Source: a virus (lineage: Duplodnaviria > Caudoviricetes). Taken from it: 64,000 nt of DNA. The notes below the pieces were generated by a model. That model ran no database searches and was not told the DNA's origin. It saw only the letters and a program-made list of their open reading frames with translations. Below are positions 1 to 64,000 of this stretch, piece after piece (within the stretch, counting starts at the first letter, position 1; every line of letters starts with the position of its first letter). The position numbers and the translations under genes were made by a program. Location of the stretch: the IMG/VR virus record IMGVR_UViG_3300050491_000011. One strand, 5' to 3'.

Positions 1-63
1 GTCCTCACGGTTATTGTGCAAGCCTACAACACCACCGTTGATGAAATCCGCAACAAGATCTAA
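1..63 (+). CDS. 3' end of an upstream hypothetical protein (partial)
   Basis: Frame 1 is open (VLTVIVQAYNTTVDEIRNKI) to TAA at 61-63, with phage-like codon usage. Confidence 0.55.
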   Translation, partial: VLTVIVQAYNTTVDEIRNKI

Positions 64-73
64 ATACCCTAAC

Positions 74-86
74 GACCGAGGAGGTC
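74..86 (+). promoter_or_regulatory. SD-loop leader hairpin (GACC-GAGGA-GGTC)
   Basis: 4-bp stem with pentaloop, 3 nt before ATG 90; one of 11 copies. Confidence 0.75.
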
Positions 87-89
87 AAC

Positions 90-344
90 ATGAACACTGC
101 ATTCCACGAACAAGCAATCATCAAACTGAACAGCCGCTACATGGCTCTGCGTGATCGACTGAAGCTGATGGCTATCCAGCCTTGCGCTTGGCCAGTTGCT
201 CAAGACCCGCTGTTCCAACGCTTCACTGATTTGATGCTGGATACTGATCCTACTCCTGACAACATCGAGCAGATCACTTCCGGCATCAATAAACTGATTC
301 TGGTTATCGACGACGAAGTCGATGTCCTTGCTCTAGCTGATTAA
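90..344 (+). CDS. Hypothetical protein (84 aa)
   Basis: ORF with GGAGG SD and typical codon usage. Confidence 0.8.
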   Translation: MNTAFHEQAIIKLNSRYMALRDRLKLMAIQPCAWPVAQDPLFQRFTDLMLDTDPTPDNIEQITSGINKLILVIDDEVDVLALAD

Positions 345-391
345 CTTAAACCCCCGGCGGGAATGTTCCCGCCAACCCCTTTCTTATAAAC

Positions 392-404
392 GTCCGTGGA
401 GGAC
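392..404 (+). promoter_or_regulatory. SD-loop leader hairpin (GTCC-GTGGA-GGAC)
   Basis: Compensatory variant of the motif, 4 nt before ATG 409. Confidence 0.75.
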
Positions 405-408
405 TAGC

Positions 409-942
409 ATGAAAAACCGTAACTTTATTACTAAGACCCCAATCAACACCAAGCGTCTGGTAACTGTTCTTGATGACACCTTCGGGATGGTCGGCTACAG
501 TGTCGAGCGCAACATCGGCGATGCATTCGTGTACATCAAGGAACACGATTACTTCGTCCGCTTCAACTTCTTCACCGCTGACTACAAGGACTACGCCACA
601 GCGGCGCAGTACTTGGAGCTTCCCGTAATTACTAACTATCTGTACAACGATTATGTACAGCGGTTGGAATACGAGCAAGCAGTCAGCAATGCGCTCAGAG
701 GTGCCATCAGCGAAGTCCAAATGGATCAGCTGCGTGTGTGTCTCGATAAGCTCGATAAGAACTTCGCTGGCGCTGACTTCGACGACTACGATCAAGTAGT
801 CGAAAGCATCTACGCTATCAAGCGTCTGGCTGTAGTTGACTCAGTCGTTGGTGTGGGCGAAGCCTTCATCGATGATCGCAGCACTTACAACCCGGCTGTT
901 CACTATTCGCTGAAAGTGATCCTGAGCTCCCGCCACTACTAA
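409..942 (+). CDS. Hypothetical protein (177 aa)
   Basis: ORF with SD, followed by a terminator. Confidence 0.85.
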   Translation: MKNRNFITKTPINTKRLVTVLDDTFGMVGYSVERNIGDAFVYIKEHDYFVRFNFFTADYKDYATAAQYLELPVITNYLYNDYVQRLEYEQAVSNALRGAISEVQMDQLRVCLDKLDKNFAGADFDDYDQVVESIYAIKRLAVVDSVVGVGEAFIDDRSTYNPAVHYSLKVILSSRHY

Positions 943-950
943 CCCGCAGC

Positions 951-982
951 AAGAGAGCAGCTAACCCTGCTCTCTTTTTTTT
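951..982 (+). terminator. Intrinsic terminator
   Basis: AGAGAGCAG/CTGCTCTCT stem followed by a T-run. Confidence 0.85.
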
Positions 983-1005
983 TACCCTAAAAAAGGAATA
1001 CCCCG

Positions 1006-1662
1006 ATGTTCGAACAAACCGAATCGCGTCAACTGACTGAAGCTCAGAAGAAAGACATTCAGAAGAAGTACGAGCAAGGTCTGAATCAGGACAAGGTCAA
1101 GAGCGCCCTGCACTCTGTCGACATGTCTCTGGGCATCTTCGGCGGCGGTAGCAAGATCTCCCTGATGGAGCGTCCAATCAGCCGTTTCGTCTTCCACGCA
1201 ATCTTCTCCAGCCCGAAGGTCGAATCGTTCTTCCGTCGCTGCCACGAAGCCGATACTTTCATCACGGCCGAAGAGTTCGCCGAGTTCGAAAAGATCTGCC
1301 AAGAGATCACCGTCAAGATCTCCAAGACCTCCATCGAACAGATCTTCCTGTCGGCCGCCAAGCTGCCGCACACCAATGTTGATCTGTGGGTGATCGAAGC
1401 TGACTGGCGTGACCTGACTGCCCGCATCACCTGGACTCCAGAAATGGAAGAAGCGATCGAGCAGCAAATGGGCGGTATCTTCAACCACCTCGAGCGTCTG
1501 CGCGTACTCACCAGCCGTGACGTTCAGTACTCGACTCTGGCCGACGTACTGACCGGTGAAGCTGCCTCTGAAGCTCGTGGTAACGAAGCGCTGATGGAAG
1601 CATCCTGCGCCCTGCTGCGTCAGTACATGCTCTCCATGCCGATGCAACAACATATCGGCTAA
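1006..1662 (+). CDS. Hypothetical protein (218 aa)
   Basis: ORF with AAGGA SD and strongly biased codons. Confidence 0.85.
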   Translation: MFEQTESRQLTEAQKKDIQKKYEQGLNQDKVKSALHSVDMSLGIFGGGSKISLMERPISRFVFHAIFSSPKVESFFRRCHEADTFITAEEFAEFEKICQEITVKISKTSIEQIFLSAAKLPHTNVDLWVIEADWRDLTARITWTPEMEEAIEQQMGGIFNHLERLRVLTSRDVQYSTLADVLTGEAASEARGNEALMEASCALLRQYMLSMPMQQHIG

Positions 1663-1668
1663 ACGACT

Positions 1669-1707
1669 GGCGCTCCTTCGGGGGCGCCGCTCCACTTTCT
1701 TTTTTTT
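1669..1707 (+). terminator. Intrinsic terminator
   Basis: GGCGCTCC-TTCG-GGGGCGCC, then a T-rich tract. Confidence 0.8.
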
Positions 1708-1722
1708 ATCTGGAGATTGGAT

Positions 1723-2178
1723 ATGAATGGGTTAAGACCTACCGTCCGTAATGTCTTCTTCTACATGGCAGTTATTCTTCTTGTACTCGCTGCATTGAAG
1801 TGCGGCGCTGTCTACAGTAAGTACGGTATTGAAGAACCGCGTGAGGTTAAGCTGACTGAAGCTTGGTCGTACCTAAGTGGCAATAAGCAATCCATGTCCG
1901 AACATTGGAAGGGCTATTTCATTGACGTGAAGTCAGGTAAGAGTTTCGAGCGTGAACTCGAAGGGCGTCTTTATAACCAGTTCCGTAACAACGGCCCTAT
2001 CACGATGACAGTGAACTTGCCGCGAGAATACTGGGCTGCGCCCGGCGACAGTGTTGAGAACCGTGAGGAGGCTATTTCCTTCTTCGGTAAGTGGATTCTG
2101 TGGATCGTGATAGGGTTCCTACTCCTCAAGTGGTGGTTAGGTACTTGGGGCGAATGGGGAGACAAATACAACTATTGA
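1723..2178 (+). CDS. Membrane protein with two predicted TM segments, paralog of 2974..3435
   Basis: Hydrophobic N- and C-terminal segments; shared PREV..W...G.K.S..E...GYF.D..G..FE motif; ATG 1723 chosen from GGAG SD. Confidence 0.8.
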   Translation: MNGLRPTVRNVFFYMAVILLVLAALKCGAVYSKYGIEEPREVKLTEAWSYLSGNKQSMSEHWKGYFIDVKSGKSFERELEGRLYNQFRNNGPITMTVNLPREYWAAPGDSVENREEAISFFGKWILWIVIGFLLLKWWLGTWGEWGDKYNY

Positions 2179-2205
2179 TGCTATGCCCACCTTGAGGATA
2201 GCATC

Positions 2206-2652
2206 ATGGCATCAAAAGAAAGACTGTTTGGTAATCTGGACACGCGTGAATTAGCACGTCAGGACTATCTCCTATTAGGAGACTTCTGGCGTCAAGACAA
2301 AGAGCTGGGACACATCGTTGCAAAGAAAGGCTTTCGTACCAACTACGCAAGTATCGATATCTTGCTGAAGACTGGTTTGATTTTCTTCTATGCCTTCTTG
2401 GCAAGTTACGGGGATCAGTCTGCAACCATCCACGACTGGCTGTATAGCGGCTATGGCATCGAACGTGCTAACGGCAGTATCTACTATCCTACCCGTAGAG
2501 AATGCGATGAGATCTTCCACAGAGCCTTGCTGGATGAGGGTGTGGGACCTATCAGAGCGATGTTGTTCTACATCGGTGTAAGGTTGGGCGGCGCTTCGCA
2601 TTATTCACATGAACCAGTTACGTTTGTGCCTCAGGCTGTAATCGAGGCGTAG
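2206..2652 (+). CDS. DUF1353-like protein
   Basis: F.TNYASI...ATIHDWLY...R.ECD.IF...L...GV...VRLGG matches the recalled DUF1353 pattern. Confidence 0.75.
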   Translation: MASKERLFGNLDTRELARQDYLLLGDFWRQDKELGHIVAKKGFRTNYASIDILLKTGLIFFYAFLASYGDQSATIHDWLYSGYGIERANGSIYYPTRRECDEIFHRALLDEGVGPIRAMLFYIGVRLGGASHYSHEPVTFVPQAVIEA

Positions 2653-2673
2653 TAGATTAATAGAAGGGCGACC

Positions 2674-2964
2674 ATGGAACGATTTCATCGTAAGAAAGAA
2701 GCAGAAGCGAGAGGATTCTACTTTCTAGATCATGAATGTACCGGTAAGGTTTACACCGGGAAGTCCATGAACATCATGAAAGAAGTATTGGCCATCAGAG
2801 CGGCCTTGAGAGTCGGGAACTGTAAATGCAAGAAGCTTCAGAAGCTCTTCAATTCAGATCCTGAGTTTGATGTGCGGTTTGTATTAACGAAGGCAATGCC
2901 TGACGCTGCGCTACTCGAGAAAGAGTTCCGTAAAGGTAAGCCCAAACATCTATTGATCAACTGA
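2674..2964 (+). CDS. Short degenerate GIY-YIG-like domain protein
   Basis: GFY-(10 aa)-YTG motif followed by L..G....LQ.LFN.D..F. Confidence 0.6.
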   Translation: MERFHRKKEAEARGFYFLDHECTGKVYTGKSMNIMKEVLAIRAALRVGNCKCKKLQKLFNSDPEFDVRFVLTKAMPDAALLEKEFRKGKPKHLLIN

Positions 2965-2973
2965 GGTAAAGAC

Positions 2974-3435
2974 ATGAAGTCTATCTGGACTGTATTCAAA
3001 CCGTGGAATCTTCCGTGGCTACTCATCACCATCGGGTTGGCGTTTACGTCGTACCACTATTACGGTGAGTATTCAGCTTACCGTAATAAGGCGCCTCGTG
3101 AAGTCGTTCTCCTCGATACGTGGAGTGAAATGCGCGGATCGAAACACAGCGTACATGAGGAGTTCGTTGGATACTTCCGCGATAACCTCACGGGTGCTGG
3201 TTTCGAGTATCCGGTAAGTGGTGGTCTTCACAAGTCGTTCTCCAAGACACTGAAGGCGATGCCTCTGAAGTTTCCGTTGGCGGAGCGCGACCTGAAGTTA
3301 GGGCAGCATAAAGACTGGATGATGTTCGTCTTCCTGATTGCCGGCATTGTGTCGTTGGTATCGCTGGTAGTACGTGTCGGTATCTGGGGCGAATCGATCA
3401 GCAAGAAGTCGTACGAGAAACACAAGAAAGAATAG
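2974..3435 (+). CDS. Membrane protein, paralog of 1723..2178
   Basis: Same TM-soluble-TM layout and shared motif. Confidence 0.8.
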   Translation: MKSIWTVFKPWNLPWLLITIGLAFTSYHYYGEYSAYRNKAPREVVLLDTWSEMRGSKHSVHEEFVGYFRDNLTGAGFEYPVSGGLHKSFSKTLKAMPLKFPLAERDLKLGQHKDWMMFVFLIAGIVSLVSLVVRVGIWGESISKKSYEKHKKE

Positions 3436-3442
3436 TACGCGA

Positions 3443-3475
3443 CATAAGGCCCGGCGTGAGCCGGGCTTTATGCTG
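3443..3475. terminator. Bidirectional hairpin terminator, CATAA...TTTATGC class
   Basis: CATAAGGCCCGGC-GTGA-GCCGGGCTTTATG between convergent genes. Confidence 0.8.
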
Positions 3476-3479
3476 TTCG

Positions 3480-6400
3480 TTACTTGATGCTGCGTTCCAT
3501 CCACAACAGCAGAGCGATGATCGTGTCCTTAGCGATCGAGTCTGGATGAGGTAGGCTCTCCACGAAGACTTGACAAACTCCCTGGTGATACCACTTATCG
3601 TAGAAATCCATGTACAGGGGATTGTCGTAATCGTAGATAGCGTCACTGAAAGCAGAGCCATCCGAGTGATCCAACCAAGTGAACCAGTAGTCCTGCTCAT
3701 ACATCGGAAGGAGCTGCTCGATCAACTTAACTGCCTGTAGGATCTCAGCTTGTGTCAATGCCTTGATCGTATCAGGAGCCTTCACTGGGATTTCACGACG
3801 GTTAATCCAAATGTCGAACTCACGTTTCTCCACCTTTTCGGTGAAGACCATGTGGCCACCGATAGAGTGAGTAGGCTTCAGATCAGTGATAGGGGTTGGG
3901 ATTTTGTTGAAGTCGGCGATAGCCTTCTCCCCCAGCTCCTTTACCTTATCCGCATCATCTTCATTGATCGCCGCGATGATCTTCGGCTTCACATCCTTGT
4001 AGATCGATTGAACCGCGTCGTTCATGGCTTTCAGTTGACCATGGTACTTATCGCACATCCGACTAGCGTCATTCACAGCGCTACTGACAGCAGATACCGA
4101 TCCCAAGAACTTACCGTTCACCGACAGTTCTTGAGCGATGCCACCACTTGATACCGTGGTATTGAAAGTCTGTTCCGACAACCATTTACTGTTGCCGAAG
4201 TATTCTTTCAGGTATCTGTCGAGGCCTGTCGCATCGAGATGGTTGTGCTTTTCTTTAATGACGGCCTTGTTCTTGGCTTCATCCATCTTCTTCTTTGGAT
4301 CGCCGACGATCAGACTTTTAATGCTCTTCAGCATGTCGGAGAAACTTTCAAAGGAAGGTGGAATAACCTTGATCTGCACAGAGTAACCATGCAGAGCCTG
4401 CTTGATATCGACAGGCACGCAACGAACGATGTTCTTGCTGACTTCGCCTTGAGTCTTGTACTCGCCAGACAATCCATTGACTGGGTTGTAGTTCGCCATC
4501 CAACCATCTTTGACGTCAGGTTTGATCGTGTACAGGAATACCTGCAACGAATGAACATCAGCGAGTGTCAGAGGTTCGTTCGACTCGATCTCGATACGAC
4601 GGCCAGTGAACTTGTAGCGGTTGAGTTTGAACTTCTTCTCGATAGCCGAGGAGATACCCAACATCACCGCTGCATCTTTATCGTCAGATGCGTAGAGCCA
4701 TTCATTAGACTCGCACTTATCCCAACGAACGATCTCACCGCTACGCTGGAAGCCAGGCATCAACTCACCTTGCTTGAACGCAGAACCATGGTACAGATAG
4801 TTCGGCAGATCCACTTCTGGTTCTTCACGCATGGAGTGCGGCGCAACGGTGTCGCTCACTTCGCGGCTATAAGCAGCCGACTGAGAGTTCCAGCCTTCGC
4901 CACCACCACGATGCATGTCGCCTTGGAAGACACCAAGCAGATCAGCAACGAACCCAGCCAGATCAGACATGAAGTCGAACACTTCCAGAGACAGAGTCTC
5001 AGTGTCCACGTTCTTGATGCCGAGGATAGATGCGGTCATTTCAGCCGACCACGTCAGGATGTCGTTACTGCGAGTGGAGATGTTTGGAGCATCGCCAGTA
5101 TCCAGCAAGAAATCGAAGACGAATACTTCACTGTCTTGACCCAAGCGGGCAGCACGAGCGATTGTCTGTGTGCGAATCGCATCACGGAACGGTTGGTTCA
5201 ACATCAGGATGGTGTTGGCTACTGTCAACGGAACGGCAGTTGACAGACTCTGGAACGTAGCCACCAGAGGATTGAGATCCTCATCCTTGTAGTACTTGGC
5301 CACGATGGTTGGTAAGTCCTTGTTGGTCTCACCGTAAACCTTCGCTGGGGTATACCCATCGTGGTACAGTTTGTCGGCAGCAGCTTCCAGCACTTCAACG
5401 TAACTGGTGAAGACCAGCGTCTTCTTCTTAGCCGCATCGATATACTTCTCAAGATCGATGTGTGCCAGCATGTCCAGGTGGCATGCACTGCGAGCCTTAC
5501 CAAGCACCCCGCCGAGTGCTTCACCCATGATCTTCAACTTGACATATTTAACAACGCTGCGGGCACCTTTGAACTCAGCTTTCAGAGAACCATTCAGCTG
5601 CGGCATGATGGTCTTCAGCTCGTACCGATTACAGAGCTGAGCCTCAGCCTTCATGGTCATCGGATCAAATCCGCCAGATACAGTTGCAAAAGCAGATCGA
5701 TAAGCATTGAACTCACGACGATCAAGATCAGTACGAAGAGTCTTCTCAAATTCATTGAGACCTTCCTTGTACTTATCTTCGTAGAACTTCCGGTTCTTCT
5801 CGTAGTAGTCCCTGCGTTCATCAATGAACTTACGCATCCGAGCGCCGATGGCTTCCAACGTATAGTCGTTACCATTAGGCATCTTCACCATGACCTGTTC
5901 CACAGTCACCACTGTGTCTACCACGTCCTGTTTAGGAACGTGATACTTCAGGTGACCGATACGGTTACGGAGAATGTCGTTTGCGCGCTTAGCATCCTTG
6001 CCGTAGATCTTACGGAAGGCTTCTTCGCAGTTGTCATCAAAGTACGGATCGACACACTTAAGGAAAGGAATACATTCCGATCCCATCGCTTGGATTGGTG
6101 TGCCAGACATCCAGAGGCAGTAAGCAATAGTCGGCATCTTACACATCTCGACCAAGAGCTGGGTGCGGTCGGCAGCAAGACGGTTGAAGTTGTGCGACTC
6201 GTCGACGATGATCATGGCGTCTTTGAAGTCACGAGGGTTGGCTTTAACGAAATCGAAGATCGTTTGGATCGACTCGTAGTGGCAAACGTAGAAGTGCTCG
6301 TCCAGCGTCGGGAGACGACCTTCAGTACTCACCCAGTAACGACGCTTGGTCATCATGATGTCTTGGATGGTATCTTTCCAAACACGCTCTGCGGCGTTCT

Positions 6401-6935
6401 TAGGAGTGAAGATGATAACCTTCGGCGCATGTAAGCATTCACTCAGCACGAGACTAGTGACGGTCTTGCCGGTGCCTGCGCCAGCATCCAGCAGATAACC
6501 TTTAAGCTTGTAAGCAGGAACCATACGCCCGTACAGTTGAGCGAACTCACGCTGGAATGGCTTCAGCGGGAATGGTACTTGCTTGTCCACAACGGACATG
6601 TCAGTGATCGACTTGACATCACGGTCAACATCACCGAGCCAAGTCTTCTCACGCAGTTCTTCAATGACCTTAGCCAGTACACGCTTCGGAGTACGGGTCT
6701 GCTTGTCATCGTACATCGTTTGACACATGTACAGGAAGTCGAACCCGAAGAAGTGACGCATCTTGAATTCACTACTACGGACGTTCTGGAACATGTGCTT
6801 GTAGAGGGCGCTGGTTCCCCAGATACGATACACGTCCTTAAAGAACAACATCGTACTGATACCTTCCACTACAATGAAATCACGGGTAGTGGTCACGTCC
6901 ACTAATCCTAGACGACGCCTTAATCCTGCTAACAT
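3480..6935 (-). CDS. SNF2-like SF2 helicase with about 500 aa C-terminal extension (ART-like domain plus head-protein-like domain)
   Basis: Walker A GAGTGKT, DESH, MSGTP and QTIARAARLGQ motifs in aa 1-640; extension carries LYHGS...LYAS...EYK. Confidence 0.85.
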   Translation of the reverse strand: MLAGLRRRLGLVDVTTTRDFIVVEGISTMLFFKDVYRIWGTSALYKHMFQNVRSSEFKMRHFFGFDFLYMCQTMYDDKQTRTPKRVLAKVIEELREKTWLGDVDRDVKSITDMSVVDKQVPFPLKPFQREFAQLYGRMVPAYKLKGYLLDAGAGTGKTVTSLVLSECLHAPKVIIFTPKNAAERVWKDTIQDIMMTKRRYWVSTEGRLPTLDEHFYVCHYESIQTIFDFVKANPRDFKDAMIIVDESHNFNRLAADRTQLLVEMCKMPTIAYCLWMSGTPIQAMGSECIPFLKCVDPYFDDNCEEAFRKIYGKDAKRANDILRNRIGHLKYHVPKQDVVDTVVTVEQVMVKMPNGNDYTLEAIGARMRKFIDERRDYYEKNRKFYEDKYKEGLNEFEKTLRTDLDRREFNAYRSAFATVSGGFDPMTMKAEAQLCNRYELKTIMPQLNGSLKAEFKGARSVVKYVKLKIMGEALGGVLGKARSACHLDMLAHIDLEKYIDAAKKKTLVFTSYVEVLEAAADKLYHDGYTPAKVYGETNKDLPTIVAKYYKDEDLNPLVATFQSLSTAVPLTVANTILMLNQPFRDAIRTQTIARAARLGQDSEVFVFDFLLDTGDAPNISTRSNDILTWSAEMTASILGIKNVDTETLSLEVFDFMSDLAGFVADLLGVFQGDMHRGGGEGWNSQSAAYSREVSDTVAPHSMREEPEVDLPNYLYHGSAFKQGELMPGFQRSGEIVRWDKCESNEWLYASDDKDAAVMLGISSAIEKKFKLNRYKFTGRRIEIESNEPLTLADVHSLQVFLYTIKPDVKDGWMANYNPVNGLSGEYKTQGEVSKNIVRCVPVDIKQALHGYSVQIKVIPPSFESFSDMLKSIKSLIVGDPKKKMDEAKNKAVIKEKHNHLDATGLDRYLKEYFGNSKWLSEQTFNTTVSSGGIAQELSVNGKFLGSVSAVSSAVNDASRMCDKYHGQLKAMNDAVQSIYKDVKPKIIAAINEDDADKVKELGEKAIADFNKIPTPITDLKPTHSIGGHMVFTEKVEKREFDIWINRREIPVKAPDTIKALTQAEILQAVKLIEQLLPMYEQDYWFTWLDHSDGSAFSDAIYDYDNPLYMDFYDKWYHQGVCQVFVESLPHPDSIAKDTIIALLLWMERSIK

Positions 6936-7040
6936 GGTGTTCCCCGTACTTCAAATAATGGAAGGTAAATGACATAAAATGTGTTGCTGCTTACTGAACG
7001 GTTTTATAGGCACACATAATCAAAGTACATAACCGCAATC

Positions 7041-7053
7041 GACTGAGGAAGTC
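7041..7053 (+). promoter_or_regulatory. SD-loop leader hairpin (GACT-GAGGA-AGTC)
   Basis: Compensatory T-A variant, 3 nt before ATG 7057. Confidence 0.75.
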
Positions 7054-7056
7054 AGC

Positions 7057-7605
7057 ATGACCGAGCTTAAAGATCCGTACGTTTTGTTTGAAGCACTGGT
7101 AGCAATTTCTAAGGGCTGCACTAACGTAACTCAGGCCAAGAGTATCGCAGCACAAGCGCTTAAAGACTACAGCGCTGGTGATGTACGTTTGGCTGTGAAG
7201 TCTGGCGTAGACAAAGTGACTGGCGCGGTGTTCCAACCTGTTACTCCGGGAATGTATACGAAGCCTGGCCAGAACTTAACTAGCTACGTTCTGGACATTC
7301 CTTATAACGACGAATGCGAATACCGCTGCGTGTACGTCAGTTATCGTAACGGCGATTCCACTCGATTCATCCTTGAGACTCCTAAAGGCGTTGATACTAA
7401 CGTACTCAAGAACGAACTCAAGGATGCTGGTCTCGGTTGGTATCTGCGTAACAATCCTGAATTCAAATACTGGATTCTGGATGATGTCGCTAAGACCAAG
7501 ATCGAAGCAGACTTCAAACCAACCACTCCGGTAATCACAATCCGCGAGTGGAACCACAATAAACGTTTCCGCCATGGCTACATTGTGGTGGGTAAACACT
7601 CATGA
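7057..7605 (+). CDS. Hypothetical protein (182 aa)
   Basis: ORF with leader hairpin; stop overlaps the next start (ATGA). Confidence 0.85.
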   Translation: MTELKDPYVLFEALVAISKGCTNVTQAKSIAAQALKDYSAGDVRLAVKSGVDKVTGAVFQPVTPGMYTKPGQNLTSYVLDIPYNDECEYRCVYVSYRNGDSTRFILETPKGVDTNVLKNELKDAGLGWYLRNNPEFKYWILDDVAKTKIEADFKPTTPVITIREWNHNKRFRHGYIVVGKHS

Positions 7606-8942
7606 GGAACCCATCGATGTCCAGCACTACTTCCATTGCGTTCTCCACCGTCAACCGTTACGCGCCTCAAGCGGCTTACCTGGTCGGCAATCCTGTCAGC
7701 GTACTTCCTGACGAGATCACTGCTGCAAACTTGGCTGAACATTTCTGCCACCGGAAAGATACATTGCACGAACGTATCTTCGATGCTTCCCAAGAGAACC
7801 GTCTGCAATTCGTCATTACCCACACGGTAAGCCAGTCTGCTAACTCGACCCTGGTTTACCACCTGTTCGGGTATTCCGATCACGACGGTAACCCTGAACT
7901 CCTGTCCGATGACATGAAGCTCTATTTCAGCCGGGCGGTCACAATCCGTTCTACGCTGATCCGCGACATCACCGGTTGCCGAACCATCTCCAACGTGGTA
8001 GAAGATGCACTGCTGACGCAGGGCTGGATGGAAGGCGCTCGGGTTCTACGTCCTAGCGACATCTTCCAGAATCTGGGTTCCGAGGCGGCTTTCAGTGCGT
8101 TCATCACGCCCGGTATGAAATGCATCAACCTGTCTGGCGCTTTCAATAAGAATCAGGTGAAGATGATGCACACGAGTAACGAGAGTCCTGCTCGTTATAT
8201 CAAGACCATCTCTGATGCACTTCACGGTGCTATCAAAGACTGCATCGCTGATCCGATAGAAATGAAAGACGACTATCTGTTCAGCGCGGCGATGGATCGT
8301 ACCTGCGAACCTTCGCTCATGCACCACTGGTTCCTCAGTGAATTGGTGCGTTCAACCAAGTTCGAATTCGACGGGTTCGTAACTCTCGGCGACTTCAAGC
8401 AAGTGTTTGAACCTGAAACGGTATCGGCGATGATCACCGAGTCTGTTGATCGTACAGACCTCACCCCGTGGACTGGCTCGGTAGAATCTTATCTGGCCAA
8501 CCTTCTGATCAATACCGTCAACGCGAGCATGACTGACTACGGTTACATGTCTGTTCGCGTTGACGGGGTAATCGGTAAGGTTACAACGGCAGCGCTAAAC
8601 GGTTCCAGCATGCTGGATAAGAATACGTTCGATGATCTCATTCCTGAGTTCGATATCAAACGTCCTCCGTTTGTCAGTATCGTGAAGAACGATCTGAAGG
8701 CCTTCGTGTGGAATCCAGCAGATGCGGAAATCCAGTTCAACGTGAAAGTCGATATCGCAGGCGTTGCTACAGTCAGCATTAAAGTCGGCGAAGAAGCACC
8801 TCAGATCTTCGAACGTCCGATGTACATGGTCGGTATGTTGTCCGGTCAGTGGGCGGTTGATGAATCTCTTATCGATCGCACTCGTTCGTACTTCAAGGAC
8901 GCTATCAGTGTTCTGACCAGTCGGGCAATCGTTCAGCAGTAA
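7602..8942 (+). CDS. Hypothetical protein, possible divergent member of the phiKZ gp69 (PicA/Imp1) family
   Basis: 446-aa ORF; motifs GYSD...DDMKLYF, LRPSDIF, SNESPARYI and FVTLGDF resemble my recollection of that family; unverified. Confidence 0.4.
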   Translation: MRNPSMSSTTSIAFSTVNRYAPQAAYLVGNPVSVLPDEITAANLAEHFCHRKDTLHERIFDASQENRLQFVITHTVSQSANSTLVYHLFGYSDHDGNPELLSDDMKLYFSRAVTIRSTLIRDITGCRTISNVVEDALLTQGWMEGARVLRPSDIFQNLGSEAAFSAFITPGMKCINLSGAFNKNQVKMMHTSNESPARYIKTISDALHGAIKDCIADPIEMKDDYLFSAAMDRTCEPSLMHHWFLSELVRSTKFEFDGFVTLGDFKQVFEPETVSAMITESVDRTDLTPWTGSVESYLANLLINTVNASMTDYGYMSVRVDGVIGKVTTAALNGSSMLDKNTFDDLIPEFDIKRPPFVSIVKNDLKAFVWNPADAEIQFNVKVDIAGVATVSIKVGEEAPQIFERPMYMVGMLSGQWAVDESLIDRTRSYFKDAISVLTSRAIVQQ

Positions 8943-8950
8943 GCGGCATA

Positions 8951-8995
8951 AGTACCCACTCCTTCGGGAGTGGGTACTGTCACTTCTTTTTTTTA
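8951..8995. terminator. Intrinsic terminator at a convergent junction
   Basis: 12-bp stem AGTACCCACTCC-TTCG-GGAGTGGGTACT plus T-run. Confidence 0.85.
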
Positions 8996-9310
8996 GAGTT
9001 CTTCTTCCGGAATGTCCACCATCGACACCGTCTGACCAGCCAGCTCGTGAGTGCAGTCATTGAGGAATTCCCACTGACCGTTACGAATAAAGCTGTGGCA
9101 AACAACGGCTTCCGTGCAGAACTTATTGAACTGAACCATAATGCTCGGAGAGTAAGTCGGCATATTGACGTTACCGTCCCACTGCCATTGCTGACCGCTC
9201 CCACTTGGCTTATCGATTGCGATGTGATGCATCCACTTACAGCCTGGGCAATAGAGCCCGTGCATATGTCCAGCAAAGAGTTCGATCTTTGGTGAAAGTA
9301 ATTCACTCAT
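8993..9310 (-). CDS. DUF6527-like small Cys/His metal-binding protein
   Basis: CPGC..MH...W.WDG....PTYSPSI...CHSFIRNGQWEFLNDCTH pattern. Confidence 0.75.
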   Translation of the reverse strand: MSELLSPKIELFAGHMHGLYCPGCKWMHHIAIDKPSGSGQQWQWDGNVNMPTYSPSIMVQFNKFCTEAVVCHSFIRNGQWEFLNDCTHELAGQTVSMVDIPEEEL

Positions 9311-9346
9311 GATTTGTATGTCCTATAGAACCGTTGGGGAACTAAC

Positions 9347-10189
9347 ATGTTGGCCGTGATAATCAAAGGTAATCCTAAGTTCATCAATACAGCATTAGCG
9401 AGAACGTACTACTCCGACATCGAGAAGTATCTCAAAGCCCTCGGCTATAAGGTTGAATTCGATGAGGGTAATGACTACACCAGACCCCGACAAGATGCTG
9501 ATCTGTACGTCGCACACTCCCGCGGTGTCGGACGTTACGAGTTCATGGAAGAGAGGAATAAATCGAAGTTCGTGAAGCTTGGTAGTCTGGACGGTGCAAT
9601 CGATCCAGTCGATCGTAAGTGGCAGGAAGAAGTCTGGCATCCGGGCATCAAGACGCCACCGCCGCATGAACACTTCATCTTCACCGACATCCAGAAAGAT
9701 GCGATCCTTCAAGTAGGCGGCGTTTCGATTGATTCGCTCAAGAAGGTAAATGGTCTATCCAGTACTCTTAGTCCAGATCTTCGAAGACTCGTAGAGCTGG
9801 CGATGAAGGACCCTTACCTCGGGACGCCTGCATTGAAGAGCAACATGGAGAACATCACACCTCTCCTCTATAAAGGTCGCACCGTTGGTTTCGCCGTTCC
9901 GTTCCGTGAGAGCGACGGTTACTGGCGTACTGGTTCTATCTATATAGAACCCGCATTCCGGCGTAAAGGGATTGCTCACGAATGGATTGAATCCTTCATG
10001 GAAGGTAAAGCTGGACGTGCGTGGATCGATCCACGTAACGCATCGAGCATCGCAGCTTACACTGCGGCAGGCTTTACCAAGTCAGGGCGGCATGTCAAAT
10101 CCCCGATCTCAGGTAATTGGTTTGATGAGTATCTAACCGAAGAAGCCGGCATGGAAAGTGCACCACCTAAGACCTTATTGACCTGGTGA
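9347..10189 (+). CDS. Two-domain protein: N-terminal alpha/beta-like domain (AHSRG) plus C-terminal GNAT acetyltransferase
   Basis: GNAT motif A IYIEPAFRRKGIA and motif B N.SSIAAYTAAGF. Confidence 0.75.
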   Translation: MLAVIIKGNPKFINTALARTYYSDIEKYLKALGYKVEFDEGNDYTRPRQDADLYVAHSRGVGRYEFMEERNKSKFVKLGSLDGAIDPVDRKWQEEVWHPGIKTPPPHEHFIFTDIQKDAILQVGGVSIDSLKKVNGLSSTLSPDLRRLVELAMKDPYLGTPALKSNMENITPLLYKGRTVGFAVPFRESDGYWRTGSIYIEPAFRRKGIAHEWIESFMEGKAGRAWIDPRNASSIAAYTAAGFTKSGRHVKSPISGNWFDEYLTEEAGMESAPPKTLLTW

Positions 10190-10203
10190 TCACTATTATA
10201 TAT

Positions 10204-10470
10204 GTACTAGGCTGCTTCGGGCTGATGAAGCCAAGTATCATGCTAGGTGGGCTCACACGCTCCTCCACCTAGCCACTGAGGTCGGGACGCTCTCCTCGAC
10301 CTAGGCGTTGATGTTCGCGGGTTCGTCAACGTCTTGTTAGGTACTCAGTACTTAGCCGTTTGTTCAGGGTATTGCGAGAGCGCGCCTTGAGCAAACGGAT
10401 AGCTACTGCGCCCCTGTGTGTTATCGGTATTCTCCCCACCCACTGGATTCGTCTGGTGGGTGGGGTTTAT
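10204..10470 (+). ncRNA. Candidate structured ncRNA 1
   Basis: No ORF with an SD; six tandem hairpins plus a terminal 14-bp UUCG hairpin; G-U pairs fit only the + strand; starts at TATG 10201-10204. Confidence 0.65.
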
Positions 10471-10534
10471 GCTGCGTTAATAAACCGCAGTCACACATTA
10501 CCATTTTAGATACACCAACCAAAGGAGAAGTTCC

Positions 10535-10927
10535 ATGACTCACATGCTGAACATCACGCTGGATAAGAACGATCGCGATAAACACTTCACCACTTACAAA
10601 GGTCGTAAGATCTACATCTCACCTCTTGCCGATAGTCGCGATAAGCCAGCCGCACCTGTCATCGCATTCAAAGGTCTTCTAGAAGGACATCTGACCGTCC
10701 ACATGGTTAAGACTTTTGACGGATACACTGACGAGTATCGACACACAATCCACAGTGGCGATTATAAGGGATACGTCTTCGTACTCGACCACGGATTCAA
10801 GATCAGCGTAGAAGAATTCAATAAGCGCTTCTATCCACATTACTACAAAGAAGATGGCGATAGAATCTGGCGCTGTCCTACACGTAGTTTAGACGAAGCG
10901 TGGGAGCATTCAGAAGAATACATTTAA
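10535..10927 (+). CDS. Hypothetical protein (130 aa)
   Basis: ORF with AAGGAG SD, downstream of a CAGTCACACAT motif. Confidence 0.85.
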   Translation: MTHMLNITLDKNDRDKHFTTYKGRKIYISPLADSRDKPAAPVIAFKGLLEGHLTVHMVKTFDGYTDEYRHTIHSGDYKGYVFVLDHGFKISVEEFNKRFYPHYYKEDGDRIWRCPTRSLDEAWEHSEEYI

Positions 10928-10932
10928 ATCGT

Positions 10933-11023
10933 AGTCAAATTAATTACAGTCACACATAGCGAGAGTACATACACACAACGATATCCATTCCGGATACGTT
11001 AAACGACCGTGGAGGTCAACATG
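10933..11023 (+). repeat. Promoter-leader cassette, copy 1
   Basis: 25-nt AGTCAAATTAATTACAGTCACACAT is identical to 32187-32211, and the leader downstream is near-identical. Confidence 0.85.
11005..11017 (+). promoter_or_regulatory. SD-loop leader hairpin (GACC-GTGGA-GGTC)
   Basis: 3 nt before ATG 11021. Confidence 0.75.
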
Positions 11024-11413
11024 TCTGCAATCACTATCGCTACTATCGAAGCCACCCTGCGTGCAGTACTGACCGCTCCAGAAGGCGCTCAGGTAATTAC
11101 CTTCTCTCAAGGTGCTCTCGATCAGATGAATGAAGTAACCGACGTCATCATCACTGCCACCGGCTACGATGAAACCAAGGTTACTGAAGAAGAGCTGATG
11201 ATCGCTGCTGCCTTCGCCAACCACTTCACCAAAGACGCAGTTACCGGCGAGGTAGTGGATGGCGTTATCCAGCCATCGCCTGAAGTAGAGTTCCGTGCCG
11301 AAGTTGTTCGGGTGAAAGAACTCTACAGTCTGGGTAGCGAGATGCACGGCGTAGCTCTGCCTGTAGTCCTGCTTTGCAAAGTGTTCAATTCCCTGACTCA
11401 CTTCACTCGCTAA
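11021..11413 (+). CDS. Hypothetical protein, tandem paralog of 11440..11826
   Basis: MSAITIATIEATLRAVLTAPEGA aligns with MSNITVALIEEQLRNVITAPTGA. Confidence 0.85.
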   Translation: MSAITIATIEATLRAVLTAPEGAQVITFSQGALDQMNEVTDVIITATGYDETKVTEEELMIAAAFANHFTKDAVTGEVVDGVIQPSPEVEFRAEVVRVKELYSLGSEMHGVALPVVLLCKVFNSLTHFTR

Positions 11414-11423
11414 TCAAACCAAC

Positions 11424-11436
11424 GACCGAGGAGGTC
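11424..11436 (+). promoter_or_regulatory. SD-loop leader hairpin (GACC-GAGGA-GGTC)
   Basis: 3 nt before ATG 11440; AACGACCGAGGAGGTCAACATG is identical to 71-92. Confidence 0.75.
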
Positions 11437-11439
11437 AAC

Positions 11440-11826
11440 ATGAGCAATATCACTGTAGCTCTTATCGAAGAGCAGCTTCGCAATGTTATCACCGCTCCTA
11501 CTGGGGCTCACTTGATCGTCATCCCGGAAGCTTCGTTGAAGCAACTCCAGCAGGTGAGTGATGCGTTTGTTGAGGCTAGCAACCTCGACCTCAACAACGT
11601 TTCCGATGACGCATTGCAAGCCGCCTGGATGGCTGCTGAGATGTACAGCAAGAATCACATCACCGGTGAGATCGTTGCCGGTGAGTTGATCACTTACAAT
11701 CAGGAAGCATTGGACAAGAACCTCAAGTCCATTCGTGAGAACCCTGACTTCGTCAATGAAGGCTTGGCTCTCACCATCTACCTGCTGAACAAGATCTTCG
11801 CCGAAGTCAAACAATTCCGTCGTTAA
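11440..11826 (+). CDS. Hypothetical protein, tandem paralog of 11021..11413
   Basis: Colinear similarity to the upstream gene; start taken from the SD. Confidence 0.85.
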   Translation: MSNITVALIEEQLRNVITAPTGAHLIVIPEASLKQLQQVSDAFVEASNLDLNNVSDDALQAAWMAAEMYSKNHITGEIVAGELITYNQEALDKNLKSIRENPDFVNEGLALTIYLLNKIFAEVKQFRR

Positions 11827-11836
11827 GGAGATTGAG

Positions 11837-12157
11837 ATGCGCTGGGTAGAAGTCCATGGATTAACGATCGCTGCTGTCATGGTGATTATCGCATCACTGA
11901 TACTCATCGGCATGGTGCTTTACAAATACAGCCGCTATAACGATGAGACTCACGAATACTGGGAACGGGTTATCAAGAAGACTATCAATCAGATTGATAA
12001 GCTCTCCCAGAAGAAAGGGTACAGGCTCAAGCCAGCTGATTCAGCAATGATCATCTGGGCTGGGCATCACTGTACCGTGAAGAACTTCCGCAAGGAAGAG
12101 CTGGAAACGTATTTCATTCAATTGAAAGACGTGCTACACTCGATTGAGAAACACTAG
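11837..12157 (+). CDS. Hypothetical protein with N-terminal TM helix
   Basis: LTIAAVMVIIASLILIGMVLY; AAGGAG SD. Confidence 0.8.
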   Translation: MRWVEVHGLTIAAVMVIIASLILIGMVLYKYSRYNDETHEYWERVIKKTINQIDKLSQKKGYRLKPADSAMIIWAGHHCTVKNFRKEELETYFIQLKDVLHSIEKH

Positions 12158-12167
12158 ACCACCTATC

Positions 12168-12180
12168 GCCCGAGGAGGGC
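12168..12180 (+). promoter_or_regulatory. SD-loop leader hairpin (GCCC-GAGGA-GGGC)
   Basis: Compensatory C-G variant, 6 nt before ATG 12187. Confidence 0.7.
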
Positions 12181-12186
12181 AACATC

Positions 12187-12633
12187 ATGTTCTGCGCAAC
12201 CCGTAATGAAGTAGCACTGACCAAGAAACGTTTTGAAGCTAAAACTCAAGACGACTTCACGGCCGGCATGTACACCATCGCGACTAAGCTGAACAAGTTC
12301 GCCGATTTCGCAATGTTCGATTCGTCTCACAACAATGACGGCATTCGGATGACTTTCTTTGTAGAGAATGCAAAAGGCGAGGAAATCGTTAAAGGGATCT
12401 ACCGCAAGTGGGCTCAGCTTCTGGCTAGCTCAATGCCAACCGGTGGCGTGAAGCGCAAGATGTACGCTACGACTCAAATCGCCGTACGTCAAATGCGTCA
12501 CCCGTACGCGGAAGGTCGTGATGTCCCAGTCTGGGTTTGGGAGATCTCTACCGGGTACGAACCTCGCACCAACGTTGGTACAGTCTACGAGCTATTGAAG
12601 ACTGCTATCGAATACGTTGAGAAGCATCATTAA
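12187..12633 (+). CDS. Hypothetical protein (148 aa)
   Basis: ORF with SD. Confidence 0.85.
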   Translation: MFCATRNEVALTKKRFEAKTQDDFTAGMYTIATKLNKFADFAMFDSSHNNDGIRMTFFVENAKGEEIVKGIYRKWAQLLASSMPTGGVKRKMYATTQIAVRQMRHPYAEGRDVPVWVWEISTGYEPRTNVGTVYELLKTAIEYVEKHH

Positions 12634-12691
12634 TTGAAACCCAGGCGGGGTTCCTCCCCGCCAACCTCATTTCTTATTTAGGAGCTTCACC

Positions 12692-13402
12692 ATGACTGCT
12701 ACAAATAACGCTGTACGGGTAATGGCTGCACTGGTTGAATCCGGTGGTCGTTACATCGATGGTCACAACAACCAGACGACCGCCGTCAAGTACGCTGCAA
12801 TCTTCAAGCGTCCTGACATGGAAGACATGGTTGTACCTCTCCTCACCAACACTTACTTCTCCTTGAGCGCCATCGAGGTCAATGAGGATGGTGTACTCCG
12901 CATGTCTCCGTGGTCTGTCGGCGGTGTAGTCGATAGCCGTGGTCTGACCATGGAACAAACTATCGCTGCTTTCAACGAGTCCTACAAGACCAGCTCTCTG
13001 GTAGAGCTTACCGAGTTCGAAGCGAAGCCTGAGCCTAAGGAAGAGAAACCTTTCTTCCTGCGCCGTGAAGCTTTCTACAGTGGCAACACTGAAGGTGAGA
13101 CTCACGATGCTGAAGGTACGATCTTCTACCGTAACTCTTACCACAACACCATCAGCGACAAGCCGGCTGTTGACTGGCAGATCGCACGCGCCACTGGGTT
13201 GAAACCGAACGACGTCTATGTTCGTGAGTACACCGAAGAAGGCAAGATCCGCAACTACGTTCACCTGCCGGTGATGGAGAAGCTGATCGAGTACAGCGAC
13301 TTCTGCAACGCCAACGGTATCCAGTGCGCCGAGATCCGTAATCTGGATGCTATCAAAGCGGCCATCGCTCAGTTCTATCAGCTGCGCGGCATCATCTGCT
13401 AA
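12692..13402 (+). CDS. Hypothetical protein (236 aa)
   Basis: ORF with AGGAG SD and biased codons. Confidence 0.85.
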   Translation: MTATNNAVRVMAALVESGGRYIDGHNNQTTAVKYAAIFKRPDMEDMVVPLLTNTYFSLSAIEVNEDGVLRMSPWSVGGVVDSRGLTMEQTIAAFNESYKTSSLVELTEFEAKPEPKEEKPFFLRREAFYSGNTEGETHDAEGTIFYRNSYHNTISDKPAVDWQIARATGLKPNDVYVREYTEEGKIRNYVHLPVMEKLIEYSDFCNANGIQCAEIRNLDAIKAAIAQFYQLRGIIC

Positions 13403-13408
13403 TTAGGG

Positions 13409-13438
13409 TGGGGACTTCGGTCCCCATTCTTTTTTTTT
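13409..13438 (+). terminator. Intrinsic terminator
   Basis: TGGGGAC-TTCG-GTCCCCA plus T-run. Confidence 0.85.
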
Positions 13439-13480
13439 GTCGTAATCCGTAATTAGTTACAGATGGCGATGTACTACTAT

Positions 13481-13807
13481 GTAGAAACACCCTCGTTGAT
13501 TAGTCAACGCCCAGTTGATACACCTAGCTCTTTTACAATTTGGGTCTCCCTGCCGATAGTCTTGAGTACGGTGCCAATACGGTCACGCTCTTGCTTCCCT
13601 CGCATAGACAACTCGCTTAGCTGGTATAAAGCCCAGCAAACCCCTAGCGGTCTGACAGAGTCTGATCGCGTTCCCTAAGAGTTTGGAATAGTACCAGTAC
13701 AGTACGGGTTCAATCGCCGCGATTGCTTTAGTACTCGAACAAACGTGCCGGGCCTTTCGGAGCATCCCGTAAGAAATATAAAGCCCGGCCTCGCGCCGGG
13801 CTTTATG
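13481..13807 (+). ncRNA. Candidate structured ncRNA 2
   Basis: About 330 nt between an 18-nt promoter-like motif plus TATG and a terminator; several short hairpins; no convincing ORF. Confidence 0.4.
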
Positions 13808-13810
13808 CTG
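13778..13810. terminator. Hairpin terminator, ATAAA...TTTATGC class
   Basis: ATAAAGCCCGGC-CTCGC-GCCGGGCTTTATGCTG. Confidence 0.8.
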
Positions 13811-13890
13811 CATGCGTAATAAAAGAAAACAGAGTCTTATATTGTACACTTGAATCTATACCGCCCCTAATACCCGCACGGAGCATCAAC

Positions 13891-14688
13891 ATGTCTGCCT
13901 ACCTGTCGCAACAAGATCAAATCAAAGTCAACATTCTGGAAGGCTACGCTCCTCGCAAGCTTACCAATGTGGAAGTCATCATCAACGAGATCCGTCTGTT
14001 CGATTGGACCTATCCTGATAGTGACTGCCCTAAGGCCTACAGGGCTGGCGCTGAGCGTAAAGAAGTTCTGCGTAGCGCTATCTCCTACACGCTTGGCGAT
14101 AACCCGTCTCTCGCTACTCTGGCGCGTGCTGCGCTGGAAGGTCAACAGGCCCGTAACGATCTGTTTGACAAATACCCGTACGTCAAGCACTTCGATCTGA
14201 TGAATGCCAAGCACCACAAAGGTCTGCTCGGTTGTCATCTGGCTGGTATTGAAGAACATCGTGTCCGTGGAGCCATCAGCTTCCTCAAAGACCTCTACGA
14301 CGTCGTTGTAGCGCTTCCAGCGAACAAGAGCAACGTATTCATCTCCACCAATAGAACGCCGATGTATCGCGAGCTGAGAGCCATTGCTACCAACTCCAAG
14401 GTTCCGGCTCTCTTCGGTATGGCGATCCCGGCTCCGCTTCAGAAGCAGGTCTATGAACTCCTGCGTATCAACACGTATACGCTCGACACCATCCAGACGT
14501 ACAGCCTGCACTGCACCGACGAAATGATGGATTACTACAAGAACCATCCGAGCGCCAAAGAAGCTTTCCGCGTCTTCAATATGTTTGAAGTCGTTAACTG
14601 CCCTTACGTGCAGGATGCGAAGTATCTTCAGGTCATCATGAATGATCGGTACTACTCGTTCTACGTCAAGCGTAATCAATTCGTGTAA
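13891..14688 (+). CDS. Hypothetical protein (265 aa)
   Basis: ORF with GGAG SD and biased codons. Confidence 0.85.
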   Translation: MSAYLSQQDQIKVNILEGYAPRKLTNVEVIINEIRLFDWTYPDSDCPKAYRAGAERKEVLRSAISYTLGDNPSLATLARAALEGQQARNDLFDKYPYVKHFDLMNAKHHKGLLGCHLAGIEEHRVRGAISFLKDLYDVVVALPANKSNVFISTNRTPMYRELRAIATNSKVPALFGMAIPAPLQKQVYELLRINTYTLDTIQTYSLHCTDEMMDYYKNHPSAKEAFRVFNMFEVVNCPYVQDAKYLQVIMNDRYYSFYVKRNQFV

Positions 14689-14695
14689 CTAGGTG

Positions 14696-14731
14696 GGAGG
14701 CTTCGGCCTCCTGCCCCTCCTTCTTTTTTTT
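14696..14731 (+). terminator. Intrinsic terminator
   Basis: GGAGGC-TTCG-GCCTCC followed by a pyrimidine/T tract. Confidence 0.7.
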
Positions 14732-14733
14732 GG

Positions 14734-15549
14734 GTGATTTCCGTGAGCGATATTAAAGTCATGGTTAGCGGTGCAGTGGGCGTTGGTAAGAGTCACGTAT
14801 TGGCGGTCATTGAGCGAGCCTTGAATGAGGCTTACGGAGATACCATCAAGATCGAATGTGAGGACACTGAGAGCGAGCGTCGATCTATCGGTGAAGACAT
14901 CCGTGAGTGGCAGCAGCCTACGGTTGAGAAGATCATTCTAACGCCGTATACGGCGTGGCGTCGAGAAGAGATCGTTGAGGATGGCGACGTACCTGCCCTC
15001 GATTACTTTAGTGAGTGGACGACAGGTCGGGTAAGTGAAGTAGTCCCTGCTAATCTGTCTCCGTCTGAAGTCAGCGATATGGTTAAAGCTTTCGATGAAC
15101 TGTATCCTCCGTTCAAGCCTCGGTACGAATCGCTGAATGGTCGGATCATTCGGATGGATGAAGGTCATCCAACTGCGGCTAAAGCAGCTCTCGCCAAACT
15201 GGCTGAGTCTGCGAACTTACTGCACGTCGAAATGTTCATGCCGGGTGATACCAACCAGATGATCGGGCTGGGTTACATGAATGACGCCAACCTCGCAGTG
15301 CAGTACGCGAACCTTATTAAAGGCATGGTCTTCGATATGGCATTCGTTGAACCGTACTTCGGTGATCAGGAAAAGGTCACTACGTTCCGTAATGTAGAAG
15401 TCCAGTCTGCGATGACTCAAAAGAATGACGGTAAGACTTCAGCGTCCGTTGGATTCAAAGTCGGTAAGATGCGCGTCCACCTTCGGAATAAGCACGACAA
15501 CGATCCATTGCAGTTCGGCATTCCTCTTGGCGTTACCGAGGAAAGCTAA
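14734..15549 (+). CDS. Hypothetical protein with N-terminal P-loop-like motif
   Basis: VMVSGAVGVGKSH Walker A-like motif; start codon uncertain (GTG). Confidence 0.7.
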   Translation: MISVSDIKVMVSGAVGVGKSHVLAVIERALNEAYGDTIKIECEDTESERRSIGEDIREWQQPTVEKIILTPYTAWRREEIVEDGDVPALDYFSEWTTGRVSEVVPANLSPSEVSDMVKAFDELYPPFKPRYESLNGRIIRMDEGHPTAAKAALAKLAESANLLHVEMFMPGDTNQMIGLGYMNDANLAVQYANLIKGMVFDMAFVEPYFGDQEKVTTFRNVEVQSAMTQKNDGKTSASVGFKVGKMRVHLRNKHDNDPLQFGIPLGVTEES

Positions 15550-15582
15550 TCCGTAATTAATTACGGGTGATGGAATCAGTAT

Positions 15583-15767
15583 GTGAGAACGTCCTCCGAC
15601 CATTAAAGTCCTAAGCTTGGTCGCCCAATGTCCTGCGTGGTCGTGGGGTGTCTTCACGTTCAATGAGAAGTTGTACGGTTGCGGTATTTCCTGTGCTTAA
15701 ACTCTCATCCGCTCATTGAACATCTTGCACTCCGTCGGTGGCTTCGGTCATCGACGGGGTTATTTTT
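15583..15767 (+). ncRNA. Candidate structured ncRNA 3
   Basis: Starts at TATG 15580-15583; 6-bp and perfect 10-bp stems; 13-bp C(UUCG)G terminal hairpin with 3 G-U pairs; no ORF. Confidence 0.5.
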
Positions 15768-15836
15768 CGCTTTATGCTGCATGTTAGGGATCGTATGTAG
15801 TGAATTGGTTCGCTACTTTTAGCAAGGAACTTCACC

Positions 15837-16361
15837 ATGAAAGTGAATATCGCTATCACCGCCAAGGCTAACATCTTGGCAGCAATCAACGCGGCCAACG
15901 CTGCAACGTCCACCAACATCACTGAAGCTCAAGTGACCTGGGAGTTGCCTGTCGTATCCGCCGGCATTGCCGGCCGTAACACTAGCGTAACTCTGTTCGG
16001 CATTGACGGTCAAGGCATCGAAGGTGGTCGTACCTTCTCATACACCCGTCAACCGCTGAGCGGCGGCGCTATCGCCACCACCGCCCCTGCTTTCGTACCA
16101 ATCCTCGAGGCCGACACCCGTCCTCAGGTATTGGCGAAGGTCATCACCGCTCTGGGCCTGCTGGCCAGCGAGATCGAAGACATCTCGTACACCGCTCCTG
16201 TGGATCTCGCCACTCCGGGCACCATGCAGATCGCGGCAATCGCGAACAGTTACCTGTACTACGATCTGAAAGACGTCGAAATCCGTCTGGCAGACCTGGA
16301 CGTACCGTTCGCTGAAATCGCTCCAATCGTTGACTTGGATGCTTTCGAAGCTGAAGAGTAA
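15837..16361 (+). CDS. Virion structural protein, repeated adaptor-like (N-module) family
   Basis: ILAAINAAN...NTSVTL.G...G.EG...F.Y.R motif shared across the array; upstream TATG. Confidence 0.75.
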   Translation: MKVNIAITAKANILAAINAANAATSTNITEAQVTWELPVVSAGIAGRNTSVTLFGIDGQGIEGGRTFSYTRQPLSGGAIATTAPAFVPILEADTRPQVLAKVITALGLLASEIEDISYTAPVDLATPGTMQIAAIANSYLYYDLKDVEIRLADLDVPFAEIAPIVDLDAFEAEE

Positions 16362-16371
16362 TTGATGTAAA

Positions 16372-16403
16372 CATAAGGCCCGGCTTCGGCCGGGCTTTAT
16401 GCT
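16372..16403. terminator. Hairpin terminator, CATAA...TTTATGC class
   Basis: CATAAGGCCCGGC-TTCG-GCCGGGCTTTATGC. Confidence 0.8.
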
Positions 16404-16445
16404 ATGCGAGGGGTGTTTATACTCTTCACAGTTTGAGGGTTCCTT

Positions 16446-16892
16446 ATGAAAATCAATTTGGCGATCAGTTCCGTTGCCAACGTATTGGGTTTGATCAACG
16501 AGAAGAATGGATCGAACATCACCGAGTCTCAAGTTACTGTCGATGAAATTATCGAGAGCGATGAGAACCCAGGCGATAACACCAAGATCACGTTGTCAGG
16601 GAAGAACGGCCACGGTATTGATGGAACGCGTTCGTTTTACTACGGACGTGTAAATGTGGTGTCGCAACAGTCGCCACCGACAGGGATCGTCATCTTGGCT
16701 CCTGGCGAAGTAGGTGGTGAGGCTGTGGCGAAGATCCTCACACAACTCAACATCCGGCTTGAAGACATAGCCTACGACAATTGGGTATTCCCAACTGAAG
16801 GCGTGGATGGTGGTGTAGATATCTGGGGGTTGGAAGGTTCGCCTATCTATACTCCAGATGTAATCAGAGTCACCCTTACGCAGTCAGCGTAA
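16446..16892 (+). CDS. Virion structural protein, N-module family
   Basis: VLGLINEKN...NTKITLSG..G.GI.G...FYY.R; paralog of 15837..16361. Confidence 0.75.
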   Translation: MKINLAISSVANVLGLINEKNGSNITESQVTVDEIIESDENPGDNTKITLSGKNGHGIDGTRSFYYGRVNVVSQQSPPTGIVILAPGEVGGEAVAKILTQLNIRLEDIAYDNWVFPTEGVDGGVDIWGLEGSPIYTPDVIRVTLTQSA

Positions 16893-16898
16893 TCAACA

Positions 16899-16930
16899 GC
16901 ATACAGCCCGGCTTACGCCGGGCCTTATGT
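16899..16930. terminator. Bidirectional terminator at a convergent junction
   Basis: CATACAGCCCGGC-TTAC-GCCGGGCCTTATG. Confidence 0.75.
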
Positions 16931-16934
16931 CGCG

Positions 16935-17591
16935 TTATGCTTCTGGATCGAAACCCGGAAGGTCTGTTACAGGAGCAACGGTAGCGAATGGAACATCCGA
17001 ATCAGTGGAGCCGATGCGGATTGTCGTGCCTGGCAAGAAGTAGATACTGCTAGCCAGAGTTGTCAGCAAGATCGAAGTAGCGTCCGGCGCGATAGGTCCA
17101 TCGGCCACATCTGTTTGATCTAGCTTCACGGTGAACTTGGTATTGATAGCCGCCAAGGTCTCCCAGATGGTAGCGCCCACCGTTGCCGGTAGGCTCAACG
17201 TCTGTCCATCGAAAGCATCCGATATAGGCATGCGAGCGTAGACAAACGTGTAGCTACCAGAATACCCTGAACTCTTTCTCGCGGTTACAAGAATGGTCGT
17301 GTTGTTCGACGTCTGAGTGTCAGGGTTTGGCTGTGGTGTGGCGAAGGTCAGCTGAGACGCGATGAAGTTTACAGCTTTCTCTTTATTGATCGCCGCCAGT
17401 AACCCGTCCTTACCAAACAAGTTAAGGTTTGGGCGCTTCACCACATCCACTAGCGCGTAGCCACTTACACGCCGAAGCGTGACAGGCTCCACAGCGTCGG
17501 CAAGCGTATAACCATCGATCGCACGAACTTCAAATGTCGGTAACGATCTTACAGCTACGTAAAGGTCAACACCCCGCAAGGTAGTAGACAT
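16935..17591 (-). CDS. Virion structural protein: short N-terminal repeats plus N-module
   Basis: VRAIDGYTL/LRRVSGYAL repeats, then LLAAINKE...NTTILVTA...GYSG..F.Y.R. Confidence 0.75.
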   Translation of the reverse strand: MSTTLRGVDLYVAVRSLPTFEVRAIDGYTLADAVEPVTLRRVSGYALVDVVKRPNLNLFGKDGLLAAINKEKAVNFIASQLTFATPQPNPDTQTSNNTTILVTARKSSGYSGSYTFVYARMPISDAFDGQTLSLPATVGATIWETLAAINTKFTVKLDQTDVADGPIAPDATSILLTTLASSIYFLPGTTIRIGSTDSDVPFATVAPVTDLPGFDPEA

Positions 17592-17602
17592 AAGTACTCC
17601 TA

Positions 17603-18676
17603 TTACGATGTAGGGGTAATGACCAATTCAAGATCACCCACGTTAGTCGCATTCAACTTACTTCCACCTGGGAGGGTGTTAGTGAGTATACCGCCTGCGA
17701 CGTTGACTGTCGTCCCACCTGGAGACGGAGTCATGCCAACCGGCACCGTGTCGTTACCTGAATAACTGAAGTTCACATTGAAGTTCTGGCCGTCGGTAAT
17801 CTTGGTCGATGCGACCTTTACATCTACACCAACCACATCCACTACTCCGAGGGCACTATTATCAAACTTCAGATGAAGCGGGGTGTTGCCGGCTGGCATG
17901 ACGACGTTCGGCGTATTCAGACTGGCAGTACCTTCGCGACCTGTGTTCAGTACACTTGGCATATCCGATCCATCGGATGTGGTATACCCAGAACCTACAG
18001 CGGAAAGCACAGGGAGTCGCTTCACGCTAATCGGACCAAGTCTTTCGAGTGGAACTGGCGCGTCGTTACCGTCATCACACATCGCGTAGATATCCGAGAA
18101 CATCCAGACGTCTTCAGGAGCACCGGCAGGAATCCAGCTAGCGTTCGGTTGACCGATACCCCACCAAGCCACGGTACTGATCGTCGTCCTACTGAAGCCA
18201 GAGATCGTACCTGTAGCGGCCTGGACGTCATCGACGAATCGATACCATTTACTGGCAGTGAAGTCCATGACGATTTCGACGTAGCAGTCATCTGGCAACG
18301 TACTAGCAGGACAATAGACCCCAAGATCAGCAGCGACCGCCGATGCTGATCCACGCACTACGAATGCGTTAGGTGCGCCAGTCGTTGCGGCTAGACGCTT
18401 AAACCTAAATCCAATGACTACCCAATTAGGGCTAGCAGCATCGCCGATCATTTTACTGATCTTCATCACGTTCTGGCCGGAAGAGGCAGCGGCGTTACCG
18501 ATCGTTTTCCCAACCACGAGTTTGTTGGCAGAAATACGTGCCGGTGACAAGATCGAAAGTGTGGTGACGCATATCGGCGCCAACTCATGGTACGATAAGC
18601 CGTAGCATGTGGCTGGCGTACCAATGGCGTTACCTTCCGGCAGATTATCGAAACCGAAAAGCCTGAGTTTCTTCAT
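17603..18676 (-). CDS. Putative tail/receptor-binding protein, FGFD family
   Basis: N-terminal LFGFDNLP, YVEI..DF, SDIY...D.G.....LGP..V shared with four neighbours. Confidence 0.7.
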   Translation of the reverse strand: MKKLRLFGFDNLPEGNAIGTPATCYGLSYHELAPICVTTLSILSPARISANKLVVGKTIGNAAASSGQNVMKISKMIGDAASPNWVVIGFRFKRLAATTGAPNAFVVRGSASAVAADLGVYCPASTLPDDCYVEIVMDFTASKWYRFVDDVQAATGTISGFSRTTISTVAWWGIGQPNASWIPAGAPEDVWMFSDIYAMCDDGNDAPVPLERLGPISVKRLPVLSAVGSGYTTSDGSDMPSVLNTGREGTASLNTPNVVMPAGNTPLHLKFDNSALGVVDVVGVDVKVASTKITDGQNFNVNFSYSGNDTVPVGMTPSPGGTTVNVAGGILTNTLPGGSKLNATNVGDLELVITPTS

Positions 18677-18681
18677 GAGAG

Positions 18682-19779
18682 TCAGCCTGTCGTCAGTTTG
18701 AGTTTAGCGGCCTGAAGTGCCGATCGAGTCCAACGGATGCCGGCAGGCGACTTCTCAGCCAGATACAATCTGTATCCAGATGTTGGAGTGTTCGTCAGGT
18801 TAGCATTGACGTTCGCCGAACTGTTAGCGCCGGATACGACTTGACTACCGACGATCCCTGACGCGCCGTCTTTCTTACGTCCAGCCATGGTGAGAATCAC
18901 GCCATTGATCTGACCTTGGAAATTAGGCACCGATAGACCGATGTTTGCAATAGGGTTAGCGATATCTGTAGTTACGATGGGTGTCGCCAGACTGGCCGTG
19001 TCAGTGATGTCGGTATTCAGAGCTGATGTCACGTCAGCTGCACCAGTCGCTACCCATGTAGGTTGGTCAAGGTTAGCTACTGTAATAGGAACTACCTGTT
19101 GGGGACCCAGGAAGTTATCCGCAGTACCGTCGCCAGTCTTCTCGATCAGGTACATGTCCTTGATCCACCAGCTGTAATCTAATCTCGCAAGAGTGGTGGA
19201 CCCAGGGTTGTAGCACCCCATGATAAGCCGTGCAGTTCCCGCGCCGAATGCGGTTACGATGTTCGAGTCCATCACTTTATCGGCGATAGCCACACCGTCG
19301 ACACGCCGGCGAATTACGGCTGCGGGTACATCGTACTGAGCTTCAAGGTAATACTCTTTACCGGCCGTCCACCCAGGGATATCTCCGAATGAAAACGCTG
19401 AACCGAGGATGATGTTTGCCTGGCTCAACCCAGCGACAGTGATAGCTATCGGGTGCGGCCAATGCGTAACCAGTGTTACAACGGCAGGACAAACCCACCG
19501 CAAACCAACCGTCACTACGGAAGACGCTGTCGGATTAAGTCCGACCTCCTGTAAGGTATTGGTAGTGTAATTGTTTTTAACGCCCTGTGTGCTGCTGTCC
19601 GGCGCGGTGTTCTTACATTTCAACCACCCACCTTCTTTAAGGTAGGTAACCCCACCGACACCAGCTGTTGTACCTGGTTTGAAAGCAAACGGCAATGGCG
19701 GTAGCAGAACAGTAATTGCAATCTGCTCACCAGCCGGCACCGGTACGTCATCGAAACCAAAGAAATTACGAATAGCCAT
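18682..19779 (-). CDS. Putative tail/receptor-binding protein, FGFD family
   Basis: FFGFDDVP...YYLE..YD...KDMY..EKTGDG...FLGPQQV...KSPAG..WT. Confidence 0.7.
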   Translation of the reverse strand: MAIRNFFGFDDVPVPAGEQIAITVLLPPLPFAFKPGTTAGVGGVTYLKEGGWLKCKNTAPDSSTQGVKNNYTTNTLQEVGLNPTASSVVTVGLRWVCPAVVTLVTHWPHPIAITVAGLSQANIILGSAFSFGDIPGWTAGKEYYLEAQYDVPAAVIRRRVDGVAIADKVMDSNIVTAFGAGTARLIMGCYNPGSTTLARLDYSWWIKDMYLIEKTGDGTADNFLGPQQVVPITVANLDQPTWVATGAADVTSALNTDITDTASLATPIVTTDIANPIANIGLSVPNFQGQINGVILTMAGRKKDGASGIVGSQVVSGANSSANVNANLTNTPTSGYRLYLAEKSPAGIRWTRSALQAAKLKLTTG

Positions 19780-19789
19780 ATTGAATCCC

Positions 19790-20332
19790 TCAGCTCCAAC
19801 GGATAATTGGATCGCTAAACAGAGCTGCGAATGAAGGCAGTTGTTTACCTGCCATGACTTTAGACCCTGCGGTGAAGAAGTAGCTGCCGGACTTGACCGT
19901 CAGCTCTACCATACTCGCCTCAGGATCGATTGGACCGTCCTCGACATCATTCTGGGTGAGGACCATCCCTGAACCAGCATTGATGACTGCAAGGGCTCCG
20001 TAGATCGTTGTAGCGGAACCGAGATCGATATTGGAGAGACTAACGCTCCTACCAGCAATCGAAGCTCGGTTATACCGTACGACCATCTGCCCCTTGTAAC
20101 CCTGACCAACAATAGAGTCCAGAGTCACCTGGGTATTGAAGCGGGCATCGCCAGATGGAGTATCAACTGGCGGACCGACAGTAACCTGACGAGCCAGCAA
20201 CGTGACACTGTTTTCAAGGTTGATCTGTGCGATGATACCGGCACCATCAGCAGCCAAGGGCTTCGGCGTGCTGATGGTGGTGTACATCACCCAGGCGTCA
20301 AGTGACCTGAGAGCTTGTTGTGGATTCGCCAT
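19790..20332 (-). CDS. Virion structural protein, N-module family
   Basis: IIAQINLEN...FNTQVTL...GQGYKG...VRYNR. Confidence 0.75.
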   Translation of the reverse strand: MANPQQALRSLDAWVMYTTISTPKPLAADGAGIIAQINLENSVTLLARQVTVGPPVDTPSGDARFNTQVTLDSIVGQGYKGQMVVRYNRASIAGRSVSLSNIDLGSATTIYGALAVINAGSGMVLTQNDVEDGPIDPEASMVELTVKSGSYFFTAGSKVMAGKQLPSFAALFSDPIIRWS

Positions 20333-20334
20333 GA

Positions 20335-21444
20335 CTACACCTTAGGCTTGACTTTGACTGTCAATCCAGCCAAATTAGGTTGAGTCCAGGCCTGCCCGGA
20401 CGGGTTCTTGTCCGTGATGAATACCCTGTCCGTGAACGACTGAGTAACTCCGTAAGTGACATCGACATCCGATGTTTCAACACCACCTACAGTTAGCGAT
20501 ACGCCAACCTTACCGATCGGAGCAGCTGTCCACTGCACACCACGAGTCTTGACGTTAACGCCGCGGATCTTGGCATTCAGTGGAATAGCCGAAGCATCGT
20601 AAGTGATTACAGCTGGCGTCAGCGCTTCGGCACTAAGCACCAGAGGTGTTGTGACGCCACTAGTAGGGTTGCTATAACCGCGTTGCATCGCAGCTAGTGT
20701 CGTACCTGAAGCTGGGTTAACCGGCGCCCATCCGTTAGCATCCACTGCGGCGATAGGCAGCTTGTTGATGTTCACAGGACCGAGAGGCTGAGGAGTCTCA
20801 CCAGCTTCCCACTCGACGTAATACATGTCACGCCACGACCAGAAGCATGGGTTGCCGGGCGAGACGCTTGAACTAACGAGTGCGCCTAGGGCTAACCAGA
20901 TCTCCTGCCCAGCCGGTGTCGCTGAAACAGCCGTCTTCATGAAAGCTTCCATCGGCACAGATGGGAGTTTCTTCCCGTCTACCCAACGGTTGATGACGTT
21001 ATTCGTGAAGTCCAACTGGTGCTCAAGGTAGTACTCTTTGTTGAGAGCATATCCCGGCAGGTCAGTTTTAGCGAACACGAGTGTAGTGTTAGTACCACCA
21101 GCGTCGTAGCTGTTCATGTAGCTGAGAACTTGACTATCCGGTGATACCGACGCTACCGAATACCGGATGCCGTGGAACAGGTTCGAGGTCGGACCTATTG
21201 TTGGGATCGCTGTCTTCAAGTTACCTGCGATACGGTTGCGCCAGTTACCGTAGTTGGATTGAGTGATGGTGGTGTACACCATCAACCAGCCAAGAGCAGT
21301 CGTCTGTGCAGTGATGTACTCGTCACCGTTAGTGGCCATGATCTCAAACATGGTGTTTGGGATTGGGCCACGACCCATGTTGGGACCACTACCGCCAATC
21401 GACGTAGTCGGCACGTCCCAACCAGACATTAAATGAATCTTCAT
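20335..21444 (-). CDS. Putative tail/receptor-binding protein, FGFD family
   Basis: LMSGWDVP...YYLEH.LDF...RDMYY...LGPV...KNPSG.AWT. Confidence 0.7.
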   Translation of the reverse strand: MKIHLMSGWDVPTTSIGGSGPNMGRGPIPNTMFEIMATNGDEYITAQTTALGWLMVYTTITQSNYGNWRNRIAGNLKTAIPTIGPTSNLFHGIRYSVASVSPDSQVLSYMNSYDAGGTNTTLVFAKTDLPGYALNKEYYLEHQLDFTNNVINRWVDGKKLPSVPMEAFMKTAVSATPAGQEIWLALGALVSSSVSPGNPCFWSWRDMYYVEWEAGETPQPLGPVNINKLPIAAVDANGWAPVNPASGTTLAAMQRGYSNPTSGVTTPLVLSAEALTPAVITYDASAIPLNAKIRGVNVKTRGVQWTAAPIGKVGVSLTVGGVETSDVDVTYGVTQSFTDRVFITDKNPSGQAWTQPNLAGLTVKVKPKV

Positions 21445-21456
21445 GATTGGGCTCCT

Positions 21457-22137
21457 TTACGGGAAGAGTAGCATGTCAGACTTGAAGATACTTGCCAGCG
21501 TAGGTGTGTTGCCGACGTTAACAGTAGATCCAGGCTGGAAGATATAACTGGTAGCTGCTGCGGTAAGGGTGACCTCAACAGAACCAGCCACGATTGGATC
21601 GTTGACAAGATCCGCTGTAGTCAGCACCATGCCAGTGGCCGTGTTGATGGCTGGGATCAATGCATGTACGTTAGCTGCCGAACCAATAACGATGTTGGCG
21701 ATGTTACCTGCACTGGACAACTTACTCATTGGAGAGCGGTTGTAGTACCAGTACATGCTACCGCCCAGCAGCGAGGCTGGGAGCGCCGTCAGCAACGCCT
21801 TGGTGTCAAAGCCTGGCTCTGTACTAACTTCTACAGGACCGAGCGTAAACTGCGACGCAGGACGTACAGACTTAGACTTCTGAAGGATCAGAGTCATCAA
21901 CGCTGTAGGGCCGTTAGCCCCAACCGGCAACTTAGCGAATGGCACCATCGCGTATCCGCCTAGCTGACGGAGAGCAACGGTGTTAGCTTGGGCCGCCATG
22001 GCGTAGCCACTAAGCTGACGCAAAGCGACCGGGTTGGGTGGTGCGATCAGGCCGTAAGCCTGAATGGTAGCCACCTTAGCTCCCATCGCCGGACGCGTCA
22101 GGGCGTAACCCTGAAGTGTGGAAACGTTAACAGACAT
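21457..22137 (-). CDS. Virion structural protein: four short N-terminal repeats plus N-module
   Basis: TLQGYAL / TIQAYGL / LRQLSGYAM / LRQLGGYAM repeats. Confidence 0.75.
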   Translation of the reverse strand: MSVNVSTLQGYALTRPAMGAKVATIQAYGLIAPPNPVALRQLSGYAMAAQANTVALRQLGGYAMVPFAKLPVGANGPTALMTLILQKSKSVRPASQFTLGPVEVSTEPGFDTKALLTALPASLLGGSMYWYYNRSPMSKLSSAGNIANIVIGSAANVHALIPAINTATGMVLTTADLVNDPIVAGSVEVTLTAAATSYIFQPGSTVNVGNTPTLASIFKSDMLLFP

Positions 22138-22147
22138 GGACTACTCC

Positions 22148-23116
22148 CTACGCATCAGGCGATAAGATGAAATCCGTGGCGTCAATACTCGCAGCGTCCC
22201 ACGTCCCACCGGCTGGGTTCTTATGGAATACGCCGGCGCTAGCATTATAGCCGTACGCACCAGAAGGACCAACCATCGGGAGACCGGCAACCTCATTGGC
22301 GCCGTTCTTGATCTTGGTCGCGCAGGTAACCGTACCGGCACCGTTCGAACTAAGACCAGCTACCACCTCAATGGCGGCGACGACGGTTCCTACTGGTATC
22401 GTGGCTTTCAAGCTAGCCGCCAATGGACCTTTGGTGGTGGTGTTAGATGTCGCGATCTTGGCAGTTGGTACTGTGCCTGCTTCATAGATCGCGGTAGCCA
22501 ACGCCGTTCCACCCGGAGTAGTGGTCCAATCAGAACCGGTAGCGGAATCGATGCTAATCGGAATAACGGACTGCGCGCCCAGCGGTCCAACCGGCAGACC
22601 TTGCGAGGCCCCCTGGTCGTCGCAGATGTAGAAGTCCCGGTAATCGAAACGGCCATTCAGACTACCTTTGGCTTCAAGACCAAAGGTCATGCTACGACCG
22701 CCGGCGGCGGCGGCGTTACCGATCGACACACCGTTGACCCAACGCTCTACCACACCTGTATTCACGTCGTACGAGAATTCGATGTAAACTGTGTTACCGC
22801 TAGCCGGGAGAGTGTAGTCCAAAAGGACGTAGCTTGTGCCGAAGTAAACGATACCAGCGCCGCCGTTGACGTTGGTTACGATACGGCAGCGATAACCTAT
22901 CCAGATCTTATTGACAGGTGCTTCAAGATACTTGTCTAATGGAATGCTGACGCGTTCGGCGCCAGCGGCTTGCGACTGACTTACGAGCCATCCGTTGACA
23001 ATCGTATTCTGCAACGATAAGTCTTGGTTACGCGTTATTCCGTGAGTGGCGTAGTTAGCCCAGTTCACGTCATTCTGCGGCAAGTGCTCGAAGCCTATAA
23101 CTGCTCTAATTGCCAT
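22148..23116 (-). CDS. Putative tail/receptor-binding protein, FGFD family
   Basis: VIGFEHLP...YIEF.YD...RDFYI.DD.G...PLGAQ...KNPAGG.W. Confidence 0.7.
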   Translation of the reverse strand: MAIRAVIGFEHLPQNDVNWANYATHGITRNQDLSLQNTIVNGWLVSQSQAAGAERVSIPLDKYLEAPVNKIWIGYRCRIVTNVNGGAGIVYFGTSYVLLDYTLPASGNTVYIEFSYDVNTGVVERWVNGVSIGNAAAAGGRSMTFGLEAKGSLNGRFDYRDFYICDDQGASQGLPVGPLGAQSVIPISIDSATGSDWTTTPGGTALATAIYEAGTVPTAKIATSNTTTKGPLAASLKATIPVGTVVAAIEVVAGLSSNGAGTVTCATKIKNGANEVAGLPMVGPSGAYGYNASAGVFHKNPAGGTWDAASIDATDFILSPDA

Positions 23117-23133
23117 GATTATAAAACCTCTTA

Positions 23134-24180
23134 TCAGACACTGGTGTCAGGTGTCAGTTTGACGGCTGTGGCGTCGAGCTTGGCTAAGGTCCACGTAGCT
23201 CCATCAGGCGCTTTAGTCAGCAGACTGATCTGAGATACAGCCTGTGCAGCCGCCGGCGAGGTAAGGAATTTAGCTGCAAGCGTCGTTCCACCTTGCGTGA
23301 CTTCGACTTTGCTACTAGATCCCGCATCGCCAAGACTACGACCGGTGAGTGAAAGTTTTACAGCACTGATGCGTGCTCCAGTCGGGATTGAGTGCTTCAG
23401 GCTCGTAACCAACGGAGTCTTATCTGTCGCAGACGTCACCGCGTTTGCAGCTGGGAGAGGTGCGTTCAATGTATCCATGATCGAACCGCCACCTGCTGCT
23501 ACCCACCCTGCACCATCAGCAGCATCTAGTGTAACAGGATACATACGCTGAGAACCGAGTGGTCCAGTCATGCCATCGCCAGCGATGTCATCCAGAACGT
23601 AGATGTCCCGGATAGCGTAGCGTCCACCGTTGACCGTGCCGAGTCTGAACATCAGGCACCCAGTACCAGCCACGAATGCAGCCTTACTACCTGCCGACAT
23701 CGCAGGAGCTGTATAGTTGGCGATAGCGACACCGTTGATCCATGTAGCCACAACACCGGTCACGAAGTCGTACGTATGCTCTACGTAATACTCAGTGCCA
23801 ATGCCAGTGAGCCACGGAGCACCGGCAGAACCGGCTAGATACATGTAGCAGGTCAGATCGTTCGGTGTCGTATCGGCAGTAAGATGGCAGATGGAATGTC
23901 CACTTGCGTACGCAACCAACGTCTTGATACGATAGCCGATGGTCAGCTTGTTAGGATTGTTTGGAACCAATCCATTCAGGAAGATCGGAACCATTTGGTC
24001 CTGACCGTTAGACAGAGCCGAGATCCAACCATCCTGGTCGATCGCGCAGCGGGCGATGTTCGTTCCCTGACCGGCGCCCGGAATACCGGACAGCGTCCAC
24101 CAATCAGGGAATGCTGGAGTAGCAACCGCCGGGTTGGTGGTCTTCAAGGCATTATCTGTACCGAAGATTGCACGAAGCAT
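23134..24180 (-). CDS. Putative tail/receptor-binding protein, FGFD family
   Basis: IFGTDN...YYVEH.YDF...RDIYV.DD..G...PLGSQ...KAPDG..WT. Confidence 0.7.
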   Translation of the reverse strand: MLRAIFGTDNALKTTNPAVATPAFPDWWTLSGIPGAGQGTNIARCAIDQDGWISALSNGQDQMVPIFLNGLVPNNPNKLTIGYRIKTLVAYASGHSICHLTADTTPNDLTCYMYLAGSAGAPWLTGIGTEYYVEHTYDFVTGVVATWINGVAIANYTAPAMSAGSKAAFVAGTGCLMFRLGTVNGGRYAIRDIYVLDDIAGDGMTGPLGSQRMYPVTLDAADGAGWVAAGGGSIMDTLNAPLPAANAVTSATDKTPLVTSLKHSIPTGARISAVKLSLTGRSLGDAGSSSKVEVTQGGTTLAAKFLTSPAAAQAVSQISLLTKAPDGATWTLAKLDATAVKLTPDTSV

Positions 24181-24184
24181 GATA

Positions 24185-24562
24185 TTACTCCTCGCTAGCG
24201 GCTGGTTCAGCAGACTCTTCTACAGCCGGATCATTCCAGCAGAGGTACAGGCGCCCGCATGGCGCCACAGAGCCCTCTGGGAACTTCACACAGAGCGCGT
24301 ACTTGAAGATGCTGAAGGTAGGCAGGCTATGGTCGTTAAGCCCGTTATAGAGGACCTCAACGCCGAACGTCGAGTACTCACGCAAGTCAGCCTGAGCGTT
24401 CCATTTACTGCGATCTTCTTCGGGACCGTAGTTAGCCAGAACGCTGGAGAGGAGTTGCATGTTGCGAATGTCGCACTGACCCAGCTGTATCCCCGCCAGC
24501 AGCTCACCCATTTCAGTGAAGTCAGCACGCAGCAGGTAATTTGGCCAATCGTTCATTTTCAA
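24185..24562 (-). CDS. Stand-alone C-module of the structural paralog family
   Basis: W...STFGVEVLYNG.N..LP...FKY.L...G.LYL.WNDP matches the C-termini of 26032..26910 and 28681..29514. Confidence 0.7.
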   Translation of the reverse strand: MKMNDWPNYLLRADFTEMGELLAGIQLGQCDIRNMQLLSSVLANYGPEEDRSKWNAQADLREYSTFGVEVLYNGLNDHSLPTFSIFKYALCVKFPEGSVAPCGRLYLCWNDPAVEESAEPAASEE

Positions 24563-24574
24563 ATTCCCAATTAA

Positions 24575-25069
24575 TTAGAAGGCCTGCAACGTGTTACCGT
24601 TGAATGCAGTGGCGATGTCAGGATAGCCGCCGAACTTCAGAGTAGCGGAGCCTGTCCAACCGAGATGGTTAGGACCAACCTCAATCTTGACGTTAACCTT
24701 ACCGTCTGCGGTAAAGCTCGGGTTATCAACCAACTCACTCACAAGGAATGGAACTCGAGTGTAGGCGAAGACGATAGGAACCCACGTCGCTACTGGAGCT
24801 GCGTCTGGACAGACGCAGAGATTGAGGTTGAAGTTCTCCAGCGGTTGCAGTGGAATGCGATCGTAGAAGACCGTCGTGAAACCAACCGTCTTGGTGGACG
24901 CTGGAGCTGAGTTCACTTGAATGGCAGTGTTCTTGCCGTACTTGGTAACCTCCGCGCCTGTCGCTGCACGAGGAGTACCGAAGACAACGTCGGCTTCTAC
25001 AAGCGATAGACCAGAAGCTACGTTGATCATCGCGACAAGGTCAGCCGCACTAGATACGAAAATAGTCAT
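24575..25069 (-). CDS. Virion structural protein, N-module family
   Basis: LVAMINVAS...VFGTP...KNTAI...GFTTVFYDR. Confidence 0.75.
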   Translation of the reverse strand: MTIFVSSAADLVAMINVASGLSLVEADVVFGTPRAATGAEVTKYGKNTAIQVNSAPASTKTVGFTTVFYDRIPLQPLENFNLNLCVCPDAAPVATWVPIVFAYTRVPFLVSELVDNPSFTADGKVNVKIEVGPNHLGWTGSATLKFGGYPDIATAFNGNTLQAF

Positions 25070-25077
25070 GGCGGACC

Positions 25078-25977
25078 CTATACTTTATATTGAAGGACAC
25101 ACCGGCCGGTAAACCAGCTATCGGCACTGGATTGGATAAGCACAACCGTGTTGTACTTGACGGAGTCGGCTTCTGGCACGTTGGCATTAGGTAGCGTGTA
25201 ACGATACCACTGAATGTTCGCAGTGCCGCCGGGCGTATTGGCGTTACCAATATTCCACCCGGTTTGGCCGGAGTTAGCATTCAGCCAATCGCAGATCTGC
25301 TGAAGCCCGGCGTTAGCGCCGCCTGGTGGAACCCATGCACTTGGGATGGTTTGCAAGATCGTTTTGATCTCGGTAGCATCCTGAGTGATAGTCATGAACT
25401 CGCCTGTTGGTTTACGCCCAACGGAGAAGTCGTTACCGCCTGGATATAGGCGTCCAACCAGTCCACGGTTCGCATCGGTAATCAGGTCAGTGATCGGACG
25501 CTTACCGAGAGTCCATGCGACAGTGAAAGTACCTTTATAACACAAACTAGCGGCGAGGATAGTTTGCGTTGTGTTGTTACCGGTCACAATAATCGGACTA
25601 CCGTTGATATCAGCAGCTACTAAGCTGACACCGTACTTTGCCGTATAAGCCGGAAGCCAAACCGAAAGAGGTATTGTAGATCCACTGTACCAGATATCCA
25701 ATCTCTGAGTAGTGTTCTTAAATAGCTTAGTCAGGTCGATACGACGATACTTGACAGTGACCTTACCGATACCACCGGAAGCGGCTGTCGGCGTAACCAG
25801 AATGCTGGTGTCATTCTTGAACGGGTCAGCGCCATCCACCGTAATGGCGGTTGGGGTTCCGAACGTCACAGAGCCGATCGGATATACATCTTTGAAGCCG
25901 GGGTTACTTTTCTCAATCAGATCGTAGATCATCTCTGATTGAGGTTTACGGTAATCTGTAGGGACCGCAGTAGCCAT
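25078..25977 (-). CDS. Virion structural protein, N+C modules
   Basis: Start at MATAVPT (GGGAG SD); IYDLIEKSN..FGTP..NDT..YRR; C-terminal LP.AN.PEA.S..YN.V. Confidence 0.75.
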   Translation of the reverse strand: MATAVPTDYRKPQSEMIYDLIEKSNPGFKDVYPIGSVTFGTPTAITVDGADPFKNDTSILVTPTAASGGIGKVTVKYRRIDLTKLFKNTTQRLDIWYSGSTIPLSVWLPAYTAKYGVSLVAADINGSPIIVTGNNTTQTILAASLCYKGTFTVAWTLGKRPITDLITDANRGLVGRLYPGGNDFSVGRKPTGEFMTITQDATEIKTILQTIPSAWVPPGGANAGLQQICDWLNANSGQTGWNIGNANTPGGTANIQWYRYTLPNANVPEADSVKYNTVVLIQSSADSWFTGRCVLQYKV

Positions 25978-26031
25978 GAGTATTCTCCCAATGGAAGTAG
26001 CAGACGGGTGTTGCCACCCGTCTGCATCCAC

Positions 26032-26910
26032 TTATGTCGCGTTCGGATCGAACGGATCGTTGTAGTGGAGATACATGACACCGGCTGGCGTGAGTACCGC
26101 TGGATCAAGCTGCAACGCCAGTACGTACTTGTACGCAGGGTTGGTTGGAAGCGAGACGGAGTTCAGACCGTTGCTAACAACTGTTGCACCGGACACGTTC
26201 CAAGCAGTACCGCCCGGAGTGTTGGTCCACAGCGCTTTACCAGCCGAGATGTCAACAGCCTTGAGCATGGTGACCAATGCATCAGCTTGAGTGCTGTTGA
26301 TGACGCCAGGAGTCAGCGTCTGCACCTGAGTGAAGTACGACGTGAAGTCGTATCCGTACAGATACAGTTGACCGTAGGTATCACTATCCAACGCGGTCGG
26401 GTAGTTAAGGCCCGGCAGCGAGGTAACTTGAACCATCTCGTTGATCGGCGCAGAACCTTTCTTAACGATCACGCTGACGTTACCGATCCAACCGATCGAA
26501 CCCGGCTTAGCGGACAGGATCGCTGTCCACGTATTGTCGCCGTTATCCGTCAGTGGGTTATCGATGAGGTCATCGGTGGTGAAGTGAATGCCGGTCCAGT
26601 AAGCGATCATTGGAATCAGATCGTGTACCGAATCTTTGTTATACGCAGAGATCCGGAAACCCGGAATATGCGCGGCGGTGAGTTCGTTCAACTTCAAGCG
26701 ATCGAACGTCAGCACTTTGGTGCCTTGGTACTGCCCGCCCGGTTTGGCCGTAAGGCGCAGAGCGGTGTTGTGGGTGGTGACTTGACCTTGCCAAGTACCT
26801 TCTACAACTTGCGGTGTACCAATGACAACGTCTGCTATCGTGAACGCCGTCGAGTTGGCGGTATTGATGGCCGCCAAGAAATCGTCGACTGACAGATTCA
26901 TGTAAGACAT
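26032..26910 (-). CDS. Virion structural protein, N+C modules
   Basis: FLAAINTAN..IGTP..HNT..FDR; C-terminal YLHYNDP. Confidence 0.8.
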   Translation of the reverse strand: MSYMNLSVDDFLAAINTANSTAFTIADVVIGTPQVVEGTWQGQVTTHNTALRLTAKPGGQYQGTKVLTFDRLKLNELTAAHIPGFRISAYNKDSVHDLIPMIAYWTGIHFTTDDLIDNPLTDNGDNTWTAILSAKPGSIGWIGNVSVIVKKGSAPINEMVQVTSLPGLNYPTALDSDTYGQLYLYGYDFTSYFTQVQTLTPGVINSTQADALVTMLKAVDISAGKALWTNTPGGTAWNVSGATVVSNGLNSVSLPTNPAYKYVLALQLDPAVLTPAGVMYLHYNDPFDPNAT

Positions 26911-26921
26911 TGTTTCTATCC

Positions 26922-27863
26922 TCAGACGTTGAAGTGGACGTAGTTCCGACCAGGGCCGAAGTCAGCCAGCATGGACTCAGGAGTTTCCCACGTCAACAGG
27001 CGGTTGAAGTATTCAGAGTTCGCCTCTGGGTACTTCGTCGATGGAAGAGTGACGACTTCGAAGACGTTGTTCGGTACGCCGTTCCATGCAGCGTTGATCG
27101 GGAAGGCCGTACCCAAATCGGCGTTGAGCTGACCGAACACGAAGTTGAGGAACTGTGCCGAGAGTGGGTAGTTCCCGAACACAACGAAGCTGTTTGGGTA
27201 ACCACTCCATGGGTTAGTGGCCAGACGCCCACTCCAATCGTACGCGTACGCGGCGTTACTCATGATCGGACGACGCTCACCAGTGAAGTCGTTACCGCCT
27301 GGGTACATACGTGCATTCAGGTCAGTCACGGTGATCATGGAGCTGAGGTCTTGTGGAGCACCTTTCCACTTCAGCGCGAACGACCCGGTGTACGCCAAGC
27401 TTGTAGCCTTGGTAGCCACGGTAACGGTACGGGTATAGAAGCCATCTTCCAGAGTCGAGCCACGGGTGATGTTCTGATCCACCACGTCGTCTTGAGTCAG
27501 GTTGATACCGTACTTCGCATTGATCAGCGGAAGCAGACTGTACACCGAGAACACAACTGCACCAGCGCCAGCAGCGGCACCTTGGTTAGCCGAGTAGCGT
27601 TCGATCTGGATCGTGATACTGCGGAACAAGACAGCCATGTCGCGACGGCGATAGTTAACTTCCTTACGACCGATGAAATCGGCGTTGGGGAGCGAGTTCA
27701 GCATGATCTTGGTGTTCATTGCCGAGTTGCCTGGAACAGTAGCTGGCGCAGGCACCCCCAGAAGAACGTTGGTCTTCGTCACTGGAATCCAATCAGGACC
27801 AGCGTTTGCCAAGTTGATAAGGTCATAAACCTCATCGATAGGCGGTTTGCTAAAAATAGGCAT
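26922..27863 (-). CDS. Virion structural protein, N+C modules
   Basis: VYDLINLAN..LGVP..NT..YRR; RMYPGGNDF shared with 25078..25977. Confidence 0.8.
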   Translation of the reverse strand: MPIFSKPPIDEVYDLINLANAGPDWIPVTKTNVLLGVPAPATVPGNSAMNTKIMLNSLPNADFIGRKEVNYRRRDMAVLFRSITIQIERYSANQGAAAGAGAVVFSVYSLLPLINAKYGINLTQDDVVDQNITRGSTLEDGFYTRTVTVATKATSLAYTGSFALKWKGAPQDLSSMITVTDLNARMYPGGNDFTGERRPIMSNAAYAYDWSGRLATNPWSGYPNSFVVFGNYPLSAQFLNFVFGQLNADLGTAFPINAAWNGVPNNVFEVVTLPSTKYPEANSEYFNRLLTWETPESMLADFGPGRNYVHFNV

Positions 27864-27868
27864 CTTGA

Positions 27869-28669
27869 TTAAGCCTCTTCGAGGATGTTGTAGTGAAGAT
27901 ACATCGGCCCGATCAGCTGGTCGCTGTAGAAGCCAGCCTGAACAACCACGCGGTCAAAGGCAGGGTTACTATCTTCGATAGCCGAGGTCGGATAGTCGGC
28001 AATATAACCTTCAGCCCAACCGGGAATACCCAGATACGAGCAGGCGTTCTGAAGAGCAGCCCAATCGGTGTAACGCGCCCCAGGATTTGTAGGCTTGATC
28101 GCATCACGAAGACTGGTGAAGTCAACATCCCACGTAACCATCCGAGCGGACATCTTCGAATTCACCGGGTCCGGGTGGTTACGGACTGGGAGGATCTTGA
28201 TGCCAACGATGCTATCAAGCAAGGACTTGGCGTGGGTGATGTTGATTACCGCTGAGCCGATGAAGCCACGACTGGTTGCCCGCGCGGTCAAGGTCAGTGT
28301 GTCAGCCTCGCCATTGGCCGGATTAGGCGGCGTAAACGGTACGAAGTCATCAACGGTAAGGAATAGGCCGAACGCGCCGTTAATCAGCGATACGATGCTT
28401 TCCTGCGTGAACACTTCTTCACTACGAACGTCCGCATCCTGAATGATGTCGCCAAGCACCAGACGTTTGTAATAGATGTCGACTTCGTTGTAGTAACCAC
28501 GCCCCGGAACCGACTTCACAGTCAGCTTGGTATTCGCAGTTTCCGTATCAACGACTTCGAGGTCTATCAGGCTGACGTTCATTTCAGTGAACGTCTTCGG
28601 CGGCACGTTGAGGATGTTTAGTTCCTCAATGATTTTACTGGTAGCAGACGGAACTGGAGGAACGGCCAT
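27869..28669 (-). CDS. Virion structural protein, N+C modules
   Basis: NTKLTV...GRGY...IYYKR; C-terminal MYLHYN. Confidence 0.8.
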   Translation of the reverse strand: MAVPPVPSATSKIIEELNILNVPPKTFTEMNVSLIDLEVVDTETANTKLTVKSVPGRGYYNEVDIYYKRLVLGDIIQDADVRSEEVFTQESIVSLINGAFGLFLTVDDFVPFTPPNPANGEADTLTLTARATSRGFIGSAVINITHAKSLLDSIVGIKILPVRNHPDPVNSKMSARMVTWDVDFTSLRDAIKPTNPGARYTDWAALQNACSYLGIPGWAEGYIADYPTSAIEDSNPAFDRVVVQAGFYSDQLIGPMYLHYNILEEA

Positions 28670-28680
28670 GACTACACCTC

Positions 28681-29514
28681 TTAATCCACAATCGGATCGT
28701 TAAAGTGAAGAACCAGTTGGCCAGACCAACCCAACGACTTGGTGTCATCGAGATCGACGATGATCACGTTGTCATAGTCCTGGTTGGAGATAGGTTCGCC
28801 AGAGGTCGGCCCTACGTAGCTAACGACCGCCCCATCCAAGGAGAAGCGGGAAGCGCCGACGAGCTGCCACGCATCGCCAGAGGCCGCCACAAGGGCATCC
28901 TTGATGATACCGAGACTATCTTGTCCAGTAACCACCGTACTTAGAGTAGCGTAGTAGCCACTCATGTTACGCCAGTAGGAATAACCGACCGAAGCGTAAG
29001 GTTTGGTGATCTGAGCCGAAGGGTAGTTCAAGCCCGGCAGTTGAGTGACGGTGATCACGTCAGATAGAGGCTGTGCCCCCAGAGCGAGACTGAACGTAAC
29101 TGTGCCAACCCAACCCATGCTATCAGCTTCAGCCACCAGCGTAACTTCACCAGCACCGTTCACCAAGGTCAATGGCGAAGAGACGATGTCGCCCGGCTCA
29201 AAGCCGATACCGTGCCGTTTGTTCAGCATGGCGACGAAGTCGTCAGTGGTACTGATGTCGTAGCCCTTGATGTTCGAGCTGATCAGGATCAGAAGATCCG
29301 CCAGATCCAAACGCTTATAGCGGATGGTAGTCGAACCATCGTAAGGACTCAGTGGGTTGAGTGCAGTAACCAGCAACGAAGTGTTAGTGCCTGATGCGTC
29401 CGGAGCAACTGCCGTAGGCGTACCGAACGTATACTCACCCGCAATCAGTTCGACGTTGTTTAACGTCTTGATCGCTTCGAGGATGGCATCAAGCGGTCTT
29501 TTATACAAAGCCAT
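28681..29514 (-). CDS. Virion structural protein, N+C modules
   Basis: FGTP..NTSL..YDG..IRYKR; C-terminal LHFNDP. Confidence 0.8.
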   Translation of the reverse strand: MALYKRPLDAILEAIKTLNNVELIAGEYTFGTPTAVAPDASGTNTSLLVTALNPLSPYDGSTTIRYKRLDLADLLILISSNIKGYDISTTDDFVAMLNKRHGIGFEPGDIVSSPLTLVNGAGEVTLVAEADSMGWVGTVTFSLALGAQPLSDVITVTQLPGLNYPSAQITKPYASVGYSYWRNMSGYYATLSTVVTGQDSLGIIKDALVAASGDAWQLVGASRFSLDGAVVSYVGPTSGEPISNQDYDNVIIVDLDDTKSLGWSGQLVLHFNDPIVD

Positions 29515-29526
29515 ATCGAAACCTCT

Positions 29527-30324
29527 TTATGACCGGTTGAAGTGAATATACGCGTCGCCTTTGTAGCCGTTGATGTCAACGCCCGTCTGGATGCAGACGT
29601 TGGTGAAATCTTGGTTGGCTTCAGGTACGTCTTTGGTCGAATACGACTTCACTGATTGAGTCATGAACACAGGGATGTCTGGGAAGCCCATCTCAATGAA
29701 CATCTTCTGGACAGCAGGCCAGTTGGTCCAACCGTACCAAGCAACGCCCAGAATGTTGGAGTAGTACGAGAAGTCCAGGCCCCACGTCGCCATGTCAAGG
29801 GAAGGTTTACCCAAGTCCAATGGATTGTGGTGGGATAGGACGTCCAGCTCTTTCTCCGCGATCGCTACTTCAAGCAGCGGACGGATACGGATGAACTGGA
29901 TAACAAACGTGCCTTCATAACCCAATGAGTTCGGGCTAGCCTTGATCACCAAGTTCGCCTGTTCGTTACCACCCAGCCAGTCAATCGGCTCGTTGATGAT
30001 ATCGATAGGTTGTAGGTTCAGGCCAAGACGTTTGTTCAGAATTGGGAGCAACCGATGGATGGTTGTCTGACCCAAGTCTTGGATGATCGGACGCACACCA
30101 CCAAAGACCTTATCGAAGTTGATGCGACGATATTTCCACCGCGCGTATCCTTCGTAGTCCTCGTTGTTGTACATCGTAACGGAGGGAAGTTCGATCGATC
30201 CATCAGCCAACGACTTCACGTTGCCGTAGTAAAGACCGCCTACTTCCAGCGGTACAGCCAAAGCGTTCTGTTCGTTGATGAGACCGACCAGCGCTTCTTC
30301 CGACGATCCCGGTAAAAGTAACAT
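29527..30324 (-). CDS. Virion structural protein, N+C modules
   Basis: LVGLINEQN..YEG..WKYRR; C-terminal YIHFN. Confidence 0.8.
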   Translation of the reverse strand: MLLLPGSSEEALVGLINEQNALAVPLEVGGLYYGNVKSLADGSIELPSVTMYNNEDYEGYARWKYRRINFDKVFGGVRPIIQDLGQTTIHRLLPILNKRLGLNLQPIDIINEPIDWLGGNEQANLVIKASPNSLGYEGTFVIQFIRIRPLLEVAIAEKELDVLSHHNPLDLGKPSLDMATWGLDFSYYSNILGVAWYGWTNWPAVQKMFIEMGFPDIPVFMTQSVKSYSTKDVPEANQDFTNVCIQTGVDINGYKGDAYIHFNRS

Positions 30325-30366
30325 AAGGCATCTCCTGGAGTCGAAGCTGACTTAAACGGTAAATAA

Positions 30367-30397
30367 GAGAGGACGAGGCCGAAACCCCGCCCTCTCA
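30367..30397 (-). terminator. Hairpin terminator on the minus strand
   Basis: Reverse complement GAGAGGGCGGGGT-TTCG-GCCTCGTCCTCTC; G-U pairs fit the minus strand. Confidence 0.65.
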
Positions 30398-30429
30398 GAT
30401 TTATTTGTATTAAGGCAGTGGTGAAGACC

Positions 30430-30954
30430 TTACGCTACTGGAACGTAGGTCAGACCGTTCAGTTCAGTCACGGTCAGGTATTCAGCCAGGTCGATCTCGT
30501 CGGACTTCAGATGGAAGGTCAGGCTGCCGATATACGCCAGCGAGTCAGCCTTCGCCACGACTTGTACGTCGTGAGTTTCGTTCGGGATACCACCGGTGAA
30601 GGTTGGCAGCACGCCGTCGACGAAGTCTTCAGCCTGGAGATTGATGTTCAGGAGAGCGTTCAGCTCTGGGATGATGTCAGCGATGTTGACCGCGTCACCC
30701 AGGTTGAAGGTTGCGTCCTTGCCCGATGGCACGAGGATCGCGGTGTTCAGGTGCAGACGGTTGTACTTGAACGTCTGGCTACCGACGAAACCCGAACCAG
30801 CTTTGGCGGTCAGGGTCACGGAGGTGTTCTTGTCGCCAGTGCTGTTTACGGTTGGCAGACCGATGTCGACGACGCCGTAGGTGATACCTTTGCCGTTGTC
30901 GGAGTTGATAAGGTCAAGGACTACGACCTTGCTTGCTTTAGTCATATCGCTCAT
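30430..30954 (-). CDS. Virion structural protein, N-module family
   Basis: VLDLINSDN..IGLP..KNTSV..GSGFVG..F.YNR; highly optimised codons suggest abundance. Confidence 0.8.
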   Translation of the reverse strand: MSDMTKASKVVVLDLINSDNGKGITYGVVDIGLPTVNSTGDKNTSVTLTAKAGSGFVGSQTFKYNRLHLNTAILVPSGKDATFNLGDAVNIADIIPELNALLNINLQAEDFVDGVLPTFTGGIPNETHDVQVVAKADSLAYIGSLTFHLKSDEIDLAEYLTVTELNGLTYVPVA

Positions 30955-31025
30955 TACAGGTACTCTTCAGTAAGTAAGGACAAGTCGGCCTTGGCCAACC
31001 ACATAGAATTCTACTTATACACGGA

Positions 31026-31553
31026 TCAAACAACCGGCTCGTAAGTCAAGCCATTCAGATCAGTGACAGGTAGATACGCGCTCAGAGGAATCAATTCAGG
31101 CTGCACTTCAAGAATCAATGAGCCAAGGTACACCATCGAATCGAACGTCACCTTGAGTTCAATGTTCGCCGACAGATTTGCACTGAGATCTGGCAGAGGT
31201 TTGTCGATGATCTTGCTTGCTGTCAGGTTGATGTTCAACCGTTCGTTAATAGCCGGCAAGAGATCGGACAGGTTCACTTCATCCGTGATAGTGAACTCTA
31301 GCGACGTCGTATCAGGATCTACGAAGTCTACTAGTCTTACTCGGTTGTAATAGAAGCTTTGACTACCTTCATAGCCTCTGCCCGCGACAGCCGTACCAAC
31401 CATCAGGGTATTACGATTCACCCCAGCAATAGGGGTATAAACGCTCGGAGTGCCAAAGGTCACCTGACTGGACGTTAAGGTCCTGTTCTGGTTATCTTGG
31501 CGAATGAGATCGATAACGACGTCTATCTCACTCCGTGTGTAGTCAATGGCCAT
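31026..31553 (-). CDS. Virion structural protein, N-module family
   Basis: VIDLIRQDN..FGTP..RNT..GRGYEG..FYYNR; paralog of 30430..30954. Confidence 0.8.
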   Translation of the reverse strand: MAIDYTRSEIDVVIDLIRQDNQNRTLTSSQVTFGTPSVYTPIAGVNRNTLMVGTAVAGRGYEGSQSFYYNRVRLVDFVDPDTTSLEFTITDEVNLSDLLPAINERLNINLTASKIIDKPLPDLSANLSANIELKVTFDSMVYLGSLILEVQPELIPLSAYLPVTDLNGLTYEPVV

Positions 31554-31596
31554 ACACGAGTTCTCGTTAAGGAATCAGGAGGTCATAGAATTTCGG

Positions 31597-32136
31597 TCAG
31601 TGGACTAACTGATCGTAAACTCCGCCGTCGGTCATTGGCTCGCCCCCAGGCGCTACAAGGCCGTTCAAAACGTTGTTCGGGAATTGTGACGCTAGGGTGA
31701 GGACTCCTTGGCTTGCGTTGAGTACAAGCGTTCCTAGCCACACGAAAGACCTATTCGAAACGGTGATGGTGACAACGCCGTCCACGTTGGTGTAATCTTT
31801 GATATCGTTCAGGCTCAATACGAAGTTGTACTTGAGCTTCAGGGCATTCACCACAGACGCAGGTGTGATCTCTCCCTGTACTTCGACACTGACATCGGGC
31901 TCGCCAATATCGATGAATGCTTGCTGCATATCCAAGCGGTTGTAATAGTAGACGTAACTGCCGGTGATCTGCCTACCACGAGCCGTAGCACCCACCTTCG
32001 TATTCTTTCCATCGAACTCGCCCAGCACCAAACCGGTGAAAGACAGGTTCGACGTACTAAGCGTTACGCCGTATCCTTCCAAGATGGCCTGATTCGCTAC
32101 CTGAATCATCTCGGCCAGCATTTCCTCACCGGTCAT
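31597..32136 (-). CDS. Virion structural protein, N-module family
   Basis: KNTKV.ATA.G....G..YYYNR; upstream TTTATG on the minus strand. Confidence 0.75.
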   Translation of the reverse strand: MTGEEMLAEMIQVANQAILEGYGVTLSTSNLSFTGLVLGEFDGKNTKVGATARGRQITGSYVYYYNRLDMQQAFIDIGEPDVSVEVQGEITPASVVNALKLKYNFVLSLNDIKDYTNVDGVVTITVSNRSFVWLGTLVLNASQGVLTLASQFPNNVLNGLVAPGGEPMTDGGVYDQLVH

Positions 32137-32186
32137 AGTCGATACCTGTGCATAAATGGATTAACTCTACATCCTATTTGGATTGG

Positions 32187-32277
32187 AGTCAAATTAATTA
32201 CAGTCACACATTGTCTCGGTACAACATAACAACGATATCAATTCCTGATACGTTGCAACGACCGAGGAGGTCACATG
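32187..32277 (+). repeat. Promoter-leader cassette, copy 2 (includes SD-loop hairpin GACC-GAGGA-GGTC at 32260-32272)
   Basis: Near-identical to 10933-11023. Confidence 0.85.
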
Positions 32278-32595
32278 GACAATAGTAAACTCGCTAACAC
32301 GTTGATGGGTATGGCTACTGAGCTGATGATTCAGTTCAATCGTACCACTGCGTTGAGTGAGACACTGCACAACCAGTACATGGAGCGTACGTCTGTAAAA
32401 GGACGGCACGAGTGCAGTAAGCCGGTGGATGCAAATGCCGAGGAGTTGGCTATTATCAGCAACTCTTTAGGTAAGCGGGTTCTTGAGATCGCTAATCTCT
32501 TGCGTCTGCTGCATCCGGCATACGAAGTCAAGATACCTGAAAGGGTTAAGTTGACTTACGTATCCACTGAGCTCGAGCTAACGCCTCGATCTTAG
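32275..32595 (+). CDS. Hypothetical protein (106 aa)
   Basis: ORF after the leader hairpin. Confidence 0.8.
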   Translation: MDNSKLANTLMGMATELMIQFNRTTALSETLHNQYMERTSVKGRHECSKPVDANAEELAIISNSLGKRVLEIANLLRLLHPAYEVKIPERVKLTYVSTELELTPRS

Positions 32596-32640
32596 TCGGC
32601 CGGCTACAGACGGGTGGAATTCTCCACCCGTTACCATAAC

Positions 32641-32653
32641 GACTGAGGAAGTC
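32641..32653 (+). promoter_or_regulatory. SD-loop leader hairpin (GACT-GAGGA-AGTC)
   Basis: 4 nt before ATG 32658. Confidence 0.75.
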
Positions 32654-32657
32654 TAAC

Positions 32658-32987
32658 ATGATGAACATCCCTACATTCTTGAAGCTGTGTGCAGTAGTTG
32701 CTACCGTTGGTGCAGCAGCAGGTGCTACAGTTGGTTACTTCGAAAAGAAAGAACGCGATCGTCAGGCTGAGGTTGTTAAGCGCAATATCAAAGACCTCAC
32801 CGCTCTCTGCAATGACATCATTGACGTCCACGGCCAGAAGGCTCTCAGCGCTAACCAGCTGGCGAACCTGCTGGAGATACGTCGGCGCATCGGTTCCGAC
32901 TTCAGCAACATGAAGTACCACGAGATCATGGTTCTTCAAAGCCAGATCGAAGTGATCTACAACGTTCTTAATTCTGCTCGCAAATAA
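32658..32987 (+). CDS. Membrane-anchored hypothetical protein, paralog of 33006..33344
   Basis: N-terminal hydrophobic anchor; ALS.NQL..L...R and Y...V...Q...IY..L..A.K shared. Confidence 0.8.
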   Translation: MMNIPTFLKLCAVVATVGAAAGATVGYFEKKERDRQAEVVKRNIKDLTALCNDIIDVHGQKALSANQLANLLEIRRRIGSDFSNMKYHEIMVLQSQIEVIYNVLNSARK

Positions 32988-32988
32988 C

Positions 32989-33001
32989 GACCGTGGAGGT
33001 C
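32989..33001 (+). promoter_or_regulatory. SD-loop leader hairpin (GACC-GTGGA-GGTC)
   Basis: 4 nt before ATG 33006. Confidence 0.75.
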
Positions 33002-33005
33002 TGTC

Positions 33006-33344
33006 ATGATTTCTGATGTACTCAAGATAGCAGCAGGCGTAACAATACTCGCCAGTGCCATTGGTGGAGCGATCTATTACGTCACCAAGAAGGATAACGA
33101 GAACAAGTTGGCAAGTATCAAACGGCAGGTGGGCGATAACCTGGACTTCATCGACGCTTACATCGCGTTGATGACCAGCGATGCGCTGTCTGTGAAGCAG
33201 CTGGGTGAGTTGGAGAAATTGCGTGAAGCGCACCAGACTCAATTCGCTGGAATCCCTTACAACGTGATGGTCGTTATGTTGGCTCAGTCCAACGGTATCT
33301 ACATGACCGTCCGTGATGCTGCAAAGGCACATCAGAAGAAATGA
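33006..33344 (+). CDS. Membrane-anchored hypothetical protein, paralog of 32658..32987
   Basis: Colinear similarity to the upstream gene. Confidence 0.8.
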   Translation: MISDVLKIAAGVTILASAIGGAIYYVTKKDNENKLASIKRQVGDNLDFIDAYIALMTSDALSVKQLGELEKLREAHQTQFAGIPYNVMVVMLAQSNGIYMTVRDAAKAHQKK

Positions 33345-33430
33345 TCGGGAAAGACCCTGATCTACCTACCCGATGAACCGCGGATCTTCAAAGAAGCTTT
33401 CCGCTGGCAATACCAACCCGAACCCGAATC

Positions 33431-33443
33431 GACTGAGGAAGTC
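33431..33443 (+). promoter_or_regulatory. SD-loop leader hairpin (GACT-GAGGA-AGTC)
   Basis: 5 nt before ATG 33449. Confidence 0.75.
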
Positions 33444-33448
33444 CTACC

Positions 33449-33979
33449 ATGCAAGATATCCAAAAGCAAATCGAAGATGACGTTAGCAAAGTCATTCGCG
33501 ACAAGAACACTCTCGCAGCTATCGACGCTGCTATTGAAGTTGGTGCGGACTACGAAACAAAGTTCCACGCCAACTGGATGATCGCTCGTGGTTTCTATAA
33601 CCTCGGCATCGTCACCGCGCTGTTCCATGCTGCTGATCGCGCCATCGAACGGATCGCTAAAGATCCTGAAGAACTCGGTTGCAAGATGGCATTCATCGAC
33701 AAAGATGGACGCGAGTGCATCATCATCGCAGGGCACCATGGCTACGTGTTCATGTATGCCAATGGTTACGTCTCTATCCATAGCGGGTATCACTGCGATA
33801 ACCTCGATGTCTTGATGGCCCTTGACGGAATTAGCTTAAAGCAAACATTCCGTGACCTCATGGTACAAGGCTTGCCATTCATGGGGCTGATTCCTATCCT
33901 CGATTCGATTGTAGAAAACCGATCGAACCAGGAAGAGATGACTCGCCTCCACGCAAAATTCAGAAGCTACTTGGCTTAA
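33449..33979 (+). CDS. Hypothetical protein (176 aa)
   Basis: ORF after the leader hairpin. Confidence 0.85.
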   Translation: MQDIQKQIEDDVSKVIRDKNTLAAIDAAIEVGADYETKFHANWMIARGFYNLGIVTALFHAADRAIERIAKDPEELGCKMAFIDKDGRECIIIAGHHGYVFMYANGYVSIHSGYHCDNLDVLMALDGISLKQTFRDLMVQGLPFMGLIPILDSIVENRSNQEEMTRLHAKFRSYLA

Positions 33980-33989
33980 GGAAACAATC

Positions 33990-34343
33990 ATGTCACTCGT
34001 ATCTGTAACCATCATGGGTAACGACCTGGTTCTCGGTTCTCAATCCGACCCACCGGTTGGTCACCGGATCGGCACAGTTCCGTTGAAGTTTGATAACGGT
34101 AAGACCGAGCATATCTGCGTGTTCGGTTCTGTCCACATCTACACCGATTCGAGAGAGCGTGATCACTTCGAGGCAGAGCTGCGTAAGTTCTGCCAAGATC
34201 CTGATACCGTTCAGAAGGTTCTCGACATCACCGGGCAATCTGCCTACGCTAAACGTTTCAATCCATCGCGGTCCCAAACGGATCGCGGCTGGTATCGTGC
34301 CGGTAAAACCGGTGGTCTAGAAACCCAACATAGCTGCGCGTAG
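33990..34343 (+). CDS. Hypothetical protein (117 aa)
   Basis: TAAGGA SD. Confidence 0.8.
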   Translation: MSLVSVTIMGNDLVLGSQSDPPVGHRIGTVPLKFDNGKTEHICVFGSVHIYTDSRERDHFEAELRKFCQDPDTVQKVLDITGQSAYAKRFNPSRSQTDRGWYRAGKTGGLETQHSCA

Positions 34344-34355
34344 GAGTGGTCCTGA

Positions 34356-34712
34356 ATGCGTGGACGATGTGAGTTGACCACAGATAGTAAACGCAGCAAA
34401 GAGCAGATGCTTAACAAACTGATGCGGATCAACCTCGCAATCGGTAAAGATCCTAGGTTCGCTGATCTACTGAATGACGAGATGTTTATTCAGAATCTGA
34501 AAGAGGCGCAAAAATACCTCAATCTGATGATCAACGATAATACTCTAATGGGTCGTGATCTTCGACACGTAATCACGTTATACCACGCACATGTTCACGA
34601 ATGGCTAGACGCTATACAAACCCATTGCGACTATAACCAAATCCTCGAAATAAATTTCAGGACTACGACTCTGGGTGAGTTGATCGAAGCCTTAGAACCG
34701 ACTACAAAGTAA
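34356..34712 (+). CDS. Hypothetical protein (start uncertain)
   Basis: ORF fills the gap in a + strand operon. Confidence 0.65.
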   Translation: MRGRCELTTDSKRSKEQMLNKLMRINLAIGKDPRFADLLNDEMFIQNLKEAQKYLNLMINDNTLMGRDLRHVITLYHAHVHEWLDAIQTHCDYNQILEINFRTTTLGELIEALEPTTK

Positions 34713-34729
34713 TACCCATTATACCCAAC

Positions 34730-34742
34730 GACCGTGGAGGTC
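34730..34742 (+). promoter_or_regulatory. SD-loop leader hairpin (GACC-GTGGA-GGTC)
   Basis: 3 nt before ATG 34746. Confidence 0.75.
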
Positions 34743-34745
34743 AAG

Positions 34746-35264
34746 ATGTCTACTTACAAAGCATACAAACTTGAAGGCCGTAAAGTTGTTCTCTCCGAGA
34801 ATGGCGTATCCAAAGTAATCATCCCGCCAGTCGGCATCTGCTTCAGTGAAATCCGCAACACTTGGCAAGCCAACATTCTCGATGATGAAGGCAACTGGAT
34901 GGCGGTGCGTTACAGTGCCAACGCCCACGGTTTCATGGAAGCGCTTCAAATGGCAATGGATGTGCGGGAACTGTCTCTGACATTCCTCCTGAACGTTCGT
35001 ATGCTTCCACGCTTGCGTAAAGCTTATGACATCAAAGAAGTCGGTGGTCTGTACCGCGTCCGAGATCCTCTCGAGAAGTGCTACAAGTTCTTCACATCCC
35101 GTAAGTTCGCTGAAGCTTTCAACAAGGAAGTAACAGCGAAGTGGGTTGATAAGCACACCTTCGACACAAACGAAATGGTTCAACCGTACATGCCAACGAT
35201 TCCACTTGTACGGATGGATTACCTCACCGCCATTAGCCCAGCTGCCTCACGGAGCATTCACTAA
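34746..35264 (+). CDS. Hypothetical protein (172 aa)
   Basis: Start at ATG 34746 from SD spacing. Confidence 0.85.
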   Translation: MSTYKAYKLEGRKVVLSENGVSKVIIPPVGICFSEIRNTWQANILDDEGNWMAVRYSANAHGFMEALQMAMDVRELSLTFLLNVRMLPRLRKAYDIKEVGGLYRVRDPLEKCYKFFTSRKFAEAFNKEVTAKWVDKHTFDTNEMVQPYMPTIPLVRMDYLTAISPAASRSIH

Positions 35265-35422
35265 TGAATAAGCCAGGGATTCCGTTGGAAGATGTAATCG
35301 ACGCTTCCGTTAAGCGCCGCAAGCGTCGTAACCGCGATAAGGCTATCCGCGCATTCTGCGCAGTATTCATCGCGCTCAACTTTGTCTTCATCATCGGCTA
35401 TGCGGTGAAGACCTATGTCTGA
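35264..35422 (+). CDS. Small membrane protein (52 aa, not in ORF track)
   Basis: MNKPGIPLEDVIDASVKRRKRRNRDKAIRAFCAVFIALNFVFIIGYAVKTYV; TAATG overlap with the upstream stop. Confidence 0.65.
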   Translation: MNKPGIPLEDVIDASVKRRKRRNRDKAIRAFCAVFIALNFVFIIGYAVKTYV

Positions 35423-35633
35423 GGTAGAGTCTGAGTTTGAAGAAGACGGGGTTGATAACCTGACCCTGTGGTTACTCGCAGCCGCTCTCTCGTTCGCGTT
35501 CTCTGTCTCGATGGTATTCATCGATTGGCACGAACAGATGAGCCGCTGCGTCGGCCCTAAAGAAGTGGCTAAGGCTGGTATCACTTTGGACGTAAGTTCA
35601 GGGGTAGTTGTTCGAGACTGTCCAGTCGAATAA
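35415..35633 (+). CDS. Small membrane protein (72 aa)
   Basis: One TM helix; start overlaps the previous ORF. Confidence 0.65.
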   Translation: MSEVESEFEEDGVDNLTLWLLAAALSFAFSVSMVFIDWHEQMSRCVGPKEVAKAGITLDVSSGVVVRDCPVE

Positions 35634-35687
35634 ATTACAGATAGATATCATCCACCTGCAATTATCCCCTAATGCAAGGAGTTGGAC

Positions 35688-35831
35688 ATGCGTGAAGTAC
35701 TGTTGATCAGCTTTGGTATTGGCCTCGGCTATTACATTCGTCATCTGCGCGCACAGCGTGATGACCAGGAACTGAGAATGAAAGGTGCTGAAGCTGCGGC
35801 TAAAGCATCTGCTTCAGCGGCAACGGCCTAA
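35688..35831 (+). CDS. Small protein (47 aa, not in ORF track)
   Basis: MREVLLISFGIGLGYYIRHLRAQRDDQELRMKGAEAAAKASASAATA; AAGGAG SD, own upstream AAATTACAG motif and terminator. Confidence 0.7.
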   Translation: MREVLLISFGIGLGYYIRHLRAQRDDQELRMKGAEAAAKASASAATA

Positions 35832-35837
35832 CGGCAT

Positions 35838-35881
35838 AGAGAGCGTGGCGCAAGCCACGCTCTCTTTACTTCTTTTTTTTT
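35838..35881. terminator. Terminator, twin of 57379-57422
   Basis: 12-bp stem, GCAA loop, T-run. Confidence 0.85.
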
Positions 35882-35890
35882 GTCGTGAAA

Positions 35891-37435
35891 TCAGTCGTCG
35901 AAGTCACGCCAGTCATTACCACCTTCGCCATTAGTAGTACGCGCACCTACTTTCTTATACGAAAGATCTTCGTCAAGAAGCAGATCGTACTTGAAGCCCA
36001 TCATCGGGTAATCCAAGAACTTCAATGCGTAATACTTATCCTGTTCCTGAGTTGCACCGATCTTACGATGCTTACCCCATTGGAACTCAGCCCATGCTTG
36101 ACCTTGGTGGATAGTCTTCGCGGTAAAGACCTCATAGTCAAACTCGGTGTTGAGCTTCTTGGAGCCCTCGTAGTAGCCTTTATCTACCAGACGCTTGATG
36201 TAGTCGTCAGGATAGGTTCGAGCCAAGTCACGAGTCGCTGGAGACAGTTGGTGAGCTGTGTACGCAAAGATGTTGTTCGGAGACGTGAACTTACGGACGC
36301 GACGGTGCGCTCCTTGAATCTCGTCACCGGCAACAGCAGCCACGATGTTGTTTTTTGTCAACAGGTTGATGTAGTCGCAACCAGCCGAAACAATCTCGTA
36401 ACCTTCTTTGATGAATTGCTTCAAGTCATCGATATAGTCATCGACGTCTGCACCACGAGTGTAGTCCAGAATCATGACGTGCCAGCCATTGGCTGTCATC
36501 TTATCGAAAACGTACTGGGCGATCTCACGGGAGTCGACGCCCTTGGTTACAACAGGTAGACCAAACTCGTATTGCATCAACAGGGTGTATAGCTTCTGAA
36601 GAACCAGCTCGGGTTTATCTTCCGCAGTAGCAAATACATGTAGCGGTTTCTTCGTCTCATCAAACAGCACGGGACTGTTGAAGATACAGAATGCAAACAA
36701 TTGATCCAGCAGAGTACCGGACTTGTTCATACCCGGCAATGCGGATACGTTAGCCCACTCACCACGTCGTGCGCCTTCCTGATCGCCGGTCATCCGGTTA
36801 GCAGCCTTGAAGCCGTACTTGAGGATAGCCCGTGGATCAATAGCAAGCTGAGCCATCGCGTAGACTTCCGACAGACTTTCAACGTCACTGATGTCAATGC
36901 GACGCATCGCACCACCAGCTTGACGCTTACCAGACAGTGGAAGCTCTGTCATCTTGGCGATGATCTCTTCACGGAAGCGCGCTACGTCGCCGACCTTCTC
37001 ACGATCAAAGCCGAGCTTACGTGCAGCGTCCCGCAGGAGTTTCGTGAACTCCTCTACACCAATGAAGTCGTACAGCTCAGCTGTTGCTTCATCGAGTTTA
37101 TCCTTGGCTGCGTCCGGATCGTCTACCAATAGAATGGTGCGGGTAAATAGATCATATAGGCGATCATTATCCCCTGCGGCGATTCGGATGCGACCCATTA
37201 GGTCGTTAATGTCGTACGGATGCTCTGATCCTTTCTTCTTCATCCAGATGACTAAGTTCCGAACTCGGGACAAAGCGTTGTGTTCCCGGTTGGAGTTTGA
37301 AGCATCATCAGTTAGATGAAGGTGATCGAGTGTACGATCGATTACATTGAGCAAAGCCTCAGGGTCATTCTTGCCCGAATGACTCGAGTAGTACATGGCA
37401 CTGATGGCCTTGGCTAACAGTAGCTTAATTTCCAT
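35891..37435 (-). CDS. dnaB: DnaB-like replicative helicase (phiKZ gp118-like)
   Basis: Walker A variant ALPGMNKSG, CDYINL, AHQLS, WGKHR motifs; lies next to the capsid gene as in phiKZ. Confidence 0.85.
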   Translation of the reverse strand: MEIKLLLAKAISAMYYSSHSGKNDPEALLNVIDRTLDHLHLTDDASNSNREHNALSRVRNLVIWMKKKGSEHPYDINDLMGRIRIAAGDNDRLYDLFTRTILLVDDPDAAKDKLDEATAELYDFIGVEEFTKLLRDAARKLGFDREKVGDVARFREEIIAKMTELPLSGKRQAGGAMRRIDISDVESLSEVYAMAQLAIDPRAILKYGFKAANRMTGDQEGARRGEWANVSALPGMNKSGTLLDQLFAFCIFNSPVLFDETKKPLHVFATAEDKPELVLQKLYTLLMQYEFGLPVVTKGVDSREIAQYVFDKMTANGWHVMILDYTRGADVDDYIDDLKQFIKEGYEIVSAGCDYINLLTKNNIVAAVAGDEIQGAHRRVRKFTSPNNIFAYTAHQLSPATRDLARTYPDDYIKRLVDKGYYEGSKKLNTEFDYEVFTAKTIHQGQAWAEFQWGKHRKIGATQEQDKYYALKFLDYPMMGFKYDLLLDEDLSYKKVGARTTNGEGGNDWRDFDD

Positions 37436-37473
37436 ACCGCCTCACCGCAGGCAAATTGAATTGGGGATATCTC

Positions 37474-38001
37474 ATGAGTAAGCCAGTCAGTATTCGCTAC
37501 ATCCCAAAATGGTTGAGCGGTGCTATGACGCACTACGGGACTGACATCAAAGAATTCGAAAGCATAGTATCGAGACACGATGTTGATCTTTACAAGTTGG
37601 CGAACCATCTGTTCCGCGCTCGTCTGAACAGTATGGGTCTGGAAGAGTTTGATTTCCCAGACGCCGATGCTGGTAAAGGCTTCAGCGCAGATGATGCTGT
37701 GTTCGCTCTGTTCGGGGGTAACCCACAACAGCTGGCGATCCCTCAGTTCGTCCTGGGCTACTTCGACATCTATCCTGACAAGTACGATGGTATCATCATC
37801 GTCGAGCGGGAAGGTGGTGAAGTAAAGGATGTTATGAAAGAACTGCTGAAAGCTGTCGCCCTTTATCGGGGCGTCGATGTGGCTTACGCGTCGGTTGTCT
37901 TCAGAAGATATCTGGAGAAAGTAAATAAAGACCTTGAGCCCGGCAGCAGTCATGCGGTCAACCTTACTCGTGAATTGGCGAACAACGACCAGCACGAGTG
38001 A
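37474..38001 (+). CDS. Hypothetical protein between helicase and capsid
   Basis: GGGGA SD before ATG 37474. Confidence 0.8.
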   Translation: MSKPVSIRYIPKWLSGAMTHYGTDIKEFESIVSRHDVDLYKLANHLFRARLNSMGLEEFDFPDADAGKGFSADDAVFALFGGNPQQLAIPQFVLGYFDIYPDKYDGIIIVEREGGEVKDVMKELLKAVALYRGVDVAYASVVFRRYLEKVNKDLEPGSSHAVNLTRELANNDQHE

Positions 38002-38041
38002 TAAGTGATACATGTTATGCAAATCACTGCTATTACGGTGA

Positions 38042-38180
38042 TATGTATAAACACACGGTTTCCATAACGCCTGCGGGACGTAGGATCGCTGTCTCTAGTC
38101 GACTAGTGACAGGTCGGCGTCGATCCTAAAATAGAAGCTTCTATCCTTCAGCAACACCAAATTGCAATTTGGAGCAATTC
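38042..38180 (+). promoter_or_regulatory. Late-type TATG promoter and structured capsid 5' leader
   Basis: TATG at 38042-38045; 8-bp stem TAGGATCG/CGATCCTA; three perfect palindromes. Confidence 0.55.
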
Positions 38181-40367
38181 ATGAGCAAGATCGTAATTGA
38201 CAAAAAATCCGGTATGCCGGATCTGGAACACGTTTCCGCAGTGAAGATCAAAGATCACCTGCTGAACGGTAATGGTTACAGCACCGAAGCCAGCGACATG
38301 CTGAGCGCCCTGCAAAACGGCAGCTTCGAAGCTCGTAGCACCCTGTCCCAGATCGCTGGTGAACTGGCCGGCGTCCTGCAAACCACCGTTGAAAACCAGA
38401 AAGCCGAATACGCCAACCCTGCTGGTCTGGCCGCTGCGTCCTTCCTGAAAGCATTCGGTAGCAAGCCTTCCGAACTGCTGCGCCTGCAAACTTCGATGGA
38501 AGGCAAGTCGCTGACCGACGGCACCCGTTACGCTCACGCTGACGGTTCCGAGTACGACAGCGTCTACTCCACCGAATCGTACGACAACCAGTCGCTGATC
38601 GACCACCTGTCGATTTCGATCGGTCTGAACTACAAGATCGCTCGCCAAGGCCCGGCCATGGAAATGATCTACCGCACTGTGCCTCTGTCCCCAGAGCAAG
38701 GCGGTATCGACATCCAGATCCCGAACCTGTACGTCGAAAACACCCTGCAACACGCCCTGGACGGTTCCGAGTCGGACTTCGGCCTGCGCCGTGTAATGGA
38801 CTCCGCGATCGACTTCACCGTTCTGAACGACAACAGCACTCAGCTGATCCCTGGCTACAACGCCACTTCCGCTGCGAACTTCGTCGCCACTTCGGTTATC
38901 ACTCCGTTCGACTACGTCAACGGTCGCCGCACTGTCAAGACCTCCGGTCTGGCCGTTGGCAAAACCATCAACCTGCTCGGCATCGGCCAGATCGATTCCG
39001 TACAGCGCGTTGGCCAGGCTGACTACACTGAAGCACTGGACCGCAACATCGGTATCGAATCCGTGTTCCTGAGCCTCGGCGCAGACACCATCCGCTTCGA
39101 CACCAAAGGCCTGCCGTACAGCCGCTTCGTGAAGACTCCAGAGCAAGGCGGTCGCGCCATGGCGCTGAACTTCCCGCTGACCACCCTGGAAATCAACAAG
39201 GACACCGTTGCCTACGACGACGCTGCCCTGGCTGGTTCGGTCTTCGGCACCATCGCTACCGGCGACTACAAAGTCCGCCTGAAAACCATCATCAACGGTC
39301 AAGCTGACGTTGAGCGCGGTACTGTGAACATCAACGCCGGTTCGCTGGAAGTGATGTACATCAAGAACGCCGCTGGCGACAAGATCGACGTTGCTGCTGG
39401 CGTTGGTAAGACCATCGTTGATGGCCTCGCTGCACTGACCACCTCTGCCTGGTGGCCTGATGCTCGCCTGACCAACACCAACCATCGTCACCTGGGCCTG
39501 ATGCTCAACGTGCGTAACGTGACCGAACGTCTGCTGACCCGTCAGCGCGCGCCGTTCTTCGTTCCGTACCCACTGAGCGAAAACCGCGACCAGACCGTAA
39601 TGGACTGGTTGACCTTCGCCGTTGGTTCCTACATCAACAACGAAGCTGTCGGCACCCTGATCGGCTACCACGAGCGCCTGATGCGCCTGACTGGCGGCCT
39701 GCGCGGTGAGCTGACCGGCGGTGACTTCGAAATCAACGCACTGCCTATCGAAGGTATTGGCCGCTGGTTGGTCAACCCTTACGTTCAGGAACTGGACGTT
39801 GACCTGATGGAAACCGCTCAGTCGCAGGAAACTGTGGCAAACGTGGAAAACGGTATCGAAGTGCTGGTCAACACCCTGCGCTCCGTGTCCTTCGACATCC
39901 TGCAACGCACCAACTACGAAAACGCCTGCCGTTACATGGACGGTGGCGAGATCACTTCGAAGTGGCGCATTGCCCTGGTTACCAGCAAGAAGATCGAGCG
40001 CTTCATGACGATCCAAGGCGACAGCCGCACCCTGGGTGCCGGCCTGAGCTACCAGCTGGAAGCCGACGTCGACCAACGTCTGTCGGACGTGATGTACCTC
40101 ACCATCGTTCGCGATGGCGAAGGCGTGGACGCTCTGTCCGCCGGTGCAATGCTGTTGACTCCGACCCTCGTGTCGACCATCAGCGTTACCCGTAACAACC
40201 GTCCTGGTAACGAAGCTGTTGTACAGCCTCGCTTCCAGCACTACAACTTCCTGCCGATCATCGTCAAGCTGAACATCAAAGGCGTCGACGAGCTGCTGGA
40301 ACAGACCCTGCCTTTTCGTATCAAAGGCGACGTTAATACCACTGAAGTTGGCGGCACCCAGCCGTAA
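38181..40367 (+). CDS. Major capsid protein (phiKZ gp120-like)
   Basis: 728 aa, extreme codon optimisation, N-terminal region with S-x-E sites (STE36, SFE50, SME107, STE132), position between DnaB and the nvRNAP subunit. Confidence 0.85.
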   Translation: MSKIVIDKKSGMPDLEHVSAVKIKDHLLNGNGYSTEASDMLSALQNGSFEARSTLSQIAGELAGVLQTTVENQKAEYANPAGLAAASFLKAFGSKPSELLRLQTSMEGKSLTDGTRYAHADGSEYDSVYSTESYDNQSLIDHLSISIGLNYKIARQGPAMEMIYRTVPLSPEQGGIDIQIPNLYVENTLQHALDGSESDFGLRRVMDSAIDFTVLNDNSTQLIPGYNATSAANFVATSVITPFDYVNGRRTVKTSGLAVGKTINLLGIGQIDSVQRVGQADYTEALDRNIGIESVFLSLGADTIRFDTKGLPYSRFVKTPEQGGRAMALNFPLTTLEINKDTVAYDDAALAGSVFGTIATGDYKVRLKTIINGQADVERGTVNINAGSLEVMYIKNAAGDKIDVAAGVGKTIVDGLAALTTSAWWPDARLTNTNHRHLGLMLNVRNVTERLLTRQRAPFFVPYPLSENRDQTVMDWLTFAVGSYINNEAVGTLIGYHERLMRLTGGLRGELTGGDFEINALPIEGIGRWLVNPYVQELDVDLMETAQSQETVANVENGIEVLVNTLRSVSFDILQRTNYENACRYMDGGEITSKWRIALVTSKKIERFMTIQGDSRTLGAGLSYQLEADVDQRLSDVMYLTIVRDGEGVDALSAGAMLLTPTLVSTISVTRNNRPGNEAVVQPRFQHYNFLPIIVKLNIKGVDELLEQTLPFRIKGDVNTTEVGGTQP

Positions 40368-40424
40368 CTTGGACCTGCCGCCGGAAGTAATTCCGGTTGC
40401 ACCCTAAGTGGATTGACGGGTTAA

Positions 40425-40457
40425 CATAAAGCCGGGACTTCGGTCCCGGCTTTATGC
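40425..40457. terminator. Hairpin terminator, CATAAA...TTTATGC class
   Basis: CATAAAGCCGGGAC-TTCG-GTCCCGGCTTTATG. Confidence 0.85.
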
Positions 40458-40572
40458 CGTCTACGGCTATTAGTGGATAAAGAAATTACAGCCATACATT
40501 ACTAAAATAGGCGTAGTAGGAAAGAGTAAAACAATTGGGGACCGTAGTTATATACACAGGGGCAATAAGGTT

Positions 40573-41688
40573 ATGGATAGTTCGGGACGTCGTTTTGTTC
40601 CGTTCGATAAGTTCACCTCTAGAGCAGAGTTGAACGACCCCGACTTGAAGGGTCGCGAGAACGCAGCGTTTACAATGCGCTATGTTAATGCGTCAAGTCG
40701 GACTCTAAGCGTCAAAACCAGAATGGGCGTGCATTCGATTCTCAAACCGAAGCAGTACACTCAGGGCGGTGAATACATTGACGTCTTTCTCGAATGGACT
40801 ATGACTAAGGAATCTTACAAATCGACCTATGTTGATTTCTTAGACCGGCATCACAATCCGCAGGGGTTAGCAGCGGAGATCATTAATGCCTTTGAAGCCA
40901 GATTGAATTCCTGGTCTCATGCAGGCAAGTTGTCTACTCTACAGATCCATGTGGAGATTCAGCTTAATGATGTTGTTAATGCTGGCGGCACTGTGTACCT
41001 GGAAGAGTTGGATCTGCTGATCTCGCTTGAGCCAGAAGTTGAGAAGTTCGAGGAACATCCGTTCAGTAACTTTAATCGGTTGCAGTACGGGTTAGCCGCT
41101 GACCTACCTCACTTGGGTAAAGATACTCTGCTGTTCTCGATCAAAGCCGTAGACAATAGTTCTCTTAGGAATCGACATGATCGGTTTATCCTATTGGGTA
41201 ATACCGTTCACCACATTCCAATTGAACGCGATTTAAGGTTACGTGACGGTGTACATGTCACAACTCGGCGACCAGCCGCTGTGAAGAACGTCGTAGGGTC
41301 TGGTGCAACCATCCACACTGAACATCTGTCGTTTGAAGATGCAGATGCTCGGTACAACTTAGCTGACAGTATTGAGAAAGCCCAAGCTGGTGTTAGTTGG
41401 CAAGAAATGCGTAAAGAAGAAATCGCTCGTAGGGCTCACGATCAGAAGATGAAAGAATTTGATCGGGCGGGTGAGAAGGCTGATACAGACCACACGTATA
41501 CACGAGAGAAGACAGAGTCCGAAAGGGCATTCGCTCGTGAGCGTGAGGAATGGCTTCGCTGGAAACATCGCGAAGACGATGTTAAGGAGAAGACTAAAAA
41601 CTTGGGCGACTGGATACGTCTGGTCGGTGGGATAATCACATCGTCGCTAACTGTGTTAACGATGGTGGCTAAAATGAAACCTTCATAG
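40573..41688 (+). CDS. Conserved phiKZ-like hypothetical protein (charged coiled coil and C-terminal hydrophobic helix)
   Basis: 371-aa ORF directly before the nvRNAP subunit; AAATTACAG motif upstream. Confidence 0.8.
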   Translation: MDSSGRRFVPFDKFTSRAELNDPDLKGRENAAFTMRYVNASSRTLSVKTRMGVHSILKPKQYTQGGEYIDVFLEWTMTKESYKSTYVDFLDRHHNPQGLAAEIINAFEARLNSWSHAGKLSTLQIHVEIQLNDVVNAGGTVYLEELDLLISLEPEVEKFEEHPFSNFNRLQYGLAADLPHLGKDTLLFSIKAVDNSSLRNRHDRFILLGNTVHHIPIERDLRLRDGVHVTTRRPAAVKNVVGSGATIHTEHLSFEDADARYNLADSIEKAQAGVSWQEMRKEEIARRAHDQKMKEFDRAGEKADTDHTYTREKTESERAFAREREEWLRWKHREDDVKEKTKNLGDWIRLVGGIITSSLTVLTMVAKMKPS

Positions 41689-41704
41689 ATGGGCAGGGGA
41701 TGGA

Positions 41705-43357
41705 ATGCATACTTGGTTATTTGACGACTTGCAGCAAAGGATGCCTGTTTTCAATCAGGACATTCTGGATGGCCTCGCCTATCGCGGCCTGGACGATGCT
41801 AAAGGCCTCGTAGATCAGACTATTGCGTGTGCTGAAAACAGTTATCCAGATGACTTTGAGTACAACGGATCTTACATCTGTAGTCCTCAAGAAGCGTACA
41901 GCGTTATGTCATCTTCGCTGACACGCTCCGATCGTTCCACCCCCTCCATCGACTTAGCGCAAAGCGATGTCTACATGGTGAAGTATCAGTTCTCCTGTAA
42001 TGGCGTTCCGCTATACCCGCGGTACTTCTGTCTGCCAGCACCGCGGCGCGGTGGTTTGCTCACAATTACAGGAAAGCAATTTGCCATCGGCGATGTTCTC
42101 ACAGACCCTGGCCTTTCGATAGGCCAGGACTTTGTGTTCATCCGTATGTCACGCGCTCCGGTTACATTCAAGCGCCTGATCTACACCGTTTTGAAAGATG
42201 GAGAAGATTACTCCGAGTACATTGCTTATTCTTGGTTGCACCATCGGTCTGCCAACAATAACAAGAAGTCGGAAAGTGACACCATCACGCTAGGTAAGGT
42301 GATGTCTACTCTGCCGCATTATCTCTTCTGCCGTTATGGCTTGAAGGAGACGTTCGCTCGGTTTGCGTATTGCGATGTTGCAATCGTTACCGAAGAGTTC
42401 TTGGCGGAGAACCCTGTTGACCCGGACAAGTACACCGTAGTCAGATCAGCCAAGTCCCGGCCGGCTGCATTGAAGCTGCGTGTGCATTACCCTGATATCG
42501 CTACAAATCTCTGCTTGATCATTCCTAAAGCGGCTACCAATCAACTTACCATGGCTTTCGCCCTGGCCTTCTTCTATCTCGTGGATCTGTTTCCTCAGGA
42601 TCTGCTGGTTGAAGACTTGCTGGGTGATGACATCTGGAAGCGCTGGATGGGTTACGTTCTCTTTGGCGACCAGATGTCTGTTGGTAAGCTGGTTGAGAAC
42701 GTGGTGAGTCACCTCATCAGTCTGGATGATTACGTAGACATCGAGGTACGCAAGACTCTGCTGGATGAAGAGAACTTGGATGTTGAAAACCTCTACGAGT
42801 TCTTCGCTTACATCCTCGTTCAGATCGATCACCTGATCGACTCGAAAGCGGAATCCATTGGCTCCATGTATGGAAAACGCTTGGTGACTGCGCAGTATGT
42901 ACTGCGTGACATCTACGAGCAGATCTTCCGGTGTCTCTTTGAGATCACAAACAACCGGAAGCGTAAGCACACAGCGGATGACTACAACAAGATCTTGGGT
43001 AAGTTCTTTATGCCCACGATCATCTTCAACCTTCGCAAGACCAGCAGCAAACCGTTTATGTCCAGCGTGTCTACACCTGGCGACAACATGTTCTTCCGAA
43101 TCACATCTCGCTTGGTAATGCAGGCGCAAACAAGCGCTGGGCGTAAATCCCAGAACTTGAACGTGAACGATCCACAATCGTGGCTCGACGGTTCGATTGC
43201 TGAAGGGGGTAACCACCTTATCCTTCCGAAGCACTCCCCACTGGGTCGTAATACGATCAACCCGACAGTGGAACTGGACGAGAAGAACACGATTGTGCGG
43301 AAAGAACACATGAAGCCAATCGTTGCGCATATCGACGCCGCTATCGGCCGTAACTAA
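41705..43357 (+). CDS. Non-virion RNA polymerase beta-type subunit (phiKZ gp123-like)
   Basis: 550 aa; P.FN..I.DGLA N-terminus and AEGG...LPK.SP.GR..INP C-terminus; syntenic downstream of the capsid gene. Confidence 0.75.
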   Translation: MHTWLFDDLQQRMPVFNQDILDGLAYRGLDDAKGLVDQTIACAENSYPDDFEYNGSYICSPQEAYSVMSSSLTRSDRSTPSIDLAQSDVYMVKYQFSCNGVPLYPRYFCLPAPRRGGLLTITGKQFAIGDVLTDPGLSIGQDFVFIRMSRAPVTFKRLIYTVLKDGEDYSEYIAYSWLHHRSANNNKKSESDTITLGKVMSTLPHYLFCRYGLKETFARFAYCDVAIVTEEFLAENPVDPDKYTVVRSAKSRPAALKLRVHYPDIATNLCLIIPKAATNQLTMAFALAFFYLVDLFPQDLLVEDLLGDDIWKRWMGYVLFGDQMSVGKLVENVVSHLISLDDYVDIEVRKTLLDEENLDVENLYEFFAYILVQIDHLIDSKAESIGSMYGKRLVTAQYVLRDIYEQIFRCLFEITNNRKRKHTADDYNKILGKFFMPTIIFNLRKTSSKPFMSSVSTPGDNMFFRITSRLVMQAQTSAGRKSQNLNVNDPQSWLDGSIAEGGNHLILPKHSPLGRNTINPTVELDEKNTIVRKEHMKPIVAHIDAAIGRN

Positions 43358-43383
43358 TTCAACCTCACTAATAGGGAAGCTGT

Positions 43384-45327
43384 ATGTCACGCGACCAACG
43401 CGAATCTGAACGGATCTGGAACCTCGTCTTTGACGAGACCGTCCGTTACATCGAGGCAAAGGCTGATGGTGTCGATGTACGGGATGATTTCATTCTGGAT
43501 CTTCGCCGCAGTTACGCTGAGAACCTCGGCAAGCATCGTTACAACAACAACAACATGGACAAGCTGGTCAAGTTGACCTTTGTGAACCTTCGCGAAATCG
43601 AAGACGAACTGGGTCAACGTGGTGATCGCGAGAAAGACGTCATCCGTATGGGTGTTGAAGCGATGGTGGATGGTCACTTCGCTGAATCCGTCTTTGCCGA
43701 TCCGAAGCTTGTTCGGGAACTACCGCGTGATGCTGAGCGCGGTATGGAAGAAGCAATGCGGTTGGCTGGTAAGCTGGCCGGCGGTGGACGCCGTCGTGGT
43801 GGTCGTGATGATCGTGATGACGATCGTGGCGGTGGTGGGGCTCGTTGGAGCAATCGTGATGATCGTGATGATCGGGACCGTGACCGCGGTGGCCGTGATC
43901 GTGATCGTCGTGATACTCGCCGTAGTGGTCCTCGTGATAGTCGTGCTGGTAACGATAGCGACGACATTCACGATATCCTCTCTGACATCGGTGTTGCTAA
44001 CGATGAACGGGATGATCGGGACGACCGCGATGAGCGTGATGACCGTCGTGATGAGCCACGGCGTGAACGCGAACCTGAGCGTGAACGCGAGTACGAACAC
44101 CCTGCTGAACCGCTGCCGCATCTGGAAGCACGTAACACCCACGTAGATGGTCCTGACCATACGCGTGCAAACCCGTACGAAGATTACTGGGTGGATGATG
44201 AGCATTGGCGTGTCGCTCACTTGTCCGGCTGGAAACTTACTGGCGATGGTGAATCCCTGATCACTCTCGTCCCAACCCTTTACGACGTAAACCAGTACAT
44301 CAAGTACTACGTCATGAATAGCAGCGGCGAAGTCCGCGAGGAGTTAGTTGAAGTGGATAACGAAAACAAGCAATTGGCACACAGCCTGCGTGAAGACACC
44401 CAAGGTATCGACATCCCGAAAGCAGCTCCTACCGGCGGTATCTCGCTGAAGGCTCTGAAAGAAGGTACTACCGAAATCAGCCTGGAGCTGGATAAGCCTG
44501 GTCTGAAGCTGGGTGACCTGATCAAGCAGATCCCTACTGACCAGTTGACCTTCAGCAATGCTCTCGCCGCCGACAGCATCGCAAGCTCCGTATTCCAAGG
44601 GCGTGTACGCCTGAACTCGGAAGAAGCACCTGTTCGCGTTGATGTGCAATTCCTGCGTACCCCAATCGCTGTACAAGACATCGGTCAACTCGACCTGGTT
44701 GCTAAAGTCGGCGCCGCTGGCACCCTGACCCAAGCCGCTGAGCTGATGGAAGAACTGAAGCCACAATTCGAGAAGCCTGTATTCGAGCTTCTGAACAAAC
44801 GCTTCACCGAAAACCTGCTGCGCTCCGCGAAATTCCAGTTCCAGTTCGACAAGGTTGCTAAGCTGAACTTCAGCCAGCACTACGGCCGCTTCCTGACCGC
44901 TTACGGCAATGTCCGTGGCGCTGGTGAAGCTGCGCAGTTCGCACAGCGTGTTGGTCACGTCACCACCCTGTCGACCGCTTACGTATCTGCTGAAGAAATC
45001 GCCGACATCGCCGGCGATCTGATCGTTGATGTGAAGAATCCGAAAGCTCTGGTCTTCCTCGACGTTCTGGCTGTTGCATCCTTCGCTGCTACCATCGACG
45101 AACTGGGCATCGGCCTGGCTCTGACCATGGACGAAACCGGTCTGGCTGTAACTCAGTCTACCAACCGCGACCTGTTCACCACCCTGCGCGGTCTGTACTC
45201 GGCTCTCGAGCAGCAGACTCCCCCAGGCCTGAAGCCTCGCCTCTTGCTGTCCACCTCTGACAACCGCCTGATTGAAGTACTGCCTTACGCCTGCCGCCTG
45301 GAATCTTTCATCCTGGCTGCTGTGTAA
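43384..45327 (+). CDS. Hypothetical protein with a long R/D/G-rich disordered segment
   Basis: 647 aa; aa about 133-240 are low-complexity mixed charge. Confidence 0.85.
   Translation: MSRDQRESERIWNLVFDETVRYIEAKADGVDVRDDFILDLRRSYAENLGKHRYNNNNMDKLVKLTFVNLREIEDELGQRGDREKDVIRMGVEAMVDGHFAESVFADPKLVRELPRDAERGMEEAMRLAGKLAGGGRRRGGRDDRDDDRGGGGARWSNRDDRDDRDRDRGGRDRDRRDTRRSGPRDSRAGNDSDDIHDILSDIGVANDERDDRDDRDERDDRRDEPRREREPEREREYEHPAEPLPHLEARNTHVDGPDHTRANPYEDYWVDDEHWRVAHLSGWKLTGDGESLITLVPTLYDVNQYIKYYVMNSSGEVREELVEVDNENKQLAHSLREDTQGIDIPKAAPTGGISLKALKEGTTEISLELDKPGLKLGDLIKQIPTDQLTFSNALAADSIASSVFQGRVRLNSEEAPVRVDVQFLRTPIAVQDIGQLDLVAKVGAAGTLTQAAELMEELKPQFEKPVFELLNKRFTENLLRSAKFQFQFDKVAKLNFSQHYGRFLTAYGNVRGAGEAAQFAQRVGHVTTLSTAYVSAEEIADIAGDLIVDVKNPKALVFLDVLAVASFAATIDELGIGLALTMDETGLAVTQSTNRDLFTTLRGLYSALEQQTPPGLKPRLLLSTSDNRLIEVLPYACRLESFILAAV
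43785..44100 (+). repeat. Degenerate GATCGT/GACCGT microrepeats encoding RD/RE dipeptides
   Basis: Visible in the sequence and in the translation. Confidence 0.75.
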
Positions 45328-45492
45328 GCTTTACCATCAGGTTCCTGCTACGCCAAGCACAGAGGTGGCCCGCAATGTGGCCGCACCCAACCATCTAACC
45401 GTAATACTGTAGGACGAATCCGTACACCCTTCAATGGGTGTACGGTGCATTATCCGAGAGGTAATGTTTTTTTTGTTTGGAAACCACAGGGG

Positions 45493-46137
45493 ATGACGAT
45501 GACTTCTATCATCGAACGCTTGGCATTTGCTAATCCCGAGGAAGAAGCTTCTTTTGAAGCCTCCGGGATGGAATACGAAAACGAGATTTACATCTCGGGT
45601 TATGATCTTAATCAGATCGTCACCACAGCGACGTATCACGAGGGTCAGGAGCAATGGGGGATCTTTGTACCCAAGTCTGATCAGAACGCCTCCAGCGGCT
45701 CCATACGCGTTCGTATGACCGAACATGAAGACGCTTCGGTTGTGTACGAGCAAACTACGAAGACTGACGCTAAAGAGAAGGGTAAACTCGAGAACGAGCG
45801 TCCTTCTGATGAAGTAATGTTCGGCCAGTTCAAACTGATGGCTGATCAGGGTCTCATCAAGATGCGCTACGTCATCGAAGCTCAGACTCGTGACGGCGAA
45901 CCCTTCAAGTTTGAAGTGGACATCTTCCGCAACGGTAAAGGTGAAGTAGTTCCATGGGCGAAGATCGATGCTGAACTTCCTGACGGTTATGAACTGACCC
46001 CAGAAGAGATCCCGTTCACTCATGATGAACTCATCATCCTGACCCCTGCCATGAAAGTGGACCGTCAGGCTGAAGTGAATAAGAAGGTCGCTAAGTTGTA
46101 CGAGACCTACTTCCGTAGCCCGAACGTTCACGTATGA
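45493..46137 (+). CDS. CYTH / triphosphate tunnel metalloenzyme-like protein
   Basis: EYENEIY, IRVR, YEQTTK, ENE, KMRY, FEVDIF, KIDAEL follow the CYTH motif order. Confidence 0.7.
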   Translation: MTMTSIIERLAFANPEEEASFEASGMEYENEIYISGYDLNQIVTTATYHEGQEQWGIFVPKSDQNASSGSIRVRMTEHEDASVVYEQTTKTDAKEKGKLENERPSDEVMFGQFKLMADQGLIKMRYVIEAQTRDGEPFKFEVDIFRNGKGEVVPWAKIDAELPDGYELTPEEIPFTHDELIILTPAMKVDRQAEVNKKVAKLYETYFRSPNVHV

Positions 46138-46145
46138 GGTGCTGT

Positions 46146-46298
46146 ATGTACGCCAACAAGTTAGCCTTGGCTATCAGTGCCGTTATCCATTCCAAAGCTT
46201 ATACAGATCAGCAGCGCCGGGATGATATTGCTTGGCTGCGTAGTTTGTATGAGATCACGGAACCTAATGTGGTTGGCACTATCGGTCACGTTAGTTAA
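46146..46298 (+). CDS. Small hypothetical protein (50 aa, not in ORF track)
   Basis: GAGGTG SD; MYANKLALAISAVIHSKAYTDQQRRDDIAWLRSLYEITEPNVVGTIGHVS. Confidence 0.55.
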   Translation: MYANKLALAISAVIHSKAYTDQQRRDDIAWLRSLYEITEPNVVGTIGHVS

Positions 46299-46311
46299 TG
46301 GCATAAGCCGA

Positions 46312-46346
46312 CATAAAGACCGTGGGTTTCCCCACGGTCTTTATGC
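46312..46346. terminator. Bidirectional terminator, CATAAA...TTTATGC class
   Basis: CATAAAGACCGTGGG-TTTC-CCCACGGTCTTTATG. Confidence 0.85.
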
Positions 46347-46386
46347 TCATTCTTTTTTTTTGTGTAACCACCCTAACAGTGAGTTA

Positions 46387-46806
46387 TCACATCGAAGCCA
46401 GCACTTTGATCAACTCAATGATTTCCGGGATGTTCAAGCCATTCTTGGCTGCGACCAAGGTGGTGACAAACAGAATACCAAGACCAACCAATTTCTGAAG
46501 CTCACTCGGCGACCATGGAACTGTTGGCGCTTGAGCTGTCGCAGGGGTTTGGAGAGGGGCAGGAGTCGGATTCTGACCACCGGCAGCTACGCCGAGACTC
46601 GAAGTCAAAATCATATCCTGAGTAGCCGCGTCCAGGGTTGCGAGTGCATCCTGGATCTCCTTAGCTTCTGCGGTGCTTGGGTCCAACTGACGATCACTTG
46701 GAAGGAAGCCATTGACCAGAGCGATCAATGTAGGCTCCCAGGTGAAGCCCACCGCCGGGTTCTTTGCCATAAGCGAGATAGCATCTCTTACGTTCATGGG
46801 AACCAC
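46387..46806 (-). CDS. Hypothetical protein with C-terminal TM helix
   Basis: LVGLGILFVTTLVAA; P/A/T linker. Confidence 0.75.
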   Translation of the reverse strand: MVPMNVRDAISLMAKNPAVGFTWEPTLIALVNGFLPSDRQLDPSTAEAKEIQDALATLDAATQDMILTSSLGVAAGGQNPTPAPLQTPATAQAPTVPWSPSELQKLVGLGILFVTTLVAAKNGLNIPEIIELIKVLASM

Positions 46807-46867
46807 CAGATGTCATGTTAAGTGCATGACGGCCTAAGGCCATCATTTATCTACATTAACTCCATGT

Positions 46868-47461
46868 CTATGTAAATGCTTTAGCGGCGTCCAGAGCAAG
46901 GAATCTGCAAACTGTGATACCGTCAACGGAGTGTTCGTCAAGATCCTTGATAGAGACCCCCTCCCCCTCAATGATGTTATCATCATCCATGATAAATTGA
47001 CGAATTAATTCTTTATCGGTTTTATATTGCCCAACAGGGCACACCGCTTTCTTTGCCTTACCTGGAGAGACTTCAACGAACTGTAAAGTCCGTCTATGTT
47101 TATAACAGGTATCGTCCAAGTACTTCATGGCCGTTACCAGTGTCCGGTAGGTGCTGATGTTCAGGTGAGAGAACGGAGCCTCACATCCTACGATATCAGG
47201 ATCGTACTCTTCTAAGATTTCTGCAAGGCGTTCATTAACAACCAGCAGACGTGCGTCAAGGTTGCCTCTGTTCGCTGCAACCCCCGCGTGCTTGTTATAA
47301 GCCGACTTGTCGGCAGTAACAGTTTCAGCAAAGATTACAGTTGATACACCTGTACGGAGATCGTGGTCTATGATTGTAAACCCGACCGTATTGGTGCCGT
47401 TGTCGATACCGAGAATCCGATATATCCAATGGCCACTGAATCCTGGCTTAAGCTCGAACAT
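46868..47461 (-). CDS. ruvC: RuvC-like Holliday junction resolvase
   Basis: ILGIDNGT (D), GCEAPF (E), V.P..AKKAV, DEHSVD acidic tetrad layout. Confidence 0.85.
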   Translation of the reverse strand: MFELKPGFSGHWIYRILGIDNGTNTVGFTIIDHDLRTGVSTVIFAETVTADKSAYNKHAGVAANRGNLDARLLVVNERLAEILEEYDPDIVGCEAPFSHLNISTYRTLVTAMKYLDDTCYKHRRTLQFVEVSPGKAKKAVCPVGQYKTDKELIRQFIMDDDNIIEGEGVSIKDLDEHSVDGITVCRFLALDAAKAFT

Positions 47462-47497
47462 AGCTGGTAGGCGCTACCGAAGTAGCGCCACTCCTGT

Positions 47498-48382
47498 TTA
47501 AACGGACTCGCCGATCGTTTCAAGGGTAGGGATCGACTGCGTGCCGAGCATCGGGATTTGGTTACCGACGTCGAATTGCAGAGTCAATTCCTGTTCGTTG
47601 TAGTACAACGCCTTGTGGTCAGCTGCGAACGCGTAGATTTGAGTACCGATCGCTTCGTTGAACTGGGTAGTACCCGAAGTGGTCTGTACGGTAACGGTGC
47701 GGTCAGCGGCTGTGCAGAGTGCGAACTCCGACATGATCGCGTATTCCTCGTCACCACCATACAAGATCTTGGACACGTTGACGTACTCTTGCACGTCAGT
47801 GGTGGACAGGACAACTGGCAGCAAGGCAGATACAGCCAGCTTGACGTCAGTGGTGGTGGCAGCGCCGGTGGAAGGCAGCTGGATCGGTTCTGGGTACAGG
47901 TTCGAGGTGTTAGGCACGAACACGACTTCAGTAACAATACCATCTTCGGTAGTGATCTTCTTCATCACTACAGTCACGTCATCCTGGCTGACGTGAATAC
48001 GCAGACCGAAGTAAGCGTAGTAGTTGACGCCGTCAACCAACATCTCTACACGCAGAGCGTACTTGTCGCGGATGGACTTTGGAAAGTCGTCATCCACAGG
48101 ACGCATTGCCATTGGCATTGGGTTGTAGAGCGAAGCGTTGTCGGCGTAGTGGTCCAAGATCGAAGTCTTGGCAATACCGTTGTTACCGATCGACGCGGTG
48201 TGGCCTTTGTTACCGGCCATGAGGATGCAGAGCTTCACACGCTCAGTGGCGGTAGGACGGGCGTTCTCTTGAACCTCGAGACGTTCGTTCATGGTGGACT
48301 TGGCATCGATCACTGGGTTCTGACCGAGCAACAGCGACACCAGAAGTTTCGCACCGTAAACCGTGGCTTGTACCGTATTCAT
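47498..48382 (-). CDS. Virion structural protein (phiKZ-like baseplate region)
   Basis: T.YG..L...L.LG N-terminus, GN.GH, P...RP..DD; biased codons; synteny. Confidence 0.7.
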   Translation of the reverse strand: MNTVQATVYGAKLLVSLLLGQNPVIDAKSTMNERLEVQENARPTATERVKLCILMAGNKGHTASIGNNGIAKTSILDHYADNASLYNPMPMAMRPVDDDFPKSIRDKYALRVEMLVDGVNYYAYFGLRIHVSQDDVTVVMKKITTEDGIVTEVVFVPNTSNLYPEPIQLPSTGAATTTDVKLAVSALLPVVLSTTDVQEYVNVSKILYGGDEEYAIMSEFALCTAADRTVTVQTTSGTTQFNEAIGTQIYAFAADHKALYYNEQELTLQFDVGNQIPMLGTQSIPTLETIGESV

Positions 48383-48391
48383 AATTGTCCC

Positions 48392-49420
48392 TTAACGAGA
48401 GAAGAGTGGTGGGGTGGATGCGTGGTTAAACGGCAGGTTACCGGGAACCTTGCTGTCGGAATAACGGTACGCAATCTTGAGGACACCCGTGATGTTGTTA
48501 CACCATTTGCTCAGATCGAGACAGAACACGTAATTGTACGCTGGATCTTTCACAGTGTGCGCTACGCTCACGAAGCCGTTGTAGATCACTTCAGAGCCGT
48601 GGACGTTGAAAGGCAGTGCCTGATCAGGCACGGACACCCATTCATCACCAGTGAGCCTACGGAGCAGCTGGGGCAGCTTCTCGAGATCACTCCACACGAA
48701 ACCGGTTGGGAACGTGTACAGCCACGATTCAGCAGCGCGACGATCGTCATGAGACATGTAAGCGTCAGACAACTTCAGCTCGCCTTCTTCCAGAATCATG
48801 TCAACTGGAGGCAAGCCTTGGTTACTGTCGCTATAGAACTGACGGATGTTCAGCAGCGAATCAATCGTCGAACCCAGCAGCGTCAGAGACTGGCGCGTGA
48901 TGACCTTGAAGCTACCGACGAAGATCAGGTGGTCACCTGAGATCGTTACTCGATAGTTACTGTTCTGAAGCGCAGGTAGCGGCTCAGGTTCAGTAGGTTC
49001 ATCTTCAGGCTGGAAGCCGGGAGTGTCGGTGATCGGAGCAATCACTACGAAGTTGACGTCAGCCAACTCAATGGTGATCAGCTCAGGTTCCAACTTCAAC
49101 CCGTACTGTTCGTACAGAGCGGCATTGATAGCCTCAGCTGTAAGTTCAGGAACGTGGACTGCCAGTGGCTCATCGTTCAGGAGCTGATTGATATCAACCC
49201 GACGATACAGCAGACGCTGGACTTCTTCACTCCAACCATTAGTCGAAGCAAACTTGATGTCAACCGCCGTCAAATTCTCCTCACCTTCATGAGTGGGGAG
49301 CCCGAACTGTAGCTGCTCGGGTTTAAGCAAGCGGTTGTTTGTAGCGTTGATATAATCGACCAGCAAGTCTTTTGAGTTCTTGCTGTATCGAGATATCCGG
49401 GGTTTCTTAATCGTTTCCAT
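48392..49420 (-). CDS. Virion structural protein, N+C modules
   Basis: LVDYINATN..FGLP..LYRR; C-terminal W...FN..G..V.YNG..YNYV..L; start at METIKK from GAGG SD. Confidence 0.75.
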   Translation of the reverse strand: METIKKPRISRYSKNSKDLLVDYINATNNRLLKPEQLQFGLPTHEGEENLTAVDIKFASTNGWSEEVQRLLYRRVDINQLLNDEPLAVHVPELTAEAINAALYEQYGLKLEPELITIELADVNFVVIAPITDTPGFQPEDEPTEPEPLPALQNSNYRVTISGDHLIFVGSFKVITRQSLTLLGSTIDSLLNIRQFYSDSNQGLPPVDMILEEGELKLSDAYMSHDDRRAAESWLYTFPTGFVWSDLEKLPQLLRRLTGDEWVSVPDQALPFNVHGSEVIYNGFVSVAHTVKDPAYNYVFCLDLSKWCNNITGVLKIAYRYSDSKVPGNLPFNHASTPPLFSR

Positions 49421-49434
49421 AATCACCTCTCGCC

Positions 49435-49944
49435 CTAAAATGCAGGCGGCCACAATCCGTCAAGTACATTGTTCGAGAAAGCGTCAGAGAGAAGGATCGT
49501 AGTCCCAGGCTCTCCCAGCGTTACTGTCGTTTCACCAACCCATCTCAACGAATTCGGCTTGGCCTTGAGAGTAAAGCTGCTGCCCTGTACGAGCGCATTC
49601 TCAAAGTCCATATCCGTAATCACCAAACCTGAGGCCAGCGCGATGTTGTTCATCACGCCCTTCACCGTAATAGGTGGCGTCAGATCCAGACTCATACCAC
49701 CGAAGACGTCCGCTACGTGCAATCTATTGTAGCGGTACGTCATCTGACCTGTATGCTGTCTGTAGATGTTTTCATCTATAGATTCATGCGTGGTGATCAC
49801 CACGTTGGTCACGGCACCTTCAACAATCATCGGAGGACCGATGCTTGCGAACTCTGCTCTCAGGTGGAGATTGAAATGGTTATTGGCCATGATCAGTAAC
49901 GCCACGGCAGGATCGAACTTCAATAACCGTAGCGTGTCAGTCAT
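49435..49944 (-). CDS. Virion structural protein, N-module family
   Basis: G...YRYNRL..D.F..WVG..V. Confidence 0.75.
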   Translation of the reverse strand: MTDTLRLLKFDPAVALLIMANNHFNLHLRAEFASIGPPMIVEGAVTNVVITTHESIDENIYRQHTGQMTYRYNRLHVADVFGGMSLDLTPPITVKGVMNNIALASGLVITDMDFENALVQGSSFTLKAKPNSLRWVGETTVTLGEPGTTILLSDAFSNNVLDGLWPPAF

Positions 49945-49962
49945 GGGGTTACCCGTTAGGTC

Positions 49963-50922
49963 TTAAGATGTCCGAGTGTATTCAACCAAGATGGCGCCGC
50001 AGTAAGCCAACGAGTTGTTAGCGAACGTCACTGGGAAGGAAGCTTTAGCTCCTACCGCAAGCGTAGGCATCGCAGTTGGCTTGATGTCGGTTGCTGTTAT
50101 CGCACATCCCATTTGCGTCGAAAGTAACGCAGCAAGTTGTGTCATGTTCGCATAGCCAGGCCCACCGAACTTAACAGGGCGTCTGAAGGTCAATGGCCAC
50201 GATCTACGACCGTAGTAAACCGTCAGTGCCCCGATGTAAGGAACGCCGTTGAACGTCAACAGGAGAGCTGTGTTGTCACCAGCATCCTGAGGCCCATTCT
50301 CACTAACTTGCGAGATGGTGAACATGTTCGATTGAATCGGAGTGTTCAATGACGCAGCATTCATCAAGTTCAAGTGCATCGCAATCTGATTCTTGATGTT
50401 AAGGCTAATGAACGCATCGGTGTGAGACAACGTCAACGTATTAACCAGAATTCGGCCAGCGATCTCAAGACCAAGGCGGGCAATCACGCAATCAACTTCA
50501 CCTACCCATCGATAGGAGTCAGCAGCTGCGATAACCGAAGCTGTACCCAATTGGGTAAAGGTATCATCGATGAAGTCTGTCTCACCGATTGGAACCTTGA
50601 ACGGCCAGAAGAGATTACCCATCAAGTCCTTAGGAGTTGCTGGAACTTCAGCCGCTACAGACAGATCCACCCCAGACAAGAACGTAGGGAGGTTGATCCG
50701 CTGGTATTCGAACGTGAATGAACCGTCACGATCCCACAGACTAACCGGAGCCCTACTCTTGTCGATAGACACCTTAACGCTGGTATTGACACCACCGAGA
50801 GAGACTGGCTTTTCTATCTTCAGGTATGTAGCTTTGAGGGGAGCTTTTAACTTCTCCCCGATTTGAGCCCTCAACGCATCGAGTGGATGCATCTTCAAGA
50901 GTGTTTCTGGTGCAATGCTCAT
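49963..50922 (-). CDS. Virion structural protein with two tandem N-modules
   Basis: NTSVKV...F.YQR..L..WVG, then NT.LLL...Y.G..VYYGR. Confidence 0.75.
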   Translation of the reverse strand: MSIAPETLLKMHPLDALRAQIGEKLKAPLKATYLKIEKPVSLGGVNTSVKVSIDKSRAPVSLWDRDGSFTFEYQRINLPTFLSGVDLSVAAEVPATPKDLMGNLFWPFKVPIGETDFIDDTFTQLGTASVIAAADSYRWVGEVDCVIARLGLEIAGRILVNTLTLSHTDAFISLNIKNQIAMHLNLMNAASLNTPIQSNMFTISQVSENGPQDAGDNTALLLTFNGVPYIGALTVYYGRRSWPLTFRRPVKFGGPGYANMTQLAALLSTQMGCAITATDIKPTAMPTLAVGAKASFPVTFANNSLAYCGAILVEYTRTS

Positions 50923-50932
50923 GAGTGCATCC

Positions 50933-53161
50933 TTAGATACCCAGGAAGTTCTTTCTACGCGCTTCTGTCAGAAGCTCATACCCGGCAAGGGTATCGTCGA
51001 TAACCAGATCACCCAATGGTCGTTTAGGAATCGCAAGATACCCAACAACATCAGTCTGAACGATCTCACCGATATCAGTCTGAGGACTTTCAATCAGCGT
51101 CATTCTTGGAAGCGGCATGTCGATCTGTTGTTTCAGCTCGATGCTACCTACAAGTTTGATTCCGACGTCAGCAGGAACCTTAGCCATTACCCGCAGGTCT
51201 TTGGCCACCATGTTGACTTTCGGATACGGCATCAACTGCTGCATGTACATCTTGCCGTTCTCATGAAGGTTCATGATAGTGGGCAAGCGGTTCTCTACGT
51301 CGTAGTAGCTGTCAGACCATTCTTTAGGAATGGAAAGCTTCGGGAACTTACCATCAACAATCTTAATAGGACTGTCGTTGATCTGACCGATGTATTGAAC
51401 CGTGTACGAGGACAGCGCAGTCATCACGCGAAGCATCGCGGAGTGGACTTCACGAACACGCGTTGCGTTAGAAAGGTTACTGCCTGTAGCTGTGTTGAAG
51501 ATCTGGTCAGCCATCATGGAGAATTCAAGATCCCCCATGCCGGTAATGTCGATGCCGACACTATTCAACCAGTTGTCGTAGTTCATCTCACCCGCAAGGT
51601 CAATGCGGATGTCCATGTAGCAATGGTCGATGATCGTGTGCAGTTCACCTTCGGTTTTGTAGTCGCCGTTGTAGTTCCGCATGTCACGATGATGCAACAT
51701 CAAAGCCTGGATGTCTTTACAGGTGTCGCGGAATGCCTCGATGCTGACGTACGTGCCGATCTGCACCTGAGTATCCAGAATGTAGTCGACGTAGTATTCA
51801 GGCACCTTCTTACGCGTTGTCATGCTCATCAGCTTCGCCTTGGTAGGCAAAGGGATACGACGAACACGGCGAGCGTTTACGATCGGAACGTGAGAAAGCT
51901 TCTGACCGATAGAACGGTTGTAGGCGTAGAGGTAGAAAATAAAGGCATTCTTAACCGAGAGACGATAGAGATCACCGTTCGCAGGGTTAGTGAACACGAC
52001 CACGGAATTAAAGCGTTTGTAATGAGACAGATAGATCCAATGGTTGAGCAGCACCTCTGTCAGCGTGAATGGCTCAGCATCGGTTCGGTCAACGACGTTC
52101 GACTCAAGCACTTTCGTCTTAAGTTTGTTGCCCTTGAACTTATTCATCTCAGCGAAGACATCTTCTACGACGTCGTCTTGAATAACGATGTTGTCACGAG
52201 CAAGCGGAGTCTCGAGCTCGAGAAGTTCCTGAGGACTCCTAACACTGCTACCCATCGCAGGCTCAATACCGTTGATGGTCTTACGGACGAATACAACCAG
52301 CGGCTTCAGATCAATCGTCAGCCTTTCGTAATCATGCTCGAGGTCGTAACCTGCCAGCGAGAAGCCACGGTCAGTCAGATACTTCTGAGTAATCAGATCG
52401 AAGGTTTCCCCACGACCCAAGTTCAGGTTCAGGTAACGGATGTTCCGGTACGTGAACAGTTTCTGCTTGAGCGTCATGAGATCGAACTCATCACCTACAG
52501 CTTGGTTAAAGCTGCTGATGTACTGACGCAGGTGGTAGCTGTGAGCTTGATCCGTTTTACAGACAGCCTTACGGCTGTTGATGATCACTTGGGTCAGTCG
52601 TGTGTACAGAATGCCCAAGAACGCCGGATAGTAGTACGGCTCGAACAAAGCGTAGTCCGAGTTGTCCCACCGTTTAAAGCAGTGAGTGATGTAACGCTGG
52701 ATATCAGGAATCAACTGCTGCTCTGAGGCTTCCACCAAAGACGCGTCATACTTGAGGATAGTATGGTCAGCGGCTTGGATAGCTGTCTCTATGTCAATCG
52801 GGTTAATGATCCCGTTGATCAGCATCTTCTGGTCCGGGTACGCAGCTACCAGTTCTTTATAGTAGGTAGTCCCGTAGGTGTATTCCTTTCGCGTTGCAGC
52901 ATGGATCTTTAAGTTGGCTTGCGTGAAGTCAATGATCGTGTTGTCGTCGAGGGAGGTTACCTGCATCAACGTGTTGCTGGAGTGATACAAACCCGCGTTG
53001 TTCTTGTAGTACTTCCAGCTGTACGGATCATTGAGGTTAACAGCTATCCCCGCTTTAAGTAACCGCTGGTTCATCATGTTGGCGGTGTAGCTACTTTTAA
53101 TCACGAGTGTCGCGACAAGCTTTATAATGCTTTTGATGTAAAGCCTGTAGTAGGCATTCAT
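50933..53161 (-). CDS. Virion structural / baseplate wedge-like protein (phiKZ gp128-like)
   Basis: 742 aa; WKYY.N..G.YH motif; divergent from the portal gene as in phiKZ. Confidence 0.7.
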   Translation of the reverse strand: MNAYYRLYIKSIIKLVATLVIKSSYTANMMNQRLLKAGIAVNLNDPYSWKYYKNNAGLYHSSNTLMQVTSLDDNTIIDFTQANLKIHAATRKEYTYGTTYYKELVAAYPDQKMLINGIINPIDIETAIQAADHTILKYDASLVEASEQQLIPDIQRYITHCFKRWDNSDYALFEPYYYPAFLGILYTRLTQVIINSRKAVCKTDQAHSYHLRQYISSFNQAVGDEFDLMTLKQKLFTYRNIRYLNLNLGRGETFDLITQKYLTDRGFSLAGYDLEHDYERLTIDLKPLVVFVRKTINGIEPAMGSSVRSPQELLELETPLARDNIVIQDDVVEDVFAEMNKFKGNKLKTKVLESNVVDRTDAEPFTLTEVLLNHWIYLSHYKRFNSVVVFTNPANGDLYRLSVKNAFIFYLYAYNRSIGQKLSHVPIVNARRVRRIPLPTKAKLMSMTTRKKVPEYYVDYILDTQVQIGTYVSIEAFRDTCKDIQALMLHHRDMRNYNGDYKTEGELHTIIDHCYMDIRIDLAGEMNYDNWLNSVGIDITGMGDLEFSMMADQIFNTATGSNLSNATRVREVHSAMLRVMTALSSYTVQYIGQINDSPIKIVDGKFPKLSIPKEWSDSYYDVENRLPTIMNLHENGKMYMQQLMPYPKVNMVAKDLRVMAKVPADVGIKLVGSIELKQQIDMPLPRMTLIESPQTDIGEIVQTDVVGYLAIPKRPLGDLVIDDTLAGYELLTEARRKNFLGI

Positions 53162-53193
53162 GACTTACCCCGATCTTAGTAGGAGAGGATTAA

Positions 53194-56055
53194 ATGGCAG
53201 CAGATGACGAACGCGCGCAGAAGAAAGTCTCGCAGTTCAGGAATTTAAGTAAGGCTGATGAACGCGTTCTTGGTCGTCTGGTCACTGACCGTACTGATCC
53301 GAACCGCGGGAAACTTAAGGATATCGATCTCAGTGCCGTAGGGGCAGTAACTCGCCGCACACTTCGTGACGCCACTGATATCCGTAACATCTTCCAAGTT
53401 CAGCCGGACTTGAACATTGCTCGAGAAATTCTGGTCAGCGCTGTGGTATCGCCAGGCGATCTATCGTCGACCACATTGATCTTCAGCAGCAAGATCGACG
53501 GCAAAGAAACGGCACTCACCGCCCAGATGGTGGATGTCATCGAGAACTTCTTTATCAATGAGAAGAACCTCGACAAGAAAATCACTGGCTGGATCGATGA
53601 TGCATTGGTCTGGTCAGGCGCACACCCGATCATGATTATCCCCGAGGCTTCTATCGATCGGATGATCAACGGCGCTCAATCGGCCAGTATGGAATCCGTG
53701 GCGAGCTTTGACGGAGAGTGGACTAATGGATGGTATCGTCCAAAAGGCATCTTCGGTCTAGCTCTACCAACCGCAAAGGGCATCGACTACGTCAGCTTGG
53801 AGTCAAGCCAACGGAGGATAAACACCGCGGATATGGCGGATTATCATACCATCAAGATGATGGGTGGAGCCAAAGAAACGAAGGGCAAGAAGATCTCCCT
53901 TCCTATTAAGGTTACCGACAACTTGGCTGCGTTCCGTATGCCAATGGTGATGGAAGCCAAGCGCACCAAGATGCGTGAATCGGTTTACGGTAATCCTTCG
54001 ATGGAATCCCGCCGTCGCCGTCGGGCTCAGCGTGATGCTGATGCTGCTCAGAATGACAATGGTGAAGGTACTGGCGCTGGCAAGAAGACTGCCGCTCAGT
54101 CTCCAGGTGCTATCCACAGTCAGTTCTTCAAACCCCCACAGGGAATGAAGCGTAGTCGCCTTGAGGTCGTGCCTACTCGTAAGCAGGTCGGTGGCGAAGC
54201 CATCGGTCACCCTCTCGAGTATCACCTCGCTATCGAAGCCGTGATGCCTATCTGCGTTCCGGGTGATCCGACCAACATTGTTGGGTATTTGGTAGCTCAG
54301 GATCAGAATGGATTCCCGCTATCATTCTCACGGCGAGTGGATTATTACAGCGACATCCGTCGCGGTGCAATGGGTGGTGATCAGGTTGGCTCCAGTAGTC
54401 AGGTTTCTGGTGAACTACTCAACATGGCAAACGAAACCCTCAACGGGGGTATCTCTAATGCCAGTGATGCACTGATCGACCGTTTGGTTCAGTTGCACGG
54501 TGAAGTGGTTGAACACGACATTATCGCTCGGATCTCTTCTGGTCTGCTCGGTGGTGAAGTTGAGATCGCTCGTAGCGAACACATCGACAAGCTGATGTTT
54601 GCACGGACCATGAAGAACCAACAAACCATCCTGCTGTACGTTCCTGCCGAACTCATGATCTACATGTGCTTCGATGTGAACGAGTATGGTGTTGGTAAAT
54701 CGATCCTTGACGACGCTAAGGCGTTGGCAGCAATGCGTGCAACTCTGCTCGTAGCCAACATCATCGGCGCTGTGAAGAACGCGATTCCTGGTAAAGACAT
54801 CAACATCACGTTGGACGCTAAGGACGGTGACCCGGTTGGTACGGTTACATTCCTGTCGAACGAAGCGATGGCGCTGTCCTATCACCAGTTCCCAACTGGT
54901 ATCATCAGTGTTCAAGGTTTGGCCGAACAACTTCAGATGTCGGGTTACTCGGTTAACGTAACGGGTCACCCTGCTTATCCTGAAGTATCGACCACCATTA
55001 CGCCGCGTGAAAGCAACTACGTCCCTGTGGACACTGATCTGCTGAACTCTCTGCGTAGTGACCTGCATCGGGTGTTCTCCCTGACGCCTGAGATGGTCGA
55101 TGGCGTGAATGAGCCTGACTTTGCTACAACGGTGGTGGCTAACCACTTGATGCTCCTGAAACGCGTCATGGTGCTTCAGAACATCGCTAACCCACAGATC
55201 ACTGACTACGTGCGTGTCTTTACGTACAACTCGGGGATTCTGCTGGAACAGCTGATGGACATCATCGATAACAACGAGAAGCTCATCCCTGATGAGTACA
55301 AGGAAGACCCGGAGGCTTTCCTCGAAGCTTTCCTGAACTCCCTCGTAGTTAACCTGCCAGCGCCTAGCACTGACAACCTGACCAAACAGATCGAGCTGTA
55401 CGATAAGTACTCTGAAGCGTTGGACAAGATCATTCCTGCCTACGTTACTGAGGAATACTTCCACGGCTACACGAGCGACACGGTCAAGGAAGCAATCCCA
55501 ACAGTTATCGCATCGCTCAAGGGTATCGAGCTGCGTCGTTGGATGCGCGAACGCGGGTTCTTCCGTGAGTTGGATATCTTCGTTAATACCGAAGATGGCA
55601 GCCCACTGCTGAATCTCAACGAAGAAATGAAGCAACACGTTACAGCAATGATCGCCGGCCTCGGCGATTACATCAAGATCGTCGCTGAAGATGCTTATAA
55701 GCATCGTAAGGGTCAGGAACGTCTGAAGAAGCTTGACCAGAAAGTGAAAGATGCAATCGCTGAACTGGGTGCTGAATCGGAAGAAGCTGCTCCTGACTTC
55801 GACGCAGAAGCTCCAGTACCGGATATGGGTGAGCCGGATGCTGAAGAACAACCTGCTGATGATGAGCTCTCCCTCGATGAAGAACCAGCTCCAGAGGAAG
55901 AACCTCTTGAAGAGGAGAAACCTGAGGAGGAGTTGGAAACTCCTGAAGAAGAGAAGCCAACTGAAGAAGAGCCTGTAGAAGAAGAGGCTCCTGCTGAAGA
56001 ACCTACTGAAGAGAAGCCTGCTTCTCCTGAAGATGAGTTCAAGTTGGACCTGTAA
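53194..56055 (+). CDS. Portal protein (phiKZ gp129-like) with acidic E/P tail
   Basis: 953 aa; YG.GKS.L and GHP motifs, S-x-E sites in the N-terminal third, long acidic C-terminus; synteny. Confidence 0.75.
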   Translation: MAADDERAQKKVSQFRNLSKADERVLGRLVTDRTDPNRGKLKDIDLSAVGAVTRRTLRDATDIRNIFQVQPDLNIAREILVSAVVSPGDLSSTTLIFSSKIDGKETALTAQMVDVIENFFINEKNLDKKITGWIDDALVWSGAHPIMIIPEASIDRMINGAQSASMESVASFDGEWTNGWYRPKGIFGLALPTAKGIDYVSLESSQRRINTADMADYHTIKMMGGAKETKGKKISLPIKVTDNLAAFRMPMVMEAKRTKMRESVYGNPSMESRRRRRAQRDADAAQNDNGEGTGAGKKTAAQSPGAIHSQFFKPPQGMKRSRLEVVPTRKQVGGEAIGHPLEYHLAIEAVMPICVPGDPTNIVGYLVAQDQNGFPLSFSRRVDYYSDIRRGAMGGDQVGSSSQVSGELLNMANETLNGGISNASDALIDRLVQLHGEVVEHDIIARISSGLLGGEVEIARSEHIDKLMFARTMKNQQTILLYVPAELMIYMCFDVNEYGVGKSILDDAKALAAMRATLLVANIIGAVKNAIPGKDINITLDAKDGDPVGTVTFLSNEAMALSYHQFPTGIISVQGLAEQLQMSGYSVNVTGHPAYPEVSTTITPRESNYVPVDTDLLNSLRSDLHRVFSLTPEMVDGVNEPDFATTVVANHLMLLKRVMVLQNIANPQITDYVRVFTYNSGILLEQLMDIIDNNEKLIPDEYKEDPEAFLEAFLNSLVVNLPAPSTDNLTKQIELYDKYSEALDKIIPAYVTEEYFHGYTSDTVKEAIPTVIASLKGIELRRWMRERGFFRELDIFVNTEDGSPLLNLNEEMKQHVTAMIAGLGDYIKIVAEDAYKHRKGQERLKKLDQKVKDAIAELGAESEEAAPDFDAEAPVPDMGEPDAEEQPADDELSLDEEPAPEEEPLEEEKPEEELETPEEEKPTEEEPVEEEAPAEEPTEEKPASPEDEFKLDL

Positions 56056-56065
56056 TGTGATTGGG

Positions 56066-56110
56066 GTAGACAGGATCTTAATGGTCCTGTCTACTTCGAT
56101 TTATGCTGCG
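56066..56110 (+). terminator. Terminator after the portal gene
   Basis: GTAGACAGGATC-TTAAT-GGTCCTGTCTAC, then TTTATGCTGC. Confidence 0.75.
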
Positions 56111-56142
56111 TGTTAATTATTCACTATCACACTTGCTTTTAT

Positions 56143-56292
56143 GTTAAAGAGCTTTCTTCCTTATTCTAGAGGAGACGTAGTAACCTAGACTAGAAGTCTA
56201 GGGGACGAAGTCGACGATGGACTAACGTGAAGGAGTCGTAGACGACTGAACCTCTCTAGTTCTTTACTAGGGAAGGGGAGGGGGCTTTTTGC
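56143..56292 (+). ncRNA. Candidate structured ncRNA 4
   Basis: Starts at TATG 56140-56143; 17-bp closing stem 56146-56162/56274-56290 with 6 G-U pairs; internal perfect hairpins. Confidence 0.55.
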
Positions 56293-56359
56293 TGTATAGT
56301 TAAATTTACTTGGGTGATACATTACAAACCCGATATGTAAACCCCCGAGGAACAACACC

Positions 56360-56986
56360 ATGATTACTGGCACGATGAGATTCGCAGCAGGTTGTGTATT
56401 AGCCGCAGGCGGCCTCTTGGTGACGTATAAGGCAGGGATGGACCTGTACGACAAGCATCAAGAGAACAAGAAGATCCGCGCCTATCTAGAGGCGCTTAGA
56501 ATCCACAACAGCTATTACGAAGAAGAGTACAAGCTGTCCAAACACGACTACATGGAACGACTAGCTGTACCGTTTCGTTATGTCCACCGATTTCCTTACG
56601 TCAACTGCACTAAAGCTGAGAAGTACGAAATCTTAATGTGTCCCTTCGGGGTACTCATTAATCACGACGTAGCGCTTATGCTGGCATGCGCTATGGCAGT
56701 TAAGCAGTATCAGTACGACTACCCTAAGATTCTTGGCGGTGGTCCGCTGGTGTGGTCCTCGGCGCAAACACGGTACGTCACTCAAGACAATCTGGAAAGC
56801 GGTATGCGTGACCTCTTCCATGCTGAGTACACGGCCGAACATTACCTCGATCAATGCCTGTACTTCCGTAAACAAATGAAAGAACACAAGGGAGAGGCGA
56901 TAGTCCTCTTCGTCCAGAAACAATCCAAAATCATTCGCCACTTACTCAATGATGATTCATTCGAGCCCGGCGAAGACATGCTCTAA
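56360..56986 (+). CDS. Hypothetical protein with N-terminal membrane anchor
   Basis: GAGGA SD; own TATG at about 56334. Confidence 0.8.
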   Translation: MITGTMRFAAGCVLAAGGLLVTYKAGMDLYDKHQENKKIRAYLEALRIHNSYYEEEYKLSKHDYMERLAVPFRYVHRFPYVNCTKAEKYEILMCPFGVLINHDVALMLACAMAVKQYQYDYPKILGGGPLVWSSAQTRYVTQDNLESGMRDLFHAEYTAEHYLDQCLYFRKQMKEHKGEAIVLFVQKQSKIIRHLLNDDSFEPGEDML

Positions 56987-56997
56987 GGAGAGTAGCA

Positions 56998-57372
56998 ATG
57001 CCAGAAGCTAAAGAAGTACTCAGCCCTGAAGTGGAACGTTTCCACAATAACCTCGAGTTTACACTCGAGTGCATCACGACTCCTGAAACAGTAAAGAAGA
57101 TCCTCGGTGATTTGGCTGCTAAAGGCTACCACCTGGAACTGTGGCAGAAGATGGCACACCCTCCCAGGCTCCCCGGTGACTTTGACTTCAACGAAACTTA
57201 CGAACCTGAGCGCGGTGCTCCGGAAGCAGATGACGGCATCTACGCTAACCTGGGTTATTACATCGCACGATACACCGGTCTGAGCGTCCGTGCTGATCAG
57301 GTGGCGTACCTGATGGGTCAGATGCGTGAAGAGCTTCAGTACGAGTTCTTCTATCGTCCAGTAAGCGCCTAA
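56998..57372 (+). CDS. Hypothetical protein (124 aa)
   Basis: TAAGGAG SD. Confidence 0.85.
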   Translation: MPEAKEVLSPEVERFHNNLEFTLECITTPETVKKILGDLAAKGYHLELWQKMAHPPRLPGDFDFNETYEPERGAPEADDGIYANLGYYIARYTGLSVRADQVAYLMGQMREELQYEFFYRPVSA

Positions 57373-57378
57373 CGGCAT

Positions 57379-57422
57379 ACAGAGCGTGGGGCAACCCACG
57401 CTCTGTTTACTTCTTTTTTTTT
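57379..57422. terminator. Terminator, twin of 35838-35881
   Basis: 12-bp stem, GCAA loop, T-run. Confidence 0.85.
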
Positions 57423-57424
57423 GT

Positions 57425-58105
57425 CTACGCAGCGCGCAAGTTCTGAGGAAGGAAACCCTTCACCATCTTGTTGTTCACTTTGTGCAGACATTCGATACGC
57501 AGGATCTGACCATCGAGGTTGAGGTCAAGGCCTTTGTTCGGAGCGAACTGACGATCGCCAGACTTCCACATCACGTAATCATCAGGCTTGCCGATACCAA
57601 CAGGCCAGATGATGCTCATGTACACGTCCCCAAGGTTCTGGATACGTTTGGCGTACGGTTTGAAGTAACGTTCGACGTAATCCAATTGCTCGATCACGGT
57701 CATCTTCGCCAACTTCGCTGTAGTCGTACCCATTCCAGCAGCGGTAGCTTCCATGAACTGGATCAGACCGGTAGCTGTGGAGACAGGACTACGAACAGAT
57801 GCCGTGAACGCTTCACCGGTTTCCCACGCCATGCAGGCCATGAGATCGTTGATGGATTCTTTCGGCAGACCGAGATTGGCGATAACCTGAGCGAGCTTAG
57901 CGATCTCAGCCGGAGTAAACTTATTACCCCAGCAGACCTTGTTCACACCCAGAGGTTTGCTCGCATCGACAGCGCTCTTGATGAGTGCGTACATTGCGTT
58001 CTGAGAGTTTTTACCCCAGACACCATCAGCAACCCCGCAATTGAAGCCGAGTTGATTCAGGTAGCCTTGGGTTTGCTTGATCGTGAAATCCGAAGGGATT
58101 GGCAC
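57425..58105 (-). CDS. Endolysin-like protein: peptidoglycan-binding domain plus lysozyme/lytic transglycosylase domain
   Basis: LNQLGF..G.ADG.WG..S PG-binding motif; WETG (catalytic Glu) and ATGLIQFM motifs. Confidence 0.8.
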   Translation of the reverse strand: MPIPSDFTIKQTQGYLNQLGFNCGVADGVWGKNSQNAMYALIKSAVDASKPLGVNKVCWGNKFTPAEIAKLAQVIANLGLPKESINDLMACMAWETGEAFTASVRSPVSTATGLIQFMEATAAGMGTTTAKLAKMTVIEQLDYVERYFKPYAKRIQNLGDVYMSIIWPVGIGKPDDYVMWKSGDRQFAPNKGLDLNLDGQILRIECLHKVNNKMVKGFLPQNLRAA

Positions 58106-58116
58106 AGATCTTCTCC

Positions 58117-58740
58117 TTAAATGGTTTTGAGATGAGACAATGCAACTTGCACTGCGTCAAACTCACCAGTCGGAAGGGTGACAAGGTCAACATGGTGGCT
58201 GACCGTATCGCGAGTGTAATCGATCCCGAGGTTCTGAGAGGTGAGACTCAGTGGCTGACCAGCGACTGCGTTGAACGTCATGGTGATTTCCACGGCATCC
58301 AACCCAGCCCACTTGGCCATGGTTTCCACGAACACCTTGCTTTGAGCGAGGATGTTTGCTTTCTCGAGATCGCCGAGCATCTCAGCCCCTGCTTCCGCGT
58401 AATGCGTGTAGTAGGAGTTGACTGCCCAGTATTCCGCCATGATTGGCGTTGCCACGAGGCCACGGGTAAACGTGTCGAACCACTTCGTACCGTTGGGAGC
58501 ATCCAGCAGCGTCCCAGCAGCGTACTGTGCGGCGGTTTCTGGCTTACTAGAGTAAGTCATCACCTGATACTCCAACACGCCCACAGAAGCTCGTGGGCCG
58601 TTACAGACCCAACGTGCTGCGTGGATGCGAGCGTATTGAGCCAGCCCAGGCGCTCGGTACAGAAACAGTCCACGATCCAGCCCGACGTACGGGTTAGTCG
58701 ATTGGACATTGGTAGGAATCTCTGGTACTGGCTGTGTCAT
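58117..58740 (-). CDS. Hypothetical, probably virion-associated protein
   Basis: Lies within the tail-tip operon. Confidence 0.7.
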   Translation of the reverse strand: MTQPVPEIPTNVQSTNPYVGLDRGLFLYRAPGLAQYARIHAARWVCNGPRASVGVLEYQVMTYSSKPETAAQYAAGTLLDAPNGTKWFDTFTRGLVATPIMAEYWAVNSYYTHYAEAGAEMLGDLEKANILAQSKVFVETMAKWAGLDAVEITMTFNAVAGQPLSLTSQNLGIDYTRDTVSHHVDLVTLPTGEFDAVQVALSHLKTI

Positions 58741-58760
58741 CTAAACGTTTCCTTAAAGGA

Positions 58761-59504
58761 TCATGGTAGAGGGTTCCACGCCGCCGTCAGTTTAGTCGGT
58801 ACGTCGTAGTTGCCTTGAGTTGCAGGAATTGCAGAACCGATCGGCGCTTGACTAACACGGAACGTATCGATCCGCAAGCACGTCGAGAACGACATCGCAA
58901 CGATACCAGCCGCACCAGTGGTGATACGGCCAATGTACATTACAGATACCGATTCAGGTGGAGAGTCAGCTCGGCACTGATAGGTCACGATGCCGAACGT
59001 CGAACGAACGTAAACGTAGAACGTCTTGTTCGCTGGCGCTGGATCGATAGCCAATAGGTTGATAGACGTAGGTTGGAGAACATACGGCGTACCCGAGAGG
59101 ATGGTATTCATCACCCGCCCACAGGAAGCCACCCAACCATTGAACGTCCACTGAGCATCGACTTGAGCATCGGTCAACTCATCCACCACACCGTAACTGG
59201 AGACAGGTACGATCGAGATCGGAACCTTCTGCCCCAACTTCTGGTTAATGGTGTTCGCCGTATACGAGCCGATGGTATCCATGTTCTCGCCGTGCGGGTT
59301 ATTTCTTAGCGCGATGTGTGCAGCCAGCGCATCACGCGCTGGCTTAAGCAGACCGAGCCAATCAAACTGATTACCGATCAGATCAGCGGTATCCGCTTCA
59401 AGAGCCAATGCCCGCTTACGAGCGAGCAGCCGCTTGATCTGTTCTTGGTAATGTCTGAAGTACTTGCTGACCAGGAGATACCCGGCCGTAACTGGACCGC
59501 TCAT
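58761..59504 (-). CDS. gp131-like tail-tip paralog
   Basis: H...RNNPHG motif and C-terminal YIG.I.T....R...GSAIP; start at MSGPV from GGGAGG SD. Confidence 0.7.
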   Translation of the reverse strand: MSGPVTAGYLLVSKYFRHYQEQIKRLLARKRALALEADTADLIGNQFDWLGLLKPARDALAAHIALRNNPHGENMDTIGSYTANTINQKLGQKVPISIVPVSSYGVVDELTDAQVDAQWTFNGWVASCGRVMNTILSGTPYVLQPTSINLLAIDPAPANKTFYVYVRSTFGIVTYQCRADSPPESVSVMYIGRITTGAAGIVAMSFSTCLRIDTFRVSQAPIGSAIPATQGNYDVPTKLTAAWNPLP

Positions 59505-59515
59505 GATGACCTCCC

Positions 59516-60196
59516 TTAAGTCGTCCAACCACTGTTGATAGTGGATGGAGCCGCCTGTGTACCAGTAGACGCAGGGATAGCCTGACCACGAGGTGTTTGC
59601 GTTACCGCATACATGCCGAGTCGAACGATCTGCACCATCGCTGGAGTCCAAACACCCCCAGCGTAGTTCACAGCGCCGAAGATGATCTTGTTCAACGATT
59701 CAGTGACGTTGGTAGTCACCCCCAATGTAGCGACGCGGTTAGGCGCCAGTCCACTGATGGTGACAGTCACGTACTGTCTGGCAGATGTACTCAAGGTGAG
59801 ATTAGCTGCCGCTACGTTGACCTTACGACCTTGGTAGATCATGGTGAATGCAGGAATGTTTAGAGTCCCTGCCCCCACCGTCACCGCTACCAAAGGAACC
59901 TTACTAACAGGTATTGCATCCTTCGGATAGTAGTTGACCTTCTGAAGATCGTACTGAGTCTTCGACATACCGCCAAGCAGGGCGAGAGTATCGCCGTGAG
60001 CATTGACGGTGTCTTCGTGAGTCTTGACTTCCCCACGGATCAAAGCAACGAGGTCCGCAAGCGAATACCCATTGATACGATCCGTGTTGTACGCACGTAC
60101 TGCGAATTGCGCAGCTTGTTTGATAAGCCTGTAGATCTCTGTCTTCCAGAGAGCGTACTTATCCTCCAAGTCCTGCCGGATCTCTTCTTCCGTCAT
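59516..60196 (-). CDS. gp131-like tail-tip paralog
   Basis: H...NAHG..L and C-terminal R...GQAIPAS.G. Confidence 0.7.
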   Translation of the reverse strand: MTEEEIRQDLEDKYALWKTEIYRLIKQAAQFAVRAYNTDRINGYSLADLVALIRGEVKTHEDTVNAHGDTLALLGGMSKTQYDLQKVNYYPKDAIPVSKVPLVAVTVGAGTLNIPAFTMIYQGRKVNVAAANLTLSTSARQYVTVTISGLAPNRVATLGVTTNVTESLNKIIFGAVNYAGGVWTPAMVQIVRLGMYAVTQTPRGQAIPASTGTQAAPSTINSGWTT

Positions 60197-60198
60197 GA

Positions 60199-63138
60199 TT
60201 ATCTCCAGTTCAGGCGGCCAGGTGTGTTAGGCGTACCGGAGGTGAGAGGGATACCAGAACCTTGCGATGCACGAGCAAGAACCATTCCGCCAATAGCAAC
60301 ACGCTTCGCAGTGATAACTGCGTTGAGACCAGCGTTCGTAGTGGTGAAGTAACCGAGGTACAACGAAGCCTCAGCCACTGGAGTAGCTGTAGAGCTATCC
60401 ACGATCTTGTACGACAACACACCGGCGATCTTCACGATCCAGACGTGATACGTCTTATTGATGTCCACCCCCGGATTCAGTTCGTAGGTAGTCTGTCCAA
60501 TCGACTGGAAGACGCCGTCCAGCATTGCTGGCGCATCGTCCGAGAAGTAAACAGTCCACGCACTCACCGTCTTCTGGGAGACGATCACGATCGAGTTGTT
60601 GATATCGGAAATCCGTGTATCGTAGATCTCAGCAAGCCCTTGAGTCGGTGGCTCGGTTGTGGCGATCAATGTCCCGATCATCTTCGTACCGCAGTCGATC
60701 TGACCACGGATAAACTCGGACGACTTCGTGTAGTACAAACCACGGTTAGGGAAGTTCAAGAAACCACACGGAGCTACCTGAACGTAATCCCAGAACGGCG
60801 CTCCGATGAACGTCCAAACTCCGCCAGTCCATGTGGCGAGATTCATCAAAGCTTCACGGTCACCGGATACCCAGTTCACGATTGCTGGCATCAGACCCAG
60901 CGTGAAGCCGTTGCTGGTTGGACGGATACAGGTTTGGCCTGACTCAGCCCAGTAGTCCAGCGAGATGGAAACGCCCGCGCCGTAGATACTGTTGATGTAT
61001 TTGAACGTACCGGTCTGAAGTGAAGCCCCTGTGACGTTCTGGCGGTTACCCGAGATATCCACACTACAGATGAACAAACGGGTGATGCGGTCACTGCCGA
61101 TGAACATACCGCAGACAAATGGAGGTAAGCCACCATATCGCTGAGGGACGTTCAGTTCGAACAACACGTTCTCGCCAGTGTTAGGGCCGTAATACAAACC
61201 GAACCCTAACGAACCCAACAGGTTGATGACCTGCTGTTTCAGACTATCCATCACAGCCTGATACGTTTGCACCGTGCCGGACGCAGTCATGTTCTCATCG
61301 ATGTTGTACGAGCGAACCAGCGGACCATCCCTGCTGGCGAAACGAGCCTGACTAACCGTTGAACCACTAGGGTCGGATTCGTTCAACAACTGAAGACAGT
61401 TAGTTTCAGGAATCCCGAGAGCCGACAACTGATACCGGTTCTTAGTTGGTGCGAAGCCGAGATAACCGAACGTGCCAGTAACGGACGAATAACGATAATT
61501 CGGAGCACCTTCCAGAACGCAACGCACACCCCACCGACCGTATTGATTGGCAGCATTACGTGAGTTGTTCACGCAGTTAACCACGTAGTCACCCACGTTG
61601 GAGTGAGCTGCGAACGATTCGGTCAGACCGCTACCGTAACGACCAGTGACGTTCAGACCGAGGGTCTTAGGTCCCCACGGGGTACGAGCATCAAAGATGA
61701 CGAACGGGTCAGCGTTCTGATCATGATCCATGCGGTACAGCGTACGGGCCGTGTAGTACGTGGACGTCTGGTGAGTCCACATCTGGTTGAACTTGGTGGT
61801 GTATAGCGACGAAGCCGACTGACCACCGAGCGTTGATCCGTAGATCCCAGAGATTTGAGCTGGGCACGCTGGACTGTCGTTGAACGTAAACACCGAGCCG
61901 TTATAATTACAGACGGCTTTCTGGTTGTAGTAACGTGCGACGTCAATGACCTTGTTGTCAGGGATCAGGAAATTGAAGAAGTAGTTACGACCGAGCTCAG
62001 CCGTAGCGCCATCACCAGCGTAGAACTGCTGATAGAACAGCTGCCAGATGTTGACGCGACCATCTTCACGGACCATCGCCTGACGTGCAGGTGTCGAGTT
62101 GGTCAATGAGTGCAGGCCGGCAGGCTGACCAGTCAATACGAATGGGGCAGCCGGACTATCGAACAGCACGATGTCATCGCTACCGACAACGCCACCTGAA
62201 CCACGGTTAATGGTCCAGCCAGTTACTCGCTCGAACCCACCCAGCACGCCAGAGATCAGGTTAGCGACAGGGCAGCGCCATACGCGATACCCGATCTTAC
62301 CTTCAGCGAACAGGTCGATTAGGAAGTAAGCCCAACCATTTTTGATGTAGCCCATCGGAACGCCACGCTGACCAGGACCTTCCTGAGCCGGCACTTCCAT
62401 GTATTGTCTTAGGACTACGTTGAAGAGATAGCCTTCAGGGATGAAGAAGCCCGTGTGTTTCGTATGGTCCATCGTGTTGTTTGTAAGCGACACGAAGTAT
62501 CCGTTACGGGCACCATCCGATTTGTTACACATCACGCCGATGATGAGGTCTTGGCTACCATGAAGGATTGCCATTGCTCGTTTGTCGGCTGGGAAATAAG
62601 CCGGCTCATAGCGGGTGTTGGACATGATGATCTTACTGAGATCAGTCTCAGTCATGGCATTACGGATGTAACTGTAGTAAACCCCTTTGGAGTCACCGTC
62701 AGTGCCTGTCCGCAACATCATCAATGTACCGTTGTCTTCCATCATCATTGCAACGGTACTCCAAGGAGTCAGGTTAGAACCCGACTCGAAGGAACCCGTG
62801 ATGTTCGGTGGAAGGAACTCACGGTCACCGTAGAAAGACATTGGAACGCCAGAGTCCGCATCCAAGATGAGGTCGAGGCTGGCGTCGAACTCTGCCTTGT
62901 TATAACTGCCAAGACTGTTCGGAACATCCTGGTGGACATTCTGACCACGCTTGTTTGTGTGCGCAGTTACTTCAGCAAGCAATTGTGCCTGAACTTGAGC
63001 CGCTGTTTTGTGCTCCAGCGTGTCCGCATAGTCAGCATGCTGGGTACGATCAGCTGGCCGTGCCAACGCAGCCGCGAGCTCAGTTTTGAAATGCCTGAAC
63101 CCCGCGGTGACAGCAGCTAAGGCTGTAGTCTTCGACAT
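60199..63138 (-). CDS. Large gp131-like tail fibre / tail-tip protein
   Basis: 979 aa; N-terminal H...NVH, beta-rich middle, C-terminal YLG.F.T...GSGIP..SG. Confidence 0.75.
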   Translation of the reverse strand: MSKTTALAAVTAGFRHFKTELAAALARPADRTQHADYADTLEHKTAAQVQAQLLAEVTAHTNKRGQNVHQDVPNSLGSYNKAEFDASLDLILDADSGVPMSFYGDREFLPPNITGSFESGSNLTPWSTVAMMMEDNGTLMMLRTGTDGDSKGVYYSYIRNAMTETDLSKIIMSNTRYEPAYFPADKRAMAILHGSQDLIIGVMCNKSDGARNGYFVSLTNNTMDHTKHTGFFIPEGYLFNVVLRQYMEVPAQEGPGQRGVPMGYIKNGWAYFLIDLFAEGKIGYRVWRCPVANLISGVLGGFERVTGWTINRGSGGVVGSDDIVLFDSPAAPFVLTGQPAGLHSLTNSTPARQAMVREDGRVNIWQLFYQQFYAGDGATAELGRNYFFNFLIPDNKVIDVARYYNQKAVCNYNGSVFTFNDSPACPAQISGIYGSTLGGQSASSLYTTKFNQMWTHQTSTYYTARTLYRMDHDQNADPFVIFDARTPWGPKTLGLNVTGRYGSGLTESFAAHSNVGDYVVNCVNNSRNAANQYGRWGVRCVLEGAPNYRYSSVTGTFGYLGFAPTKNRYQLSALGIPETNCLQLLNESDPSGSTVSQARFASRDGPLVRSYNIDENMTASGTVQTYQAVMDSLKQQVINLLGSLGFGLYYGPNTGENVLFELNVPQRYGGLPPFVCGMFIGSDRITRLFICSVDISGNRQNVTGASLQTGTFKYINSIYGAGVSISLDYWAESGQTCIRPTSNGFTLGLMPAIVNWVSGDREALMNLATWTGGVWTFIGAPFWDYVQVAPCGFLNFPNRGLYYTKSSEFIRGQIDCGTKMIGTLIATTEPPTQGLAEIYDTRISDINNSIVIVSQKTVSAWTVYFSDDAPAMLDGVFQSIGQTTYELNPGVDINKTYHVWIVKIAGVLSYKIVDSSTATPVAEASLYLGYFTTTNAGLNAVITAKRVAIGGMVLARASQGSGIPLTSGTPNTPGRLNWR

Positions 63139-63165
63139 CGTAGAAACTCCTGGATGCGCTGTGGT

Positions 63166-63810
63166 TTAAAGTAACGCCAATTCACTAGCACCCTGTTCGA
63201 AGCAGAAAGCGAGCTTCATGCAGAAGTCATCGATCGAATCGAACTTCTTGCTGACCTGAGTCAGGAGCAATTGACGAGACGCCAGATCACCGTCGCGGAT
63301 AGCCGCAGCGATATCAGCATTGGACTCGACAATATACTTCATGCCGTACAGATCGTAGGCGCTGTGCAAGTGCGGTGCAGGAACGAACTGAGAAGGAACC
63401 CCGATGAGGTCACCCCACGCCACTGGGCGGTTATCGTTCTGCAACGCCTCGATAGCTTGTTTGAGTGCATACGTAGAGAATGAAAATTCACCACCTACGT
63501 ACTGGCACGTCAAAAGGATGTTGGTGCTGACATCCGGGTTGACGATCTGCACTGCCGAATAGACAGCCTGCCCGGCAGCGTTGGACGCTTCCCGGTAGTA
63601 GTGAACCAGGTTGTAGTCATCGACCGCGTCCAGTTCACGGCCGTTAGCCGCATCCTTGATGATGAGACCAGAGTTGCCGAAGAACGGACCGTAGTCAGCC
63701 ACAAAGATCCGGCCTTTCACTGATCCAATCGAGTGCGCCTCATCGACCACTTTGTTGTTAGGACTAGTCCCAAACAGGTCGAGAGGATATTTGAAGATAG
63801 TGTTAGCCAT
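63166..63810 (-). CDS. Virion structural protein (phiKZ gp130-like N-terminal domain)
   Basis: YPLD..G....N.V..E.H, GPFF, YQ.VGGE-like YVGGEFS, W..L...P..F.P.PH.H. Confidence 0.7.
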   Translation of the reverse strand: MANTIFKYPLDLFGTSPNNKVVDEAHSIGSVKGRIFVADYGPFFGNSGLIIKDAANGRELDAVDDYNLVHYYREASNAAGQAVYSAVQIVNPDVSTNILLTCQYVGGEFSFSTYALKQAIEALQNDNRPVAWGDLIGVPSQFVPAPHLHSAYDLYGMKYIVESNADIAAAIRDGDLASRQLLLTQVSKKFDSIDDFCMKLAFCFEQGASELALL

Positions 63811-63875
63811 TTCAGCATAACCCCGAAAGAAGAGGATTGGAGATTACTAGCCGCTCGAGTACAAAGGATTTGCGC

Positions 63876-63998
63876 TTACGCAGTCCAAGCAGGATTGAGC
63901 TGAGCCATGAGATCAGGCGAGCTGGGAGTTACAGGGATAGCCGAGCCCACAGGCACCACAGAGACACGATAAGTGTCAAGGCGGGTAACCCGACTGAA
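63876..63998 (-). CDS. 3' end of another gp131-like paralog (5' part outside the window)
   Basis: FSRVTRLDTYRVSVVPVGSAIPVTPSSPDLMAQLNPAWTA*, same C-terminal motif as 58761..59504. Confidence 0.7.
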   Translation of the reverse strand, partial: FSRVTRLDTYRVSVVPVGSAIPVTPSSPDLMAQLNPAWTA

Positions 63999-64000
63999 GC

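Follow-up and report, generated by a model that had tools for sequence, protein, structure and literature searches.

Jumbo phages that form a nucleus rely on polymerases of their own and transcribe within a protein shell; in the chimalliviruses transcription takes place within the phage nucleus and translation outside it. Little is known of post-initiation regulation in these phages or of the roles that short RNAs play in them. In phage T4, the species 1 and 2 RNAs (rnaC and rnaD) are stable RNAs of unknown function that are expressed with the phage tRNA genes; they are encoded within the tRNA cluster and cut out of its transcript. In phiKZ the late promoters consist of TATG with the G as +1, while the middle promoters carry an AAanTTACc element centred at -24, in some cases ahead of a TATG at the start site, and a DNA-binding protein with a recruiting role has been suggested for this middle class (PMC4666361). 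A tRNA of 201phi2-1 is transcribed from a middle promoter (PMC11512511). Most terminators in the 5' UTRs of phiKZ yield an abundant short RNA together with a read-through form (PMC10914365), and 201phi2-1 likewise displays abundant short RNAs, premature termination in 5' UTRs and a read-through fraction (PMC11512511). The papers found on these two phages describe only short RNAs that were defined from transcripts.

The locus considered here comes from a 188-kb IMG/VR virus record, estimated to be 75% complete, whose last 64 kb constitute the window, that is, the whole stretch of 64,000 nucleotides that was analysed. A large virion protein encoded in the window shows 26-34% identity to its counterparts in phiKZ, PhiPA3, 201phi2-1 and other nucleus-forming jumbo phages, and the genome contains a weak match, below the cut-off (20 bits, E = 7e-5), to the active-site domain of the RNA polymerase beta' subunit, which is consistent with a divergent beta'-like fragment. 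Because of these virion protein matches and the weak beta' match, we regard the source as an uncultured nucleus-forming (phiKZ-like) jumbo phage. The region is present in DNA runs of rhizosphere, soil, root, compost and digester origin, diverged copies occur in roughly 20 runs, and contigs from four DNA runs contain diverged relatives in soil, root and digester samples; no RNA run holding the region is listed among the public runs. The 29-base core pattern of the RNA is unmatched in a collection of bacterial and archaeal genomes, which hence gives no clue to the host; for the clade a Pseudomonas host is suspected.

The predicted RNA sits in a gap of 488 nt that separates a 236-aa gene (12692-13402, +) from a 265-aa gene (13891-14688, +). 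No known family was found for either flanking gene; the 265-aa downstream protein matches no Pfam or PHROG family, its atlas scores (0.80) do not exceed chance, and its AlphaFold model is poor (pLDDT 54.7). Using the two flanking proteins we gathered ten distinct relatives from soil, root and compost metagenomes (L009, L011, L013, L014, L017, L025, L045 and L048, and the partial L018 and L049); L023 is identical over the 3' domain of the RNA, and L022 and L047 are duplicates of others. These relatives are close, with downstream proteins 71-98% identical, and accordingly offer few independent covariation events. The features of the gap, all on the + strand, are as follows.

13405-13439, + strand: intrinsic terminator of the upstream 236-aa gene, a hairpin (13405-13430) with a T9 run, kept in all relatives.
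13443-13460, + strand: 18-nt motif TAATCCGTAATTAGTTAC, one mismatch away from 15547-15564.
13447-13462, + strand: core of the motif, an imperfect inverted repeat CCGTAA-N4-TTAC(A)G, with TTAC at -24 to -21 from G13481.
13478-13481, + strand: TATG, in which G13481 is the predicted transcription start on the basis of the sequence and of phiKZ analogy, then UAGAAAC, which carries the GAAC element common to the four units with this motif.
G13481 to about 13807-13810, + strand: predicted RNA of about 327-330 nt, indicated by fold, conservation and covariation.
13494-13509, + strand: hairpin H1, CGUUGA/UCAACG, with a G-C to A-U change in L011 and L009.
13518-13543, + strand: mostly conserved stretch AUACACCUAGCUCUUUUACAAUUUGG, predicted to be single-stranded, varying at positions 13524-13525.
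13544-13557 with 13600-13609, + strand: helix H2, with compensatory G-C to C-G and C-G to A-U changes.
13558-13595, + strand: hypervariable hairpin capping H2, whose stem differs in sequence and length in each lineage, with indels that are not all multiples of three.
13620-13637, + strand: hairpin Ha, GCUGG/CCAGC, with an invariant 8-nt loop; invariant in the relatives.
13647-13669, + strand: hairpin Hb, GCGGUC/GAUCGC with inner GAC/GUC, showing U-A to C-G in L045 and G.U to G-C in three relatives.
13670-13686 with 13748-13763, + strand: P1-like long-range helix Hc of 14 pairs, showing C-G to U-A and A-U to U-A changes in L013, L014 and L018.
13701-05 with 13731-35, + strand: helix Hd, C-G to U-A in L011.
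13711-16 with 13720-25, + strand: helix He, CAATCG/CGATTG, invariant.
13747-13753, + strand: GCCGGGC, part of the 3' strand of Hc and 5' strand of a candidate antiterminator, perfectly complementary to GCCCGGC at 13783-13789.
13766-13771, + strand: CCCGUA, possible pseudoknot partner of UACGGG (13703-13708), with 100% of cells paired and one-sided wobble changes only.
13777-13807, + strand: closing terminator with a 13-bp stem and 5-nt loop, running into TTTATGCTG, of the genome's common terminator type.

The first-pass annotation had proposed a non-coding RNA lying behind a shared motif and a TATG and ending at a terminator, and this proposal is supported by the conservation, the compensatory pairs and the promoter-like character of the motif. 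Its individual elements could also be recovered: the TATG is present at 13478-13481; the terminator that it placed at 13409 is the hairpin with the T9 run at the end of the upstream gene; about 330 nt run from the TATG through the final terminator, which is the 13-bp hairpin at 13777-13807; and all the hairpins it listed exist in that interval. The five CCCT tracts that it counted are likewise present, but only two of them, 13547-13551 and 13596-13601, are invariant in the relatives. The terminator at 13405-13439 would keep transcription begun further upstream from entering the RNA unit.

The + strand folds better than its shuffles (z = -2.39), whereas the - strand does not (z = -0.36). In the 5' part of the predicted fold, H1 is dispensable, being deleted in the L013 lineage, and H2 holds a conserved CCC / UUCCCUC internal loop beneath its hypervariable cap. 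The 3' domain is organised by Hc, which surrounds invariant internal loops and the helices Hd and He; four of its 14 pairs are U.G wobbles, namely three consecutive invariant pairs at 13682-13684 and a single pair at 13671. The possible long-range TACGGG/CCCGTA pairing competes with the better supported local helix Hd. A further 5' helix suggested by RNAalifold, CUAUGUA with UACACCUAG, uses bases 5' of the predicted start and is broken in relatives, and was rejected. As a separate observation, TATAAAGCCCAGC (13625-13637, the loop and 3' arm of Ha) equals the terminator 5' arm TATAAAGCCCGGC (13777-13789) at 12 of 13 positions, both copies being invariant in the relatives; the Ha copy could act as a decoy or as an alternative partner of the terminator 3' arm.

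Searches with Rfam 15 detected no family at gathering score over the whole window, and between 13470 and 13830 at E <=10 they returned only terminator-hairpin matches of 12-19 bits against cut-offs of 35-100. The riboswitch classes of Rfam 15 gave no match, and the T-box model (RF00230) gave none even at E <=10. The 3.8-kb region has no match among GenBank phages, and blastn of the RNA alone against the same phages retrieves terminator-like 20-33-mers only. In pPa_SNUABM_DT01, the nearest cultured relative found, the covariance model finds nothing, and the motif occurs once in a context that is not comparable. Three extra IMG/VR matches of the 19-nt loop pattern share nothing beyond those 19 nt and were set aside as chance. 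A covariance model of the 3' domain recovers only the RNA itself in its own genome and in the complete relative, and thus no paralog.

Candidate 1 (10190-10480), a second candidate RNA in the window, lies in the same 6-kb neighbourhood and belongs to the same phage clade. Like the RNA described here it is ORF-free, begins at a TATG, ends in a terminator followed by TTTATGCTGC, is conserved above its flanking genes and shows compensatory changes; it differs in that CCGTAA-N4-TTAC is missing upstream, in a stronger fold (z = -5.92, in line with the earlier remark that the present RNA is the more weakly structured of the two) and in having no detectable homology to it. The short words that the first-pass annotation saw in both are present, yet the kinship they might imply is unsupported: CACGCTC falls in the hypervariable hairpin, CACCTAGC varies among relatives (CACCCAGC, CACACAGC, CACATAGC), and the covariance model identifies no paralog. 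On this basis the shared words look like chance. Homology to candidate 3 (15583-15776) was rejected along with that to candidate 1, as the model finds only itself, and with candidate 3 only the promoter and the first ~15 transcribed bases are shared. Candidate 3 has a 5' end, GAACRYCCUYYGRYC, that pairs with GGUCGUGGGGUGU, both strands varying across six sequences, and a 10-bp stem and a canonical terminator lie downstream; it looks like a real structured RNA as judged from these pairings.

The 18-nt motif at 13443-13460, which had already been noticed together with its one-mismatch copy at 15547-15564, is expected by chance in only 0.06 matches at <=3 mismatches in shuffles. The full pattern, CCGTAA-N4-TTAC followed after 15-17 nt by (T/G)ATGT, occurs four times in the 188-kb genome, always on the + strand, with an expectation of 0.0 in 100 Markov simulations. 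The four sites precede only RNA loci: the tRNA array, a region termed Segment A, the present RNA and candidate 3. The sites also exist in a complete 254-kb relative and at every relative locus. Two of them lie outside the window.

Genome 88868-88900, + strand: tRNA-array site, a perfect inverted repeat CCGTAAAAAGTTACGG, 15 nt, then GATGTTCGAAC, about 110 nt before tRNA-Asn.
Genome 115883-116520, + strand: Segment A, with the motif start CCGTAA-N4-TTAC...TATGTGAAC, 7.7-8.3 kb before the window.

From its position, the motif at 88868 is likely the promoter of the operon that contains the tRNA and tRNA-like array. Segment A comprises about 600 nt without a convincing gene, after which come T-rich sequence and TTTATGCCGC. 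Its identity to the complete relative is 85%, it has no match in Rfam, and it is probably another large structured RNA. All four units continue with G-U-(1-3 nt)-GAAC, and the present RNA and candidate 3 additionally share GAA(A)C-R-CCCUC. TTAC occupies -24 to -21 in the present RNA, and stands at -23 in Segment A and -22 in candidate 3 and the tRNA array, before (T/G)ATG. This placement of TTAC and the TATG with G as predicted +1 resemble elements of the phiKZ middle and late promoters; from the middle promoter the motif differs in that the AA part is unmatched and in that it is an inverted repeat. Because only RNA loci follow the motif and its TTAC and TATG are positioned as in phiKZ, we infer by analogy that it is a middle-type promoter or operator dedicated to RNA genes, with G13481 as the predicted start.

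Certain other recurrent elements of the genome deserve mention beside this motif. The commonest terminator is a long palindrome, (C)ATAAAGCCCGGC-loop-GCCGGGCTTTATG, then C(C/T)G, often serving both strands, with examples in the window at 3446/3469, 16375/16398, 16903/16926 and 40428/40453. The word TATGC(C/T)G has 27 of its 47 copies in intergenic regions (about six-fold enriched), and only nine of these 27 face a nearby co-directional gene; it was rejected as a general promoter and is mainly a terminator signature, although it could be a promoter in single cases. A TTAGTAATG-TATG motif followed by AT-rich sequence recurs in five copies, all on the - strand (window 40496; genome 22422, 70618, 72570 and 97169), and may represent a further promoter class. 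Finally, a 304-nt intergenic region of the window (56056-56359) opens with ATTTATGCTGCGTG (56099), with no hairpin before it, and might be a long leader or a further RNA.

In the relatives the 3' half of the RNA (13620-13810) is 96-99.5% identical and gap-free, whereas the upstream and downstream genes of the same relatives are 67-82% and 87-94% identical respectively; even in the most distant relative the RNA is 91% identical against 77% for the downstream gene. Conservation, which the first-pass annotation had proposed as a check, is thus reversed relative to a normal spacer, the 3' half of the RNA exceeding the genes around it. The 5' half is more variable, with indels of 1, 2, 7 and 15 nt. 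Two further patterns were observed in the surroundings. The 80-nt leader of the 265-aa gene (13811-13890, +) is 97.5-100% identical against 87-94% for the coding sequence, and is kept beyond what a ribosome-binding site requires. Comparison of L023 with window positions 12692-14688 reveals a mosaic, in which the upstream gene is 99.9%, the RNA 100% and the downstream gene 95.7% identical; a recombination joint lies at the RNA or just beyond it.

Over the whole RNA, RNAalifold on six sequences yields 89 pairs, nine of them with compensatory changes. For the 3' domain we evaluated a fixed five-helix structure on 11 sequences: 99.0% of the cells are standard pairs, a share that drops to 29-36% once the partners are displaced by 1-3 columns. 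Two-sided changes affect four pairs in three helices (U-A to C-G in Hb; C-G to U-A and A-U to U-A in Hc; C-G to U-A in Hd), a count equalled by at most one in 500 shuffles, and the compensatory partners in Hc are about 80 nt apart. The functional strand is the + strand, because the four invariant or near-invariant U.G pairs of Hc would be A.C on the other strand.

The 3' domain may be read as a riboswitch-like conditional terminator because the GCCGGGC of Hc is able to base-pair with the terminator's 5' arm. The segment of Hc that covers GCCGGGC is weak, pairing GUUUGG with CCGGGC through three U.G pairs. In a nascent RNA ending at 13792 the antiterminator is the better fold (-46.0 vs -37.8 kcal/mol), and in the full-length RNA it is Hc together with the terminator (-59.3 vs -49.5 kcal/mol). 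When the 5' arms of the genome's 58 hairpins with perfect stems of at least 9 bp were each tested against the 110 nt upstream, the antiterminator pairing, at -16.0 kcal/mol, ranked first of the 58, and 1.1% of dinucleotide shuffles reach it; with a chance level near 1% the switch pairing is suggestive without amounting to proof. No relative carries a change in the antiterminator or terminator strands, which leaves covariation uninformative on them. The reading that we tentatively prefer, giving it a little less than an even chance, is that of a structured leader with a conditional terminator, which would also release a stable RNA of about 330 nt. Transcription would start at the TATG (G13481) under an inverted repeat CCGTAA-N4-TTAC at about -24, which is probably recognised by a dimeric phage DNA-binding protein. 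The transcript would then present a 5' domain whose helix ends in a variable tip, then two small hairpins, and lastly the conserved 3' domain closed by Hc. If Hc were kept closed by a ligand, protein or RNA in the phage nucleus, the terminator would form and the ~330-nt RNA would be released; if Hc opened, the antiterminator would form and the polymerase would continue into the 265-aa gene. The promoter-like motif with its TATG (13443-13481) and the hairpin at 13777-13807 both precede the next start codon at 13891, as judged by sequence. Ribosome-coupled attenuation is excluded because transcription and translation occur in separate compartments, and such a switch would therefore have to sense another RNA, a small molecule or some protein imported into the nucleus.

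Alternatives to this scheme concern both the nature of the locus and the function of its product. That the gap harbours a small protein gene, either the 71-aa ORF on the + strand (13463-13678) or an antisense 88-aa ORF (13583-13849), is scarcely credible, even though both frames are open in the window and in the two nearest relatives. Protein-level conservation of these frames had been named in advance as an observation that would count against an RNA, and in the remaining lineages they are instead truncated, frameshifted or lost: the 71-aa ORF is shortened to 41 aa in L011, is without a start in L009 and the L013 lineage and is lost from L017, where neither strand has an ORF of at least 30 aa, and the antisense ORF is reduced to 30-57 aa or missing in several relatives. 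Moreover, the indels are not all multiples of three, a ribosome-binding site is missing before 13463, the 71-aa ORF begins 5' of the predicted transcription start, its product matches no PHROG family, and no gene-caller prediction falls inside the gap in any relative. The gap might otherwise be a DNA-level element, a spacer kept by recombination between mosaic phages or a binding platform, with incidental RNA folds; the L023 joint close to the RNA and the resemblance of the palindromic motif to a protein-binding site speak for it. It is nevertheless a very improbable explanation, as compensatory changes preserve pairs about 80 nt apart, the U.G pairs function on the + strand only, and the lineage-specific replacement hairpins preserve the stem and not its sequence; a DNA site would be expected to show none of these. 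A structured RNA is the only reading of these sequences that fits the conservation, the covariation, the variable stem tips and the broken ORFs together.

As regards function, the main rival of the conditional-terminator leader is a stand-alone, stable, trans-acting RNA, made from its own promoter alongside the phage tRNAs and terminated at the hairpin in every case, which would bind protein as a scaffold, decoy or sponge, its complementarity to the terminator arm being incidental or structural. Several features of the locus are at odds with a switch, and some of them would suit such an RNA. The perfect 13-bp hairpin is of the ordinary gene-ending type common in this genome and befits a constitutive stop; the TATG overlapping its 3' end could itself start the downstream mRNA, making read-through unneeded; the promoter class is shared with tRNAs, which are stable and trans-acting, and with two other ORF-free loci; candidates 1 and 3 are outside the top antiterminator pairings; and a length of about 330 nt with a separate 150-nt 5' domain exceeds the need of a switch. 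The invariant long loops and single-stranded stretches suggest sequence-specific recognition, and candidate 1 nearby offers a case of an RNA with compensatory changes. However, the antiterminator pairing is the strongest of the 58 hairpins and overlaps Hc, the helix with the best covariation, in a riboswitch layout, and the RNA is always directly 5' of the same gene, whose leader is nearly invariant. We accordingly rate the conditional-terminator leader over the purely trans-acting RNA, which is a serious possibility but a rather doubtful one. It is improbable that the RNA regulates by base-pairing, with its pyrimidine-rich single strands (UCUCCCU, UUCCCUC, ACACCUAG) directed at ribosome-binding or other mRNA sites of phage or host. 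Two invariant CCCU-containing loops could serve this purpose, and a search of the phage genome for exact complements of at least 12 nt returned, besides terminator look-alikes, two 14-mers, one of which, at genome 75992-76005, is a perfect complement of 13673-13686. Yet about 0.4 such 14-mers are expected by chance, in the complete relative the 75992-76005 site shows no co-variation with the RNA, the second 14-mer is internal to a coding region, some 110 nt past the start, and CACCUAG varies among relatives. The first site falls in a 187-nt gap between genes on a rough gene map (genome 75944-76130), 91.5% conserved in the relative, which holds a cysteine-rich open frame (..ACLACQLVGKKKCVRVCQ..) and is possibly a small protein gene.

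Extending the conditional-terminator reading raises the possibility of a phage "RNA regulon", in which an operator-promoter CCGTAA-N4-TTACGG drives the tRNA and tRNA-mimic array and three structured RNAs, the present one being a sensor of the phage nucleus at which the phage multisubunit RNA polymerase would stop or read on depending on a metabolite, a protein brought in from outside or one of the phage's tRNA-like RNAs; we consider this larger scheme speculative and unlikely. The locus offers a conserved RNA with defined helices and a putative switch resting on two short strands, and the motif ties it to a tRNA operon and two further structured RNAs. Should the switch prove real, no riboswitch-like element would have been shown before to work on a phiKZ-type polymerase. 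Failing that, the locus would still represent a new family of stable phage RNAs that shares its regulation with tRNAs and is found widely in metagenomes from soil and the rhizosphere.

In relation to known systems, a close parallel is with the short RNAs of phiKZ and 201phi2-1, which also occur in chimalliviruses, arise from a start followed by a terminator before a gene, and are conserved in related phages; there too an abundant short form and read-through are thought to coexist. Those RNAs are shorter than 250 nt and were defined by ONT-cappable-seq (PMC10914365; PMC11512511), whereas the present RNA, at a predicted length of about 330 nt, would exceed the 250-nt filter of those studies and is defined from sequence; the two have no sequence similarity, with blastn touching the terminator only, and the covarying helices, the dedicated promoter class and the predicted antiterminator pairing are extras found here. 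With the transcription-terminating OFF-type riboswitch leaders of bacteria it shares a folded conserved domain and a P1-like closing helix; the 3' strand of this helix overlaps a candidate antiterminator, whose other strand would, as in those leaders, be the 5' arm of the intrinsic terminator. Unlike in those leaders, the hairpin is followed by UUUAUG and not by a long U run, there is a large extra 5' domain, and the polymerase would be the phage multisubunit enzyme acting in the phage nucleus. The likeness to the T4 species 1 and 2 RNAs, drawn from their description only, lies in the tie to tRNA expression, although here the RNA is 49 kb from the array and linked to it by the shared motif alone. 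Judged by its sequence, then, the RNA forms a new family within a general kind already known, to which it adds a predicted class of promoters for RNA genes and a switch-like 3' end.

Follow-up and report, generated by a model that had tools for sequence, protein, structure and literature searches.

phiKZ-like giant phages use their own polymerases for the transcription of their genomes. To our knowledge, almost nothing is known about the non-coding RNAs (ncRNAs) of these phages: long-read RNA-seq has revealed a handful of short ones, none of them with a known function. In phiKZ, the late promoters used by the non-virion RNA polymerase (nvRNAP) require a TATG motif, with transcription starting at the final G, while the middle promoters carry the motif AAanTTACc centred near -24, some of them also with TATG (PMC4666361). 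Contacts between the sigma-like subunit of phiKZ and promoter DNA lie near -22/-23 and -18/-19 (PMC12809450). In phage 201phi2-1, a tRNA is driven by middle promoters, and the short RNAs of 201phi2-1 and phiKZ, which were found by ONT-cappable-seq, are intergenic or derived from 5' UTRs (PMC11512511).

Here, we analysed an intergenic locus in a window of 64,000 nt, corresponding to bases 124199-188198 of a 188-kb IMG/VR virus record with an estimated completeness of 75%. A homologue of the phiKZ nvRNAP beta/beta' subunit (41705-43357; PHROG 2943) was found, showing 37% identity to an annotated subunit of Pseudomonas phage pPa_SNUABM_DT01, and the window additionally encodes a DnaB-like helicase and many paralogues annotated as 'virion structural protein'. 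Judging from these genes, the source is an uncultured jumbo phage of the phiKZ-like (nvRNAP-encoding, nucleus-forming) type, distant from all isolates. The locus itself is the 287-nt gap between two + strand genes, the downstream one (gene 15837) being the first gene of a structural array; comparison with PHROG and Pfam gave no functional clue for the RNA from either neighbouring protein. An earlier note on this region had proposed a small RNA or a switchable leader. Our analysis favours, with a probability of about 0.6, a stand-alone gene for a structured ncRNA of about 185 nt in this phiKZ-like jumbo phage, transcribed from a promoter of the tRNA-operon type.

Anatomy and conservation of the predicted RNA

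The predicted transcript consists of three tandem hairpins (Table 1), a fold on which RNAalifold and the single-sequence folding of 15583-15768 agree. The CGACCA/TGGTCG stem described in the earlier note is present, and the TGGTCG partner of CGACCA (15597-15602) occurs twice, at 15618-15623 and 15638-15643; within H1, CGACCA pairs with the second copy, which extends the long helix. In the related locus L001, the base of H1 is a perfect 12-bp helix. The 10-bp stem of H2 and the C(UUCG)G hairpin that closes the region, followed by TATTTTT, were likewise as the note had described them. A linker of 7 nt separates H2 from H3, and H3 has the form of an intrinsic terminator, with eight G-C pairs, a folding energy of -23.4 kcal/mol on its own and a pairing probability of 1.0.

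Table 1 Positions of the RNA, its signals and the neighbouring genes (window coordinates unless marked as genome).
Feature	Position	Strand	Basis or remarks
ncRNA 1 and ncRNA 2, sister modules in the same genome	10190-10480; 13443-13810		non-coding intergenic units
Upstream neighbour, 271-aa P-loop protein, function unknown	14734-15549	+	PHROG 3787 (function unknown); weak AAA matches, below Pfam cut-offs
Predicted promoter upstream element, CCGTAA-N4-TTACGG (the palindrome CCGTAATTAATTACGG)	15551-15566	+	occurs 4x in genome; TTAC at -22 to -19 relative to G15583
TATG initiator, predicted +1 = G15583	15580-15583	+	invariant in 6/6 sequences
Copies of the composite promoter motif	tRNA operon (Asn, Ser, ... 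Asp); protein gene at genome 115942; ncRNA 2 (window 13447); RNA locus	+	motif scan
Predicted primary transcript, about 185 nt, three tandem hairpins	15583-15767	+	MFE -70 kcal/mol (15583-15768)
Hairpin H1, long basal stem and invariant apical module (about 15603-15640)	15583-15657	+	RNAalifold consensus
Hairpin H2, 10-bp stem GTTCAATGAG (15658-15667)/CTCATTGAAC (15712-15721) enclosing invariant inner module (about 15671-15707), UUCCU apical loop	15658-15721	+	closing-pair probability 0.995
Intrinsic terminator H3, 13-14-bp stem, UUCG loop (15729-15760), then UAUUUUU	15729-15767	+	top terminator-like site in region
Two TATG start candidates for gene 15837 (outside the RNA), TTTATGCTGC (TATG 15773-15776) and CGTATGTAG (TATG 15794-15797)	15770-15816	+	
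Downstream neighbour, 174-aa virion structural paralogue (DUF7941)	15837-16361	+	PHROG 1037/2935/3589 'virion structural protein'; PF25613

The fold energy of the 234-nt stretch marked out by the earlier note was -82.3 kcal/mol on the + strand (z = -4.3), a value that none of 200 shuffled sequences reached, compared with -62.8 kcal/mol on the - strand. Even when the terminator was left out, the z-score was -3.1 for the window and -4.3 for L001. The window RNA contains 12 G-U pairs, and the G-U pattern therefore places the RNA on the + strand.

Scans of IMG/VR and JGI metagenomes yielded five related loci (L001, L004, L005, L006 and L007), giving an alignment of six sequences including the window; L001 belongs to G001, a complete genome of 253,921 bp that carries terminal repeats. 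All five loci retain the intergenic block. Between the predicted start and the last base of the U-tract, the fraction of positions identical to the window was 0.994 for L004, 0.978 for L005, 0.945 for L007, and 0.882 for both L006 and L001, while the four-fold degenerate sites of the two flanking genes were only 0.45-0.58 identical for L007, L006 and L001. The conserved block begins right after the stop codon of the upstream gene, and whichever related locus is compared, conservation peaks locally at the RNA element. Within it, none of the six sequences differs over about 35 nt at the tip of H1 or over about 37 nt in the interior of H2, the substitutions and indels being confined to the basal stems, the internal loops and the linker. 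Both invariant modules contain the motif UCCU-NN-GCUU, which lies in an internal loop at 15609-15618 and spans the H2 apical loop at 15689-15698.

The changes that did occur mostly preserved the pairing. Among 276 pair cells in the alignment, 98.9% hold standard pairs and three are unpaired; eight pairs changed on one side, each between Watson-Crick and G-U and still paired, and one pair changed in a compensatory manner. Six of the one-sided changes are in H1, which also holds two pairs with unpaired cells, while H2 carries the compensatory pair (G-C to A-U, at the stem base) together with two U-A to U-G changes, in L001 and L006. The earlier note had made its RNA reading depend on conservation of the stems in relatives, and the stems are indeed kept, with thin support from covariation (effective number 0.79; 22 of 500 shuffles reach the observed score), which is statistically weak because the six sequences are closely related. 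Besides, the locus is a mosaic in which other blocks are 95-99% identical, so that part of the conservation could reflect recent recombination rather than selection.

Searches for known families returned no relative of the RNA. No Rfam 15 family matched anywhere in the window at gathering thresholds, or within 15400-15900 at E <= 10, and ARAGORN found no tRNA or tmRNA in the window, the tRNAs of the phage being located at genome 88979-90208. Neither the region nor the downstream protein had a relative in 50,697 phage records (megablast, blastn and tblastn), where the upstream protein gave one weak partial match; among 5.8 billion proteins, the upstream protein has 10 relatives, and it is 54-88% identical among the related loci. 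Exact-core scans of IMG/VR gave nothing beyond one known relative, and the invariant cores were absent from 185,579 prokaryote genomes in two scans; there is thus no sign of a host-derived RNA. A covariance model of the element, R1, found a single copy in each of two genomes (G000 and G001), with no paralogues, and had no match in phiKZ (E <= 10), pPa_SNUABM_DT01, LucasX or Xoo-sp14, although a model built on such near-identical sequences is weak for remote homology. Most likely, this is a structured RNA gene not described before, from a small clade of phiKZ-like phages that are all uncultured.

Promoter motif shared with the tRNA operon

Upstream of H1, the sequence reads as the earlier note had it, with a perfect 16-bp palindrome followed by TATG. 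On its own, the palindrome is not remarkable: the 188-kb genome holds 14 perfect 16-bp palindromes, against about two in shuffled sequences. What recurs is the motif CCGTAA-N4-TTAC, with four copies in the genome (six matches counting both strands, 0.16 expected). When it was combined with the downstream signals as CCGTAA-N4-TTAC-N14-19-[T/G]ATGT-N0-3-GAA, exactly four matches were found in 188 kb, all of them on the + strand and all intergenic, and the complete relative G001 also carries the element ahead of its tRNA operon, ncRNA 2 and the studied RNA. The upstream element is unchanged in five of the six aligned sequences, with one central change in L001. Because the four genomic copies share only CCGTAA...TTAC (the last two bases read GG, GG, AG and TG) and L001 alters a central base, the conserved property is not the symmetry. 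By this comparison of sequences, a promoter upstream element describes the palindrome better than a symmetric operator does.

The TATG starts 15 nt after the CCGTAA-N4-TTAC element. The segment TAATTACGG puts TTAC at -22 to -19 relative to the predicted start, and at the other three promoters the C of TTAC lies at -19 to -22. Across the genome, TATG is enriched three-fold in non-coding DNA, where 26% of the sites fall in 8% of the sequence; its context at the RNA locus (agTATGtg) is unlike the commonest context in the genome (ttTATGc[ct]g). G15583 is also the first paired base of H1, pairing with C15657; the tRNA operon (in its leader) and gene 15837 (in its 5' UTR) have the same layout, in which a hairpin begins with the G of (T/G)ATG or immediately behind it. 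No sigma-70 promoter was found on the + strand within 15550-15836. We also considered the palindrome as a terminator of the upstream gene and rejected it, as it is AT-rich, lacks a U-tract on the + strand and is unlike the GC-rich, UUCG-loop terminators of this phage.

Both signals of the phiKZ-type promoters are recognizable here, namely a TATG overlapping the predicted start and, as in the middle class, a TTAC-containing A/T-rich motif near -24. We compared the arrangement with the middle promoters of phiKZ and 201phi2-1. The likeness lies in a TTAC preceded by A/T-rich sequence at -22 to -19, in the TATG overlapping the predicted +1, and in the tRNA genes: a middle promoter drives the tRNA of 201phi2-1, and a promoter matching that of the RNA drives the tRNA operon here. 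The difference is that the element here is extended to the partly palindromic CCGTAA-N4-TTAC, with GAAC(A) in addition downstream; the match to the phiKZ logo covers 5-8 of 9 positions depending on the copy, the start here being predicted from sequence. We infer that 15551-15583 is probably a middle-type phage promoter of the same type as that of the tRNA operon, with G15583 as its predicted start site.

Alternative readings of the locus

The gene that opens the structural array follows directly downstream of the RNA and is read from the same strand; the RNA might instead be a 5' leader or attenuator of that array, with transcription from 15583 reading into 15837 and H3 acting as a regulated premature stop. 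Such RNAs have precedents in 201phi2-1, where transcription that stops early in a 5' UTR accounts for 8 of 11 short RNAs, including one that is conserved ahead of a tail gene (PMC11512511). The earlier note had suggested a switch between two alternative pairings, in which the ATGAG strand of the 10-bp stem would pair with a second CTCAT. This second CTCAT is present at 15704-15708 and could face ATGAG; however, the ensemble probability of the pairing is about 1e-4, against 0.995 for the 10-bp stem, and it is not conserved, as CTCAT reads CTCAA in L007. Nor was an antiterminator found: when H3 (pairing probability 1.0, as above) was forbidden, the rest of the fold was unchanged and nothing captured the 5' arm of H3, whose best duplex with the upstream RNA reaches -12.8 kcal/mol versus -23.4 kcal/mol for the hairpin and would require H1 to be opened. 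The pair of mutually exclusive structures, a terminator and an antiterminator or sequestrator, that defines a riboswitch or attenuation leader is thus absent. Nothing evident ties the invariant apical modules to the terminator.

Moreover, gene 15837 has two TATG start candidates and a 5' hairpin of its own past the terminator. The candidates TTTATGCTGC (15770-15779) and CGTATGTAG (15792-15800) both lie 3' of H3, and the hairpin at 15797-15816, whose first base is the G of the second TATG, remains paired in L006, where a U-G pair has become C-G. At many genes of this genome, TTTATGC(T/C)G comes after a terminator hairpin, and GCTTTATGCTGCATG, near the start candidates of gene 15837, is common to the ncRNA 2 module. 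Given the lack of a competing structure and the presence of these start candidates after the terminator, an attenuator or riboswitch-like leader is unlikely, while some read-through is conceivable. Of the two possibilities raised in the earlier note, the small RNA is thus supported, by promoter motif, terminator, conservation and the lack of a conserved ORF, and the switchable leader is not supported.

A second reading is that the element belongs to the upstream P-loop gene as a structured 3' UTR; the element would then lack a promoter of its own and would protect the mRNA or yield an RNA cut out of it. No terminator lies between the stop codon (15549) and H3; transcription of the upstream gene should therefore extend across the element, and the same RNA could also arise in this way. 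Against this, a promoter motif of the tRNA-operon type sits exactly between the stop codon and H1, and the RNA is 94.5% identical where the upstream protein is only 54% identical, indicating that the RNA does not co-evolve with the upstream gene. We consider a 3' UTR without its own promoter improbable.

The element could also act only as DNA, either as a conserved linker between promoter and terminator, used as a homology arm in mosaic recombination, or as a protein-binding region, with a functionless RNA. In L004, flanks of 99-100% identity enclose an upstream gene with 85% nucleotide identity, and conservation also peaks in other intergenic blocks, both of which are compatible with a role of the DNA in recombination. 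In that case, however, the roughly 145 nt between promoter and terminator would need no conservation, whereas the substitutions respect the pairing of the + strand RNA: the G-U pairs would be A-C mismatches in a cruciform or in the - strand. The fold energy is also well beyond that of shuffled sequences. A purely DNA-level role accordingly has little probability in our view.

With regard to coding capacity, the earlier note's statement that no ORF exceeds about 18 codons holds for ATG starts but not for GTG or TTG starts, which open ORFs of 20-47 codons on the + strand in some sequences and of up to 74 codons on the - strand, one of these overlapping the upstream gene. The ORF set differs between sequences: none of at least 20 codons is shared by all six, and in L007 H1/H2 carry no such ORF. 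Indels of 2, 3 and 4 nt, not all of them multiples of 3, fall inside the RNA region. A 14-codon ATG ORF (15570-15614) is open in the window and in L001, but it lacks usable Shine-Dalgarno spacing and starts upstream of the predicted +1. No in-frame conserved ORF with a ribosome-binding site was found, and a small-protein gene is highly improbable.

The stand-alone small RNA is thus supported by a promoter motif of the tRNA-operon type, a predicted start at the base of H1, a terminator, a conservation far above that of the synonymous sites of the neighbouring genes and the absence of a conserved ORF.

Proposed role and comparison with known systems

For this stand-alone RNA gene, the sequence suggests the following course of expression. 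The phage's nvRNAP would initiate at G15583 of the TATG, aided by CCGTAA-N4-TTAC at about -32 to -19 and by GAAC at +5 to +8. The transcript would then fold co-transcriptionally into H1 and H2 and be released at H3. Because the 5' end would be buried in H1 and the 3' end in the terminator hairpin, the RNA is predicted to be stable. Its working parts may be the two invariant apical modules, each of which would expose UCCU-NN-GCUU for a partner in trans, putatively a protein or a purine-rich RNA. A scan for antisense targets in the phage genome gave a lone 14-nt match, on the non-coding strand of a gene, with counts near chance, and the duplex energies of the two exposed modules with 230 translation start regions did not exceed those of shuffled loops, gene 15837 ranking 60th and 69th.

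A bolder idea is that, in a clade of jumbo phages of the nucleus-forming type, the studied RNA, ncRNA 2 and the tRNA operon form a stable-RNA regulon defined by the shared promoter, in which the UCCU-NN-GCUU modules dock a phage or host factor. We hold this to be a rather doubtful proposal; were it true, the docked factor could concern the take-over of translation, the export of RNA from the phage nucleus or the decoying of host RNA-targeting defence, and the RNA would represent a class of phage riboregulators with no described counterpart. With its predicted start, stop and fold and its invariant modules, the locus presents an RNA gene with sharp boundaries, and the signature CCGTAA-N4-TTAC ... 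TATG ... GAAC could serve to locate further genes for stable RNAs in jumbo phages that are uncultured. Should the RNA be produced as predicted, it would provide a handle on the recognition of middle-class promoters by nvRNAP and on RNA-based functions of giant phages.

Close counterparts are found in the same genome. The studied RNA and its sister modules ncRNA 1 and ncRNA 2 are packed into 6 kb, and TTTATGCTGC comes after the terminator that closes each of them; ncRNA 2 additionally shares the upstream element and has a similar first 17 nt. The bodies of the three RNAs are nevertheless unrelated: homology among them was tested with blastn and rejected, only the signals being shared, and R1 occurs once per genome.

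Among described phage RNAs, RNAs C and D of phage T4 are small and stable, have no known function and are expressed with the phage tRNAs; their genes are part of the tRNA cluster, whose precursor transcript is processed to yield them. By description only, the RNA studied here resembles them as a phage-encoded RNA, predicted to be stable, that may be expressed along with the tRNAs of its phage. It differs in standing apart as a unit of its own, some 50 kb away from the tRNA operon, with which it shares only the promoter type.

Another close comparison is with the short RNAs of 201phi2-1 and phiKZ. No membership in the chimallivirus sRNA005/sRNA-gp182 family (201phi2-1, phiKZ, EL and PA3) was indicated, as R1, for all its weakness in remote homology, gave no phiKZ match, and the downstream protein had no tblastn match in the 50,697 phage records that could link it to a gp182-type tail gene. 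The likenesses are those of setting and architecture: in each case, the phage is an nvRNAP-encoding giant phage, a start is followed by an intrinsic terminator within 250 nt, and the RNA is intergenic or lies ahead of virion genes, is conserved among related phages and is of unknown function. The difference is that those RNAs were seen experimentally, whereas the RNA here is predicted only and has a recognizable promoter of the tRNA type. The studied RNA, while not homologous to the short intergenic RNAs of 201phi2-1 and phiKZ, is of the same kind.

Terminator hairpins coupled to TATG motifs

Across the whole genome, (C)TTTATGC(T/C)G, or CTGTATGCTGTT on the - strand, stands a few bases at most behind about 18-20 GC-rich terminator hairpins, and a gene lies 40-130 nt further downstream. 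Such an arrangement looks like a fused cassette of a terminator and a TATG (late-type) promoter. Behind both ncRNA 3, the predicted small RNA upstream of the structural gene 15837, and the neighbouring module ncRNA 2, GCTTTATGCTGCATG was found unchanged.

A second TATG context was also observed at five intergenic positions. It reads (T)AGTAATGTATG(G/C)NTGT with a T-rich tract behind it, and it may represent another promoter class.

Coordinates of promoter-associated and RNA features
Feature	Position	Remark
Terminator plus TATG motif, window examples	window 10466-10475; 13801-13815; 15770-15784; 16395-16405; 40450-40460	
(T)AGTAATGTATG(G/C)NTGT sites	genome 22422, 70618, 72570, 97170 (outside window); window 40497	all on - strand
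5'-UTR hairpin of gene 15837	window 15797-15816	GUAGUGAA-UUGG-UUCGCUAC
Fourth CCGTAA-N4-TTAC...TATGTGAAC promoter copy	genome 115883-115942 (window coordinate about -8315)	protein gene
Two more modules (ncRNA 2 and ncRNA 1)	window 13443-13810 and 10190-10480	ORF-free, terminator-ended, within 6 kb
ncRNA 3 homologue in G001	249026-249179	~4.8 kb from right genome end

Hairpins at +1 and the reach of the composite promoter

The 5'-UTR hairpin of gene 15837 begins exactly at the G of its TATG (15794-15797), and it is invariant apart from a single change, from U-G to C-G, in the related locus L006. This layout, with a hairpin at +1, is common to the gene 15837 5' UTR, ncRNA 3 and the tRNA leader. 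The fourth copy of the composite promoter drives a protein gene; therefore, this promoter class is not confined to RNA genes. The encoded protein has ~113 aa, counted from a TTG start, and its N-terminus is hydrophobic and signal-peptide-like.

ncRNA 3 and its surroundings

Within the invariant H1 hairpin module of ncRNA 3, CUAAGCUUGG (window 15611-15620) forms a self-complementary stretch of 10 nt that includes two G-U pairs and is centred on an AAGCUU core, and therefore two ncRNA 3 molecules could, judging from the sequence, pair loop to loop. The start of ncRNA 2, TATGTAGAAACACCCTC, is close to the TATGTGAGAACACCCTC seen in the relatives of ncRNA 3, and window 13684-13834 retains 97-99% identity in L006 and L001, two of the related loci. 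The record that holds L001, G001, is a complete relative whose genome has direct terminal repeats.

Immediately upstream of ncRNA 3, the P-loop gene (window 14734-15549) is a divergence hot spot. In the related loci L004 and L005, it shows ~85% nucleotide identity, with values of 0.69-0.70 at four-fold sites, while both of its flanks are 99-100% identical. This pattern suggests cassette exchange or diversifying selection at the P-loop gene, between conserved intergenic blocks.

Follow-up and report, generated by a model that had tools for sequence, protein, structure and literature searches.

In an uncultured phiKZ-type jumbo phage, the gap behind the portal gene contains a genuine folded RNA element, some 150 bases long and strongly conserved. 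Its fold and strand, its conservation, pairing-preserving changes in one of its helices (P2), a terminator-type tail and the signals flanking it can be read directly from the sequences compared here. We consider it rather probable that the element is an uncatalogued, clade-specific locus for a discrete, terminator-capped, folded non-coding RNA of the plus strand, of the kind described for the phages phiKZ and 201phi2-1. From the same evidence we infer that the RNA would accumulate as a discrete species, where its 5' end may lie and that it may act in trans.

Locus, fold and conservation of the element

The window, i.e. the whole 64-kb stretch of DNA analysed, is the final part of a 188-kb IMG/VR contig with a completeness estimate of 75%. 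The portal gene that the initial annotation placed upstream of a candidate RNA was recovered at 53194-56055 (Table 1): its protein has its best matches in phiKZ-like jumbo phages (25-34% identity), annotated as phiKZ gp129 homologues, and a gp128-like gene lies 5' of it on the opposite strand, an arrangement also seen in phiKZ-like relatives. The gap between the portal gene and the next gene measures 304 nt and holds the RNA element. Beyond the gap follow several small plus-strand genes without family matches; four of them lie at window positions 56360-58809, between the portal gene and a convergent gp130-like region. The protein of the first has a relative of 74% identity (P0003). In cultured relatives a convergent gp130-like gene stands 40-175 nt past the portal gene, and the locus has no counterpart there. 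As the four small genes occupy a slot that is empty in cultured relatives, they look like an inserted, clade-specific cassette with its own promoter-like box.

Relatives were found by portal-based and neighbour-based scans and by one DNA pattern scan. The locus is present on ten further contigs belonging to three lineages, namely eight close relatives (portal identity 94-100%), L009 (portal identity 82%) and L024. A covariance model built from the locus sequences (R1) found one copy each in G000 and G001. Counterparts in phiKZ relatives, for which the initial annotation had proposed a covariance search, did not appear: R1 had no significant match in the six cultured chimalliviruses pPa_SNUABM_DT01, 201phi2-1, PhiPA3, FLC1-1B, FLC9 and RTH11, nor in a distant uncultured relative, and 16 IMG/VR contigs with a chance 17-mer in common were likewise without a match. 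Nine other jumbo-phage records, of which seven are from cultured phages, lack the element. Neither blastn of the locus against GenBank phages nor a scan of prokaryote genomes for the P4 hairpin sequence returned a match. When positions 55900-56500 were compared with Rfam by cmscan at E <= 10, only four chance-level matches were obtained, with no Rsm/Csr RNA, ribozyme, pRNA or Y RNA among them, and ARAGORN found no tRNA or tmRNA at the locus. Since G000 and G001 carry a single R1 copy each and nothing matches elsewhere, the element constitutes a clade-specific, single-copy family.

Table 1. Features of the portal-gap locus, in window positions
Feature	Position	Strand	Remarks
Portal gene	53194..56055	+	953 aa; homologue of phiKZ gp129
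T1, predicted portal terminator	56059..56108	+	19-bp hairpin (56059-56077 / 56083-56101) and phiKZ-type tail
Spacer	56109..56144	+	Poorly conserved; ends in TATG 56140-56143; possible weak RNA start
P1, 5' strand	56145..56162	+	Pyrimidine-rich; invariant across lineages except for one G-to-A (L009)
P2, long imperfect rod	56165..56221	+	Best-supported part 56171-56215; 3-nt loop 56192-56194
Core (J2/3, P3 and P4)	56223..56272	+	50 nt; 49/50 identical in L009 and L024
P3	56231..56253	+	Loop 56239-56242
P4	56254..56272	+	Loop 56261-56265
T2, P1 3' strand and predicted terminator tail	56274..56295	+	Purine-rich 56274-56291; U5 then GCUGU, 56285-56295
Promoter-like box of the next gene	56293..56343	+	AT-rich box near 56300; ACATTAC 56319-56325
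Next gene	56360..56986	+	208 aa; hydrophobic N-terminus; no family match

Concerning the fold, the RNAalifold consensus is a closed junction of four helices, P1 to P4, in agreement with the closed multibranch RNA described initially. The parts listed for it are there as well: a TATG at 56140-56143 (by a check of the window sequence), a closing stem of 17 consecutive bp with six G-U pairs (56146-56162 with 56274-56290), an 8-3-8 hairpin at 56184-56202 and a 5-4-5 hairpin at 56234-56247. One proposed helix did not stand. Its two strands, CTAGAG at 56166 and CTCTAG at 56254, are present, but the pairing between them was dropped because two of its six pairs are lost in L009 and L024 and because it competes with the invariant local hairpin P4. 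The plus strand folds with a minimum free energy of -60.5 kcal/mol, a value that none of 200 dinucleotide shuffles (-43.9 +/- 3.8 kcal/mol) reaches (z -4.36). The claim that the structure belongs to the plus strand only is upheld by the minus strand, which reaches a z of -1.88 against dinucleotide shuffles, as expected of a closing stem that relies on G-U pairs; because the stem needs these pairs, it is a feature of the RNA and of the plus strand. The copies in L009 and L024 fold less convincingly than that of the window (z -1.55 and -0.35).

The best comparative evidence for the fold comes from P2, a rod in which tandem purine-purine (G.A) mismatches are regularly spaced. All three of its double substitutions are Watson-Crick (G-C to A-U twice, C-G to U-A once), where slid controls gave 0-1 double changes. 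Further, one A.G is swapped to G.A, and two adjacent pairs are replaced by tandem G.A in L009 and L024. Four of the five substitutions in the 3' arm lie opposite substituted positions of the 5' arm (p = 0.004), and the ten substitutions in P2 are all coordinated. The four outer pairs (56165-68 / 56218-21) are broken in L009 and L024. P1 (56145-56162 with 56274-56291) is a pyrimidine/purine stem of 17-18 bp with six G-U pairs. It shows two one-sided changes that keep the pair, some mismatches and one indel, which could be absorbed through slippage of the purine/pyrimidine helix; the G-to-A change of L009 converts a G-U into an A-U pair. P3 and P4 are invariant apart from one C-G to U-G change in P3 that keeps the pair. 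The hairpin loops read AGA, UAGA and UCUUU. Covariation is confined to P2 and to a single branch (window clade versus L009/L024), and P1, P3 and P4 are predicted helices for which folding energy and invariance are the evidence.

No other stretch of the locus is as conserved as the element. Among the eight close relatives only 4 of the 156 columns of positions 56140-56295 vary (2.6%), compared with 22 of 149 in the flanking spacers (13-17%; Fisher p = 1.3e-4), 24.5% of the third codon positions of the portal gene and 21.5% of the next gene overall. The fastest-evolving part of the portal gene is its long, acidic, Pro/Glu/Lys-rich C-terminal tail (window 55700-56055), with 30% variable columns in close relatives and a sequence that is not alignable with that of L009. 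Between lineages the element retains 82-92% nucleotide identity while the protein of the next gene falls to 56%, 42% and 39%. The core, with 49 of its 50 positions identical, accompanies an adjacent protein of 56% identity in L009 and of 42% in L024; under the nucleotide rate of the portal gene, such invariance has a probability of P <= 0.002.

Terminators, start signals and cis-acting alternatives

Mapping of phiKZ transcripts has defined 61 intrinsic terminators whose motif is a hairpin with a TTAT-containing tail (PMC10914365), and the same motif is found in 201phi2-1 as its motif A. In full it consists of a stable stem with, immediately behind it, a pyrimidine, TTAT, G or T, two pyrimidines and GT. 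The contig contains about 20 GC-rich hairpins with a conserved tail of TTAT(G), then C-pyrimidine-G. Examples in the window lie at 3468, 10467, 13803, 15772, 16398, 40453 and 56101, and many have an A-rich 5' flank that extends the stem. A TATG behind a hairpin is nearly always followed by C, and a hairpin-free intergenic TATG often by T. Three other ORF-free spacers in the window end with the same terminator tail. T1, which stands directly behind the portal stop codon, satisfies the motif fully. It behaves like a plain terminator in that its sequence drifts and its pairing is kept: a compensatory change turns an A-U pair into G-C in L004/L006, and the stem of L009/L024 is longer, with compensation.

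The element itself ends in a tail of this type (T2), invariant in all lineages, which fits the phiKZ motif save for TTTT in place of TTAT and is the sole such copy in the contig. The flanks of P1 mimic the A-rich and U-rich stem extension of the contig's other terminators. Since the 3' strand of P1 enters the tail directly, P1 itself would be the terminator stem, and P1 and its tail together are a predicted terminator of the phage type whose loop has grown into a conserved domain of 110 nt. The tail and the A-rich and U-rich flanks are thus shared with the mapped phiKZ terminators (PMC10914365); the stem differs from their short GC hairpin in being a G-U-rich pyrimidine/purine helix, and the loop in being a three-hairpin domain.

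This design invites a purely cis-acting explanation, in which T1 and the element would form a tandem terminator or insulator, or a 3' stabiliser of read-through portal mRNA, and the product would have no job of its own. The closing stem and tail follow the standard terminator design of the phage, the element lies 185 nt behind another terminator in the orientation of a highly expressed late gene, and elongated, combined terminator motifs occur in 201phi2-1, where they were discussed by the authors as regulatory. However, a terminator needs shape and not sequence. T1 drifts with compensation, whereas the element keeps its loops, its junctions and the 50-nt core nearly letter-perfect; loops and junctions as conserved as the stems are not expected of a plain terminator. 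Moreover, a 110-nt insert of three hairpins is needless for termination and would slow the closure of the stem. We therefore judge a purely cis-acting role to be unlikely.

Downstream, the gene at 56360 appears to be served by a start signal of its own. A box consisting of an AT-rich stretch, about 10 nt, ACATTAC and a TAG a few bases on recurs in the contig, with 12 strong copies 35-80 nt before start codons. Scored with a weight matrix built from the 12 other copies, the held-out site at 56319 reaches 16.4, compared with 5.5 for the 99.99th percentile of the genome, and it is conserved in all three lineages. Both the score and the conservation make it very probable that the next gene has its own promoter. 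Copies of the box lie at contig positions 22422, 27436, 61918, 70618, 72570, 79635, 86212, 97169, 103263 and 112260 and at window positions 10495, 40496 and 56319, all on the plus strand and often directly behind a terminator hairpin. The box resembles the phiKZ middle-promoter motif (PMC4666361), a resemblance and nothing further. An own start signal for the next gene had been assumed in the initial annotation, which saw it in a TATG at 56334; the signal stands in the form of the box at 56319, whereas that TATG is missing from five relatives and was given up as the promoter. Sigma-70-type promoters were searched for and none was found.

For the RNA itself the 5' end may lie at one of several places, namely the TATG at 56140, a site at 56131 that weakly resembles the ACATTAC-class box (score -2.6, close to the 99.9th percentile), the conserved TATG in the tail of T1 (56102-56105) or, by read-through of T1, further upstream. 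In the spacer, which varies among relatives, only the last 15 or so bases are conserved. The TATG at 56140 is limited to the window clade and is replaced by TGTG in L009 and L024; in phiKZ data every position of TATG matters. The recurring combination of hairpin and TATG was also considered as a fused terminator and late promoter and was rejected, for the tail belongs to the mapped phiKZ terminator motif (PMC10914365). For the same reason a transcription start in the tail of T1 is only a possibility.

A further cis-acting scheme makes the element the leader or attenuator of the downstream cassette. Transcription would start upstream, P1 and the U-tract would stop most transcripts, and a factor bound to the core would set the read-through into 56360 and onward; an alternative helix (56155-56163 with 56223-56233) would delay the closure of P1. 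Prefix folds of 100-136 nt, which still lack the 3' strand of P1, do contain this helix both for the window sequence and for L009, and its layout is that of an antiterminator/terminator pair. It has changed only in L024, where a G replaces an A and pairing is maintained. Of the 42 phiKZ terminators that lie within 5' UTRs, 34 yield one of two products, a short RNA or a long transcript made by read-through. On the other hand, the conserved promoter-like box of the next gene is placed 3' of the terminator, so that this gene does not depend on read-through, and once the RNA is complete, the fold with P1 is favoured by about 19 kcal/mol over the best one lacking it. The strands of the alternative helix are almost invariant and thus offer no covariation test, and purine and pyrimidine runs pair promiscuously. 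To attenuation we assign a low probability.

The position of the element between T1 and the promoter-like box of the next gene makes release as a discrete, stable small RNA the most likely outcome. In this preferred reading the RNA would start at TATG 56140 in the window clade, or arise by read-through or restart at T1, and would fold as a whole and thereby end its own transcript, P1 being the terminator stem. Its core would span 56145-56291, some 150 nt, and a start in the tail of T1 would lengthen the RNA to as much as about 190 nt. Action would proceed through the invariant P3-P4 core, which may bind a conserved protein or RNA partner, and the downstream genes would be insulated from portal transcription as a by-product. 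Of the initial proposal of a stand-alone RNA, a structured, non-coding element of the plus strand is supported; that it forms a unit of its own is probable in view of purifying selection, compensatory changes, T1, the terminator tail and the promoter-like box.

GGA triplets, coding potential and DNA-level signals

All six GGA triplets counted in the initial annotation are present (56171, 56203, 56219, 56232, 56271 and 56277). They had suggested a sponge of the RsmY/RsmZ type, i.e. an RNA that titrates a CsrA/RsmA-family protein via multiple GGA. The element resembles the RsmY/RsmZ/CsrB family in its size, its many purine-rich GGA triplets and the intrinsic terminator at its 3' end, and six GGA in 153 nt place it in the top 1.7% of genome windows. 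Yet the count is not above composition (6 versus 3.5 +/- 1.6 in composition-matched shuffles, P = 0.11). In the consensus fold no hairpin loop displays any of the six. Four are taken up by P1 and P2, within stems or G.A mismatch motifs, and the tandem purine-purine mismatches of P2 account for several of the triplets. L009 keeps only three. The Rfam models of RsmY, RsmZ, RsmX, CsrB and CsrC do not match even at E <= 10, and a search of the 188-kb contig (estimated completeness 75%) found no CsrA-family gene. We give the sponge next to no credence, and the label, tempting as it is, has been removed as unsupported.

A small protein gene could begin at the ATG at 56141, with 15 aa in the window and, from a GTG start, 29 and 27 aa in L009 and L024. 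The lineages retain a start codon at this position, either ATG or GTG, and conservation extends over the first nine codons. However, this short ORF lacks a Shine-Dalgarno sequence, its length and C-terminus differ between lineages owing to the same substitutions that keep the pairing of P2, and if transcription starts at TATG as in phiKZ, the G would be the first nucleotide and the AUG would be missing from the RNA. The ORF (plus strand, window 56141-56188) is probably a by-product of the conserved P1 strand. The core has stop codons in all three plus-strand frames and no ORF of conserved length. A coding function is thus exceedingly improbable. An antisense ORF of 89 aa (56185-56454) was likewise discarded, being conserved in neither L009 nor L024.

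Could the conserved letters be a site in the DNA, such as an operator cluster or a packaging or recombination signal built of CTAG-rich palindromes? The element contains three palindromes and, within 110 nt (56163-56272), six CTAG, the densest cluster of the contig (corrected P about 1e-5), although CTAG is depleted 4.2-fold there (174 observed versus 734 expected). One 16-nt stretch of the core also recurs once elsewhere, in a divergent promoter region. Against such a site, only two of the six CTAG remain in L009 and L024, four having been lost, yet the RNA pairing is kept there, so that the cluster is not required. The six G-U pairs of P1 would be mismatches in DNA and on the other strand, and only at the RNA level can the swap of A.G to G.A and the replacement of pairs by tandem G.A be understood. 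A 16-nt repeat is ordinary in this genome, being found for 8% of random 156-nt windows. A DNA-level site is consequently very improbable.

The recurring stretch, 56245-56260, is perfectly complementary, over 16 nt, to positions -16 to -1 of the gene at contig position 38747, which encodes 159 aa. These 16 nt, the ribosome-binding site of that gene, are the last of a 61-nt divergent intergenic region (contig 38686-38746; L026 1687-1747) that is 100% identical in G001, a relative of 94% identity. The match has a blastn E of 0.015 and at first seemed significant, but the 8% of random windows with such a match weaken it, and duplex energies do not single it out. L009 carries one change within 56245-56260 (A to U at 56250), and a pattern scan for the antisense target site returned only G001 and one chance match. 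The complementarity is a weak lead, its location on a ribosome-binding site being nonetheless worth noting. There is a small chance that the element is a trans-acting regulator with the core as recognition surface, either as an antisense RNA to the ribosome-binding site at 38747 or with P1 as a conditional terminator that is switched by a factor binding the core. If the antisense version were true, it would be the first known case of a nucleus-forming phage controlling one of its own genes by antisense RNA.

Relation to known phage small RNAs

Short, terminator-delimited RNAs have been described in related phages, 17 in phiKZ and 11 in 201phi2-1, some of them confirmed by northern blotting (PMC10914365, PMC11512511). 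They are derived from 5' UTRs or are intergenic and include a 141-nt RNA before PHIKZ302, sRNA005 and sRNAgp182 (PMC10914365, PMC11512511). The portal-gap element has the marks of such an RNA: an ORF-free unit without a Shine-Dalgarno-led ORF of at least 10 aa, a terminator tail and conservation in relatives. Like the RNAs of phiKZ and 201phi2-1 it belongs to a phiKZ-type jumbo phage, is intergenic, ORF-free and shorter than 250 nt, ends 3' in the phage terminator motif and is conserved. It differs from them in that there is no sequence or covariance match and that it is known from sequence, and in its architecture, as its terminator stem closes the entire RNA and theirs is a terminal hairpin. 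Two RNAs of the Pseudomonas phage PAK_P3, ncRNA1 and ncRNA2, are derived from 3' UTRs, are abundant late and may lack a start of their own (PMC10914365). They resemble the element in lying behind a gene, possibly without an own start, a comparison that presupposes synthesis by read-through of T1; phage and sequence are unrelated, and in the present locus T1, a terminator of canonical form, stands between gene and RNA.

Transcription in phiKZ-type jumbo phages is carried out by the phages themselves within a protein shell. Maps of their transcripts have revealed dozens of short non-coding RNAs, none of which has, to our knowledge, a known function. The portal-gap element offers a clean example from an uncultured lineage, under selection stronger than that on the surrounding protein genes, with comparative support for its fold and with readable boundaries. 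Its invariant 50-nt core provides a defined handle for pull-down and mutational work, and a predicted terminator stem that closes a whole folded domain would be a simple test case for termination by the phiKZ-type polymerase.
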